DNA of 62,457 nucleotides, filler included, from Catajapyx aquilonaris (Eukaryota), in assembly GCA_000934665.2 (NCBI GenBank). It is 2 parts of 2 records of this genome, joined end to end, with 100 filler letters (N's around TTAATTAATTAA, not from the genome) between each part and the next. Parts side by side here need not be neighbours in the genome. Positions count along the whole stretch, not along the records: positions 31,274 to 62,457 come from JYFJ02004565.1; 1 more part is not named here. One strand, written 5' to 3'. This document shows positions 1 through 62,457 of the stretch, piece after piece (the stretch's first letter is position 1; every line of letters begins with the position of its first letter). Under the pieces are notes generated by a model. That model was not told where the DNA came from and did not search any database. It was given only the letters and a program-made list of their open reading frames with translations. Made by a program: the position numbers and the translations under genes.

Positions 1-728
1 ACTCCTCAGCGTCAGTACTAGGTCCCTGCACACTCGTTTTTCAAGTAAGTATCACAACAGAGCTGTATTTCGCGCCAACCTAAACTCCCCAATTACCTTT
101 ATGGCGTTTGGACATGCAAAAAAGAGGGGCGCAAGATATAGATGCAATGCTGGGTGGCAGGAAATCGATTTAATTTGCTTGGTATTGTTGCACAAGGGCA
201 TTTCTATGGTATTGTAAACTTGGTTGATATATTGTTATTGATGTTGATAGCATCATCATCATCAACATCAAGACATTTCCCTATGAGGGGTAGTCAGCGA
301 TGAAGTGAGATGCAAGCTAACCCAACATATGAACTAGATTAAAACTTGTTGATATAAATGATAATAAATTGTTGAGGCCCAAGTAGTGAGAAGATTCGGG
401 AATATGCTTGTTGTGGGAGTTAGGCTCATTTTCGGAAGCTGAAACAGTGAAACATGCGCCATTAAATCCCTCGAAAAAAGTAACCCCCGATGAGCTAGTG
501 TAAGGCGGTGTAGGTGCATTCCCCTGGATTTCTATAGTCAATCCACACACAAACAAATCTCCTCAAATATACGAGTAGATTGTGATTATAGCAGAACTCT
601 TTGGTTACGACGAAAATTTGACTAACAACATTTGATAAATCCCAGACTTTTTGTGGAACTTGGTAAATGGTACTCATGTGCAGACACATGACTCTTAACC
701 TTCTAATGAGGGCCATTGTTATTTTTAG

Positions 729-1219
729 TCCCCACATTTGTGGCCTTCCTAAAGGAGGTGGAATCCCCCTATGAGGTGCAGGACTATGTTCGCTCCTACC
801 TGGGTGAAGGGAAGGACATGAAGGAGTTTGCCCGACAATTTGTGGAGAGGCGCTCCCGCTGGAAGCAGCAGCAGAGGCACCAGGCTGCGAATGATGAGGA
901 CAATATGTGCATGCCTGCACCGGCAATCAACCCTCTCAGGAATGACTTCATGGAAGTCAAGGTATGTACATTCCACAGGGCTTGGATTTCGCAGTGCATG
1001 TTTACCATGTATGCAGGGAATGGAACAATGCCTACGCTGATAGAATGCCAAGAAGTGTGCCCTGTATGTGTAACCAAAAGTGTTAATTTATTGCAGGGCA
1101 AGAGCAAGAAGAGCAAGAAAAAAATGCAGAAGGTGGACAGCCGCATTCTCGGATTCACAGTGACTGCGGCTGCGGACAGGATCAATGTGGGTGAGAGGGA
1201 CTATGGAGAAGCAATGTGA
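729..1219 (+). CDS. GIGYF: GIGYF/Gyf (GRB10-interacting GYF protein) family, last two coding exons (5' part upstream of the window)
   Basis: Exons 729..961 (tttttag| ... aag|gtatgt) and 1097..1219 (ttgcag| ... TGA). They translate to [41 protein letters not shown] ... [30 protein letters not shown], the conserved GIGYF1/2 C-terminus. Confidence 0.9.
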
Positions 1220-2628
1220 TTGGTCCCTTGAAATTTTTTTGGGTCCCCTGCTCTCCTGTCCCCCTCAACTCGTATCTGATCAGTTTGTGGGTAACTGAAG
1301 CCATTTTGCTGCATCCTCCTCCTATTCCCCTCCCACCCCTTCCCAATTATTTGATAAATGGAGTGATATATTTGGATATAAAGGTCAAAAGAGAGACAGA
1401 AATAAGTCATACCTGGAAATGCACTTGCTCCTCTTTCTTGTCCGTTTGTTTTGGGAGATTTTGAACCCAATCATGAAAGGTGTTCTTTTTTTCTCATTTT
1501 TTTGCTGAAAGTACAATTTTTTGTCCTCTTTATGTTCTTATGATTTGCCCTATCCTGACACATGATTTTTTGTTTATTTCACCTTTGGAAAGGTGTCAAA
1601 CTTTGATCCTACTACATCCTGTGCCCCCTGGTCCTGCACCCACGTTGCCATCAAAGCTCTTCAGTACTTGCCCGTAAATTTTGTTTTTGACATGGTTCAT
1701 GTAAATAGAAGTGTATATTTCCATATTGGTGCTGGGTTACAAAAAAAGTCATGAAGACTATTCAGAATGGATGCAAAGAAATTACGACCCACCCCCTGGC
1801 AAGAACGAGAAGAAACAACAAGACGTTCACAACATGAAAGTGAAGGACATCTGTTGTGGACAGACTGACAAAAAATCCTGTAAACTCATTTTTTGCACAA
1901 TAAGCAAAAGTGGAAAAATCCTAACTGGAGGATGGGTTATTGTGACCTGCTTCTAACCCCCAATTGAAAATGCCTGGGTATCCAATACGTACTCTTTTTT
2001 TTCTTCAATTTTTTATTAAACGAAGTGAGGATCCTCATACATGCAATGTTGCCATTTCTGACTTATTGGAAATCAAGTGGGGAGGGACCGGGCCTGTGGT
2101 TTTCTTCAGAAGGGATCAGTTGGGGGAGTAGTACTTCCAATCACTTGAACACGGCAAAAAAAAATCTAACAAATCAAAATGGAATTCCCCCACCGTTGCC
2201 CTGCTTTGGTTCCAATTTCTTAAGAAACGTACAACACGCTACCCACCCATCATCATTTAAAAAAAAATGAACATTCAGGAAGGTATACTTTTATCTGCAT
2301 ACACAACAATATTCAAGGCAAACGCAACAAAACTGGGGACATGGCAGCCAAAAAAAGGGGGGGGGATGGAATTATTGCAAGAAAAGTCAGGGAGGGTCAG
2401 CTTTTGTTGCTGGCACACAAACCACATACTCGTATTATCACGATTCACTCAAAAAGGTGTGGGTGGGCATTGGGTGGGTAGCACTTGAAAGGGGGAAGAG
2501 GGGACAAGGAAATAAACAAATGAGGTGACCGGGATGGGGGGAGACTGTTACGAAAAAAGTTCTTGCATTTTTTTCTCTTCCCGGAAGCTGATGCTGCCTT
2601 TCTTTCGCTACCCCAACGAGCTTTGCTT

Positions 2629-5056
2629 TCACTCCAGGTCAGGGAGATCCTCGTCGTCGGAGTCTGTGTTGTCGTCCAGATCTTCCAGACTGGGCTTGTC
2701 CATGTCCCCACCTGCGCCTCCGCCGAGGTTCCCCATCTGACGCATCATCTGTCGCGTTACAGAGAACGGATAAATAATTCTGAGCCCAACCCTCCAGACT
2801 AAACATCTATACCATACTAAAGCCCAATCCATCCAAAAGACACATTAATTCCATTCTCATAACACTACCCCAGTTGCCAACTTGCACAATTTTGTAACTG
2901 ATCACAGCACTTCATCATTGTGAAGTAAAGCTGGGAAGCATAACATCTTCAAGTCCATGGGAAATGTAACTGCATGATCTATTCTCTCACTATTCAGTCA
3001 CTGGATAAAGTCCTGATAATTATGTACTCTGCATATGGACAACATGTAAAACATAGCCTTTTGGTACCAAAAGCTATGCTAGGTTGTCACCCATATGTGG
3101 AAAACTGTGACAATAGGGATGGGGCGGAGGATGAAAAAAAAAAAAAAAATGAAACAAAACAGATGGTCTTTGGCCATTGTGCTTTCTCCAGAAGGCAGCC
3201 ACTTAGGTAGACTCCATGGCTTGGTCATAGTCGGCTGCGTATTTCTGGAAGAACTGGCGACAGAAGAGGACTGGTTTTGGCATCCTTTTCTACTTGTGAC
3301 TCTTTTTTGTTGGTTTGCCTGGGCGAGACATTTGAACTTGATACAATCACTCACCTCCTCAAAGTCGCCTCCACCTCCGTGCTCGTCGTCACTGTCATCC
3401 TCGTCCTTCCACTTGTTAAAGTCAACCTTGAGCCAGTGGAACTTGTTCTTCTCCTCCAGCAGGTGTGGCCAGTAGGGTCCGTCATCCTTCTTCCGTATGA
3501 TGAACTCAACGTTGCGGTCTCGAACTGCGTACCGTGTTTTCTGAAACATAGAAATTGTCAAGCAGCTGCCAACTTGCATTCACAAATGTTGAGTAGGCCC
3601 AGTAGAAACAATGAGGAATTAACTTGGGTGGTTTCAATGCAAAGCAACTTACATCTGGGTCCACCTCCTTGAAGAAGTTGAGTGTGACCTCATGGTCCTT
3701 CTTCTCCGTCCCACCAACCCCACGGAAGTACAGCTTCTTGGGTTCAATGCGGATTTCTGGAATCTTGACGTCTTCCAGGCATATGGTCAGAAAAAGGAGC
3801 CCCTGTCGCTGTGCCCACATCACAGGGGGTGGGAGAATCCTGAGAAGAATTAATAAGACACCAGTTTAAAAACTTGAGACACTCAAGGCCAGTCACATCA
3901 CAACTTTCATGACATTGAGAACCCTCAGTGCTTCCTTAGGTCCAATATAGGAGTTAATTGTAATTACAGGTAGTCCCCGGTCTATGAACAGGGTTACATT
4001 CCTGAAAATGTCCATAAGTGGGATTTGTACATAACTTGTATCCCTTAGGAACAGGCCATATGTATAGCCTAAAGATGCTGCTACAACGAACCGATTACGT
4101 CATGTGTGTTTGTTTACATGACCGGAAGAACGTAGTTTCCCAACTATTTATTTATTACACAGTATTTATGCTGAATTTGATGTCAGTCAACGTGCAAAGA
4201 AATTATTGAAAGTGGACGGATAATTATGAATTATCCCTCTGGGGAGACTTGGGGAGTCCTCGTGGGTATGGATCGCCGTAAGTCGGGTCATTCGTAAACC
4301 GGGCACTACCTGTATATTGGGAATGTGGTTATCTTGTATGCTGTGTGGGGTCAATCATGAAATCAGGTGAACAACTTTCTTGGCTAATTACAAGCCCTAA
4401 CACCGCTTACGGCAAGCAATGACTTGTAATCCCACACAGTGTTCAGGTGTGCTTTTGACGGTGTTGTCCATCAGAGCAATTTGTTGGCGATTACTAGAAA
4501 AAAATACAGTAGTCATGTGAAAATGGTATGACTCTATCAGATGCAGCTGCACTTGATAAGGGTTGATAAAAATCCATCACTTATCATCAAATGACATGCA
4601 AAAGTTTTGATTTGTTGCATTTGGGCGCAATTGCTATTAGCCAACTAGTCGCATCCCTGCAGGGTCTGAAATCGACATTTACTAGCAATAATTTCGACAC
4701 GAATTTCATCAGCCTTTGTTCCATTATGCTTCAATCTGGCCACAATCGATGTTAAATTCCCCTTCCACCCTCCCTCCCCTTTGCCCCGGGGCCAGACCCC
4801 AGGGCGGCCCCACCGGCGTGGTTCGAGAGCGCTCCATCTAGAATGTTCCATGAGGTCAAAGATGGCGTGCGATGCCGACTCACGCCCTTTTGTCTCCGAC
4901 CCATTCGGCCGCCTCTCCCTTCCACGCCAGTCCCTCCCTTCGCTCCCTTCGCAGCTCCATGCATCCCCCGCACCCTCATTTCGCCCCGGGGCCACCCCCG
5001 TGCCCTCTAATCAACCCGCACGGGGACAAAACTTACTGTGAATCGGTCGAAGACAT
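2629..5056 (-). CDS. PTGES3: p23 / prostaglandin E synthase 3 (Hsp90 co-chaperone), 4 coding exons, 170 aa
   Basis: complement(join(2629..2748,3355..3540,3653..3839,5037..5056)), all GT-AG introns with consistent phases, 513 nt. Protein MSSTDSQILPPPVMWAQRQGLLFLTICLEDVK...YWPHLLEEKNKFHWLKVDFNKWKDEDDSDDE...DSDDEDLPDLE carries the p23 CS-domain signatures (WAQR, WP.L, WLKVDF.KWKDED) and the acidic tail. Confidence 0.93.
3967..4312. mobile_element. Tc1/mariner-pogo (Tigger-like) MITE in a p23 intron
   Basis: TA|CAGGTAGTCCCCGG at the left end and CCGGGCACTACCTG|TA at the right end: terminal inverted repeats plus TA target-site duplication; 346 bp, non-coding. Confidence 0.75.
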
Positions 5057-5249
5057 CTTGTTCCGAAGGAGAGTCCGGTTCTAAAAGAGACGCCTGGGCG
5101 CGGGGAATGGTACTAACCCCTACACTGAATCCCCATTGGTCCTTCACCTCCTAATGTTTGCACCGTTTTTAATCGCAATTACGACGAAAAAGGCAGCAAA
5201 ATATGTCGGGGCCACAAATTGAGACGGAAAGGCGGAATTTTTACAATTT

Positions 5250-5760
5250 TGCAAAATGTTCTCGCATCTCTTGTGCTGGTAGCCGCGTCCGAATCAGCAT
5301 GTTTGAAACAGTTCTGGCAGCCAACCGAATCAAAACGGGGATTAACACTCGCACTGTGCCTCGTAATTGCTAATAGTATGACTCATTTTTGTCGTACGCT
5401 CCAGTAAAAATGTGTGTCCGTGCATTAATCGGTACTGTATGTATAATCAATACGTGCTCATGCCAAAATTGATCAAACGAGCGTATCCAAATGTGTGCGA
5501 ACCCATGCCTATTTTTGTTGTGTAATGCGGTGTAATGTTACCATCCGCCTGATCCGTTGTGATTACTTGCTTGTTAATTAACCCTAATTTGCTATTAAAG
5601 CTGCAATGACCGAACTGTACTTAATACATTTTAAATCAAATCCAACTTGTTGGACCCAACATGTCCACCTTAAGGGCGCCACCTAGTTATCAATTAGTTT
5701 CCGTCCTTTCCGCCAGGAGTCAGACCGGTTCCAGCAGGCCCGCTCGAACGTAACGGACCG
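5250..5760. promoter_or_regulatory. Putative bidirectional promoter between p23 (-) and NOSTRIN (+), with a CTCF-like site
   Basis: Start codons are head-to-head at 5056 (-) and 5969 (+). GGGCGCCACCTAGT at ~5674-5687 is the reverse of ACTAGGTGGCGCCC, a CTCF-like motif. TSS positions are inferred, not observed. Confidence 0.45.
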
Positions 5761-5968
5761 TGTTCCTTTTTGAAGCCCGTCTACAAATCCAGTCGGGGTA
5801 AAACTCGAGTCGCTTCCGAACCACACTGGGGGTCAACTCCAGACCCAGCAGCATGTTGGACCGCGAGTGAGTGGCCTTTTCATAGGAAGCACACAGGCAT
5901 CGACGCAAGGGACTGGCCCTATTTGGATGGGACTTGGAGTCAGCAGGCATCGAACAGGTGACACAGCC

Positions 5969-8900
5969 ATGGCCAACCACAACAATAACAACAACAACAT
6001 CATGGGGAGGAAGGCGACGTTCAGGGGAAACTTTGAGGTAAGGACGGACAGGTGTTTGTACGAATCTGCTAATAAAGCAACAAGTGGTCAACTGCAGGCA
6101 ACAACTAGCAGGCAAGGAGACCAGTAGTAGTTAGCGGAAATTCTGAGCTGATATCACCACAATTCTATGAAAAGTGCTGATTAAAAAAAGTGCAATGAAA
6201 CCGCCATAAAAATGGATGGCATTCAATGAAAAGTAATGCGACATAACTCCTATGATAGGCCCAATTTTACGACTTTTTGTGTAAACATGCTGATAATTTT
6301 AGTGGCTGCAAGTGTCCTGAATTTGCTGCCACCTGTTGTTATATTATTTTTGTGTTGCCATCTGCAGGTGTCCCATTATCTGCATGCATCTGCGTGTTCA
6401 GTATGTGTGGAGTAAAAAAAAAAAAAAAATTGGTATGGCCTCTAATTTTGTGTAATCTTATCTCCAGGTAGAGAAAGACCAATATTTAGTTGTAGGACAT
6501 TTTGGGACGCTCACAGTAAAGTGCACTGAACTGTATCGGAGGAAGCAATTGAATGGTAGTTTTGCTCAGTCGGTTCCATTATTGCAGCCCACCTGTGAAG
6601 GGGGCTGGAAAAAATATATAATTGAGAGAAAAAAAAATGTTCAAAGGAGGCCCAGAAGGTCAGAACTTTCTCAGGGGTGAAAGTCACTCTTTTTTTCCAT
6701 CCTTGTGTGTAGGTCTATTGTTCTGTAGGATTTGTGAGAGATAAAGACCTCTAACTCATTTACTCTACCGGACCATTAATTTTTCACATTTTTTTTTTCT
6801 TGAAGGGAATACAGTGTATATAGGAACCGCTTGATTGGATGGTTTCCTGGTTCATATCTTTTCAATTTCACGGACCGTGGTAAAGTGGAAGCGGTACCGG
6901 CAACTGCTACAGAACGAAGTCAGCTTGGCCTGAACTAAACCTTGACCTGCATTTTCGTCCTGTTTGACTGAAGTTCACACAGTCCCCTGATTGTTCACTC
7001 CAGCAACCATATTCTGTTTAAAAAAAAGCTGCTGGGGTAAACAATCTGCAACATTTCATCCTGGAAATAAGATCATCGCTTATTATTCACTTCCTTGACT
7101 TTGAAGTGTTTTTTTTTTTCTTCTTCATCAATATAATTTCTTATTAAGCAGCAGAGAAGCGCGTGTATTTCAAGACATCAAGGTTGGCTCTTTCGCGAGA
7201 CCTTCGAATAAAATGGCTACTTTTCGCAGCAGGAAAAATGAAAAAGGTGTAAGTCCAGTAGCTGTAGAGGAAGTTGTGGAACGAATGTCCGAGAAGAATG
7301 GATTTGCATTCCAACCTGAATACTCTCCGAGCCCACGACACAAAAGGCTCTAACCTGGTTTCACATCATTTGGTTTTCCGATCTTGGCCACAATATCCTA
7401 ATCCGGGACACGCCAAAAATCCTGGCCTGTTTTTTTCCCGAAAAATGATAAGGTGGGTTTGAGGGGTAAACAAAAGCGGATGCCATTGTGTGGTGCGCCT
7501 TGTTATGACGTGCCAACTATTTCTGTGATTATACCGAATTGACATTGTTGCATGTGCAGTACCGACCGGTACCGACGCAAACAAAATAACTTCTTGGTAC
7601 GGAGCCTTCGAACATTATTGACGTCATGGGCAACAGTGGCAACAATATTATTCTAATGCTGAATCATACCACAATTATTAGCATTGGTACCAGGTTTTGC
7701 CCTGTACGGAATGCAACTATTTATGATGTAAATATGGACAGCAAATAGTTTATGCAATTATGCCATATTCTAATCTGACCTTGAACCTGCCCAATATTTG
7801 CACATACTTGAAGGTGGATGACCGGTGTGTTCGACCTGATAAAACAGCTGTAAGGTGATGCAATCGCGTTTGATTCAATTCCAAGAATATTTAATCGTCA
7901 AAATCATAGGTCAAAATGTGGTTATGTCACTCATTGCAAGATGTACATTACGTCATTGCACAGGGGTCATGCCATGCCGTGCTGTACACACCTTTTGTAA
8001 TTCGTAGCAATTTTATAGTCGATTTAGCAAGCATGGTGAGCTTGCCTGGAATTTTAAAATGTCAGGTAGGGGGGCATGGCAAGGGGGGTGTGACCTCATG
8101 GGGGGGTTAATTTTTGTTTGGTTGTGACTAGCGGGGACCAATCACGTGTTGGAGGTTATTTCCGGAGTAGGTCTATTTCAGCAGACCCGCCGTTGCCATT
8201 TCCAGTCCCCCAGTCAGTTATATGCTTTTTGGACGAATCAGCTGAAAGGATAGTTTGGTACAAATTAAATTGCTGCTCACTTTCTCATCCGCGTCTAAAT
8301 AAAAAAAGTGAAAGCGAACCACTTCTTTGGCATTTCCCCCCTTCAAACAACTATGAGGATAGTCCCTGCCATTGTCAAGTCCACGATTTTGGTATTGACA
8401 AACTGTAATCAATACATGGCTGCTATCATGCACAAACAAGCGAAATATTTTTAGCTCGTGGTATTAAATTGCGAAATGTGTTGGTCACATTGTTTCAGGG
8501 TCAACATTTCAACGCGGTCCAATTAATTCGAACAATACTCCAATGCAATGACCCTATTTTTTCTGATTTTGATGCCCATTATGCCAAAATTTGGATTACA
8601 TTACTTGTGCAATGTGAGTACTGATGTGAAAAAATTAGTGTTTTTTATGGGGTGAGTCACGATGTCGGGCACGTGTCGAAAGGCAATGGACCCGGGTCGT
8701 TTTTGGGGGGGTGTACTTTATTGATCTGGAAGAGTGCAACGTTGCGACTCTTGTGGACGAGTGTACCCAGCTCCCGTCCTAGTTGGCAGTGCAAAGAGGA
8801 AGCAGCATTAGGGGGGGATCCGGCAACCTCGCCCTTGGCTTAGACTGTACCGCATGTGTATGTGTGCGTTTAGTTGGGATCAGTTGGACTGGGCCGACCT

Positions 8901-11900
8901 TCCCGGTTAGTCGTCTTCTGTCAGACTCTGAGATTTGTTTTTTTGTGTAAAGATGGTGGTGTATGGGTGGTTCCAACCGGCGGAAGTGTGTGCTTCTTCC
9001 CTGATAGTTTTGAAGTGGGTTCGGTGGTGTTAAGTGGTATTAAAAGTGGGGGGGATTTTTTTTAAGATTAGGTCGGCAATGTTCGTATAAGGACTAAGCA
9101 CTAATTGGTACGGGTAATTCAGAACACGTATGGGATGTGACGTCACGATGCGGTACCTGCAGGTTATGACACAATGAATTGCACTAACTCAAGGTGATTC
9201 TGATGTGCGCGGATTTGGCTGTATGCACTGCTAAATGTTGCGGTCCAATCGATGCTTTTAAAATTATCTGGGCATTTACTAATGTGTAGAGATAAGTTAT
9301 CGCCACTGTGCGTGCAGTAGCACGTTGTAATTGCGCTGGGGCATGAAGCCATGCGTACCACATTTTTTTTAAAGCGAAAAGGTCCGTGTGAAGTCATATT
9401 CATATTCAGCATCGTTGGAGATGAAGAATTAAATCATGGGAGTCGTGGGAGAGGTATTTTTCTCCTGGGTTCCTACTTTTATCTTCTTTGTTCGTAGCCC
9501 GTGGTTCCATTTTTTTCAGGTAGGGGTGGAGAAGGGGCTAGGATTTATATAGTTGGCCCTCACGTTTGTTGTTTCGGTCGGGCGGACGTTCCCACTTTTT
9601 TTCGGTGTGTTAAAAGCCCGTAAAGTGCTGACGTTTATTTCTCAATATACAGTACAGTACGAGCCAATTGCATGCACTATTTGCCAGATTTGATGCAATT
9701 ATCCAGCGGAATTTGGGTTTGGTAATGCCATGTAATTTCTTTTTACACATCTGCTCCGTAATTGACCATTGTGGTTATTATGATAATAGTAATGCAGTAA
9801 TCAATCACAGCGCTCATTAGCAAGTTCCGCCAATGTGTAAGGTCATCCAAATTTAGTCTATTGTCGCAGATTGTCAGGGTATAACCTTGGCAGTGTGCTG
9901 CACCAGGTGTTGGCTCCATTATCAGTGCGCACCGGAGACGTATATCCGAATATAAATATTGGCCGGCCTTGCTTTCGGCCTCCGCACCGGGCAAAGTGTA
10001 CTGCAGGGCGTCTGAGATTCATCCGTTTTGTTTATATGGAGGAGTGTGGGGTGGGCGGAGGGCAAGGACTTGATGTGAAGTGGGACTCTACTAAAACCGC
10101 CTCCAATTAACCTTGCTGGGCCATCCAAACAATCCTCAAGCCTTAAAGGGAATTCGCATTGTCCGCCATTCCTCATGCAAGTAATGACAATAGCAGCTCA
10201 GGTACTCTCAGGTTGTTCGAAATCATGACATAATGTTTGCAAAAAAATAAATGAAGGTTACCGCGGAAGTTATTCGGAAGAGGAAGTGATAGGAGGAGAC
10301 GCCCTGCACGACATGGCATGGAAATTGGCGGACACGCGCTCTTGATTTTCGTCTCCATTTCTGATGCCGGCCATGACGAAAAGGGACGTTTCTTTTTCTA
10401 GCAAATTGCTAATGAAATGTTCAGACGGCGTGCCGGTCGCTGGTCAGACTTTTTGAACGTGTGTAATTTTGGGGCGGAATTTGCAGGGCGCTTTGAGCGA
10501 GGGCGGCGGCCAGGAATAGAGAGACCGGGGGGATTGCCCCCTAGGCCTCGAGGAAGGACAGTTTGTTACCCAAGCGGATTATGTGACCGTCTAATTATGC
10601 CTGGTGAAATAATCAACCAACAGCTAATTTAAAAATATGGATCGGACAAAACCTGGTTATTAGCAGTTACATTTAGTAGCGAATCCAGAATGTAGTGCCA
10701 AGCGCCGAAGGCGCGCAAAGGGGGCGAAGCCCCACCGCTGAGCGCAGCTATAGTACTCAACCTCTAATATTACTTATATTAGCCTCTATAAAACTGAAAT
10801 TGACAGTACAATAGGTTGTGCCTGAAGGGGGTGACAATCGATAGTATTCGCACACGCGAGACCGAATCTGAGTCGCAGATACATGATGAGGTAGTGGCGT
10901 GCCAGGCAGAACAGTTGGAGAAACGCGGATTCCCATGGGTTTCGCAATAGTTTGGAAGGAAGGCAAGTCGAGGCCGCATTTCCACGAAGATGCGGGATGT
11001 GATGGATGGGAAGTAGCAAGGAGGCCAATCCGCATAGAGTAACTATGAGCAGTGCAATTATTCGTGTAGTGCAGGCGGTGTTTGGAAGGAAGAATAAATT
11101 AAGGAGGTTGAACAGGGAAGGAGGCAGAAACGAAAGGGAAAGAAAGAGCACTTCCGGTTGGTACTTTCCGGTTGGGAAGGAGACGAAGAAGAAGGGAAAG
11201 TGATGTTGCTTATTAGTTCGGTTGGACTCCTTTTTCAGTGCGCACGTTTGTTATGTCTGAGGAGAGCAGGCCCGGGTCCGCACAGAGTTCTAAGGAGGAG
11301 AACCTCAAACATCAGCCTGAGGGTGCTCTTATTGAACAGGAGGAAGGATTTGTTCAGATCAAAGGTATATTATACGTTGCACTTCCATTTTGGACATAAA
11401 ATCGGTCTTGGTAGTGATGTTTCTCATGCATATGTCAGTACTATACTGTGTGGGATTTGCGTCAGGATGGGTACGTGAGAAAATTCATGCAGTCAATTTA
11501 TTAGAATTAGATGCTAAAATGTGGACATGTAATTTGTGCTGACGTGTTTATGATTGAACTCGCGAATTGTAGCTAAAAGTTCGCTGCACTGTAGCAGCAG
11601 GATGTGACATATAGGCGGTTCAGTGATTCACGGTGGTATAGAGTTTGCCTGCTGAGTGATTAGTTTTGCCACCCATTATGAAGGAGCTATGAAAAAGAAA
11701 TATTGTGCAGCACTTAAATTTTTATTAATGCTTTGGCACAACGTAAATACTCCCGTAACAATGGTTTTTGCAAGACCTTAGCGTGCTGAGAGTAACATGT
11801 AATTTCAAGCTTCAACAATGGGTAATCTTAAGAAGTTGGCCTATTTTACAAAGGAGTTGCTGTTAAAAGCTGTAGAAATCTTTAGAGTACAGAAAGTTTT

Positions 11901-14900
11901 AGGATGGCACATTATAATTTTAATCAGCCCGTTGCATAATTAGGCATATAGTATTCCGCAAAAATTTACCAACTCTGCACATAATTATCTGAGCCCTTCT
12001 GACAAACTTCTTATACAGTATTGCTAAGTAACTACTGCATATGTGTGGGATCTTCACGTAACCATCTTCTCCGACGCTCGAGGCACAATTCCAATGTGTT
12101 TTAAAACCCCCGAGGTAAATTAAACGTTGCACCAGCACATAAAAGTGTTCAGGTCTGATCTATTTCATATCCACTTATAGCCTACTCGATAAAGGCATGT
12201 CACAAATTGTTAGAATTCAGAAATTCATTTGTATTGACCTAAGTAAGCTCAGGCCAGGTCGCATAACTCAGATCAAGGCACATTTGTGACACATTTATAG
12301 TTGTGAACAAATTCTATATTTTGGTCCCACGATTTAAAAGCATTCGAGAGGCTCCCTTTTTGGTTGCTGGACACTATTGCCAAGTGCCAACCCAGAGATG
12401 CAAAGTGGAACATGTCAACATTGGGGAATTCTCTTGGCACCAAACAGAATAACCCAGCAGTGCAAACATAATTCGCTCATGTTGACAAAACTGTGCCTAG
12501 CAACCAAGTGCTGGACCGGGTCCAGTGTCCTCGGTGCTATGTAAATGACCTCTTTCATGAGTTTATACAACCTGGTTAATTTTGGTGCAGCCTTTAATTT
12601 AAACCGGAGATTTTAAAATGTACTCGACTCTTATACGTGCCTGGTACGTCATGCAATGGGTTACACCAGACCGATTGTACAATATTGGAAATGAATCGCA
12701 TAACTAATGGTTGCGCAATAGATGCGGAGAAAGAGCGTGATGGCGGGGACGAGGTGGAGGTACCGACAGGAAGAAAGTCCTCGTCGAGACCCCCACGGGC
12801 GGCCCCGCCTCCGCCCCCGGGGCCTCCTCCACCCGTGCCCTCGGCAAACCAGCAGCAGTGTAACGAATACGCCGTGGGCAACCTGTACTACACCGTGAGC
12901 CTTCCTCCTCCGCCCAAGAACGACCCCGCCTACGAGACTTTGGCATACTCCTCCAGCGTCCAGGAGCGTGTTCGCAGGTGGAAGTGGAGGAAACTCAGGC
13001 CACCTTCCAGCAGGCCCAGGTTCGCTCCATTCCGACCTAATTGCATCCAGTTCCCTTGAGAGGAACCAGTATATGCACGGTCAGAAGCAAAAGAGTAAAG
13101 CCGGGTTCACACGGGCGTCTTTGGGTCGTTGTGATTGGGATACGCCAATCAGCAGCTTCCGTTATTGTCGTGCTGTCCGCGCTAATTGGTGGATCTCAAA
13201 ACGACACAAAGACAATGACATCCAATGGACCACGTTGCTCTGTGCCCATCTTTTGCTCCTGACAGTGTAGGTATACTGCGTGACCTCAAAGAGAGAGTCT
13301 GATGCATCTCTGAGCGGCATCCTCTATGACGTGCAGGCGGTGGGAAAGTGCAAACAGCGGTAGCGGTGGGCCCTTGGGAGGAGGGTCGAGCTCGGGGCTG
13401 CCCCTGGGTCCGTTGGGTCCCAGGCTGCTTCGGGTGGTGGCGACTGTCAGCCATGCCTGGAGGGGCACACGTCGTCGTGTGCGTACCCGGGTCAACTCGG
13501 TTCTGGCCCAGCACAACCTGAGCATGAGGGGGCGTCGCAGGCATGCGTCCGCGACGTCGTCCGACGCCCAAGGAGAGCAAACGCAAGAAGAGCTGGATGG
13601 GGACGACCGATCCGACCTCTTGCAGGACCCGGTGTTACAGGTGGGTGGGTCACGTGTCTGCCCGGGGCGACACGTGTCGCACGACGCAAAGGTTCACAGG
13701 ACAATTCATTTGGGCAGCCAAGTGTCATTTTTGGCGACTCAGGGAACGGCGGTCTAGAGGGGGGCATCGCTATACGGAGACCTTGTTGTCATGCCCTGAT
13801 TAATCATTGCCGCACTGCTCCATCTCCCTTTTGGCAGCCGAAGAGACCCACTTCTTGTTTGCCGTCCTGATTGCCTTTCTTCCCGGTCCTCCGTTAGCTT
13901 ATTTGTCTTAATGCTGACTTGCAACATTTTACCACCTGCCAATAGAGAAGGACAATGTCAGGCGTCGTGGCGTTGACTGACTGCATTGTGCGGTATGATA
14001 CATTTGTGTCCAACAAGGAATTTGTAAATTAAAAGAGTAGATTTCTCGCTTTTGTTTTCTACACGGAATGACCTAGGCCACATGTAATCATTGAGATTGG
14101 TGCATGTCGCGTTGCGGTAATTACATAGCTCTGGTCTATGAGGGAAAGTGGAATATCCAGCACTGGAGGTTTTACACACCCTGGAGCATTATAGAGGGGC
14201 GTTGTTGTAATCACTTAGACCTAATGGAATTCATTGTAGCACGGGAACATTAGTTAAATGTTATGCGAATGCGGCCCTTTTTTGTCGATATGTGGAACTA
14301 CTTGTAGAATAGCGGTGTAGACTACGTGATTTGGTGCCGAAAGGAGAAAGTTTCCTCTGCACGGTCACCACAGCGATTATAGTAAAATAATGTTTGTAGG
14401 AACGGTTTGCCTTGCCGATGGTTGTGGCCACAGCATTATTCTTCTCCGGTGGGGGTGTAGGTACTTGGGAAGAAGGTCAGTGGCCTATATAGTGCAAACC
14501 TTGGCGCAGGATGGGATTCATTTGGATCGTCGGAAGTCACGCGTCACATCCACCAATGCATGATAATAAAAAAAAGAGTCAGAATGGGGAAGTCCACGGG
14601 GCATATGTAGAATCAAGAGAGGGACGGGCGGACCATGTTAGCATTACAAAAAAACCGGTTGTACGTTCGGACAAGATTGGGTGAAAAGAGCCTCATACAC
14701 ATTTGAATTGAACGACCTCGTGTCCGGTATGAAATGGATGCAATGAGCGTGAAGTGGTCTAACACGGTGGAATGAATGAATATGCGAAGTGTGTGGAAAA
14801 ACGAGGTGCAAAATGGAGTGTGTGTGTGTGAAAGAGAGAGACCTTGCCCAAGGATAAGTCAGCTGGAGTCAGTCAGTCGGGTCGATGTAGTTAGCCAGCA

Positions 14901-17900
14901 ATTATTGTTCCCTGCTTCCTTCCTGGTCTGATCAGCATGCAGCTGCCTGTCCCTGTCCAATGTCATCGTCTATTGCGTCCCATCTGGATCCGACAATACA
15001 CACCCCCACTCTCGATTGCCTCCAAGGTCTCGATGTGTCATCGATGAATTTGTGGGGGAAATGCATAATTTTTTCATGGGGTCATTTTCAGGCAATTTCG
15101 TACTTGACCGAGCAAGTACCTGATGATCATGATTCCAGTCACGTATAGAATGACTGGCATTGTGTCGCGATTGAAGCAAAAGAGAGAGTAGTTGCCACTT
15201 GTGATTTAGCGTCGTTTGAGGAGCAATTGGAGTGTAATGGTCGAGAAATGAAGAGAGGCCGAACTGAAGGGGGCTCCGTGGGTCAGGTGACGTCAGAGTG
15301 AAGAGACCGTTGGCAAGCCACATTAAGTGGCAGTAATTGGTCCTCAGCAGCTTCACTTCGGTCTCCTCTTCCTTATCGCCTTATTAGTAGGTGTCCGAGT
15401 GAGCTTGCAAAATGTTGCTGAAAACCTGCCTCGCCTTTGACAGCACCAAGCACAAGAAGGTGATGCTTGGTGCTCAGTGTTATGTGCTGAATCTAACACG
15501 TGTTTTCTTGTCACCAGGGTCAAAATGGGTTTGAGGAGCTGCGGAAGTACATCAAACACGGAGGCGATTTTTGCAAGGAGTTGGCGCAGATTCTTCAAGA
15601 AAGGTATGCATTTTGTTTACTCTGACCACTTTATCGTGTAGGTTGCGTGAGTGGAGGCAAGAAGGCGAGGCTGCAGGTGATGTGTCGAGGGAGGGTCCGT
15701 CTTAATAACATCCAAGGAGGCCTGTTTCCCAAGCACTTGTTTGAGATATATATTTTTTTCCGCTCCAAATATGGTGCTGATAGTTGGCCAGAGAGTGAGA
15801 ACTGGCCCAGCAACCCCGAACAAGGACCGGTTGGTGCGCGGATTGCCTCGCTGGTACGGCAAGGGTTGTATATAACTCACGGCGATGAACTTCGCCATTT
15901 TGCAGAGAAATATACGGAAAGACGCGCCTTCCTGGAACGCACCTTTTGTTGTCTGGGAATCTTGATTTGGCTCAAAACGTAACCACTGGAGGCGGCGGCA
16001 TATGTATGCTGTTTCCCGACCAAACAGAGCGAGACGCATCCTCACAAAGAGATTTGGTACAGCCTTTTTCCCCTCGGCGATATTAACATCTCTAGACTGG
16101 CTAGAGTGCCAGGTAACAAGTATGCAGCAGGATTGCGAAATCTGGCGACGTCCAGGGGGGAAAATAGGCCATCCAAATTTTGATATATAAATGTAATTAC
16201 AGCTACATCCATAAATCTGACTGGGCGACAGGAACAGATAGCAAAGGGATTGTATTTTGGATAGAAAAATTGTGCAATTGGAAAAAAAGCAGGTTCCTTG
16301 ACCTCTTTTTTGTCAACTGGGGAGATGTGAAGGAAGATGGTTTCGCAGAATGGCATTAGTACAAAAGGGCGGAATCACGCGTTTTTGCAAGTCGACCGGC
16401 GGGTCTGCTGGTCTTGCATCAAAGCTAGAGACATGTGACCCTTCGCGTGGGGTGTTACATACGGTGCATCGGGGGTGCCCTGACCCCCCTCGCTCGTAAT
16501 TAAACCAGGCGGACCAAAAAGGAGAGGATTTCAGGCTAAGATAAAAATGTGGAGGGCTTTCACCTTTGGGTTCAGAGCCTGTGTGCACACTGCACGAGGT
16601 TGATTTCAACCAGAATCACTTATCAACTTGCGCAAACTAGTTCGTTTCAGGGCGAATCGGGAGCTTAAAAAAACTACGAATAAGACAACCACTCGCTCAC
16701 TGTCTACCGTGTATCAGTTTTGCGCATTATGTATATATAGTAACATATACTCTGATAAGACGTGACTATTGCAGATTTGTTAGAGTGATTGTTAGGGAGT
16801 GGACCATGCGAGTGCTGACCCTGATCTTGGCAGTGGGAGGAGCTGTTTGAATTATTAAAGTCATCCCAGGGAGAGGTCGTATCGTACAAGTCATGATTTG
16901 CCAGGTGAAGCAGCGGAGATGGCCAACACTGGTTCGATCATCACGAATCGGCGATGGGAATTGATTCCCATGATGTGCACGCTATGAGAAGCCGGCCTAT
17001 TGTTTACGGTGTGCTCAAATGTGACATCATTGGCGGTCGTGAGAAACGGAGAACGGACCATCACACGTGCAAATTATCCATAACCTGATCCAATGCGGAG
17101 ACCATTGTGACGTTTTCAAAGGGAGCATTGTTTCCACTCTTCCAAATGAACCGATGTGCAATGCCATATTTGTGGCTTTAGCTGGCCCAAAAATGGAGTC
17201 GAAATGTGGGCTGAGTTCACTTTCTCCGGCAGTTCGAAGGCCGATGGTTTTAATTGGGAGTCATCCCCATGCGTATATATTACAGACAACAAAAAAGTGT
17301 CACGGGATGGAAATTGACGGATGCGGAAGTCACTTCCGTCACGTGTTGTGTAAGCGGTACATAAACGAGGAGCACATGTGCTTGTAATATGCAATATTTT
17401 GACTCCAGAGCGTGACATCCTGTTCTTACCAGTTCGCAGTCCGGAAAGCATAAAGTCACTGCAGTTTTAATGCCTTTCCGAAACGATGGGTATATAACGG
17501 CACCGAGAGCCAAGGTTGCGGCTGAGAGAGAGTGATGTGATACTTCTTTCGAACTATCAGTCACAATTTTGGGTGTGGGACTAAGCCATTGTTGTCCCCT
17601 GAGGGAATTGGGCGGGGAATGCAATTTCCTAGTATGGCGACAAAATGATGCTTTTTTAGAGATAGGTGTATAGAGGTGTAGTCTGTATACGCAGGCAGTT
17701 GAAGAAAATTTTCTATCACGTGCATATATGCCTTGGAGGTATCATTATTTTGCACTGATACCTTTCATTTTAGTTTCATGCACGAGCAAGGTTTTTTCAT
17801 CCGGACAGTACTTCTCATTTCTAATGAAATAATACGCTTTCCTTAGCGAGGAAATATTCAGTTCGATTTCTTTACCCTTATTCAAAGAAGAAAGTCTGAT

Positions 17901-20900
17901 AGGATAGCCATGCATTCACCTGTCATGCGAATGCCATAACAGCCTTATTCTGCGTGACGAAGCGCTATTACCGAGCTGGATATTTACGTTATGTATACAC
18001 ATATACAGCACGGCCGGGTGACAGGCCGAGGAATATTACGCAGATAGTGTCGGCTAAAAGGACGGATTGAACCCATGCAGTGTGGCAGCACCATTGTCCT
18101 GTGGATGAGAATAGGAGGAGCTGAACTCGTATAAAAAGAGAAATAAAATGTTGGGTTTGGTCCTTGAGCATGTAAGGCGGGACCGTGGAGCTCGCTATTG
18201 CTATCTTTGGACTTGGTATTATGAATGCGGTGATACAATGTGTTTGTGCCGATTCCGTATTCGAGTAACTTCCAAACACGACAAGGCCGATGCCCTGCTG
18301 TTTGTTCAGTGATAGTTTGAATTCTGTGTTGGACCGAATATATAGACTGGTCCCTGTGAAATTTTTCATGAAAATTGACCTTTTAGAGCTAAGCAGTAAT
18401 ATTATTTGATATGCAGTCACTGTATAGGACTACGAAGGGATGATCCCTGCGGCTATACAACCGTACGGTTTCAAATGTTCGGGCATAGAGATTCTAATAT
18501 CAGAAAAATCCTGTGGGCCGTGCATGGCGGCCTCCTTTTAGAAATGTTCAATATTGTAATATAGGGAGGGTTCGTGAGATCTACTTTTTACTGAGAGTTC
18601 CAAGATAAATGAGGTTACCAGTGAGTGAAATTTCGCCAGACTTTGTTGCTTTCGTATAGGTTATTATTTGCAAATGGAAAGTAATATATCTGTTACATGA
18701 TTGAGCAAAGCATATAACGAAAGTTCTTCGCGTTATTGAGAAGAAATTGCGAGTTTTTCTGTCTCGATCCAGAGAAAACAACGACATAGATCTGCAAAGC
18801 CCATGATAATGTGCGATAAGATACCGACTACACCTATATTGTTGTCGTCCGGAATTGCTCGACTCATGACTCATCGACATAGTGCGGTATACGTCCGCTG
18901 ACGTGATATTTGCCCTGATATATTATTCGTGCACTGTGAAAGCGTACTTTATTACCCGCAACTGAAGGCGGGGAGACAGCGTGTATACAGTAAGCAATAA
19001 AGGTCAGCTAGGGCACCTGTGGTGGGCATGGATCCGAAACATTCCTGTTATCTCACTGTCAGTATGTTCAGGTAGTTCAGAATATAGGAAACGTATGTGG
19101 CACATCCATGTAAACATGGCAACACAAAATCGGCTCATATCTCAACGTGCCTACACGTCTTCGTGCACATCTTGGTGGAATCGTCCATCAGATTAGATTT
19201 GCATGGACTTTTTGTTCGCGCCATGGCTGGTGTTAATTAGGAAGGATATATCCTGACTCATACTGCATTATAATGCCGTTTGGTCTTGGCTCAGCTGTGG
19301 AAGGAAGAGAACAACTGGCCGTCTACGAGTATTCACTCGAACGGTACTCTTGCCAGATGAATCTTGATGTTGTTTTATAGCGCACCGGTACTGTTGATTC
19401 TGCAGCTCATTGCAACAGACAGTTGTGCGCCGGATAAGCCCGCTCGTAAATAAATAATTGCTAACAATGATGTTTTATGGATGAGAATTTCGCATAGCTT
19501 GTAGACAAATTTTCTTGACTACATCTATTCCACGTGCATCATACCATGAAGCAGATGTGTGAAAGACGCGCCTGTCATGCGACCTATGTGACACTGATAT
19601 GCCAACGAACATTGCTGACAAAAAACACACATATGTCGGGATGCTTTTTTTAGGCAGTTATATCTACTAGGTCAGGACGCAGGATGAAAGTTTTTTTTTC
19701 TTCTTCTACTCTGGTGACTCAATGTAATCTACATCCATGGAGTGTTCGCAGGCGCCAAAATCCATGTGTCGAATTGACCTCTGCATCTCGTTTCCTTTTT
19801 GCGAAGGGAACATCAAGTTACCATTTTTGGAGACGAAGGCAGGGATGAGAAACCCACACGCACATCCTACACATGCTGGATGACTTCTCTAATACGCCGA
19901 TGTCTTGCATCACGACTAACCGATTTATCGGAGTGACCCTGCACTATTGGAAAACAGTGGGAGTTGTCGTGTACATCTTGGCAAAACTAGAAATCTCAGC
20001 ATACTAATGTACCGTTAATGCAAGTACGAGCATTGTCCTTGCCCACTTTTCCTTCCGTTAAGTACACATAACCGACAACTTCCACCTCACGTACCGGACT
20101 GTTTAGTAAATATTGTACCTTTTTTTGCCACCAGACGACTTCAAAGCCGTTAGTGGCCCGCACATTATTAATTACACCAGCCTGCCTTGAGTAACTTATA
20201 TCTGACCGCAAATCAGACCACTTATTGCGATCATTGTTCGGAATTGGCGAGTTCGGTTATAAACCTGCTGGAAACTGTGCATACGCAGTTCTTATACCAA
20301 AAAGTGTGCCGAAGTAACAAGTCCATTTCCTGGCTGGAGAGGGGCCGTTATACCGTGATTCTTCCAGCCCCTGTGTTGCCACCATCTCAGCTTCATTATA
20401 CGCGGGACAACCTCAGCAATTTTTGCACTCTTATGTAGGGAACTGGAATGAAAGTTGACGAAAGATGACAGTCAAGGTCTGGCGCAATGTCAGAAAGAGG
20501 TCCAAGGTGGTTGAGAAAGTGTTTCCTTTCGAAAAAGGAGCCGACGAAGGCTGATTCCGGAAAGCAAACGAGGCACATGCTTCTGTGCGTCTTCATATAT
20601 ATAGAGACAGTAGTTGCATGTACGAGAGTCATCTCATGGGGTTGTGCACACCAGGACACACATCATGCTGACAATCGTTGAACCTGACGATAAAAGTGTT
20701 TTTTAAGGGGGGTAAATGTGAGCAAGGGCGGGTAAGGAAGATTCGGGGTTATTATGCATGGTGCGTATTTTTGTAGGAAGTATAGCTCGTAATGCGTGGA
20801 GAAGAGAATGTTTTCTATGCACGCTGGCAACCTTGACTGGCTTCATGAAACACGTGCATAATAGTTACCCAGCCATCCTCCTCGCAGACCCGTTAAGTCT

Positions 20901-23900
20901 GGAATATTATTATTGCACGCGTGTTTCTGCCCAGTACCGGATGGGAAATACTCCATAATAAGGTTGACATCATACTCCGTGTTAACAATGCATACTTCCA
21001 GTGTTTACTGCTGTGAGAGTGGACACGAAAAATAATTGTACGAGGTTGTAGTAATGTACCGGTATTAATAAAAATTCAGAGCTGATATCCTCATAAAATA
21101 TTATCTCGTTGTCCGATAGTACATGCGTGTTCCGCCGAAGAGAAACCGAATATTTTTGAGGTTAGTGAGGTACTTTATGCGCCGAAACGTTAGGTAACCT
21201 GGTTGACAAACGTGTTCTTTCAGTCCGTGACAAGCTGCGAAGGACTGACTGAAAACGAGGCCTCCACATTGCGGAACTGAAGCTCCCAATACGAAACACG
21301 GGCCTCTGGAAATAGGTGGCGGTCGATTTAGATGGTTGGATTAAAGTCCTTTGAGATGGATAGATGAAAAGGTTGGCGGGGGAGTGAAAGAGGGCCATAA
21401 AGATCGGCGGTCCAGATCATTGTTCGCGAAAGGTATTATAAGGAGAGCTGCAGATTTAGGGCTGCCCAAATTAGGGATTGGCTGCAGGGGCCATCGTCGT
21501 CTGCGCGGGTAATCAAAAGAGAAAGGAGAATGGGACCCGTTATGCTCCGACGGTGTGGACCACACTGCTTCAATTCACAATCTGGTATTGTATTCGACAC
21601 ACTCGGGCTTTTGTAAAAGAGGAGGCAAAATCAACGCCCTTGTAATGCATGCTTGTAACAGGTGTACTGTTACGTGGGAACTACGAAATGGGGGTTTTGC
21701 AATATGCAGATTCAGGTTTGAGTCCTCCAGGAAGCAGAGTTAGCCACATATGGGATATGACATTGTAATCCTATTCATATATAGATAGAAATCTGACAGG
21801 GAAAGGTTGAATGAAGCAGAATGTGATGTTCCCATAAGAAGTTCTGTTTACATTTTCGCTGTCCTTCCTGTTGAGCTGAACCGCTGAAGATACCTGGTTA
21901 ATTGCGCAACACACGGGAGCAAGTTAGAATAATAAGCAAAGTGTCGTATCGTCCCAGACCAGGCGATGACAAGTAGATCTTCCTGCTTTATAAAACTTCA
22001 TACTTGTTCCAAGAGTAGAGCGAACACTACTTTTCAAATCCTTGGACCAAGTATATAAAATTTTCGTACTAATGTGAGAATGCAGCTACAGTGTGATTCT
22101 TTAAACGCAGTCTGCGGGTAAAATATGTCCAGGGTTCCTCTCTAAAGTTTTATTAATAATTAACAGGGCAAGCATGTATTTTAGTGCATTCTTGACCCAT
22201 TTTGCTTTGTGGGGGAAGGCTTTGAACCGTAAAACAACGACCCTGACAGTGGTCCATAAATTCCACTTCATATGGGCTTATAGAAGGTAGCACTCCCAGT
22301 GATACAGTAATGTTGGTTGTAAATGCAAAGAACTAATATCTTGAATGAAATGTTTCAGGTCTGAGCTGGAGAGCCAGTACGCCAAAGGTCTGGGCAAGTT
22401 GTCGGCCAAACTACTGAAAGCGTCCAGAGAAGCCATGGGTAGTGTGTCACAGGCGTGGCAGATGATTGGAGCCCAGATGGAGCAGCAGAGTGAGATGCAC
22501 CGCACCTTGGCCTCCTCCGTGTCCGAGGAGGTTGCCCGTCCATTGAGAGGTGTGGTGGATGCTCAGCACAAGATTCGCAAGTCAGTTGAGGCTATGGTGG
22601 ACAAGGCAGCCCGAAACCTGGGTGAATGGAGGTCAGCAGAAGCCAAGGCAAAGAAGCACTGCTACTTGTGTGTAAGGGACAATGAGAAGCTTCAGGAGCA
22701 TCACCATGGAGGAGGAAGCATCCTTTCAGACAAGGATGTGGCCAAACTGGAGTCAAAGCGCAGGAAGGCACAAGAGGCAGTAAGGAAGGCTGACCTGGAG
22801 TATTACACCTTCTGTGTCAGAGCAGAGAGGGCCCGGTTGGAGTGGGACTCGGCTGTGTCGCGTGGGTCACATTGCTTCCAAACCTTGGAGGAAGAGAGGC
22901 TTGCACATCTCAAAGAGTTGGCCACACGACATTACACCAATCTGTCACAGATGGGGCCCTCCTGGACAGAGGTGTGTTTGCCTTGAAATTTTGTCTCCCA
23001 TTGGAATTGCTAAATGAAAATGCTTCCTACACTGGCTAATCACTTTGGAAATTCCAGGAAAATGATAAATGCTAAGGCGTGTTCATAAGCTTGCAAGAAG
23101 CAGTGTTTTTGTGTAAATTTGAGAATTTTTTTTGTGGGCAAGAAGTCAGCACACGAATAAGGTGCAAGAATTGGCTTCTTGCTGTGGCTGCAATTGATTC
23201 TTGAAAGGTTGTGAACATACCATTGTGCAATTTTCTAAATATAATCTCTCTTCTTTTAACATTATTAGACAAATTGTTTTCCTTTTCAATTTCTCTTAAA
23301 TACTGTAGCAAAGGAGTTGAGATGCCCATGTGTCACAGACTACCCTTTTATAAGGAAAAGGCTTGACACATAGATTATCCCAGTGCCTTGGACCAAAAAC
23401 CTCCCTTCACCACCTCTTCCTTCTGCCCATTTCTTACGTTTCTGAGGATGAACAGGCAGCTTCCCCAACTGCCCCATAGTCATGACCTGTCACTATGCAA
23501 AGTTTGTTGTTGAGCTTTGAAAGCATGGCTCCTGATCCTTGTCAGACAAACTTACAAAAAGGCAGAACTCTCGTTGGGTATAGCTTGATGACCTCTACTT
23601 TTATTGCCTGCTCACACTATCATACCTTTACTACTATTTCCAGAGCACTGAGAGGCTGAAGGAGCCAGTAACATCATGTGACCCTGCCAGAGACATCCAA
23701 ACAGTTGTGTCAGCAAAAGGAACTGGTGGTGTTCCCTCTGAGCAGCTTCTGCCTGACTTCTATGCTGAAGACATGACCAATGCCATGAACAAGGAGCGAC
23801 GAAGAGCCGCCCTAGCCAAGTTCCTGCAGATGATCAGATCTGACCTGGAGAGAGAATGGAAAGGACGGAAGGGAGTTGAAAACCTGGCCAGAGCCTTAAA

Positions 23901-25277
23901 AGAAACGCCTGGTTTTGGAGGCGAGGAGACTCAACAGGATGTTGGAGACAAGCTGAGGCACCTGAATTCAATGCTTGCCTACCTGGAAGCATCAAGGTAC
24001 AAGGTACATGGTGCAATGGCCGACTTGGATGCCAGGCCCAAGGGAAACCATCCTTTAGCACTGCACATACACAGCCACAAGGACAAGCAAGGAATGCTTC
24101 AAAGTGTGTTAAGAGCACCTGGGTGGCTCAAAGACCGAAGTGACTTGAGTCCACAGGATTTTGCAACGCAAAATGGAAGCTCACCTGATTGGACAGACAG
24201 GGGCACTGCTGACGGGAATTCCGTACAGCCTGATAGCGACTTTGACGAGTTCAGCAGTGAAGGCAGTGAGGAGGGTGGAGTAAGCATGAAGTTCTACAAA
24301 CCTCCCAGCTCAATAGCACCATCTGTGGGGCAATGCAGGGTGCTGTACGACTACAAAGCAAACATTTATGATGAGCTTACTATTAAACCAGGTATGGTAT
24401 GCCAATCCTAGGCAATTATAATGTGTAATGCAGATGATATTAAACTAAGAAAAATTATTTACTGCACATTAACATACAATATCTACAACTTGGTGTTCCT
24501 AATTCCATCACTCAGGGCCTTTTCGGGGGCTTGGGGGTGTCAAAGTAGACTTAATGCAAATCCTTGTTGGAAGCAACCAAATGGTTTTGAACAGGTCAAA
24601 AAGGTTAGCACATAGTATTGCAGAGCTGGAATTTGCTATGTGAATCCAACTTTGCACTAGGTCTACGAAACATCACGTACCGGTACTGTACTGTACCTTG
24701 CGCAACAGTTCTATAGCAAGTTTTTGGTGATATTGCATGAAAGTAGCCTACTGCCTACTGTATACATATCTGGTGATTGGTACCACGTTATGGCTGACTC
24801 TAATGCAGTATTAATTCTACGACATCCAGGTTTTTCTTTACTGGTGGAACTGTTTCTGCAATGGACAGATTGAATCCATATCCAACAAAAATTCACAAAA
24901 TATCCTTTCGAGCTTCCAGAGGTTGCAAACAAAATTTTATTCAGTTGACGTTTCTGCTCTGCCCAGGTCTGCTATAATGATTATTTTTATTGCATTACAT
25001 TAGATTAGACCTAGGCAAATACCCTCCAGCACCACAATTATTGAAGCTTCCGGCACACTTCTTCTATTCTATATCAGGAAAAATATTGTGGTGTACTGTA
25101 CCATGTGGTAGGAGCAAAACATCGAAATTGCGGAACTATCACCCTCACTTATGCTCTTTTTCTCCCCCAGGTGATGTGATCAACATACATGACAAGCAAG
25201 CAGATGGATGGTGGCTTGGGGAACTAAATGGAGTCATCGGAATATTTCCAGCCACGTATGTGGAGGAAGTGGAGTGA
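5969..25277 (+). CDS. NOSTRIN: Nostrin (F-BAR + HR1-like + SH3 domain protein), 540-aa isoform
   Basis: join(5969..6037,15518..15603,22359..22971,23644..24391,25171..25277), GT-AG introns, phases 0/2/0/1, 1623 nt. N-terminus MANHNNNNNNIMGRKATFRGNFE|GQNGFEELRKYIKHGGDFCKELAQILQER|SELESQYAKGLGKLSAKL (F-BAR/FCH), central coiled coil (GRKGVENLARA), C-terminal SH3 CRVLYDYKANIYDELTIKPG|DVINIHDKQADGWWLGELNGVIGIFPATYVEE. Confidence 0.9.
12691..13640 (+). CDS. Candidate alternative N-terminal exons of a long NOSTRIN isoform (Pro-rich, low complexity)
   Basis: GC-rich ORF from ATG 12691 (PPRAAPPPPPGPPPPVP, LYYTV, PAYETL) with phase-2 donors at 12977 or 13019. Phase-2 acceptor tgcag| at 13336, exon 13337..13640 ending QDPVLQ|gtgggt (phase 0), compatible with the phase-0 acceptor at 15518. 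Confidence 0.5.
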
Positions 25278-26173
25278 AGTGCCTTCCAAGGTTGACTTTT
25301 CGATATGATAGTCACTGTGATTCAGCCCCTTCCCCTCAAGTGCCTATCCGCCTTCCTTTTCATTTCCCCCAATCCCCTACTAGTCAACCACATAACGACA
25401 CCTTTTCTAGCCTACTTCGGGTAAATGAGGGTTGAAACATGACAAACTACCACATCATGTTGTAAATACTGTAGTTTGTAGGTTCTGTACAGGTTTTTAA
25501 AGTCATGATTAAAGACAATATAACATTTTATTATTATGAGAAAATACACATGTGGAAAATTATGGTAGCATGTAATTGATAAAATGTTCAGCTGTTTGTT
25601 GCAGTAGCAGCAACAACATCTGCAGTCATCCATGGATGCAACCATCTTCTCTTCTGGTGTCAAGAAAAGAGAAATGCAAGAGTTAGTGCGGTAAATTGTA
25701 ACAGCTTGGGATGCAAATTAATAGGTAGTTTATTACTCCACACTTGCTGGCTGAAAGCATGCTAATTGCAGGGCAGAAGCTCTTAAGGTTGACAGCTTTG
25801 AAGGTTGCATGTGCAGCACCATACATGAAAGTGAATAATTGCAATACAGCCACAATGAATGGAGAAATTCTCAGAAATTCACATGACAGAAAAGCCTCTC
25901 CTGATGCATGCAATATAATACCATCAAGGCAATCAATCATTTTGAGTGACTCATGTCCACTGCCTTCACAAAATATCAAATTGTAGTTACAATTCTCTCT
26001 CTCCCCTGCCCCACCATCACATCAATTTTATCAGATTTTATTATTTTTTTAAATGGGTGACAAGTCGTATCAAACAAGATCGTGATGGGGCTCAGTTATG
26101 TTATTTTCAAAAGGAATCAAAACATTTTACATACGGTATGTGATATGCTGGACTTTTCACTTACCAAGTGAAG

Positions 26174-29100
26174 CTAGAAGGGAGAGATCAGGCTGCTTTC
26201 AGCACTGCTGAAGTTTTTGTGTCGAATCATTTCACGTAGAGCACACCGAGCCTCATCAATGAAGGACTTATATGTAGATGTCAAGTTGAGAGCTTCTTCA
26301 AAGGATTTCAGGTCCGGAAGGGCAGGGGCAGAATGAAGTACTGAAGTTTCAAAATATATTATAACCAAAGAAATTGTCATAAGTTACATGTGTGACTGCA
26401 CTGACCTCTAATGTCTCCACTCTCTTTGTCAACATCAACTTCAAGGTAACACCTGCGCTTGGGATTGTCTTTGTCGAGTTCATAAAAGGTAAAAACTATA
26501 CTCCCACTGGCTTGCTTGGCAATGCTGACCTTTCCTTTCGGGTCACCTTGTTGGAGATAATGTTGAGATGAAGAATTTATTTCCAGGCTCCTGGCAGCGT
26601 TTCTCATTAGCTTGGCTTTGTCTGAGGAAAATTGAAAATGTTCGTAAAATACCATGGAACAATGCTTGTTAGGGGTGAGCTATCATAATTAAAATGTCAA
26701 TGCAATGTCATATTACAATTAAACACGTCAATAGCAAACCCTGATATCATGGAAACCTGTCTACTACAGAAAGTTATGCAGTTCTGGCAAATAGGTCATC
26801 CCTGGTATTTTTGTCGGATGCAATGGAACCTAACATGAAAACAGACAATTTAGATACCCCTGTTTTTAAAAACCTTGTGTACAGAGGCCCATCGGATTTA
26901 ATGCTGCTCGACACAATGAAACATTCACCAAAGTGGTGGGCAAAAAAGTGACAGCAGGTCTCAAGTTCAGCATTCCAAAAACATACAACTAATTTGGGTT
27001 TTGTAGAATAGCATGTGCTGCCACAGAGTAGGAGCTACAGTTGCATGAAAACATGTCTTCGACTTGAAGTTACTTGAACAGAACACAAAAGGCTGAACAC
27101 ATTGCTGATCCTTAAGTGCATTCAGTCTTCTGGACACGGGAATATCTAACTGCTGTAGACCTACATTGTCATACAGTATTTGTGTATTTCACCCACATCA
27201 CATTGCCCATATTGGTGATTACACCAGAAAGACTGCCAAGAGGCCCCAAATTACACCTGAAATGTTTTTCCTAGTTTAGGATAATGTCTGATGCAGAGGA
27301 AACGTCTGGTAGGAGGCATTTTTGTCGCATGGAAGGATTCTGCTATGTACAGATTTCACTCTATATGCAACCTGGGCAATTTGAAAAGTTTTGCCTCCTC
27401 TGTGATAATTTCAATAATAAGCAAGATACTCGCGTAAACTGTATGTCTGGTGAAAGCTTGGAATGTCCTCTGTCAGGGGGTTTCACTACTTTTCCATACA
27501 GTCACCATCCCTAGCGCCCCCCCCCCCCCCCNACACTCACACACACACGCCAATGTCGGACCAGTTGCATTCCTGTCAGAGAAGAAGACAGGCGCCTTCT
27601 CCAGGCCATCAGCAATGCACATCTGCTTGCAGCTCCACATCACTGGTGTAATGGTGTCCTTTCCAGTCTTCTTTCAGCTTTGTGAAAAAGAAAAAAAGTT
27701 GCAAGGTGAGAGATGCAGGCTGTATGGCAGGCAATCCATGCCAAATGCGTCAATAAACCCAGCATCTAAAATTTCATGACATCTTACTACATATGCCATA
27801 CAGTCCAGAACTCGCACCCTGTGTTCATATAGCAGGAAGAACATCGGAAGGGACATCATTACACCAGTGATGCGGATATGCAAGCAGGTGCGCATTGCTG
27901 ATGGTCTGGAAAAGGAGCCTGTCTTCTTTTCTAACAGGATGCAAATGGTCCAACATTGGTGCATGTGTGTGGCTAGGGACGATGACTATAAATGGAAAAG
28001 TAATGAAACCCTGTGGTAGAGGACATTCCAAGCTTTCACCTGACACACAGTTTATGTGAGTGTCTTGCTTATTATTGAAATTATCGCAGAGGAGGCAAAA
28101 CTTTTCAAATCAACCTTGTACAGTAAACTTCACATACAACAGACTTCAAAGGACCACTGAAATTAGTCTGATATAGGCGGCCCAAGAAAAGACGGCACGG
28201 CCACATGAGTTTTTCCCAATTTTCTGCTCTGGGCTATAACATACTCTCAATTATAGCAGACTGGAAATGCTGGTCCTGGCACATTCAATCTTGTGTATTT
28301 GGCTGTAACAGACCTTGGTTATAGCAGACTAATTTCTGCAATCCCTTGATGTCTGTTACACCCAGTATGAAAAAGGAGCTTGGTGATTAATTTTTCCACT
28401 ACACAGTAGCAGCATGTTTTTTGCCAAGTTCACAGTAATGCTGTAACCTGACTGGGTATGCAAGGTCCAATCTGTCTTGCTTGACTACATCAGACATAAA
28501 CCTACGGGAAGCAATGAGACCAGGATTGGCTGAGAGACGCACCTGGCTCACACCCATTGGCTGATACATGCTAAAAGACACATAATTATAATAGCCAGAT
28601 AGCCACAGTTGCATGTAATGAGACGGTGCATCACACCTTTGCAAGTGAGATGATAACGCCAACGTAAGCGTCTAGCAGAGGCGTATGCAAAGGTATTGCG
28701 TATCCTGTTAAAATCTAGCAGTGCACAAAAGATTATAGACCAGACCAGCAACCAATCTGCTCTTCTTCCTGTGCATTTCCTTGATATGCTGCTCCAGTTG
28801 CACCCTCTTTTGCTCCACCTCCGCCTGATGCCTGGCCCGGTCCGCCTCCTTCCTCTCCTCTCTGCATGTCTCCCGCACCCGGCTCACAGCTGCAATACAC
28901 CACCAATGTTAAACTTGTCGCTGTCACACTGGATGGACCGAGGAGTTAGTCACCTGAACCCGCTTGACACTCTAGTGTACGACGAACATCAGCTGGTGTA
29001 CGAAGCACTTCATACGTGACTAACCCCTCAGAACCATACGTACTCCTGATCTTCTCCAGTTTGTCCCCGATCTTCTGAAAGACATCCTCCTTCCCGTCAC

Positions 29101-29179
29101 AGCCCCTCCATCCGCCCACCTCCACCTGGGCCATCCTCTCCGCCCACTGCTGCATACAAGCCTTCCCCTGTCTCACCAT
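26174..29179 (-). CDS. SPC25: Kinetochore protein Spc25 (Ndc80 complex), 4 exons, 220 aa
   Basis: complement(join(26174..26340,26406..26621,28746..28889,29044..29179)), all phase-1 GT-AG introns, 663 nt. N-terminal coiled coil (REERKEADRARHQAEVEQKRVQLEQHIKEM), then RWD-like IVFTFYELDKDNPKRRCYLEVDV...VLHSAPALPDLKSFEEALNLTSTYKSFIDEARCAL, which follows the Spc25 pattern F.F..ID..NP / SAP.L..L..F.E....T..F..F....R.A. Confidence 0.8.
27379..28110. repeat. Long imperfect inverted repeat (foldback/MITE-like) in SPC25 intron 2
   Basis: Arm ~27379-27680 (ATTTGAAAAGTTTTGCCTCCTC...GGTGAAAGCTTGGAATGTCCTC...CATCACTGGTGTAATG) is the reverse complement of ~27830-28110 (...GAGGACATTCCAAGCTTTCACC...GAGGAGGCAAAACTTTTCAAAT). 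Confidence 0.85.
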
Positions 29180-29512
29180 TCTTCGCACCACGATGCTTCG
29201 CTTGGCATGCCCTTTCGCTTCGCACACTTTGCACGTGCACTTTGTTCCACCTTTGTTCGACGACCGGTAACCCAAATGGCGCCCAAACGCAACAGTGGTA
29301 CCAACCACAAATAATTCATATGTAAATTGTTAAATTTATAATTACACCTAAATGTATTAAAATTTGAAATATCAATGTTGTTTATATGAGTAAATTTGTT
29401 CATTTGCTTTGTGGGCAATGGCGTCTGTGCTTCGGTTTGTGGGTGGTTGGCGGCGCTGCAACTTTCGCCCTCTCTACAAGTCGAATGTCGTTGGAATCTA
29501 TGGATGAATGAG

Positions 29513-29830
29513 TCAGTCGGGTTCGAGTGCGCGTAGGGGTCGCGTTTCTCTCACTTTCAACCCAGCAATCGGCTCGTGCTCTCCGTTCCGGGGACGGCTA
29601 CAGCTCGGCTACAAGCGGACAGTGTGGGTTGGTGCTGCCCCGGGGCCCTGGCCAATTCCCGCCCGCCCTTAGAAGGAAGGAGTCGTTCCCCCCTTTGGAA
29701 AATATATCTGAAAAGGTGAAGGAGAGAGAGGCTGCTCCCTGGAGTGGGTTGCCATCCCACCTTTTTGGAAGGGGAGTTTTGGGGGGACCTCACCCTGGGA
29801 ATGGAGTGGTGAGTGTAGAGGAAGTGGGAA

Positions 29831-29863
<33 letters not shown>

Positions 29864-29893
29864 CAGAGGGGCACTTCCGGACCTTGGCAGGGG
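29513..29893 (+). promoter_or_regulatory. Probable non-coding first exon of an unidentified gene divergent from SPC25
   Basis: Arthropod initiator-like TCAGTC at 29513, GC-rich leader with an (AC)n tract at ~29833-29861, strong donor GGG|GTGAGT at 29893/4. No convincing ORF. Confidence 0.4.
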
Positions 29894-31173
29894 GTGAGTG
29901 TTGCATGTACTGTGAGTGGAACACTTGCGGTAATTACTTGACTCATCGGTTTTGAGGGGGCCTGTCCGGATCACACAACCGCTTCCGCTTCAGAGGAAAC
30001 ACACTCTTGGGGTCACAGTGTACGCGTCAATGACACTCACATGTAGGCTGTGGCTTCAACAGGGAGGGATTGGTGAAGATGTTGTTAACTCCAGCAACCC
30101 TGCCAATTTTAGCAAGTGATTCTTCAAAGTGGCAGGTTGCTGGGGTGAACATTTTGTAGCTTTCACCGCTGTTGAACTGGGGACATTAATGATGCATCAT
30201 ACTAAACTAAAGGTTACAAGCCAGGTGACTAACAAGCAAGTAAAATTTTTTGCAAGCAATGTTGCCGAGTAGAATACCATGAAATCAGGACCTGCACTGC
30301 ATTATTATTCAAGACCAAAATAATGTACATGCGATCAAATTAGACAATGCTATTGAATGTTCATAATTGCTGCAGCTCATTGGTATTTTTAAATTATGAA
30401 TTAAGGAGGCCTTCAACTACAGTTATTGCTGGGCATTTGCAGAAGATGCCAGCTCTGATTAGTAATAAGTGGCTTGATTAATTTCATTGCAACCACTTTC
30501 AGCTGCCAAGGTGCATTTTTTCAAGGGAATGTATTTGATATGATGGTTGAAGTGTTTTTGGGATGTTTATTGGCCTTGTTGGCACCAGATAAAATGGACA
30601 AATTAATACTTTCGTGGCGATAACTTTGAGCGTTCATGATATGGTGTTTCACATCAAAAGACAGCGCACTAGTCTAATCAGCTGGAGTCATGGTAGGGCA
30701 CACTTTATTACTACATCCCTACATTCTATTATTTTTCCACAGTCGGCTGAAGGCAACGGGACTAATCATTGATCAATATCCGGGACTATTCCTAATAATC
30801 CGCTGCCATGTCGTTTTATAAGTCTGGAGGGACACTTCACTCCAAATTCAAGGCCAATATCGGGCAATTGGAAGTGGAACTAGTTAGTCTTCACACTTAC
30901 CAAGGTCATATATAGTATTTATCATTTACCCTATCCTGATGGAACACACCACACGTTAATGCACATTAACCAAAACTGATCAAATATTAACCACCCGCAA
31001 TGAAGCAGTGCACTCTTACTTTTTATCTTCTATGCCAAGCGCAGATTGGATACTGTTAAACATTCATATCCTATTTGGGTAAGTCCATGTCAATTCGATC
31101 ACTTTGGCGTAAGAATTTACCTCCCCATCTCCGATTTTGACGAAATTTGGCAGAGTTGTAGGGTTCATAGAGA

Positions 31174-31273
31174 NNNNNNNNNNNNNNNNNNNNNNNNNNN
31201 NNNNNNNNNNNNNNNNNTTAATTAATTAANNNNNNNNNNNNNNNNNNNNNNNNNNNNNNNNNNNNNNNNNNNN
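31174..31273. other. Artificial 100-bp gap/linker (44 N + TTAATTAATTAA + 44 N)
   Basis: Symmetric N runs around a 12-mer (31218-31229) that puts stop codons in all six frames, typical of a contig-joining spacer. Confidence 0.95.
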
Positions 31274-31328
31274 TATGTCGTTATGACCATCAGAATTTGA
31301 GATATTCAAGTCAAAGACATAAATAAAA

Positions 31329-31447
31329 ACCAGTCTTTCCTCTCTTCTTTCCCCTCTTCGTTTCTCTCTCTATCTGTCCCACCTTTGCTTCTTCTTGCAG
31401 CCAGATAGCCATAGTTGCTTTGGCTTCTTCCAAATAAACCAAACCAA
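31329..31447 (+). mobile_element. 5'-truncated copy of the ~270-bp SINE-like retroelement (3' half)
   Basis: CCAGTCTTTCCTCTCTTC...CCCACCTTTGCTTCTTC...GCCAGATAGCCATAGTTGCTTTGGCTTCTTCC..ATAAACCAAACCAA matches 51338-51462 (+) and 52472-52590 (-). Confidence 0.8.
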
Positions 31448-31605
31448 TCCCCATGGCGACATTTTCGTGGACTTCACTCTGTTTAGTGACGGCGAAGGTC
31501 GCCTGCTCGCTCCCTTTGTTTATGTATTTGCACACGTACTTTGTGGATTTTACCGAGTTGCAAAATTCCACGTTAATATGGACATTTAATGTTTTGGACA
31601 GGAGC
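31448..31605 (-). mobile_element. Helitron Rep/helicase fragment
   Basis: LLSKTLNVHINVEFCNSVKSTKYVCKYINKGSEQA contains the Helitron Rep motif H.NVE.C....S.KY..KY..KG.D; near-identical to 37329-37486. Confidence 0.85.
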
Positions 31606-32417
31606 TGACAGTCAGGGCACTACCGAACTGTCCGTATATAGTTCGTGTTCAGACGTTCAGTACAGTGCACTGTACAGTACCGGTATATCATAAAGGAGTA
31701 GAAGAATCTATTTCCAACACTGGTTCAGTTGTTATTTCCAAGTATTGGCCGGGTAAATGATAAGGCAAGAGCTGGCTGTGCCCAAGCCAGACCCACATAA
31801 TAATAATAAAAAACACCCAGCGTCGTATCCAAGGGTCGGGGGTACACTTCCAGTATCGTGCCCGCTCGTGTCCCAAGTGAATATATTTCTCACCCTAGTT
31901 GGGACCTACAATCCTGAAACCATCTCCAGGCATTGGGGGTTTTATCCCCGAACGGCAGACAGGGTACGGGGGTTCACTTCTAGTATTCTGCCAACAATCA
32001 ATTTCCTCCGATATGGAAGCAGGACCAACGTCTATGCGCATTTTTTTTGTTTCTTTATTAATTTCATATTGATAAAAAAATCTCATGCACTGCAGGATTT
32101 ACCATGTGATTATCAAGCAAAAGGTCGTCGTTATAAGGCATGCCAGATAATATTATAACCCCACATATTCGCATTAGGCATTACTTATGGAACGAATATT
32201 ACTTTCCTTCAGATCAATGCAAGGTTTCATGTAGGCCTACGACTAAGGACCACTAAACGAAAGAACCATCTGACAACATCGTTTCGTGCATTGTTTTGAA
32301 CATTGTCCTTTTTTGTTGCGAACGTTTGCTCCTATATTGTTGCGTGTGGCATCAAAACGATGATGTCAGAGCGTCCTTTTGTTTCATGTACGATCGTATT
32401 TGAATTTCTCGTGGTAT

Positions 32418-34860
32418 TCGCCGTTTTCAGGGATAAGAGATGGCAGCACTGTGCTACCTACGAGAGGGATAAGGATATTAAGATAACATAGGAATATATT
32501 GTCATCAAAATGGGTTTATTTTCAATGGAACGATAAAATGACAACACTTGCCATCTTTCCCACCAAATGTCAACTCACTCCTTCAGGAATTTGTCATTGG
32601 CTAAAATTGGTGGAGACAAGTTTACGAGTCCACACACAATTGTGAGAACATGGTCAATGAGGGGTAGCATGTCCCACTGAATTTTTCTGGTTAGGATCTC
32701 ATACACTTTAATTCTTTGAATGACTCTTTCAACATGCACTCGAGCGGCAGCAATTTGGGCTGTCACTCGCGAGTCGTATTCAGACATCTGTTTAGCCATA
32801 TTCCTTAAAAATGGTGGGCGAATTAAACCGACTCCCTGTTCCATGCTTATCCCCTCGATGTGAAACCCTTTATCGACCATTATGTCATCTTGGACAGGCT
32901 CACATTTTTCTAGTAACCCACTCTCCTCCAGGATGGCTTTATCTGACGACCGCCCACCATAACACTAGCTCACAAAAGTAATCAATCCACCTGGAGATAC
33001 TCCAATCATGAATTTAATGGTGTGGTTGGACTTGTAATGTGAATACGTTAGGATCCTGCATTTTAAGCACTTGGGTTTTCCTACACATACATCAGTACAA
33101 TCCAGCACAACCCGAACCCGATGATACAATGAGAAGGACTTTGGCGTATTTCTAAGAATTGCTAACTTCTCCGGCCATGCTATAACTGCTTTTAGCACAG
33201 CTGCCAATGCCACTACAGTTCCCTGGAAGTACCGGTGAGCACTTGTACAACTGATTTGGAACAAATATGCCATACATGTCAAATTGATTGCATGTTTCAA
33301 TTTGAATAAGGTTAATATCACTCTGTCCCGCAGGCTGAGACTACTTTTTTGTTGACAATCAGTTTCTCGGAAGCATTCAACAAGACTATTTAGCAGTGCT
33401 AGTGAGGCAACCCCTGTTAGTCTTTTGCATGATATATCGTCACTGACGAGAGCACTGAACTGAAAGTTAACAGCATTGAGTGTGTTAACTTGACATGCCT
33501 GATCCAGCAAAAGATTCTTCACTTCTTGTGACCCTATGTCCTGTAAGGCTAGTAAAGCCTCTGCTGCGTCAGTTTCTCCACAATCTCCACCAGTAATGGG
33601 ATCTAATGTCGATGTCGAGTCCTGTGCTTCCGTACATCCATTAGGAACCTCTGAAACAGTATGAAACAGATTATACTGAGGGTGCATTTGGCAAACTGGT
33701 GTTAATTCCTATAGGAAAAGTGAGTCGTACCACTGGTATGCTGCAGTTCCATTGCCTCATGTCTATGCTGCGCTCTCTTCTCCCTTCCGGAAGGAGTGCT
33801 TCTCTGTCTTCTGTCATGTGATGTCACTGGCAGGTTTTTGCTTGGTATGCTGCAACGCTTCAGTCTCCTGCGTTCGGGTTGGTAGCCTGAAACACAGTTA
33901 TCCAACAATCAGATTGTCACTTTAAGGTCTGCCTCCAGTTATAAGAATGCAGTCTTCATGCAACCAGAGCAACAGATAGTGCTAAAGGTCTGTTTGCACC
34001 AGCACAGCACCAAAAACTGGAACATTTGCAGAAAGTGATAAAAGGCCAACCCCAAATGGCCTCCCAATGTGAGGCCTATTCTAATATAATTATGCAGGTA
34101 GTGAACTTATCGCACATGCGCATGCCCTTTTTGTCGCTGTAGATGACATGCGACAAAAAGGTCAATTGCACGCCGAATAGTTGACAGCTCTCATATATAT
34201 GCGAATGGGCCTTAACTAGGCCTGTCAATTTGCTGGCACTCCTTGAAACACTTGCATTAATTTTTTATTTTTGTTATGATTTTCATTAGCTGCACAGAAC
34301 TAGGCTGAAACATTATAGGTAGGATAGGTTATGTTATAGCCCACTTTATAATGTATGACCTTGTGTTTGGCATTATTATTACCTTTGAAATTGGAATGAA
34401 AGAAATCTTCTTCCACAAAATGCATGCTACACACACACACATGGTGTCGCTGACTGGCTTCCCAATTTTTAAGCGACATTTCCACTGTTTCCTTAGCTGC
34501 AAATTTTTTGGGAAGTAGTGCAGGCTGATGGAACCGTTTGCAGTTCTTGATGAACAGCCTGGGGCACAGCAATACTTGTTCCTTGAGAAACGTCTTGCCT
34601 TCGAGGCTGTCGCGGGAGCCGCGGTGCTGGTAGAGGCTGTGTCGGCCGTGGGTGTCGCGGTGCTGGTACAGGAGGTGCCGACCATGGATGCCACGGTGCT
34701 GGTACTGGCCGTGCTTGCCATGGATAAAATTCCCGGCCAGAACGTGTGCGACAACCTAACACATCCACAGTCCACGCGTATACCACGCGGGACTTTTATC
34801 CTACCTGTAGCACTTTGCTATGTGGCCGCCAGGTGGCAGGTCACTAGCTGAAAACGGCGA
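32418..34860 (-). mobile_element. Full-length PHIS-superfamily (ISL2EU-type) DNA transposon, 2443 bp
   Basis: TIR TCGCCGTTTTCAG (32418-32430) / CTGAAAACGGCGA (34848-34860), flanked by AT on both sides (2-bp TSD); encloses a THAP + HTH + DDE_Tnp_4-type transposase. Confidence 0.85.
32575..34721 (-). pseudogene. THAP-HTH-DDE (DDE_Tnp_4-like) transposase, inactivated
   Basis: Three exons (~34383-34721, ~33732-33886, 32575-33650). THAP motif CCAPGC...LHYFP...W...VCSMHF...IPS, then VVLDCTDV, YSHYKSNHTIKFMIGVSPGGLITFVS*CYGGRSSD, MVDKGF, ARVHVERVIQRIK. Frameshift in the (CA)n tract ~34428-34442 and premature TAG at 32965-32967. Confidence 0.88.
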
Positions 34861-35092
34861 ATATACCTAACTGTCCTTGCTGGCCGCCTTCACCTTTAGG
34901 TAAGGACTAGGCCTGCTGTGATTCAAGCAGGCAGACCCCTCGTTCCCTTGCAACGAAATGAGACATTTGGTTTCAAGATGGATATAAAAATTTATTAGAC
35001 AATTTGTTTATAAATGTATGATGCTGCATGATTGTCCATAAAATATGCAAAAAAAAATGTGTATCGTCTCTGCCTGGCATTACATACTGGCC

Positions 35093-35496
35093 CTAAAGAA
35101 TTCCCTGTGTCTTCTTGAAGATGCGCTTCTTAACACCCCTCTCCAAGGACTTGTGGACACGGTTTGTCACGAGTCGTTGTGGAACGCCCAGCTTGTTAGC
35201 GGCGAAGACCACCAGCTCTTGCAAATTGCATGAGTTTCCTGACTTTTTAAGTGGGCCTACAGCAAAAATATTACAGGAACAGCTGTTGTTTCTGCAGGAG
35301 CTCTTGTTGTTCGTCGGAGTATGATTTTCCTCCTGCTGCAGCAGATGTTGTTGCTTCTGTAATAAATGAACGTTGTTGATGCAGTCAAAAGCATAACAGT
35401 GAGTATATTGGAAGTAACACTGATTTTTCAACATGACTTCGTGTTATATATGGCTCCTTCAATTGAAGAAGAACGTCCCATCTTGATGTTTTTCAT
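35093..35496 (-). pseudogene. Interrupted small ORF with linker-histone H15/winged-helix-like pattern
   Basis: Removing the 194-bp insert between the TGACTT repeats (35240-35245, 35434-35439) gives an in-frame 69-aa ORF ...IEGAIYNTKSGNSCNLQELVVFAANKLGVPQRLVTNRVHKSLERGVKKRIFKKTQGIL*. AATAAA lies on the minus strand at ~34990. Domain call is by eye only. Confidence 0.35.
35240..35439. repeat. ~195-bp dispersed repeat, copy 1
   Basis: TTTAAGTGGGCCTACAGCAAAAAT...CAGGAACAGCTGTTGTTT...CAAAAGCATAACAGTGAGTAT...CACTGATT..TCAACATG recurs in the same orientation at ~39085-39286. Confidence 0.8.
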
Positions 35497-36253
35497 CGTC
35501 TACATCAGTGCCATGTTCCTTCTTGCAACGTTTGGCCCTTTTTTCCTTCCTTGGGCGACACCTTGCATCATGGCATATCTATTGTCTTCGTTTGGGCTAA
35601 AAAAAGGTCCCATCACGTGGTCGTCAACTTTCACTTCACGAATTCTCGCTTAATACTCAGAGGTAATATTTACTATAATTATGTTCTCGACATATCACAG
35701 GTTTATTTGTGTGTGAGAGAACACCTTGCACTGTTCATTTTTATTAGGAGGGAAATAACAAGGAATCCAATGATATGTCTGGTAATCATTTACTAATAAT
35801 ATTGAAATATTGCATAGTTTGCATTGTTGACTCGACTTTATTAATCATTTACTTAAGTTACACTATTAGAGCGTTAGACGCGTCACTTACAACGCCATTT
35901 ATTACGAATAGTGTACAGTATATGCGGTATAACTTGAGATTCGTTTAAATGTCATTTCCGTAGCAGAAGAAATGTCAGGAATCAATTAAGATAATTATTT
36001 TTTAAATCACAACTATGAAAAAATTGAATGTGGCCATGTTTTTCACGTTTGGTCCTACTGTGCACCTGTTTAAATGGAACCAACAGCCTACTATACGCGG
36101 GATACGATGAAAACGTCGCCCACAGACTTAGATGACTTGTAGCAGTCCGTCATTATTATTGCAGGGGTACGACTGAATTTGTCTGCAATGTATTCCCGGA
36201 ATGATGTAGGCTTGGACAGTGGCACGCGTCATACACATGGGAATACCTCATCT

Positions 36254-36479
36254 CTGCCGTCAGATGTGAGAGGACCGTAACTCAATGTCCACTTCCCCTT
36301 GCGGCGAGAAAAAAGAGCAGTGGTACCAAAAGCACCCAACAGGTGGCGTTGGGGGAAGGGGGGGAAAAAGGAACGGCACCCCAACTCCACCTGTTGGGTG
36401 CTTTTGGTACCACTGCTCTTTTTTCTCGCCGCAAGGGGAAGTGGACATTGAGTTACGGTCTTCTCATATCTGACGGCAG
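36254..36479. mobile_element. Near-perfect palindromic MITE (226 bp) with 4-bp TSD ATCT
   Basis: Arms of ~100 bp (CTGCCGTCAGAT.TGAGA.GACCGTAACTCAATGTCC...) are almost exact reverse complements around a ~23-nt spacer; ATCT at 36250-36253 and 36480-36483. Confidence 0.85.
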
Positions 36480-36759
36480 ATCTGTGATCCCACAGTGTAT
36501 TGTCGGATGTGTCACATTCTTGAAACTGCCCATCTATGAATATGGGTTACACATCGTTTCCACGATGACAAATCAGTGTGGAACTTGGTATGGAGAAAAC
36601 TAGCTCATGTTCACTCACTTCATTAGTAATAAATTATTACTAATGATATCTAGATGTCTATTGACTTCGCAGAATTAATTTCGCAGAATTAATTATCTCC
36701 CTTTTTTTTTAAGTATAAAATATATATAAACAAGAAAATAAAACCTTTGGTCCAGTTAA

Positions 36760-36870
36760 CGTTGGGGTCGGGGTGGTATTGCCTCCCCTCCCCTCCAACG
36801 TCACAGGTGCTTGGCGCAGTATAGCCATTGCTGCTGTTGCGCCATTAAACCTTCAATCAATCAATCAATC
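36760..36870 (+). mobile_element. 3' end fragment of an I/Nimb-like LINE or SINE tail
   Basis: GGCGCAGTATAGCCATTGCTGCTGTTGCGCCATTAAAC stem-loop followed by an (AATC)n tail. Confidence 0.5.
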
Positions 36871-37189
36871 GCAGAATTTATTTCTAGTGTTGTAATAAAA
36901 CTAATAACCATAATACAGTGGGCTTACATCTACAGCTATGGCAATGCCTTTCCTCGATCGAATTTTTGCCACTAAGAGATTTATTAGGAGTCTATCCCGT
37001 GTCCCCTGAGGCATCCAAGAAGAATATATTTCCCAGGTTCACGTCCACACTTGAAATAATAGTGTTGTATGCTGTGAGCTGCTCCTTGATCTACCTACAC
37101 TAATTGTCTTCAACATATTTAAGGAAGAAGAGCATAATAAATTATCATGTGTGGTTTCATGGAAATAGTTTCAAGGAGTGCCTGATTAT

Positions 37190-37545
37190 AGCCCTGTGCT
37201 TCAAGTGGACAGAGAGGTGGGCCACCGTGGGATACCTATCGTGAATGGGGTAAGAGAGGATTCTCCACACAGCCTCAAATGTGCTAATGTATCTCCCTGT
37301 TTGATAATGCACCTCATCATGATTGTGTCCCCATGGCGACAGTTTCGTGGACTTCACTCTGTATAGTGACGGCGAAGGTCGCCTGGTCGCTTCCTTTGTT
37401 TATGTATTTCATGTTATGTATTTCATGGATTTTACAGAGTTGCAAAATTCCACGTTGATGTGGGCATTGAAGATTTTGGACAGGAGTGGACAGTAGGGCT
37501 CTACCCAACTGTTGTCAACGTTGAGAAGTCCTGCCCTGGACTTGA
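37190..37545 (-). mobile_element. Helitron Rep/helicase fragment (degraded)
   Basis: VDNSWVEPYCPLLSKIFNAHINVEFCNSVKS..KYINKGSDQATF and DEVHYQTGRYISTFEAVWRILSYPIHDRYPTVAHLSVHL are typical Helitron motifs; frameshifted. Confidence 0.88.
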
Positions 37546-39084
37546 ATTCAACTGGCTACCCTGGATTCTCTGGATAACGACGCCTTTATGTGGGGCAACT
37601 CATTAACAAACTTCATCTGATATTTCCAAGTTGAGCAGTTGCTCTGAGTCTTTCTTAGCCTTGTGTGTGGTATCCTTTCTGATTGTCTTCTGGATGCATT
37701 TTTATCAGGATCTTCTTCCATGTGTTCCAGGCACTTCAGATGATCGCTTTTGTGTGTCAGTAGTTGATATCATTGAACCAGCATCCCAGTGGTCACTACA
37801 TCTCTTAGTAACGTGGCGAGAACTGCTTTACTGGGACCAAGAATTAGATGGAATTTGTTCATATACATTAAATTTCTTTCTGTAGACTTTAGTAGACATG
37901 TCCCAAGCAAGAAAACGTCTCGTCGAGGCTCGGGGTAGGTACTACCGATACTCTGTCCAGACCATCTTGATGCCCATTCTTCTCTGAGAACATTGATCCA
38001 AGACAATGCCATCTGGGTCAACAATGAAAGACATTCTTGGTTTACCCTGTGGAGTTACGAAGTAACCTGTTTAGAAGTGACGATAATATATTAGGATGCG
38101 TTAATGTTATTGTTGTCCCATGTTTTCCTAGATGTCTCGTGACGTTATTGAAGAAAAGATACGGTCAATTAGGTCGAGAATTTGAGTCTTCACCGTATAT
38201 TTTGCCCCCGGTTGAAAGTGACTTGGATTGCTGTCACATGTAGGAGCCACATGTAGACTGGTCATGACATTATTACTGGGTTTCAATATCGTACGGGTTT
38301 TTTTTTGAAGCCTACTATTTACATATTTAAATACCATGTGCTAATTCAGCATAATTAAGGGGACACACATACTCCTTCCATATTTTATTTAACACATTTG
38401 TTGGTCAATTTGATAACTATAGCTAACATAATGCCTCTTTACGTCTCATGATTGTGTTATTAATAAATTATTGTTATCTGGATTGACACAAAATGAATAT
38501 TGTGTAGGATAATTTGAATCCTTCTTGTGCACCGGTATCTCTGGTTACATAAGCACTTTGTCTATCTGAAGATCTGAATTTTAATGAGGATGTGACTCAA
38601 GTCCTCATTCTTCTCCTGCTGGTGTCGTCATCCTCACCAAGCCCATCAAAATCAGGCCAGGATACAGCCTACATTGAATAGTTGTATTGCTTGGTAAGTT
38701 TTGGTTCCCAGCACTGGTCACAGTACCGGTATCTATTCTCGGCGAAGCAAAGGAATGTCAGTCGCCGGAGCTGCCAGGATTGGGTCCTTGTATGGATGGA
38801 ATGAGCCGGGTCTCTAATGAATAATACCATTGTAACATATTGTGAATCTGGACACTTGCAGTTCAACGAGTCTGACTTTCAACAGGAAGGAAAGTTCCTC
38901 ATGTCAACCATGCTGTGGTAACAATTTTGTAATGGTCCCAGTATTTCATACTGTAATCTCGCCCTGATGTGTTTGGTAAATATCCTTCTTCACTTATGTT
39001 TTTATCCTATCTATGGTTTTCTAATTTCAAATTTACAGCTCCACTGCCATTAAAAGGCAAGAACTTAGTAACCGCTAATGGCAA

Positions 39085-39286
39085 TGACTCTTTAAGTGGG
39101 CCTACAGCAAAAATTTAAATATTTCAGGAACAGCTGTTGTTTTGCTGAAGAAGTTGCTGTTATTTCTGCAGGAGGTCTTGTTGTTCGTGGCATATGATTT
39201 TGCTTCAGTCTGCTGCGGCAGATGTTGCTTCTGCAAAAGCATAACAGTGAGTATTTGGAATTAGCACTGATTCTTCAACATGTCTT
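39085..39286. repeat. ~195-bp dispersed repeat, copy 2
   Basis: Direct-orientation similarity to 35240-35439. Confidence 0.8.
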
Positions 39287-39411
39287 AATGCCCCATGCAT
39301 TACATACATTACATAGGACTTTTCCTTTAAAAAAAGGGTATAGTCCCGTAGGACTTCCATTTTTTTGGAACTTCTTTAGTTGTGGTCATCGGTCCTCAGG
39401 TCATCATGTCA

Positions 39412-40191
39412 TCATGTCATCATGTCATCAGGTCCAAGGAAGACTGATACGACGTCATCCATCGAGTCGTCGACGGTGCTGGACTCTTCCATATCCAAGG
39501 ATTCCACTACTAGGTCACCAGTGGCGACGATCCTTTCTACGAGGTGGTCTGTAGCGGTGATCCTTTCTGCGTGGTGGTCCATTTCCGCGTTGTCTGGTTC
39601 GGCGACAACAGGAAACTCCTTCCTGAAGAAGGTGTTGGGAAATAGTTCCCTGTAATGAATGTCTGCCTTCTTCTTTGGGCCGACAGACTCTGGCTCCTTT
39701 TCCCATAGAGCGTTGTTCCATGGCCAATGAGCTACCACCTGGTTGGCCGCCACACCAGCCAACAGGTCATCTACTGGACCGCATGTTGATGGGACGTGGT
39801 CGTAGATCATTTGGTGAGTGAGATCTCTAGAGATCTTTTCTGAAAGATCTATTTCCACCTCCCTGGGTGTGGTCCAATCTATTACTGGCACCAATGCATG
39901 ATACCCGCTGGAATGAGGCTCACCTTCTGGTATGGGGGACAGTATTCCCGGAAAAGCCTCTACCAATTCGTTGTGTAATTTTTCCCAATTTGAATTGGTT
40001 AATTGTGAAGGAGACAACGGAAGGTAGTACGGTGACTGCGATCCTTCATCTGCGACGGCAGGAACGTCTTCTATCAACGGTAGAGGTTGAGGTGGTGGGC
40101 TTGACAATGGGCTCAGCAGTGGTGGAGGAATGTAAGGACGGTACTGCCTTACGCCACCTCTGTATCTCTTCTTCTTGGTGCTCTTCTCCAT
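39412..40191 (-). CDS. Intronless 259-aa hypothetical protein (basic N-terminus, Pro-rich segment, acidic C-terminus)
   Basis: Uninterrupted ATG-initiated ORF in otherwise decayed sequence; initiator-like TCAGTT ~55 nt upstream; no family recognised. Confidence 0.5.
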   Translation of the reverse strand: MEKSTKKKRYRGGVRQYRPYIPPPLLSPLSSPPPQPLPLIEDVPAVADEGSQSPYYLPLSPSQLTNSNWEKLHNELVEAFPGILSPIPEGEPHSSGYHALVPVIDWTTPREVEIDLSEKISRDLTHQMIYDHVPSTCGPVDDLLAGVAANQVVAHWPWNNALWEKEPESVGPKKKADIHYRELFPNTFFRKEFPVVAEPDNAEMDHHAERITATDHLVERIVATGDLVVESLDMEESSTVDDSMDDVVSVFLGPDDMMT

Positions 40192-40592
40192 CTCGTACAG
40201 TTATTTTGTGTGAGTTGTGGGTTAGACTTTCGAACAGACCAACTGAGCAACGTTCCTGACTAACTCAGTAATCAACAGTGTGGTTGATGTGGTTACTAGT
40301 GGAAACAATTACCACCTGTTGTCAAGGTAATGGTGGACTGACCTCTGGCAATGGGGCCGTCCAGACGGGCCGACCTTAGCCGCGGCCGGCCCCGGCCCCG
40401 GCCCCGGCTTGCGGAGCCACGGCTGGCCACGGTACCCGTTCAGACGGGCACAGGCGCCCGAATTTGTTTATTTGTTATTGGCGCCCGTATTTGTTTATTT
40501 GTTATGTGGGCGGTAGATGGCAGGCACGAAATACAAGTGACGCGCAGTATCCGTCCTCCACTGCTCCGGCTCCGACTGCTCTGAAGTCGACC

Positions 40593-42036
40593 ATGGAATT
40601 GGCGGAAGCTGTTGCTTGTGTTTCTGCACTGAGCACCTTCCAGTTTGCAGTTCTGCTAACTGTAGTGAGGCAAATCCTCCACCACCGCGAGGTGAAGCGG
40701 AAAGCCCGCATTCGGAGGGCCAGGCGGCTCAGGAGGCTGAAATACGTTCAGCAGCTGCAAGGTATGTAACCTCATGTAACCTGTCACTCCCTGCCCTGCT
40801 GCACGCCACTTATAACTGAATATAAAGTACAAATAAAGTGCGCCTGCACTACTGAAATCATTTTGCAGGAATTGGTTGGGAAACTTGTAGAAAAATTCAG
40901 ATGTGCACCATGCTGACAGTTTATGTAATGCTTTTCAGTGTTGCAGCATCTGACTTCCACTCATACGTTCACCAGGAGATTTTGGATCAAGACCACATGC
41001 AGGACTGGGGCTTGGAGCCAGAAGTTCTTGGATGGAAACTGGGACAATGAGGATTTTTATGAAAACTTTCGCATGACAGAGGAATGCTTCAATGACCTTT
41101 GCACCATGCTGGAGGCAACGCTAATGCACCTTGACACAAACATGCGACGTGCCATTCCGCTGAGACTTCAGGTTGCAGTTCCACTATATTACCTGGCTGA
41201 CAGCACTTCGTTGAAGACGTTATCAAACTTATTTGGAGTAGGCAACTCAACCGCATCCCAACTAATACATGAATTCTGTCAGGCAATCATTGATATCTTG
41301 AAACCGGTGTATCTTAAGTATCCCACAGATGAACAGTTCGAGTGCATGGTTGAGCAGTTTAAGAGTAACTTTGGGGTCCCAAATTGCGTTGGAGCCATAG
41401 ACGGGTCTCACGTCAAAATATGCTGCCCTCCAGGACACCGGAAGGACTACTTTAACAGAAAGCAGGATTACTCTATAGTGCTTCAGGCAGTTGTAGGTCC
41501 CAGTGGGGATATTTGGGACGCCAATGCTGGCTGGCCCGGCTCTGTACATGATGCAAGGGTTTTCACTGAATCGGCTATGTACAAAAGATTTTTGCAAGGG
41601 AGACTGCTACCTACCCGTTCAATTGATGTACCCAACCACCATGCCATCCCTATGTATATCATTGGCGATGGTGCCTATCCCCTGCTGTCCTGGCTAATGA
41701 AGCCATTTGCAGACACTGGCCGGCTCACCCAGGAGGAAGTGTCATATAATAAAACTATGAGTGGTGCAAGGTCTGTAGTTGAATGTGTATTTGGGAAGCT
41801 CAAAGGGCGCTTCCGTTGTTTGCTGCAATGTAACCTATGTCAACAAAATTGCCCTTGCTTGCTGCGTGCTGCATAACTTCCTGAACAAGAAAAACCAAAC
41901 CATCCCTGAGCGTTGGGTTGAAGCTGCAGAAGCCATGGACAACAATTTCACTTGTGTCAGATACGTACAGAGTAATAGTCGCGGGGCAGCAGCCATAAGG
42001 CGATCGTTGGTTTATTATTTCTCTTCCACGTCCTGA
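40593..42036 (+). pseudogene. Harbinger (HARBI1-like) DDE transposase 1
   Basis: Exons 40593..40761 (G|gtatgt) and 40939..42036. Motifs NFRM, LSNLFGVG.ST, CVGAIDGSHV, YFNRK, GWPGSVHDARVF, IGDGAYPL, ARSVVECVFGKLKGRFRCL, ACCVLHNF. A short deletion near 41826 shifts the frame of the last ~70 codons. Confidence 0.9.
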
Positions 42037-42205
42037 AGTGTAATGGGTTGTTTCTGTTAAGACAATTCGGGAGGCCGCCAGGCAAAAATGTCACCGCGTT
42101 GGAAGTTGACAGAATCTGAAAACATGTACTGGTTGGTTTCCTGTGAATGATTTTGTGCAATGTAATGTGTGGTTATTAAAGGAATGCTGTGAGAACTGGA
42201 GAGAT

Positions 42206-43065
42206 TTATTTATTCAAAAGAGCAGCCAGAAGGGCCGATTGCTGGGTTGCAAATGATTGCAGCACACCTTGCAGCATCTCACGATCTTGTCGCCTTTCCT
42301 CCCTTTCTTCCTCCGCTTCTTTTTTTCTTGCCTCCTTCTCATACCCAATGAAAGCATTCGCAACATTCTCCGCCACCTCCTTGTATACATCTGCCAAGTG
42401 GCGTTTCTGCGCTTGCCCTGTCAAAATACAAGAACCGTTACCATTTGGGAACTACAGGCCTACAGCTTGGCATCTGAATATTATACAGTAAGCTGTACCA
42501 ATGCCCCCAAAATTGATACAAAATTATTACAGGTACCTTGAGCTATCAGATTAAATTCCACTCGCAAAATTTGCAAATTTGAAACACAATATTCCAGGTT
42601 TGCAATTGTGGTTCTCACTTTTCTAGTACTCACTATCAATGACCATTTGAACCAAATATCCTACAGTCCAGGGCTTAATCACAGTCGTGCTTATTATTGT
42701 ATTTTCTAGTGTCCTTTAAGACCCGTACATACTGCGTGCACTTGCACTGTTCTCCTGTGCACTTGAACCCGGAGTAGATGATGTGGTCGTTTCTTCACTA
42801 ATGCTGCTGCTGCTTCGAGGAGTCTCAGAGATGCCATCTGAAGATGTAAAGGTTGGTGTGTCGGAATAACCTACTAGAATTTGCCTAGACCAGCCCAACC
42901 CAGCACATGCTAAAATGTGGCTTTACATCATCATGAACATGGTACATACCATCAGCTGCTGCAATTGTGACGGTCTGGCCGTTGAGAATTTCCTGCGCCT
43001 GCTGTTCCAGGTCCTCCTCCATCGGGTGCGACTCCTCCACATTGCCCGGGTTCTCCGAATGGGAC
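42206..43065 (-). CDS. 3' exons of the Harbinger partner (Myb/SANT- or MADF-type) gene; DNA-binding exon missing
   Basis: Three exon-like segments (~42950-43065, ~42732-42874, 42206-42417) with GTATGT donors and YAG acceptors: acidic/Ser-rich linker, then coiled coil EKEARKKEAEEEREERRQDREMLQ; convergent with transposase 1, the usual Harbinger layout. Confidence 0.6.
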
Positions 43066-43350
43066 TGAAGAAGATTAGTAATGTCATAAGTAATATACTG
43101 AAGCTGAAACTGAAGCAGGTTTATTTTCCATATCACATTGCATGAAACCATGTAAATGCAGACACATAATATGAAAGCACAAAACCATACAAAAATGGAA
43201 AAAAAACCTTTAATTCACCTCAATACAGCTGTATGAGGAAGGTGCTAAAACCATTAAAACCTATTATAACAGGAAGAATGGAAAAACTAAAACTACAATT
43301 GTTACATCTGTCAATGCCAGTCACGATGGGATGGCACAAAATATAATTTC

Positions 43351-44467
43351 TTATGAATCATGTGGGTTGGTAAGAAAGTGGAGCAAGGACCTCCTTATGG
43401 CTGGTGCCCCATTTTCATTACTTTGTACATAGCTCACATTGTTAACATTGCCTTCTAATGCTGTGACTTCTTCAATCCAGCGTCGGGGAATGACCTGATT
43501 TTTCGAATTTAAAAAATTATGCAGTATGCAGCATGCCAGGGCAATCTTGTTGACATTATCAACCTTGCAGTCATTTCGGCCAAGTAGACATCTAAATCGT
43601 CCTTTGAGTTTCCCGAATGTGCACTCCACAACCGATCTTGCCCCACACACAATCTTGTTATAAGCCGTTTCACTCGGAGTGAGCACTCCCGTGTGGGCAA
43701 ATGGTTTCATTAACCAAGTCTGTAGGGGATATGCCCCATCACCAAGGATGTACATCGGTACAGATTAATGGTTAGGCACAAGCAATTGTTCATCAGGAAA
43801 TAGCTTCCCTTTCAAATATCTCTTAAACAGTGATGACTCTGCAAAGACCCTTGCGTCGTGGACACTACCTGGCCAGCCTGCGTTGACGTCCCAAATTTCC
43901 CCATTTGAACCCACAACAATTTGTAATACAACAGAATAGTCGTGATTTCTATCGTAATAGTCTTTCCTGTGTCCAGGGGGGCAGACCACCTTGATGTGCG
44001 AACCATCAACTGCTCCAACACACTGAGGCACTCCGAATCTCTCTTTAAATTGCTCAGCCATGAGTAGGAACTGCTCCTGGGTGGGATAGGCAAGGTACTT
44101 ATGCCTCAAATGTCTATTACGGCCTGACAGAATTCATGAATGAGATCACTTGCCGTGGATTTGCCTATCCCAAACAAATTTGACAATGTGTTCAGTGACG
44201 TGTCGTCTGCCAGATAATATAGGGGCACAGCTACACGAACTTTTAGTGGCAGGGCTCGCCTCATATTTGTATCCTGCCGCTCTAGTTTGTTACACAAGAC
44301 CGCACACAAGTAATCAAAGCATTGTTCATTCATTCGAAAGTTCTGTAGAAAATCTTCCTTGTCCCATTGGCCGTTCAGCAGTCTCATTCGCCAAGCACCT
44401 GTCCGCGTTGTTGACTTCTCCCAATATCTTCTTGTGAAGCAGTGGTTGGACGTTTCATGCTGCAAAG
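43351..44467 (-). pseudogene. Harbinger (HARBI1-like) DDE transposase 2
   Basis: NFRM, CVGAVDGSHI, GWPGSVHDARVF, LGDGAYPL, ARSVVECTFGKLKGRFRCL, ACCILHNF. Broken at ~44106 and ~43765. Same phase-1 intron position as transposase 1 (.LQH.TS.H.FTRR.W); first exon missing. Confidence 0.9.
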
Positions 44468-44495
44468 CTGCAACGCTGCAACAAACGACATAAGC

Positions 44496-45387
44496 TCAGC
44501 ATGTAAGGATCTTTGGTGAGTTACGATACTGCACCTCATCTGATGCCTGAATGCGAACAATTTTTTTCTTTTTCTGTTGGACCTCCAGCTGTTCTTGCAT
44601 GGATGCAAAGACTACCGCCTCGTCAATGGTGGTGGCACCCTTCACGCTAACCACAAGTCTAGCGCTATTGGAAATAAGTCCTTTGCTAAACTGGGCAAGT
44701 AATTGTGCCTGTAGTAGTGGGTCATCTATGACAGTGTTAGACGTGGAGGCAATGCGTATGCCTATTTCTCTTAACCTGGAGGCATAGCTTCTGACATCCT
44801 CCTCGACCTCCTGGTGTAGATCCGTAAGCTGAGACAAAAGGCTCGATATGCTCTGTTTAGATCCATACCTTTCGACCAGACACTTGGAAAAAGACACTCC
44901 CAGTTGTGTGTAGCAGTTGTTGGCTGAGTGGACAGGCATCGCCAATAACCCGGACCTTCTGATCCTCCGACCATCCCGAGAGGGTGGCTGCTTCATCTAA
45001 ATTGGTTAGAAACTGACTTACCGACTCTGACTGTAAGCCTTGGAAAGTGGGAACCAAGTGTATAAATGACAAATCAGGTCTGTTTGACTCCTGTACAGCT
45101 GGGCGGTTTGGTGTCAACCTGGTTGGAGTGGGAACAGATAACATCAAATCTGATCCGTTAGTCTCATGTATAGTTGGAGGATTAAGTGTCAACCTGGTTG
45201 GATTGGGAACAGACAACATCTGAGTACTGTTTCGAAATGACTCCAGCTCTTTTTCTTGTAGGGCTATGGCTATGTCTTGGACAGGCGGAATGGTGGACTT
45301 GTTAACCCTTGGACGACCTGTGGTTCTGTGAACCGGCTCTTTCTGTTTTGAAACCTTGCCAGAGGTACCTCTCTTGACCCTCTTCAT
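44496..45387 (-). pseudogene. Ty3/Gypsy gag (capsid) fragment
   Basis: LVPTFQGLQSESVSQFLTNLDEAATLSGWSEDQKV, LVERYG, L.Q..EEDVRSYASRLREIG, QFSKGL: retrotransposon gag/MHR pattern. Frameshift near 44940, a 25-aa internal repeat near the N-terminus, truncated before pol. Confidence 0.8.
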
Positions 45388-45491
45388 GGTTAAACAATTA
45401 CAGTTTGAAATACGTAACCATAAAAGTAAGTCTATTATTGGTCTGGGAGCTCGATTAATAGGAACGGGTCACGGCACCAAATTCTCCCTAT

Positions 45492-45819
45492 GTGACGCCA
45501 GGATGAAGGTCGATTATTGGTATGCGACTCGCGGGAGATTACGGCCAGTATCACACTGCACCGGACCTGGTTCGGGCTTCCGCCAACCTGGTATGGCTGG
45601 TGAGAGGGAAGCACTTCATTTATTGGTACGGTCGACCACTAATGCTGTACACGACCAGGTGGTACAGATCCCTGCGGACCTGATCGTGTAACTGAATAGC
45701 AGGTCTTTGTATGGCTACCACTTGGTAAATGGTTGATGGTACAGATCCCTGCGGACCAACCTATTACCCAGCAGTACCGACCCCCGTACTGTATCTTATA
45801 AATGATAACAACGACTTCA
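45492..45819 (-). mobile_element. 5' LTR (45504-45819) and primer-binding site of the Gypsy element
   Basis: 316-bp segment bounded by TGAAGGTCG...CGACTTCA (TG..CA with short inverted ends), minus-strand AATAAA at ~45619. On the minus strand it is followed 3 nt later by TGGCGTCAC (PBS-like) and then gag. Confidence 0.75.
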
Positions 45820-46123
45820 CTCATTCAACTTTGACCGGGCAGAGAGTAGGGTCATGACCAGCTTCAGATGGCAGAACCTCTCGCACCGCTGGCTGCCGAC
45901 CGACTGGCTCTCCCGACCCAAAGTACTTTTATTCATCACATCGGTTTTGTCTACGTTGCTACAACATAAGTTTGTGTCACAACAAGGTAACCTTAACGAT
46001 TCACAAAGTGAAACTATAGATACAGAAAATGCATGGAGACAAACAATCACAAACAACGTAATTACAGCAACAATGCCCCATGCATTACATACATTACATA
46101 GTTTCAATATCTGCAATAAATCA

Positions 46124-46832
46124 TGGGGATTTCCATTGACGAATGTGGCCTTGACCCTGGGTCACGGTCAGTGGCGCCATCCGCAATGTACCCCGCAGCA
46201 CTATCCTGTGTCCCCCTTGATGCAACCCACATTCCATATGCAGCAGGTCTTGTTGGATGCATGATTGGCAGTTACTGCAGTGGAGGACTATCTCAGAGAT
46301 GAACAAAATTTCACACAGATGGTAATGTACAGTACAGTATATGGACTGCTGAAGCTGTTGAAATGACAGTGTGAATAATTATGTATGCATGATTTTATCT
46401 TTAATGCAGTTACACCAAATGATAATAGCATATGTAATTTTGCAGTGTGCATACCTGTCATCAGTTGGAGGGAATGGAATGGTGAACACAGTTAACAGAA
46501 TCTTAAAAGAGGGCATAACTGACAAGTTGGCTTCACAATTCAGTTACAGCGGGACGAGAAAAGGGAAAAAAGCCTTTCAAGATTTGCTGTTTAATACTGT
46601 TGTGATTCCTAAGTATTTTTGATTGTTTACCATGTATTGCACTACCAGCAAAATTAATTTGGAATCCCAACACTACATCAATATTGTTTCATGCCTGTGT
46701 TTCATAGGAGCAGTGCAGGCAAGTATTACTGGCAGCTCCGCTAGTGCTGTCAAGACAGCTATACAAATATACCTCAAGTATGCCCCAGAACGCATACTGA
46801 AGGCACAAAGAAAAAGCAAGGGAATGGAATGA
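46124..46832 (+). pseudogene. DUF4806/BEN-like accessory gene fragment of a CACTA/EnSpm (CMC) transposon
   Basis: FPLTNV...AVEDYLRDEQNFTQM | CAYLSSVGGNGMVNTVNRILKEGITDKLASQFSYSGTRKGKKAFQDL | AVQ...VKTAIQIYLKYAPER; exon-like boundaries, one donor mutated (ctaagt at ~46609). Confidence 0.7.
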
Positions 46833-47194
46833 TGGCGGGTATATAGTTGTATGGCTGGAATGACAATTTCAAATCATCACATTTTTCCCCAGCCTGATTT
46901 AATTTTTTTTTTTTTAGATTGTTTAAGATGTTAAGTGAACGCCTAGTTGGAAGGCGTCAATTTTACAGGCGCATCAATCAAGCTCTTTGTGACAGTGTTG
47001 GACAAGAAATCAGTGATATTGCTGCTGATTGTGAGGAAAAGGGGGGGGGGGGCTGTTTTGGATTGTGTTGACATAGAAGACTGTGGTTTACGTGCGTCTA
47101 GAAATATAAGTGGGGCCTGTGCCAGCATCAGCAGAGATGGAAGTGTAAGTGAAAGTCGTGCTGCAGCAGGTGATGAACACTTCATGGACTTATA

Positions 47195-49362
47195 CGTCGG
47201 CCTTTAGCAATAAGGGCGAATGGACCATTTATGAAATTGTACATTAGAGCTAATATTAGATTGAAAATCACCTTCACAAATCACAGTATGACTGCACGAG
47301 GCCGAAAATTTACGACAGCATGGCAGTGATTCATTCCTTTTTGGTAGGAATTGTTTTTAGGAAATAAATGATTAATTATTAGTGTAATTAATGATCATCT
47401 GGATATTCGCCCTTCTTCCTAAATGATGAATGTAGGAAAGTCATGTCCCTCATAACATTCGCCTTTTATTTCTATGACATAGTTACAATCAATATAATCA
47501 CAAGGGTGTGAATTATTGGACAATTGTGAACATTTGATTGTAACTCATGAGGGGGGGGGGGGGCATTGGAACATTAATGGTAATATNATTAATGGTAATA
47601 TTTCAGAATGGTGTATTATGAGAAGGAATAGCAAAATAATGTTCTAGACTGTGTGCAGTCTGTCATTTTCTAATTGACTAATACTTTTTTACAAAGAATC
47701 CTACTCGCTGTCCTCCTCCACATCCGGTTCAGGGAGTGCGTCTCGGACCTTGCTGTCCTTACCTAATGACTTGTAAAAGGCATGATAGTCTCGTGGTATG
47801 GTCTTTTCGTCCCACAGACTCATCAGGTCATTGTATTTTGCGGCACTTATGGCGAGTGGTGCTGTGTAGGCCTTGCAAACGGTGGTAGAAGTTGCCTTGA
47901 TGCGACCCCGGGCCCGAGGGAGAACTTCAACGACCTTAAATTCATCTACATAAGTGTACTTGTAGAAGATTTTTGATGGTTCACTCTTCTTGTATGACAA
48001 TACTCTGTTAACAGCCACGTTTTTAGCTTGTTTCTCAATCATGGAATGCATGCTGTCACCCTCCTGCTGGCTGTGGCCTGTCTCCAAGAAATAGTGGACG
48101 ATCTCTTTACAATGGGGAAGAGTGCGGACTGCACGCAGAAACATTGTTGCTATGTACTGATTACGGCATTGGCCGCCACAAGCATCTGATACAAAGACAA
48201 ATGTGTCTTTATCACCCTTTTCCTTGATGTAGTTGTACAGACAAGTCCCTACTTCGATTGACCCCCTTTTCCCTTGCGTCTCGTTCCACATGTTACATGT
48301 GCCATCATGAGTGGCCACATTGTATATCGTTAAGTTATATACAGCAAGCTTTCTCTTGTAAAAGATTGATCCTACCTCACCTTTAGGGCATTCTAGTACT
48401 GCCTGCATATCAAAATTAAGCAGCACTGTCTTACTCATTGCTGAGTCGTTTTGGAGCTGCTCTTTTAGGACATTCTTTATCTTTCGCACGTCATCTTTGT
48501 GCGACAGATGCTTGTTGTGGGAATCCAGTGCTGCCTCTCTCTCCTCTCCTTTCAGTTGCTCAAATGCATTGCATCTTTTGCATTGGTCCTTCCTGGGCTT
48601 GTGAAACGCTATGTTGTATGTATTAAAGTACCCTCTGTAGGTCGATAGGGACACTGCTGGGTTGCCACTAATTCCACAACTTTCTTTATATAGTTGGTAC
48701 ATCTTTGCTAGGTTCAATCGAGCAGAAAGGTACTTCCTAGTGGAAGTCTTTCGGCAGCAATGGGATTCTACTGCTGGGAAACTTTCAATATGTTGACGAA
48801 CCTGTGCCTCTTGCTCTACTGAGGTCTTATTCTTTGAGCTTTTCTTTTCACGCATATCTAGCTGCCCTGTACCACATGGATATGACTTTTGCAATGCACA
48901 GTGTACAAACTTCTTCGTTATTCCACATACTCCCAGAAAATAAGCACGACATACCTGTCGTCGCTGTCCTTTCATGCTAACGAAATATTTCATTGACCTC
49001 CCCTTCCTTGATTTATGTCTAATACGTGTCCACACACAACCTCCGTTTGTCAGCCATTATTATTTGGCAAGGTTGGAAATACACCACTTTTAGAGCTGTC
49101 AGTGGCAATGGTATATTCGCCCTTCTTACTTGCGCACGAACATGCGGGTTAACAGATGGAAAGGGCGAATATGGATATTCGCCCTTTTTCCTAAACCTGC
49201 TTTTGGATATTCGCTAGGACCTCTCTCTCGTACTGGCCCACTGTTCATGATACCCATTCGCCCTTTCATCAAAACCTGCGGTGAGCTATTGCAACCCAGA
49301 ATATGCATTTTCGCCCTTTTTGAAAAAAATGGTCTATTCGCCCTTATTGCTAAACGCCGACG
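47195..49362 (-). mobile_element. Sola-type DNA transposon, 2168 bp, both TIRs and TATA TSD
   Basis: TATA|CGTCGGCCTTTAGCAATAAGGGCGAATGGACCATTT ... AAATGGTCTATTCGCCCTTATTGCTAAACGCCGACG|TATA, with multiple subterminal ATTCGCCCTT motifs. Confidence 0.85.
47701..49035 (-). CDS. Sola-type transposase (open 444-codon frame, probably N-terminally truncated and internally deleted)
   Basis: HIESFPAVESH, KPRKDQCKRC, FDMQAVL, FYKRKLAVYNLTIY, WNETQGKRGSIEVGTCL, SDACGGQCRN, GHSQQEGDSMHSMIEK, AKYNDL. The segment between IEKQAK and the YK...KIFYKY motif looks shorter than expected for the family. Confidence 0.78.
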   Translation of the reverse strand: MWTRIRHKSRKGRSMKYFVSMKGQRRQVCRAYFLGVCGITKKFVHCALQKSYPCGTGQLDMREKKSSKNKTSVEQEAQVRQHIESFPAVESHCCRKTSTRKYLSARLNLAKMYQLYKESCGISGNPAVSLSTYRGYFNTYNIAFHKPRKDQCKRCNAFEQLKGEEREAALDSHNKHLSHKDDVRKIKNVLKEQLQNDSAMSKTVLLNFDMQAVLECPKGEVGSIFYKRKLAVYNLTIYNVATHDGTCNMWNETQGKRGSIEVGTCLYNYIKEKGDKDTFVFVSDACGGQCRNQYIATMFLRAVRTLPHCKEIVHYFLETGHSQQEGDSMHSMIEKQAKNVAVNRVLSYKKSEPSKIFYKYTYVDEFKVVEVLPRARGRIKATSTTVCKAYTAPLAISAAKYNDLMSLWDEKTIPRDYHAFYKSLGKDSKVRDALPEPDVEEDSE

Positions 49363-49899
49363 TATAAGCAGTTTTGATGTGGATGCCACCTTTGACCTTG
49401 ATGACTGCATTGAAAGTGACACATCGTCTGAGGTATCTTATTTAAGTGACATAGATGATAGCAGTATTGACACTGGCCCGGCATTGTGGAAGCAACAGCA
49501 TGAATCCATAAATATTATTCCTGCTAATTTTCCTGTTCACACTCATATTAAACTTCATGAACATTTGATAGAATGGTATCAAAAATAATGAGTGCATACA
49601 TTACAAAAGCAGCACTCACTTCTCTCCTACATATTTTGTCTGCACATCATCATGACCTCCCAAAGGATGCACGAACACTGTTGTCTGTGACACAAGATGC
49701 TCTGGGTGGACCCATTAAGACCCCTAGTCTGGTACCAAATACACCTGCAATTTTGTAAACTATTTTCAAGTAAATAAAGACCACGTCACGTGACACATTC
49801 CCGCCAGCTTTCTTATTTGACCTCAAATAACCCCGATTCTTGCGGAGTGTTCCAAAAGTGCTTCTGAGGACAACAAGCACCAAGCTGTTCCCAGGGAAG

Positions 49900-50139
49900 A
49901 TGGCGGCGATGACCCCACCTGCGAAGAGGCTGCGACGTCCAAATTGGACAGAGGCTCTGGTCATCCAGCTGGAGACCAGGAAGAACCTGCGGGACGGGGC
50001 GTTTGGAACAGAAATCAGAAATGCCCAGGAACGGAAGGTCGCATGGACGGAATAAGTAGCCAACTGCATCAATGCCACGGAAAGCCATGAGAGGACCGGG
50101 GAAGAGGCCAGGCTGAAGTGGAAGTACCTGCGCAAAGAC
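49900..50139 (+). pseudogene. Myb/SANT-like DNA-binding exon (Harbinger-associated type)
   Basis: MAAMTPPAKRLRRPNWTEALV...RKVAWTE*VANCINA...RTGEEARLKWKYLRKD|gtatgt; one in-frame stop. Confidence 0.7.
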
Positions 50140-50809
50140 GTATGTATATATGGTAACAATAAACGTTTTCCGCCAGCAATTGTTTGCCAATTATTAGCAA
50201 ACAATTGCAGGCGGAAACCTTTTCATTAGGATGGTAATGTAGGTTGGTTACATTTCATGTTTCAGTGGGTGGTGGGCTTATTAACCCCTACCGGGATTCT
50301 TCCACCACACTACCTAAGATATTGCAGGCATGCAGTGCAATTACCATTTTCACAAAATAACTGCACATCACGACCACATTTTCGTTGGTTTCATATGCTA
50401 TTGCCGGAATAATTGACAATAATTATGACCTGATATGAAATGGAACCAACTCTTTCAGGTGTTTCCAAGTTGAACCTCAAAACTGAAATGTGAAATAACA
50501 CAGTACATGACTTCAGCCATGCAATAGTAGTATATAGCACCTTCCATAACAAGTACCAAGACAGGTGTGGCTATAATATGCCTTAAATAAATGATATTGT
50601 ACAGCATTTAACACCACAGAACTGGATTGCAGGAACACCACACTGTCTTACAGTGAACGGATGTACAAGTATTTATTTATTATTATTATATTTATTATTA
50701 TTATTTATTGTAGTGCAAGGCAAAGGCCAATGCCCGACCATGTGTCTCTGACACTAATAGGGGTAACTGTACTACTGCAGCAGATCTCCCACAGGACTCA
50801 GAGTCAGTG

Positions 50810-51744
50810 TTTGAATTCCGTTCAAGTAAGAAATCATTTTGTGTTTCAAACATTGATCATGACAATGACTTAATTACAGAGAAGGCAACTTCGTTGTGTA
50901 AGATGCTAGATTCCCTTGTGCTGTCTGAATACAACGAAAACGTCCTGTATTACATTGCAGGTTATGTTGCACGGGGCTTGTTGAGATGTACCAGATGCCT
51001 AGATTGCAAAGTGAAACTTGTAGCTGATGACTGTGTTTTTTATGACCACGATTACACATACCATAAGCGAATGGCTGTTTTTACTTCTATGAAGGACAAT
51101 GGAGGACTAACTAGGCCTTCGAATGATGTATTCACTGTGGGTTAAATACAGTGAATGTGCATTCAGAAGTGTGATGATGGGACCAACCTCCCCCCGATGG
51201 TATCTCCACCTTATCGTGGTGGTGGGGTTTGCGTTTCTCCAATGACCCCAAGAGCTATGCCGGCGGTAGCTTCGTCTACTGGTAGGGCCACCCAAGCCGG
51301 ACAGGTCTTTGGGATAGGAGACAGACTAAGAGAGATGCCAGTCTTTCCTCTCTTCTTTTTCCTCTTCGTTTCTCTCTCCATCTCTCCCACCTTTGCTTCT
51401 TCTACGAGTTCTACAGCCAGATAGCCACAGTTGCTTTGGCTTCTTCCTAATAAACCAACCAATCTGAAGTCTGTACTACAACTGTCAAGAACTATTTCTG
51501 CTTGAAAGTACTTGTTCATGCTGTCTTCAGAAGGTTGTGCTGTATGCCACTGTTTCTAGCTGCAGAGAACTGTTGTAACTGTGAAATTTTTGATGAGCCT
51601 CACTCATTTCAAATGATAAAGAAGGTTGCAGAAAAGTACTTGGAGCTTCGTCTAAGAACGTATGCTAAACACTTCACACACGAGAATTTAAAAACTGGTG
51701 TGCGCCAGAAGATCAACAAGTGTATTTTGTTTGTTCATGAATGA
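50810..51744 (+). pseudogene. C-terminal fragment of a P-element/THAP9-like transposase, interrupted by the SINE-like element
   Basis: ENVLYYIAGYVARGL..C.DC...L, KDNGGLTRPS.DVF, then after the insert H...MIKKVAEKYLELRLRTYAK...RQKINKCILF. Confidence 0.8.
51187..51462 (+). mobile_element. ~275-bp non-coding retroelement with candidate HDV-like ribozyme head and (ACCA)-type tail
   Basis: Interrupts the P-like transposase frame; ACCAA at both junctions; homologous to 52472-52736 (-) and 31329-31447. Confidence 0.75.
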
Positions 51745-52088
51745 GCGATGTTTGTGGTACTGTATGGGATATGTTTATTGTATGAATAGTAAGGCTTATG
51801 TTCCTATATATTTTTCAAGTTAATATACTGCCACATTACAGGCGTATAGTGTTGCTTTGAGTTGATGCACTGTATTTAACGTAAATAGATACTCTTCATA
51901 AATGAGTGAATAACAATGATGTATTTACTTTGTGAAAGAATGATGGTTCTATAGTTTCTGTGATGTAATATGAAGTTGACACTGTGTACTTGTAATAAAA
52001 GAGGTTATCTGAAATATATTATTTTCATTCTTGGCTTACTCCATTTTTAACAAATAACCTGTGATGGGCCATCTTTGGACCTTTTGGG

Positions 52089-52300
52089 GGAACCTTTTCA
52101 CGAATCGCCCTGGTCCAAGGGCAGGGCGACTGGGAGGGGATGTGCAAAGTGCAAGTGCAATGTCTCAAACGGTACATTTTTGTGAACTCACCCGGATATA
52201 TATTAGTCTCTCGGAGATTCCACCCGAGAGGAAGCCAGAGACGACCCAACTCTGCGCGAGATGAAGGGGGCAGACCCCGGGCTGGGATCGAATCTGGGAC
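52089..52300 (-). mobile_element. tRNA-derived SINE, copy 1
   Basis: Reverse-complement similarity to 53621-53812, including the B-box-like GATTCGATCCC and the body CCCTTCATCTCG.GCAGAG.TGGGTCGTCTCTGG. Confidence 0.65.
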
Positions 52301-52348
52301 ATTCCAAGCCTACTCTGTTATACTCACTTAGAGGTTCTTCGATTTTAT

Positions 52349-52418
52349 TTTAATATTATTTAATATACTTGTATTGTACTTAATATACTTCTATTGTATT
52401 TAATATACTTGTATTGCA
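52349..52418. repeat. AT-rich 20-bp tandem repeat (about 3 copies)
   Basis: TTAATATACTT(G/C)TATTG(T/C)A(C/T) repeated at 52360, 52380 and 52400. Confidence 0.8.
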
Positions 52419-52471
52419 CCTCGTCTTTGCTTTCTATGCCAGTGGTACTATTCATTGTGTTTTATAGTTCA

Positions 52472-52736
52472 GTTTAGTTTAGGTTATTCGGAAGATGCCA
52501 AAGCAACTATGGCTATCTGGCTGTAAGAAGAAGCAAAGGTGGGACAGATGGAGAGAGAAACGAAGAGGAAAAAAGAAGAGAGGAAAGGCTGACATCTCTC
52601 TTAGTCTCTCCTATCCCATAGACCTGTCCGGCTTGGGTGGCCCTACCAGTAGACGAAACTACTGCCGGCGTAGCTCTTGGGGTCGCGGGAGAAACGCAAA
52701 CCCCACCACCACGATAAGGTGGAGACTGCCAAGGGC
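52472..52736 (-). mobile_element. Second near-full copy of the ribozyme-headed SINE-like element
   Basis: Reverse complement reads GGCAGTCTCCACCTTATCGTGGTGGTGGGGTTTGCGTTTCTCC...GACTAAGAGAGATGTCA...GCCAGATAGCCATAGTTGCTTTGGC...TAACCTAAACTAAAC. Confidence 0.8.
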
Positions 52737-53614
52737 ATTCACCGAGAAGAGGCTAAAGTACGCGCATCACGCACCTCAGCCGTGGATCTACGACCAAGTG
52801 GAGGAATACTGGACTCCGGTTCACAGCCTCGACCAGAAGATTTGGGTTGACCACATCCAAGGACACTTGCCTTGGAATGGTCAGCAACCTCCGCGGATGA
52901 ACCTTCAAAGCAACCCACGCAGGACAACGAGGACACCAACCTAGCCAGTTCCTAATCATCGTACTTGATAACCAAGAGAAGAGTTCCAGCAGTGATTGCA
53001 TCTAGACCTTTGATATGACACCCTGGCCGAATTCGTGAGAGGGAGCGTCTCTCGCAGGATTGTTGCTTGCCGGTACACTCACGAATTATTTATAGTTCAA
53101 AGGGGAAAACTACTGCTCGCCCGGCGTTCCCTGAAAATAGTGCATCAGCTGCTGGAGCAGCCCGCGAGGGTGCATCCGGATTAGTAGTACGTCACGTGAT
53201 CGCGGTATCGCCTCGTACGGAGTAGTACCGCCATCGTCACTGTTCCAAACCGCGAGTTCCAAACCTCCTGTGTCCTGCTGCACCCACTGTACTCGCAGTA
53301 AGTTGCAGGTAAGTTGCACATGTACTGTAGTAGGTGACATGAATTCAGGGCACAGTTCCGACATTCTGACCAATGCTACAATCACTGATCTTGATATTTT
53401 AGACATGCCTCGAACTTTGGGAGAATATGGAGCCAACATGAAATGTGACTTGTGTGGGAAATGGGGGCCGCGTAACCGAACGAGGCCATACCAAGCACCA
53501 CAAGGAATAGCTGGACGTGCATGTGGGCGATGCCATCACAGGATTCATCGTGGTAAGTGTGACCAATATGTCGGCAGAGTGCCCCTGCGGTAATAACGTA
53601 TGCGCCCATGGATG

Positions 53615-53812
53615 TTAAGGTGCCGGGTTCGATCCCAGCCCGGGGACACCCCCTTCATCTCGTGCAGAGCTGGGTCGTCTCTGGGGGAATTTCCTTAGAC
53701 TAATCCACCCAGGGGAGTTCACAAACTGACATTAGCAATGACATTGCACTGCACTTTGCACATCCCCTCCAGTCATTCTGCCCGTGGGCCTGGGCGTTTT
53801 GCAAATGGTTCC
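53615..53812 (+). mobile_element. tRNA-derived SINE, copy 2
   Basis: B-box GGGTTCGATCCC at ~53625-53636, followed by the body shared with 52089-52300. Confidence 0.65.
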
Positions 53813-54513
53813 AAATGTGTATATACATATTGTAATGTACAATTGAGTAATAATAAAGGTCCGTGCAGCGATACCGATAAGGTGAAAAGCACTACCCCTA
53901 CAATTTTTAAAAAATATATGTGCTGCCTGTATCTCTGCTGCTGTGTAGTTGTAATAGTATGACTCATGCATCAACCAAAACTTTTTTCGCAGAAGCAGAA
54001 GCCAGCACTGCTAATTCCGAAAGTGGTGGCCATCATAAGGCTTCTCATTGATCCTCATTCTCATTCTCATCCTCACGATGATCCTCATTCAGGTGGTGGT
54101 GGCCTGCATGTCCTGCTACTTCTTTTGTATGACTTGCATGACAGCTTCCTCTCTACTTTCAGTACCTCCTGCTACATGCATCACCCTACCTGTCCCAAAG
54201 ATAAGGCTTAGGCCCAACGCCTGCATGTCATGTGGCCTCTCATTTTTCCAGGATCCCGGGATGGCCTCAAAGGTGGTGACAATATCCGCCAATGACCCCA
54301 TCTCACGTACGCTCTTTAACAATATTACTACATTTCAAATTTTCATGGAGATGCCCTAATTACAGAGTAATTCGTGAGATTTTGAAGACAAGAATGGGGA
54401 TTGTTAATTATACTGTTTTTGTTTGTAAGCATTTCCAAGGAAACTCAAAAAGTGAGAAGTTCCAGAATTTATTGCATTTTCGGAGATATCGAGTGTTCCC
54501 TTCCTGTTTCTCG

Positions 54514-54710
54514 ATGCCTCCAAAAAAACGTTGCACTTTTGGGCAATCTCCCGCTGCCAAACGCAAACGAAGTACAAGGAAGCAAGAAACTTCAGAAGAG
54601 CGAGACTCCCGTCTACACATTCATGCAGCCAGGCAAGCTGAGCAGAGGAAGCAAGAAACATCAGAAGAACGAGAGGGCCGTCTACACCTCCAAGCAGCCA
54701 GACAGCCCCG
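54514..54710 (+). mobile_element. Helitron RepHel N-terminal fragment
   Basis: MPPKKRCTFGQSPAAKRKRSTRKQETSEERDSRL...RKQETSEEREGRL: the R..ET.EER..RL repeat typical of animal Helitron N-termini. Confidence 0.65.
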
Positions 54711-55039
54711 GCTCTGGCAGGAACTGATGCCAGTAATGATTGACACCAGATTGACCCCTTTACAGTTAATGAAAAATTTTGGCTTATTGTTTTCAATATA
54801 ACTACACAATGACCCGATAAGGCCAATTTTAAGGCAGTGTAGGGGCATTCTCCTGGATTTCTTTAGCGAACAAACACACCCACAAACATCCTCATTTATA
54901 GATATAGGCCTACCACCATAACATCTGCTAGTATAATATTATATATATAGTGTATTCAATAAATGAGGTAATAAAATAATATACCATCATAGTTTGATTA
55001 AATTGACCTGCTGCCAGTAGTGCATATACAACTCCTGTC

Positions 55040-55196
55040 AATGCCCAGAGAAGATTGGAATGAATAACATTCTTGTAATATCCGTACAAACCTCCCACGG
55101 ACATCCTCTGAATGAAACTTGGCCATTCGTGGATGTCCAGGGGATTTCAGCCGGATATTCCATGGATGTCCTCGGGATATTCCGGTGCTACTTGGG
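55040..55196. mobile_element. Terminus of a CACTA/EnSpm-type element
   Basis: Ends GTGCTACTTGGG (reverse complement CCCAAGTAGCAC), preceded by subterminal GGACATCC/GGATGTCC/GGATATTCC repeats. Confidence 0.55.
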
Positions 55197-57615
55197 TATG
55201 AGAACCAGAAGGTAAGTTCAAACAAAGATTGGCTCATGATGTTGATGGTACCCATTCAACTCCTTTCCTGCTCATGCAAAATTCACGACTATCTTCTTGC
55301 AAGTAGGTACTGCATACCGATCCGTTTTCAGCACGTGAGAGAAACACCAAATGCCATCTCCCGATGATATCTCCACCATCTGTTATTAACCCTTTTAATA
55401 TTTTATAACGCTAGGCCATTGTATATAGTAGAGTGAGAGCCACTCACAGAAACTTCCTTCTAATTAAGAGGACACTGCATATGATGCGTTTGCTCAGACG
55501 ACCTTTGCAACTCAGCATTTGACTATGCACCTCGAATCAGTGCACCTGCCCCAGGACCAGAGCTTCTGCCATCTTCCTGATGGATCTTTCTGTATTGTCC
55601 CCCACAGTTATACGACAGGACGGCATTGATTTCACATGTTTATAAGTTATAACTGATTATATAATCCTTGTCTACCTGAAGGATCTGGCATGAGCTGATG
55701 GAAAAGGTATCGACAGGCATGTTATTTGCATACATGCATATGTGCTGATATTACTGGGCGTCAAATATGTTCTGCTCATCAGCCCATTCAAACCTTTCCC
55801 GATCGAACGAGCTCATCTGCATGACAAAGTTGCAAAACCTGCTAGGAATATCATCAAGGGCCTGCAGAATAATGTGCATGATGCGCCCATCAGCATGGGA
55901 CAATGTCTTCACGCATCATTTGCAATATTCAATGGCTGTTCGAGGTCAATGGAATCATTTCCCGAGGACATGTAAAAGGGATAACCTTCTATGAGCATGA
56001 CATTTATGGCAAGTAGAAGGAATTTCGTGATTATCTGGCGACACTCTCTTAACATTGTCAGCTAAGAACAACATAATAAGAACATTGCAACACAATATTA
56101 TTACGTACGTAGCAGTAAATTTCCTACAAAAATTTCAGACCAACGACGATTGATGACAGCATCAGTGCAATGAAACAAGGCTACTTCGAGAGTAGAAACA
56201 TGCCACAAATGAAACTGAGGTGGAAGACGTGGATTTTTCACCAAAGGAATAATACCGTTAAAACGTGATTTTAATTATGGCCAAATCCAGTTAAAACTAC
56301 ACATTGACCATCTGTGTAGAACCAGCAGACCATCTTGTAGAAATGGTGGCACAATCAGTTTCTCCACATCCAATAGGCGTGGACCATTTACAACAACTCT
56401 TCTTTGCGGAAATTGCAAGATGGGCTGAAGGAAAATAACACTCTTGCTAAAAATGAAGAGTTTGACATTAGCACCGTTTATGGACCAAGGCTCGAATGTA
56501 CCAAATTAGCAGAAATCGTAGGGATTCAGTCACATCAGTAAGAAAGTGTCTGAAACAGTGGCTGCACTTCGGAAATACCCGACAGATGTCGGGCAGTGAA
56601 TCCAATAGTAATTAGTACATTCTCGCCCCATGTATTATATGATAAATCTCTCGACGTAATTAATAGTGTTGTTCCTTACGTACAGTCGTGGGACAGAGAC
56701 AGAGAAGTGTTGATACTCCTGACATCAAGGACATTCTATACTATTCAGCCATTTACATATTTCCAGATCTTAGCGTACAGGTCTTAGAACAATAATTAGG
56801 TATACGAAGACCCTAAATATTTCACCAAAGGTCTCCTGAATAGTGCCACCGATGCACTACGTCGGATATGTGGATGTCACACAGTAAGTATATAAACAAT
56901 CATGTTCTGTAGGTGCCAGAAAGACTCTTTTATACTGCGACCAATAGGAGTGGACAGTTTACAATTGCTCTTTGCTGAATGAAGGTCGGGTGGTCCGCAC
57001 ATCTGATTCTGAAATCTGAGTCCCACAGACGGACGAAGAGTGAGCAATCTCATCATGCCTCCGCAAGCCGAGTGAACTTATGCATATATACCGTAGGGTT
57101 TTAGATGATTGAGACACTACATGAACAAAAATTAATGTTAACATTACTACTGAAGTATCTACTTTGTACATACATTACAAGAAATTATACTGTGATCCTG
57201 CAGTTAATTGCGTATACATCATGACACGCCTACAATACTTCCACATTCAGACGATAGTGCATTGACCATGGCCTAATTAATTCAACATTATTTTTTTCTT
57301 GCACAACAGCTTAGCAAATTTCGTGGCCATTTTGAAAGTAATGGAAATACATACCTGTTTTCAAGAAACAGAACATAAGTCAGGATAAAATAAGTGTACA
57401 GTAGCCTATACTTTATAGCAGCTCCCCTTGGAATTATTATCTTCACTTGCATGTGAAGTTGCAAAGAGATTAATTAATTAATAAGTTTATTATTAGAAAC
57501 TTTTATTAAGGCTGTGAAGAAGTCTAAATGAAGGTAAATCGCAGACCATTTCGATGCTGTATCCTGCCGCAATATTTATAAATAAATCCTTGCAGGGTAT
57601 GCTTATTTGTTTCAG

Positions 57616-59904
57616 TGTCTCGGGAACACTGCCCAGGTACCTCGCAGACGGGTGTATAGATTTCACCATCTCGAGATTGACGGACTTGACCCCGGAAAGG
57701 CAAGAGCTAGGCATCGTGCCATTGGGCACGTCACAAATGGCTTTATATACAGTAGGTAAACTAGTTTTAAGTGAAATTATAACACACAATTTTCATTGAT
57801 GCTGAAATAGGATCTGGGGACGTCGACCGTCACAACACCAACTCGACCTCACGAGGCTACAACAGGCAAGAGGCCAGTACGTTCAATACAGTTCAGAGAC
57901 AAAACCATAATAGTGCAATACACAGCACCCACTCCGTGATTTCGCAGTTTCATCCAGATAATCCAAGTTTGTGAAACAAAGGGGCGAAATTCGTCGAGAA
58001 GCATGTCTCAAATAAAATATGAATTTGGTGAAAATGTTACAAAACACTGCTGTACACCAGATGTGATATACCAAAGGGTGTTCCAGAACGAATCCTTCAC
58101 AACTGCTTTTTTTCATCTTTTTTCAGCTGATATTGCCCACAATGGTTGTGCTGAAGTTTTATGAGCATCACGCCCAACAGATGTCACACAGGCCCACAGT
58201 ATAAAATCAGTATTCTCGACGACTCTTCAAAACGTACTACAATGAGGGACACCAGGACTAATACACTGATCAAAGAGTAGCTGCTGCGACTTAAAAGGTG
58301 ACGTAACACAAAATGCAGGGGTACAAGCAACCAATGACCAATGAAGCGCCCAACAGCCTGGGAGTAATCAATGAGTGGTATGCTACTGTAATATGTAACG
58401 CGACTCCTTTCCCTTCCCATATAAAGGTCAGATGGGTGACTTCATCATGAAACAGCATTCCTGCAAAATTTTACTATGCCAGTCTATGTCACAAAGCTAA
58501 TGTCCGCCGTGCCAGATGTGAAGAGCTACTTTCCTTATATATCCAAGTATCCAACCGACATGGACAATCAGACATACGCAGCACCCACTCCGTGATTTCG
58601 CAGTTTCATCCAGATAATCCGAGTTCAATTAGTCGAAAGGGACGAGGTTGGGTGTCATCAATCACATGTATCTAGTGACAACAACAACTTCACAATGACA
58701 GTAAATGACAACAGTAAATTCCGTTGGCAGAAAATATTGAAAATGTACGACATTCATTGAATAGTTCCCGAACACTACTTGTCTTATATGACACCTTGAG
58801 GTTTACATCATAAAAATTAATAGTTATTAGTTATTACTAATCGGAACAATAATTTATATTACTCCCCAGCCAACTTAGTATTGAATAATAATTTTTCCCC
58901 AATTTGTCACAGTCATTTTAGAGCTTCAAATTGCATTTCTTTCGATTTTTTAAATTTGCAATCACTTCTCAGTGATATTACGTATTTATGCAATATAACA
59001 AACTCATTACTTCAATAACTACTGTACAATAATACAGAGCGAGTCACGGGCTCCGGTAATGAACAACTCAACACAAGAATAATTTGGATGTAATAGAACG
59101 ACATATTTCGAGATTTATTTCATCTTTTTAATGATTTTATTTATTTATTTATTTTACCCCGGTGGGCACGATGGCCATTGGGGAGGCTTTTTTTATGATA
59201 ATGCGACAAGGTCCCAGAAGGGCTGTGCTGAAGTCTTGAGCATCACCCTCAACTGCTGCCATATACTTTAGGCCCATAGTAAAATCAGAATTTTCGAGGA
59301 CTCCTCAGAATGTAGGCTACTCCAATGACAGACGCCGATACTTTGGCACTGATCTAAACGTAGCACCAACTAATTAAAAGGTGACGCAAAGTCAACACAA
59401 AATGAAGTGGTGCAGCACCAGGTGCCAGGTTTTGGTACACCCTGTTAAGTCACAAGAATACGTATCAACTCAAACCCCACTTTTTTGTGGATTGCCAATG
59501 ACAAAAGAATGTAATTATGAACTTACATCATGACATAATCACTACAATTGTAATTACACCGTATAAACCTGCATACACTTCAGTGCAGTATGAGGATCTA
59601 CTTTTGACTTCATCAAATGTGGATCGGGACCTTGTGAAAACATAGTTTTGTTAGCATAGCTACCATGCGACAAGGGTCAAGCCATGGAAAATAATAAACA
59701 CACACCCCGCCTCGGCTGGTTTTGGGTAAGAATTGCCTAGTCATACCTTTGGTAATGTTTGTATAGGTCATTTATCTGTACACGTTCTTTCAATTGACAA
59801 CATACCTATAACAGAGATGCAGCTGACCCCACGTTTATTTATTTTGAACCGAACTTTGCCCGATCCATTGAAGACCCTGCAAGAAGAAGCCATTGGACAG
59901 AATA
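57616..59904 (+). pseudogene. Possible degraded ionotropic receptor (IR/iGluR-like) gene
   Basis: Exon-like 57616..57755 (ttcag| ... G|gtaaa) VSGTLPRYLADGCIDFTISRLTDLTPERQELGIVPLG resembles the S1 lobe (D.....LTPER). Downstream, in order: a hydrophobic M1-like stretch (~58060-58160), pore-like SIKSVFSTTLQNVLQ*GTP, and exon-like ~59767-59904 GHLSVHVLSIDNIPITEMQL. Stops and frameshifts present. Confidence 0.3.
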
Positions 59905-60248
59905 AGTAAGTCCAACGTAAGTACCTACGAAGTGCCAAGGGGACATTTCGTTACATTTAAAATATGTCCTTACGCCAAGAGCGATTTACAACCACCCACC
60001 CAGACGATAGAACTTCCCATTTGAAGTGCTATGTATTTAGTTACACAGAGCAAGCAGTTGAGGTCGAGTCTTCCGTCGGTGAGCACTTAACACGGCAAAG
60101 TCTTTGTTCAGGTGTTTCTTCATTATCAACGTTGCAATGGTTGAGAGATTTTGCAAATAAATATGCTAAAATTGTCAGTTACTCAACATGATATTTGAGT
60201 GGCTAGAGATTATTATCCGACATTACATCATATTCACGAGTCCAATAA

Positions 60249-60419
60249 AGGGAGGTATCCACTGCTCAATATCAAGGGGTTTCAACCCGTTCAACCCCTT
60301 GAATCAACCCCTTGAGCGGGCTTGAACCAAGTAGAGCACGGTCCTACTCGGTTCAACCCATTGAATTCAAGGGGTTGAACGGGTTGAAACCCCTTGATAT
60401 TGAGCAGAGGATACCGCCT
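60249..60419. mobile_element. Palindromic MITE (~170 bp), possibly Kolobok-type
   Basis: GGTATCC.CTGCTCAATATCAAGGGGTTTCAACCCGTTCAACCCCTTGAAT arm and its reverse complement at ~60365-60415; flanked by ATAA / TTAA. Confidence 0.75.
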
Positions 60420-60448
60420 TTAAGTTGCATACCAGTATGTACTTGCCA

Positions 60449-61365
60449 CCCTTACCAAAATTTAACATAGCCGCGAGCCTGCCGCTAGGTCGCCAGAAGC
60501 TGGCGAGCTCGCCTCAGGATAGCCGCCACGTCGCGGGACCTCGCGGCTGTCAAATATTCTCCTGACCTCGTCATGACGAGCTAGCCGCTACTTGGCGCCG
60601 AGCAAGTCATTCCGCGATCTCAAGTCTCTTTTTCTGACCTCGTCATGACGAGCTAGCCGCTACTTGGCGCCGAGCAAGTCATTCCGCGAGGTCAAGTCTC
60701 AATTTCTGACCTCGTCATGACGAGCTAGCCGCTACTTGGCGCCGAGCAATTTATTCGAATGTGGGGCAGCTTCCCGCGTGGAGATGGCGCTGCCGTCGGT
60801 GTATCGTTGCACCGATTTATCCCACAACAATGCGAATAAATTTTGGCCATTGCCCATGTGCAAAGGTGGCAGGATACTCCACTGCATGCGGCTCATTTAC
60901 CCCCGAGGTACTTCATTGTGACATTAATTTGCTAGAGTCGTTAAATGGCAATGCTGTTTGGTGCGAGCAAGACAATCCGCGGTATGAAAGAGCCATACAA
61001 GCCGGGCACCACTTCTACGAAAACCAAGCAACCAACCATGCGAAGAAGCGAATAATAAAAAGCGAAAAAGCCACTTCCCCATCCCCAGTATGACTTGCTC
61101 GGCGCCAAGAAGCGGCTAGCTCGTCATGACGAGGTCCCCTTACCGAAATTAATTTATATATAATATCAATATAGTGGCGAGGTGGTCGCGAGGTGGGTAC
61201 CTCGCGACTACCTCGCCACCGCCACCTTGCGACCACCTCGCCACCGCCACCTCGCCGCGACTTCGCCCGCGACATAGCGAAATGAAACAACCGCTAGTAT
61301 GCGGTTGGGTGGCCATAAGCTCGTCTGACGACCTCGCCGCGAGGTAGAGAAAATTTCGGTAAGGG
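60449..61365. mobile_element. Non-autonomous CMC/EnSpm-like element (917 bp) with internal 72-bp tandem repeats
   Basis: CA|CCCTTACCAAAATTT ... AAATTTCGGTAAGGG|CA (TIR plus 2-bp TSD). 72-bp unit starts at 60562, 60634 and 60706, inverted copy at ~61091-61136, extra internal TIR at 61137. Confidence 0.75.
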
Positions 61366-62457
61366 CAGATAACAACAAGTAATTAAGGCTACGGAGAACA
61401 TAAAACATAGGAGGACGAGAGTTTACAAGTTAAGGAAAGAAAAACGACATTTTCAAATCAGGTGGTCGCAACAAAACAGGGTCCAGACATCCAGAAGAGA
61501 GTGTAGGAAGTGCCGATGGTCTGAATGATGCTTAAGACAATGCATACCACATGGTACAATCAAATTACACAACATATTTCCAAAGATACGAGGTGGGTTG
61601 GCCATCAGCACTGAAACACAGCAGAGGGAGATGATTTGTATCACTGGATATCCGACCAGATAGTACTGTACGAGGCAACTCCTCAATCCCGCACATGATA
61701 TACCAAAACTTCACATGACCTCACGACACTTAAAGACACACCGCTGATTATCTTAGATCTCTGCCTCTAGGACGACCATGCATGATGTATTGAGGCGGAG
61801 GGTATAGTTCTTGTTAGACTTCTGTCTATCATGGACCTAGTGAAATTACATCTAGCCTGCATCTAGCGAACAGACTGCGAGAATGTGCCTGAATGACACC
61901 TGGTGACTCAGACGTGTTCATTTTTAACCAATATTTTCGTATCAGCCTGAAAGTTTTATAAGTCAATTAGGAGATTCCCCTCAGCAAAATATGAAGACAT
62001 GATGCTTCGGGAGAAACATTTTGTGGCAACCCTGCAAACGTTTGTGATGAATTAACTAGAGCCAATAGCTCAGAACAAGACAACCGCATACGACGACATA
62101 GATGTCTAAGTTCGCCGTCAGTTCTGCAGACTTCATAAATTAATGGCAAAACCTTCCCTATAGTCAGTAAATGCCTCATTTAATTTGATCAAGGCAATAT
62201 CATATCACCTAGAAGAAAGTGACATGTAGATCATGCGGATGACCATGAAGGAGCCAAGGTTGAAGGAGCCACTGACTGGTGGGAAAGGTAATATAATCCT
62301 GCATGAAATCACATTCACAAGGCGATTACTAATCTGCAATTTCGCAACCTTACAGGTGTCTTAAGGTGGAAATGAAGCTAGAGTCACTCAATGAGAATTT
62401 TATGAAAAAAACATATGTTACGCAGTTTTGTGTCCTCTTATCAATGGCGCAAAGAAA

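Follow-up and report, generated by a model that had tools for sequence, protein, structure and literature searches.

Does a short non-coding repeat in the genome of Catajapyx aquilonaris carry a self-cleaving ribozyme of the HDV type at its head? The question was raised in an earlier note on the stretch of DNA analysed here, which is 62,457 nucleotides long, derives from assembly GCA_000934665.2, and is called the window in the following; positions 31,274-62,457 come from record JYFJ02004565.1. We estimate the probability at roughly 0.65 that the repeat is a tRNA-less, bipartite, non-autonomous LINE derivative, present in thousands of copies, with a head that is an HDV-type ribozyme similar to that of L1Tc/Pr77, as judged from sequence comparison. 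Two families were compared: the family in the window is here called W (copies W1, W2, and W3), and its relatives in metagenome contigs are called M (subfamilies M1 and M2).

A Short Non-Coding Retroposon with a Sharp 5' Edge

The copies of the W family in the window, and the parts of W1 located downstream of its head, are as follows.

51190-51463, plus strand: W1, a full-length non-coding retroposon of 274 bp, inserted in a P-element/THAP9-like transposase remnant
52474-52735, minus strand: W2, in which the first bases of P1 are missing and P2 is preserved except for a single bulged G
31330-31447, plus strand: W3, truncated at the 5' end and consisting only of the pyrimidine tract, the 3' stem-loop, and the tail
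51341-51400, plus strand: pyrimidine-rich tract, which can pair with 51317-51335 in competition with P4, J4/2, and P2
51415-51441, plus strand: 3' stem-loop, an 11-bp hairpin in the MFE structure
51449-51463, plus strand: tail, composed of AATAAACC followed by AACC-type repeats, with similar tails in W2 and W3

The surroundings are animal-type DNA, with FCH/TOCA exons, remnants of PIF/Harbinger and P-like transposases, and assembly gaps.

Logan contigs of 4 runs were aligned to positions 51100-51520 at 80% likeness, and contigs on the W element were recovered from each of them: 1128 from X1, 1047 from X3, 45 from X5, and 326 from X7. Runs of small share, X6 and X8-X20, some of them from termite gut metagenomes, were kept out of this comparison. 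The summed word depth in X1, a figure that is not to be read as a copy number, was about 2e4 to 1.3e5 across most of the element, as compared to 34 in the flanks. These data suggest that the W family has thousands of copies.

The 5' edge of the element was placed at 51190, where contigs broke into unrelated sequence (16 and 17 contigs in 2 runs of organism A, and 43 contigs in organism B). The letters upstream of this edge agreed at just 0.39 to 0.44 among the breaking contigs. A further edge at 51246 marks subfamilies in which the head differs by over 20%. At the other end, the homology between contigs stopped at 51456-58, with variable AAACC-like letters beyond. Excision of 51190-51463 rejoined the flanks of the transposase remnant as one open frame (...AFRSVMMGPTSEVCTTTVKNYF...KKVAEKY...). 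Since the contig edge was located at 51190 in both organisms, and since the frame was restored by excising 51190-51463, the 3 bases at 51187-51189 belong to the flank.

No clear TSD was found around W1, where only a 7-nt likeness was seen between the 5' flank and the element's own tail. The TSD candidates GAAGTNTG and ACCAACC were both considered and neither was convincing, the latter being confounded with the tail.

A classical SINE with a head derived from a tRNA, 7SL, 5S, or snRNA was dismissed, as ARAGORN identified no tRNA in 50500-53500 and the W element had no match to the small-RNA families in Rfam. Of the 26 ORFs in the window with a length of at least 150 amino acids, 15 were compared with Pfam, and no reverse transcriptase was recognized among these. 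The features of retroposons seen here are a short, non-coding sequence in many dispersed copies, with 5' truncations and a repeat tail, in W, and TSDs in M. The earlier note had described an abundant, non-coding, tRNA-less retroposon of about 270 bp, and the contigs and the ARAGORN search bear out this description. In Kojima's terminology, W is a "bipartite non-autonomous LINE"; loosely, it may be called a SINE. The stem-loop at 51415-51441 is presumed to be the recognition site for the reverse transcriptase of a partner LINE.

An HDV-Type Arrangement of Helices in the W1 Head

The helices and the core of the W1 head, all on the plus strand, are as follows.

51190-51196, plus strand: 5' strand of P1, CCCCCCG, which pairs at 5 of 7 positions with 51221-51227
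51198-51206, plus strand: 5' strand of P2, TGGTATCTC, which forms 9 contiguous pairs with 51332-51340, including one G.U
51208-51220, plus strand: P3, with ACC (51208-10) and GGT (51218-20) around the 7-nt L3 TTATCGT, without variation in any of the 8 sequences aligned, and belonging to the identical 22-nt core of W and M
51221-51227, plus strand: 3' strand of P1, GGTGGGG, invariant in 8 of 8 sequences
51228-51325, plus strand: P4 domain of 98 nt with a long distal arm, from the MFE structure of the head
51247-51261, plus strand: proximal CNAAGAG..ATGCC module, an alternative 3' strand of P2 with a 2-nt bulge; the distal J4/2-P2' module has the same form
51326-51331, plus strand: J4/2, composed of CUAA (CTAA at 51326-29) and GA, with the candidate catalytic C51326
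51332-51340, plus strand: 3' strand of P2, GAGATGCCA

In ribozymes of the HDV type, the order of the elements is P1-P2-P3-L3-P3'-P1'-P4-J4/2-P2', cleavage occurs at the first base of P1, and L3 and J4/2 form the core, as described in the available text of PMC4908430. The corresponding order P1, P2, P3/L3, P1', P4, J4/2, P2' was present in W1 and in all 6 independent insertions of the M family described below.

Most of these assignments had been proposed in the earlier note and were recovered at the same positions, namely P2, P3 with L3, the pairing of TCTCC with GGAGA within P4, and CTAA with its candidate C, for which a catalytic role is predicted. The exception was P1. The previously proposed 5' strand, CCTCCCC at 51187-93, does pair at 6 of 7 positions with GGTGGGG, but this register is 3 nt early, and from the true start at 51190 the pairing is 5 of 7, the two mismatched positions being 5 (C.U) and 7 (G.G). 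The copy of the 21-mer core that the note had reported at 52700-52720 on the minus strand was confirmed as identical; it was the second of 2 matches in the window, where 0 were expected.

At the base of P4, UUUG (51228-31) pairs with CAGA (51322-25), followed by TCTCC (51236-40) with GGAGA (51317-21). A possible P1.1 in W consists of the single pair A51213-U51228, which would form at the expense of pairing at the base of P4; the counterpart in M is an A opposite a C.

Variation among the contigs of organism A was also inspected. No variant reached 10% of the depth in CTAA at 51326-29, and none that would repair the C.U mismatch in P1 did so. At position 51337, about half of the summed depth had A in place of G, a change that turns a U.G pair in P2 into U-A.

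The MFE structure of the head holds P2, P3, and a long P4, with a z-score of -0.75, and 38 of 200 shuffled sequences folded at least as well. The MFE of the whole element was no better than that of shuffles (z = -0.25), and in this structure 51317-51335 pairs with 51360-51379 in the pyrimidine-rich tract, thereby taking up P2 and J4/2. The ribozyme fold, if used, would therefore need to act during transcription.

The Fit of a Single Copy Is Within Chance

How often would such a head be found by chance? We used a loose HDV-type descriptor, which demands a 3-bp P3, a 7-nt L3 with U at position 1 and G at position 6, P1' immediately after P3', a P4 closed by a helix of 3 bp or more, and CNAA followed by P2'. 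The actual window contained 7 sites. Among 200 dinucleotide shuffles of the window, a match with P1 pairing at 5 or more of 7 positions and a P2 of at least 9 bp was present in 50 (mean 0.28), and one with P1 at 6 or more of 7 and the same P2 in 16 (mean 0.09).

When a partner of equal length for P2 was allowed anywhere in the 200 nt downstream, 32 of 2000 shuffles contained one in the case of W1, and 160 to 688 of 2000 in the case of the M copies. The P2 partner is thus telling only through its fixed position after CUAA. Neither W nor M matched the HDV, CPEB3, and drz families of Rfam, at the gathering score or at E-values up to 10, but this weighs little, since the models describe particular lineages.

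Taken alone, the HDV-type fit of W1 is within chance: the descriptor and Rfam checks did not single out this copy. An ordinary repeat head that merely resembles the HDV fold, with no ribozyme ancestry, would be expected to behave in this manner, both in the 0.09 to 0.28 loose matches per shuffled window and in the absence of an Rfam match. As judged from the sequences, it is only through the related elements that the fit exceeds chance.

Unrelated Elements with the Same Core Begin at P1

An exact search of metagenome contigs with the 21-mer core identified 9 loci. These represent 6 independent insertions of the M1 and M2 subfamilies, as L003, L007, and L008 are the same insertion, as are L004 and L009. 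The M element is another short retroposon and differs from W; it contains internal hairpin repeats as well as a 3' stem-loop, and its tail is (GGTAA)n. Its likeness to W1 in BLAST searches was confined to an identical core of 22 nt. Viral contigs scanned with a 20-mer core gave 0 matches. A single match to the 20-mer in genome contigs was located in a bacterial coding sequence reading MPPYRGGGDMI, which we take to be a cysteine-desulfurase-type gene; about 1 chance match was expected, and this one was set aside.

All 6 M insertions start with CCCCACC, the 7/7 Watson-Crick complement of GGTGGGG. TSDs of 8 to 12 bp adjoined the first C in all 4 insertions for which both ends were visible, while the 3' end of the other 2 was located outside the available sequence. 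A TSD at the first base of P1 is what is expected from self-processing, since cleavage of the HDV type takes place at the first nucleotide of P1.

The P4 domain of M is 47 to 49 nt, as compared to 98 nt in W, and the two are not homologous except for GATGACCC. Despite this, CUAA was present before the 3' strand of P2 in 8 of 8 sequences from W and M. The M1 subfamily has a doubled CTAA-CYAA, so that the candidate acting C is ambiguous there. By eye, we also noted that the base after the 3' strand of P1 and the base preceding the candidate C have changed together, being C..G in M and U..A in W.

A chance resemblance does not explain why the same topology and a perfect P1 are found at the start, defined by TSDs, of 6 independent insertions of unrelated elements, nor why the changes in P2 are compensatory (see below). 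We consider the probability of this explanation to be very slight.

A Possible Shorter Fold with a Proximal P2 Strand

A covariance model, R1, was built from the M elements. In the window, it found only the two known copies, with no further heads at E-values up to 10. It aligned W1 as 51189-51273 (26.7 bits, E = 3.9e-5), that is, through the proximal and not the distal module. Since the M-derived model prefers the proximal module, a shorter fold is possible, an alternative that had also been raised in the earlier note. In such a ribozyme, the 3' strand of P2 would be GAG-CU-ATGCC at 51252-51261, CCAA at about 51247-48 would contain the acting C, P4 would be almost absent, and the distal module, which shares the form CNAAGAG..ATGCC with the proximal one, would be a duplicate.

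Several observations argue against this fold. The proximal pairing contains a 2-nt bulge, as opposed to 9 contiguous pairs with the distal strand, and the 19 nt that would have to serve as P4 contain no evident helix. In W2, one proximal pair is lost through a base change, and pairing of the distal strand is retained. Furthermore, the spacing of CUAA, GA, and the 3' strand of P2 in the distal module of W1 is the same as in M2. A ribozyme that uses the proximal strand is therefore, in our assessment, highly improbable.

Covariation in P2

The strands of P2 are GGTCTGC/GCAGACC in M1, TGGTCAGC/GCTGACCA in M2, with a swap of U-A to A-U, and TGGTATCTC/GAGATGCCA in W1. Among the alignments, A1, which was made with MAFFT, was dropped with its 3' ends misplaced, and A3 was unused for pair counts since R1 had aligned W1 through the proximal module. 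The pairs were counted in alignment A4 and comprised 14 pairs in P1, P3, and the 4 inner positions of P2. The outer pairs of P2 were excluded from the count because MAFFT offsets them; these and the closing pair of P4 were compared by eye.

In A4, 97.2% of 109 cells were paired, as compared to 40% to 66% with slid partners. No cell was unpaired at the 4 inner positions of P2, of which 3 had changed on both sides. The covariation score was 0.224, against a mean of 0.081 for shuffled alignments, and 0 of 500 shuffles reached the observed value, in a comparison that involves two lineages (W and M) and with a control that ignores relatedness. Within M alone, represented by 6 distinct sequences, 97.4% of 155 cells were paired, against 31% to 57% in slid controls. 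Here there was a single compensatory pair, which was equalled in 76 of 500 shuffles. P1, P3, and L3 carry no covariation, since they were invariant among the sequences compared.

The invariance of these parts may be read differently. The head may be a conserved, non-catalytic module, with the uniform 5' end being the start of transcription and the HDV-like appearance being a decayed relic or irrelevant. A core of 22 nt that is identical in otherwise unrelated elements, with no covariation in P1, P3, and L3, fits a constraint from DNA or protein binding. The energy of the fold is no better than that of shuffles, and the W family reached thousands of copies despite its mismatched P1. There is also a precedent, as Pr77 is described as having promoter as well as ribozyme function (PMC3383444).

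On the other hand, the two roles can coexist, and a promoter leaves unexplained the joint change of the two P2 strands, which are at least 100 nt apart. It also does not account for the fixed CUAA beside the 3' strand of P2 across non-homologous P4 domains, nor for the exact complementarity, in M, between the first 7 bases and the 7 that follow P3. We therefore regard a purely non-catalytic head as unlikely, and favor the HDV-type ribozyme. The HDV-type topology that was claimed for the head in the earlier note holds up in these comparisons: the start of P1 is the start of the element, P2 covaries, and CUAA is kept in unrelated elements of other hosts.

Comparison with L1Tc and Bipartite LINEs

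The head of W1 has the same nested double-pseudoknot order as HDV and CPEB3. Its first P1 pair is C-G, whereas that of HDV is G.U.

The closest likeness is to the L1Tc ribozyme (L1TcRz/Pr77), which is found in L1Tc and in the non-autonomous NARTc, RIME, and SIDER elements of the Ingi clade in trypanosomatids. In both systems the ribozyme, putative in W, is located at the very first bases of the element, and on the L1Tc side the carriers are a LINE and its short non-coding derivatives. The P1.1 of L1TcRz is a single base pair (PMC3185411). Reverse complements of the primers given in the same source read ...GGT-GCCAGGG-T... and ...GAGGAAG-CTAA-G... (PMC3185411); the L1Tc core given in the earlier note was thereby checked in part, and agrees over GGT-GCCAGGG-T. 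The RTE/BovB core strings that were given along with it are absent from Kojima's supplement (PMC5786205). The features shared by W and L1Tc are a C-rich 5' strand of P1, a P3 of 3 bp, a P1.1 that in W would likewise be a single pair, and, as far as the primers tell, CTAA before the 3' strand of P2.

There are also differences. The host of W has an animal-type genome and is not a trypanosomatid, the sequences of P1 and P2 differ, and P1 has an internal mismatch in W. The P4 of W alone is 98 nt, whereas the entire L1Tc ribozyme is 77 nt. SIDER heads are active in vitro, where they cleave (PMC4035085). For L1Tc, it has been described that downstream sequence can refold the RNA and that the ribozyme acts during transcription (PMC4035085). 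Taken together, the head of W1 probably works like, and belongs with, the L1Tc-type HDV-like ribozymes.

With regard to the element as a whole, bipartite non-autonomous LINEs that lack an ORF (SIDEs) have been described from RTE, Ingi, Vingi, and R2, and have been linked to self-cleaving ribozymes at the 5' ends of R1, R2, R4, RTE, and Ingi as well as LOA (Kojima 2018; PMC5786205). SIDEs of R2 have also been described elsewhere (PMC3414825). Like these elements, W combines 5' and 3' ends of the LINE type, has a tail of repeats, and lacks a head derived from a small RNA; it may have been derived from a parent LINE by internal deletion. What differs here is that one head core is found on two unrelated bodies and tails, the tails being of the AAACC type in W and (GGTAA)n in M. 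A limited search of the literature found no descriptions of the W head, which is not proof that it is unpublished.

A Possible Route from Transcript to New Insertion

The favored reading suggests the following course of events. Transcription of the W element would either yield a longer RNA that includes it or be driven by a promoter located in the head. The nested double pseudoknot would fold co-transcriptionally, ahead of the competing pyrimidine-rich tract downstream, and C51326, the cytosine of CUAA, would catalyse cleavage just 5' of C51190, the first base of P1. A partner LINE would then insert copies of the freed RNA, which carries the 3' stem-loop and the repeat tail, at new sites. We infer the cleavage, its timing, and the involvement of a partner LINE from the arrangement of the element.

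If the head cleaves, W would be a high-copy retroposon whose 5' end is set by the catalytic action of its RNA and not by a Pol III promoter. The principle has already been published for R2 SIDEs, NARTc, SIDERs, and the bipartite elements of RTE and Vingi, so that the gain would be one of breadth, with no new mechanism. The current Rfam models miss such heads, and annotation pipelines consequently label them as plain repeats.

We have also considered, as a speculative extension that is in our view rather improbable, that the head is the portable module of a superfamily of "ribozyme-headed SINEs". According to this suggestion, an L1Tc-type core of about 40 nt, of which 22 nt are identical in W and M, would have been joined to unrelated bodies with the tails of different partner LINEs in different animal hosts, where it would take the place of a Pol III promoter head and tie these metazoan elements to the Pr77 lineage.

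Whether the version of W with a mismatched P1 still cleaves efficiently is a separate matter. We incline somewhat toward doubting it because of the internal C.U mismatch in P1. The relatives with a perfect P1 are better candidates for activity than W. The occurrence of perfect and mismatched versions of P1 in related hosts provides a natural comparison of how much damage to P1 is tolerated. A minority subfamily in organism B has ...CCCCACT before 51196 (11 contigs, with a consensus agreement of just 0.56), which would pair at 7 of 7 positions.

Head variation in the W family

Logan contigs from two organisms were aligned to positions 51100-51520, the region around W1, a full-length 274-bp copy (51190-51463, +) of the non-coding W retroposon with a candidate HDV-like ribozyme head, at 80% likeness. 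In organism B, most copies matched only positions 51190-51231 at a likeness of at least 80% and were divergent beyond this segment (43 contigs). A few copies stopped in A-rich sequence near position 51307. Conservation in this organism is therefore much stronger in the core of the head than in the remainder of the element. A second family edge was located at position 51246 in organism A, for which 14 to 15 contigs per run matched from this position onward and the head was diverged (...GGGGCTTGTGTTTCTCCCATGAC).

A chance occurrence of the 20-mer core was also seen in a bacterial gene, where it is part of the coding region for MPPYRGGGDMI (positions 501-520 of the single matching genome contig, L010), and the core by itself is therefore not diagnostic.

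Comparison with Vingi heads

In the supplement of PMC5786205, the crocodilian LINE Vingi-2_Gav has a 5' end (positions 2-74) that matches the middle portion of SINE2-1_AMi. The head of Vingi-2_Gav is of a different type from that of W1. Both the Vingi-2_Gav 5' end and the matching SINE2-1_AMi segment appear strongly similar to the mammalian CPEB3 HDV-like ribozyme, and if this likeness is true, Vingi LINEs bear a CPEB3-type ribozyme head.

Structure of the M elements

The M elements, which are metagenome retroposons with the core of W1 and a (GGTAA)n tail, contained tandem short hairpin units of approximately 20-25 nt each (TTCGGCTTCACAGCCGA-like) about 150-260 nt into the element (loci L002-L008). 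The number of units was variable, with 1 to 3 in the M1 copies and 5 in M2. The copy at locus L006 has a double tail: in the region about 293-385 nt after its first base, a short GGTAA tail was followed by approximately 67 unrelated bases, a second (GGTAA)n tail and the target-site duplication. Either 3' transduction or composite insertion could account for this arrangement.

Insertion sites and other repeats in the window

W1 is inserted into the following feature, presumably a P-element/THAP9-like remnant judging from its translated motifs:

about 50900-51189 and 51464-51700: decayed transposase reading frame, split by W1

The frame runs uninterrupted after deletion of positions 51190-51463, and an earlier frameshift is located near position 51150. 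The 5' flanks of W1 (ACCAACC; 51182-51189) and of the 5'-truncated copy W3 (AAATAAA..; 31316-31329) are similar to the AATAAACC/AAACC tail of the element itself (51454-51460 and 31432-31447, respectively), which also obscures any target-site duplication. This resemblance suggests that target sites are chosen via pairing with the element tail. It was also noted that W3 adjoins the assembly gap at 31174-31273, where the linker TTAATTAATTAA lies between 2 runs of N.

Two other repeats bear no relation to the ribozyme-like head of W1:

60557-60772: three tandem units of 72 bp
36253-36480: near-perfect inverted repeat of 102 nt

The arms of the inverted repeat are 97% complementary, with 24 nt between them.
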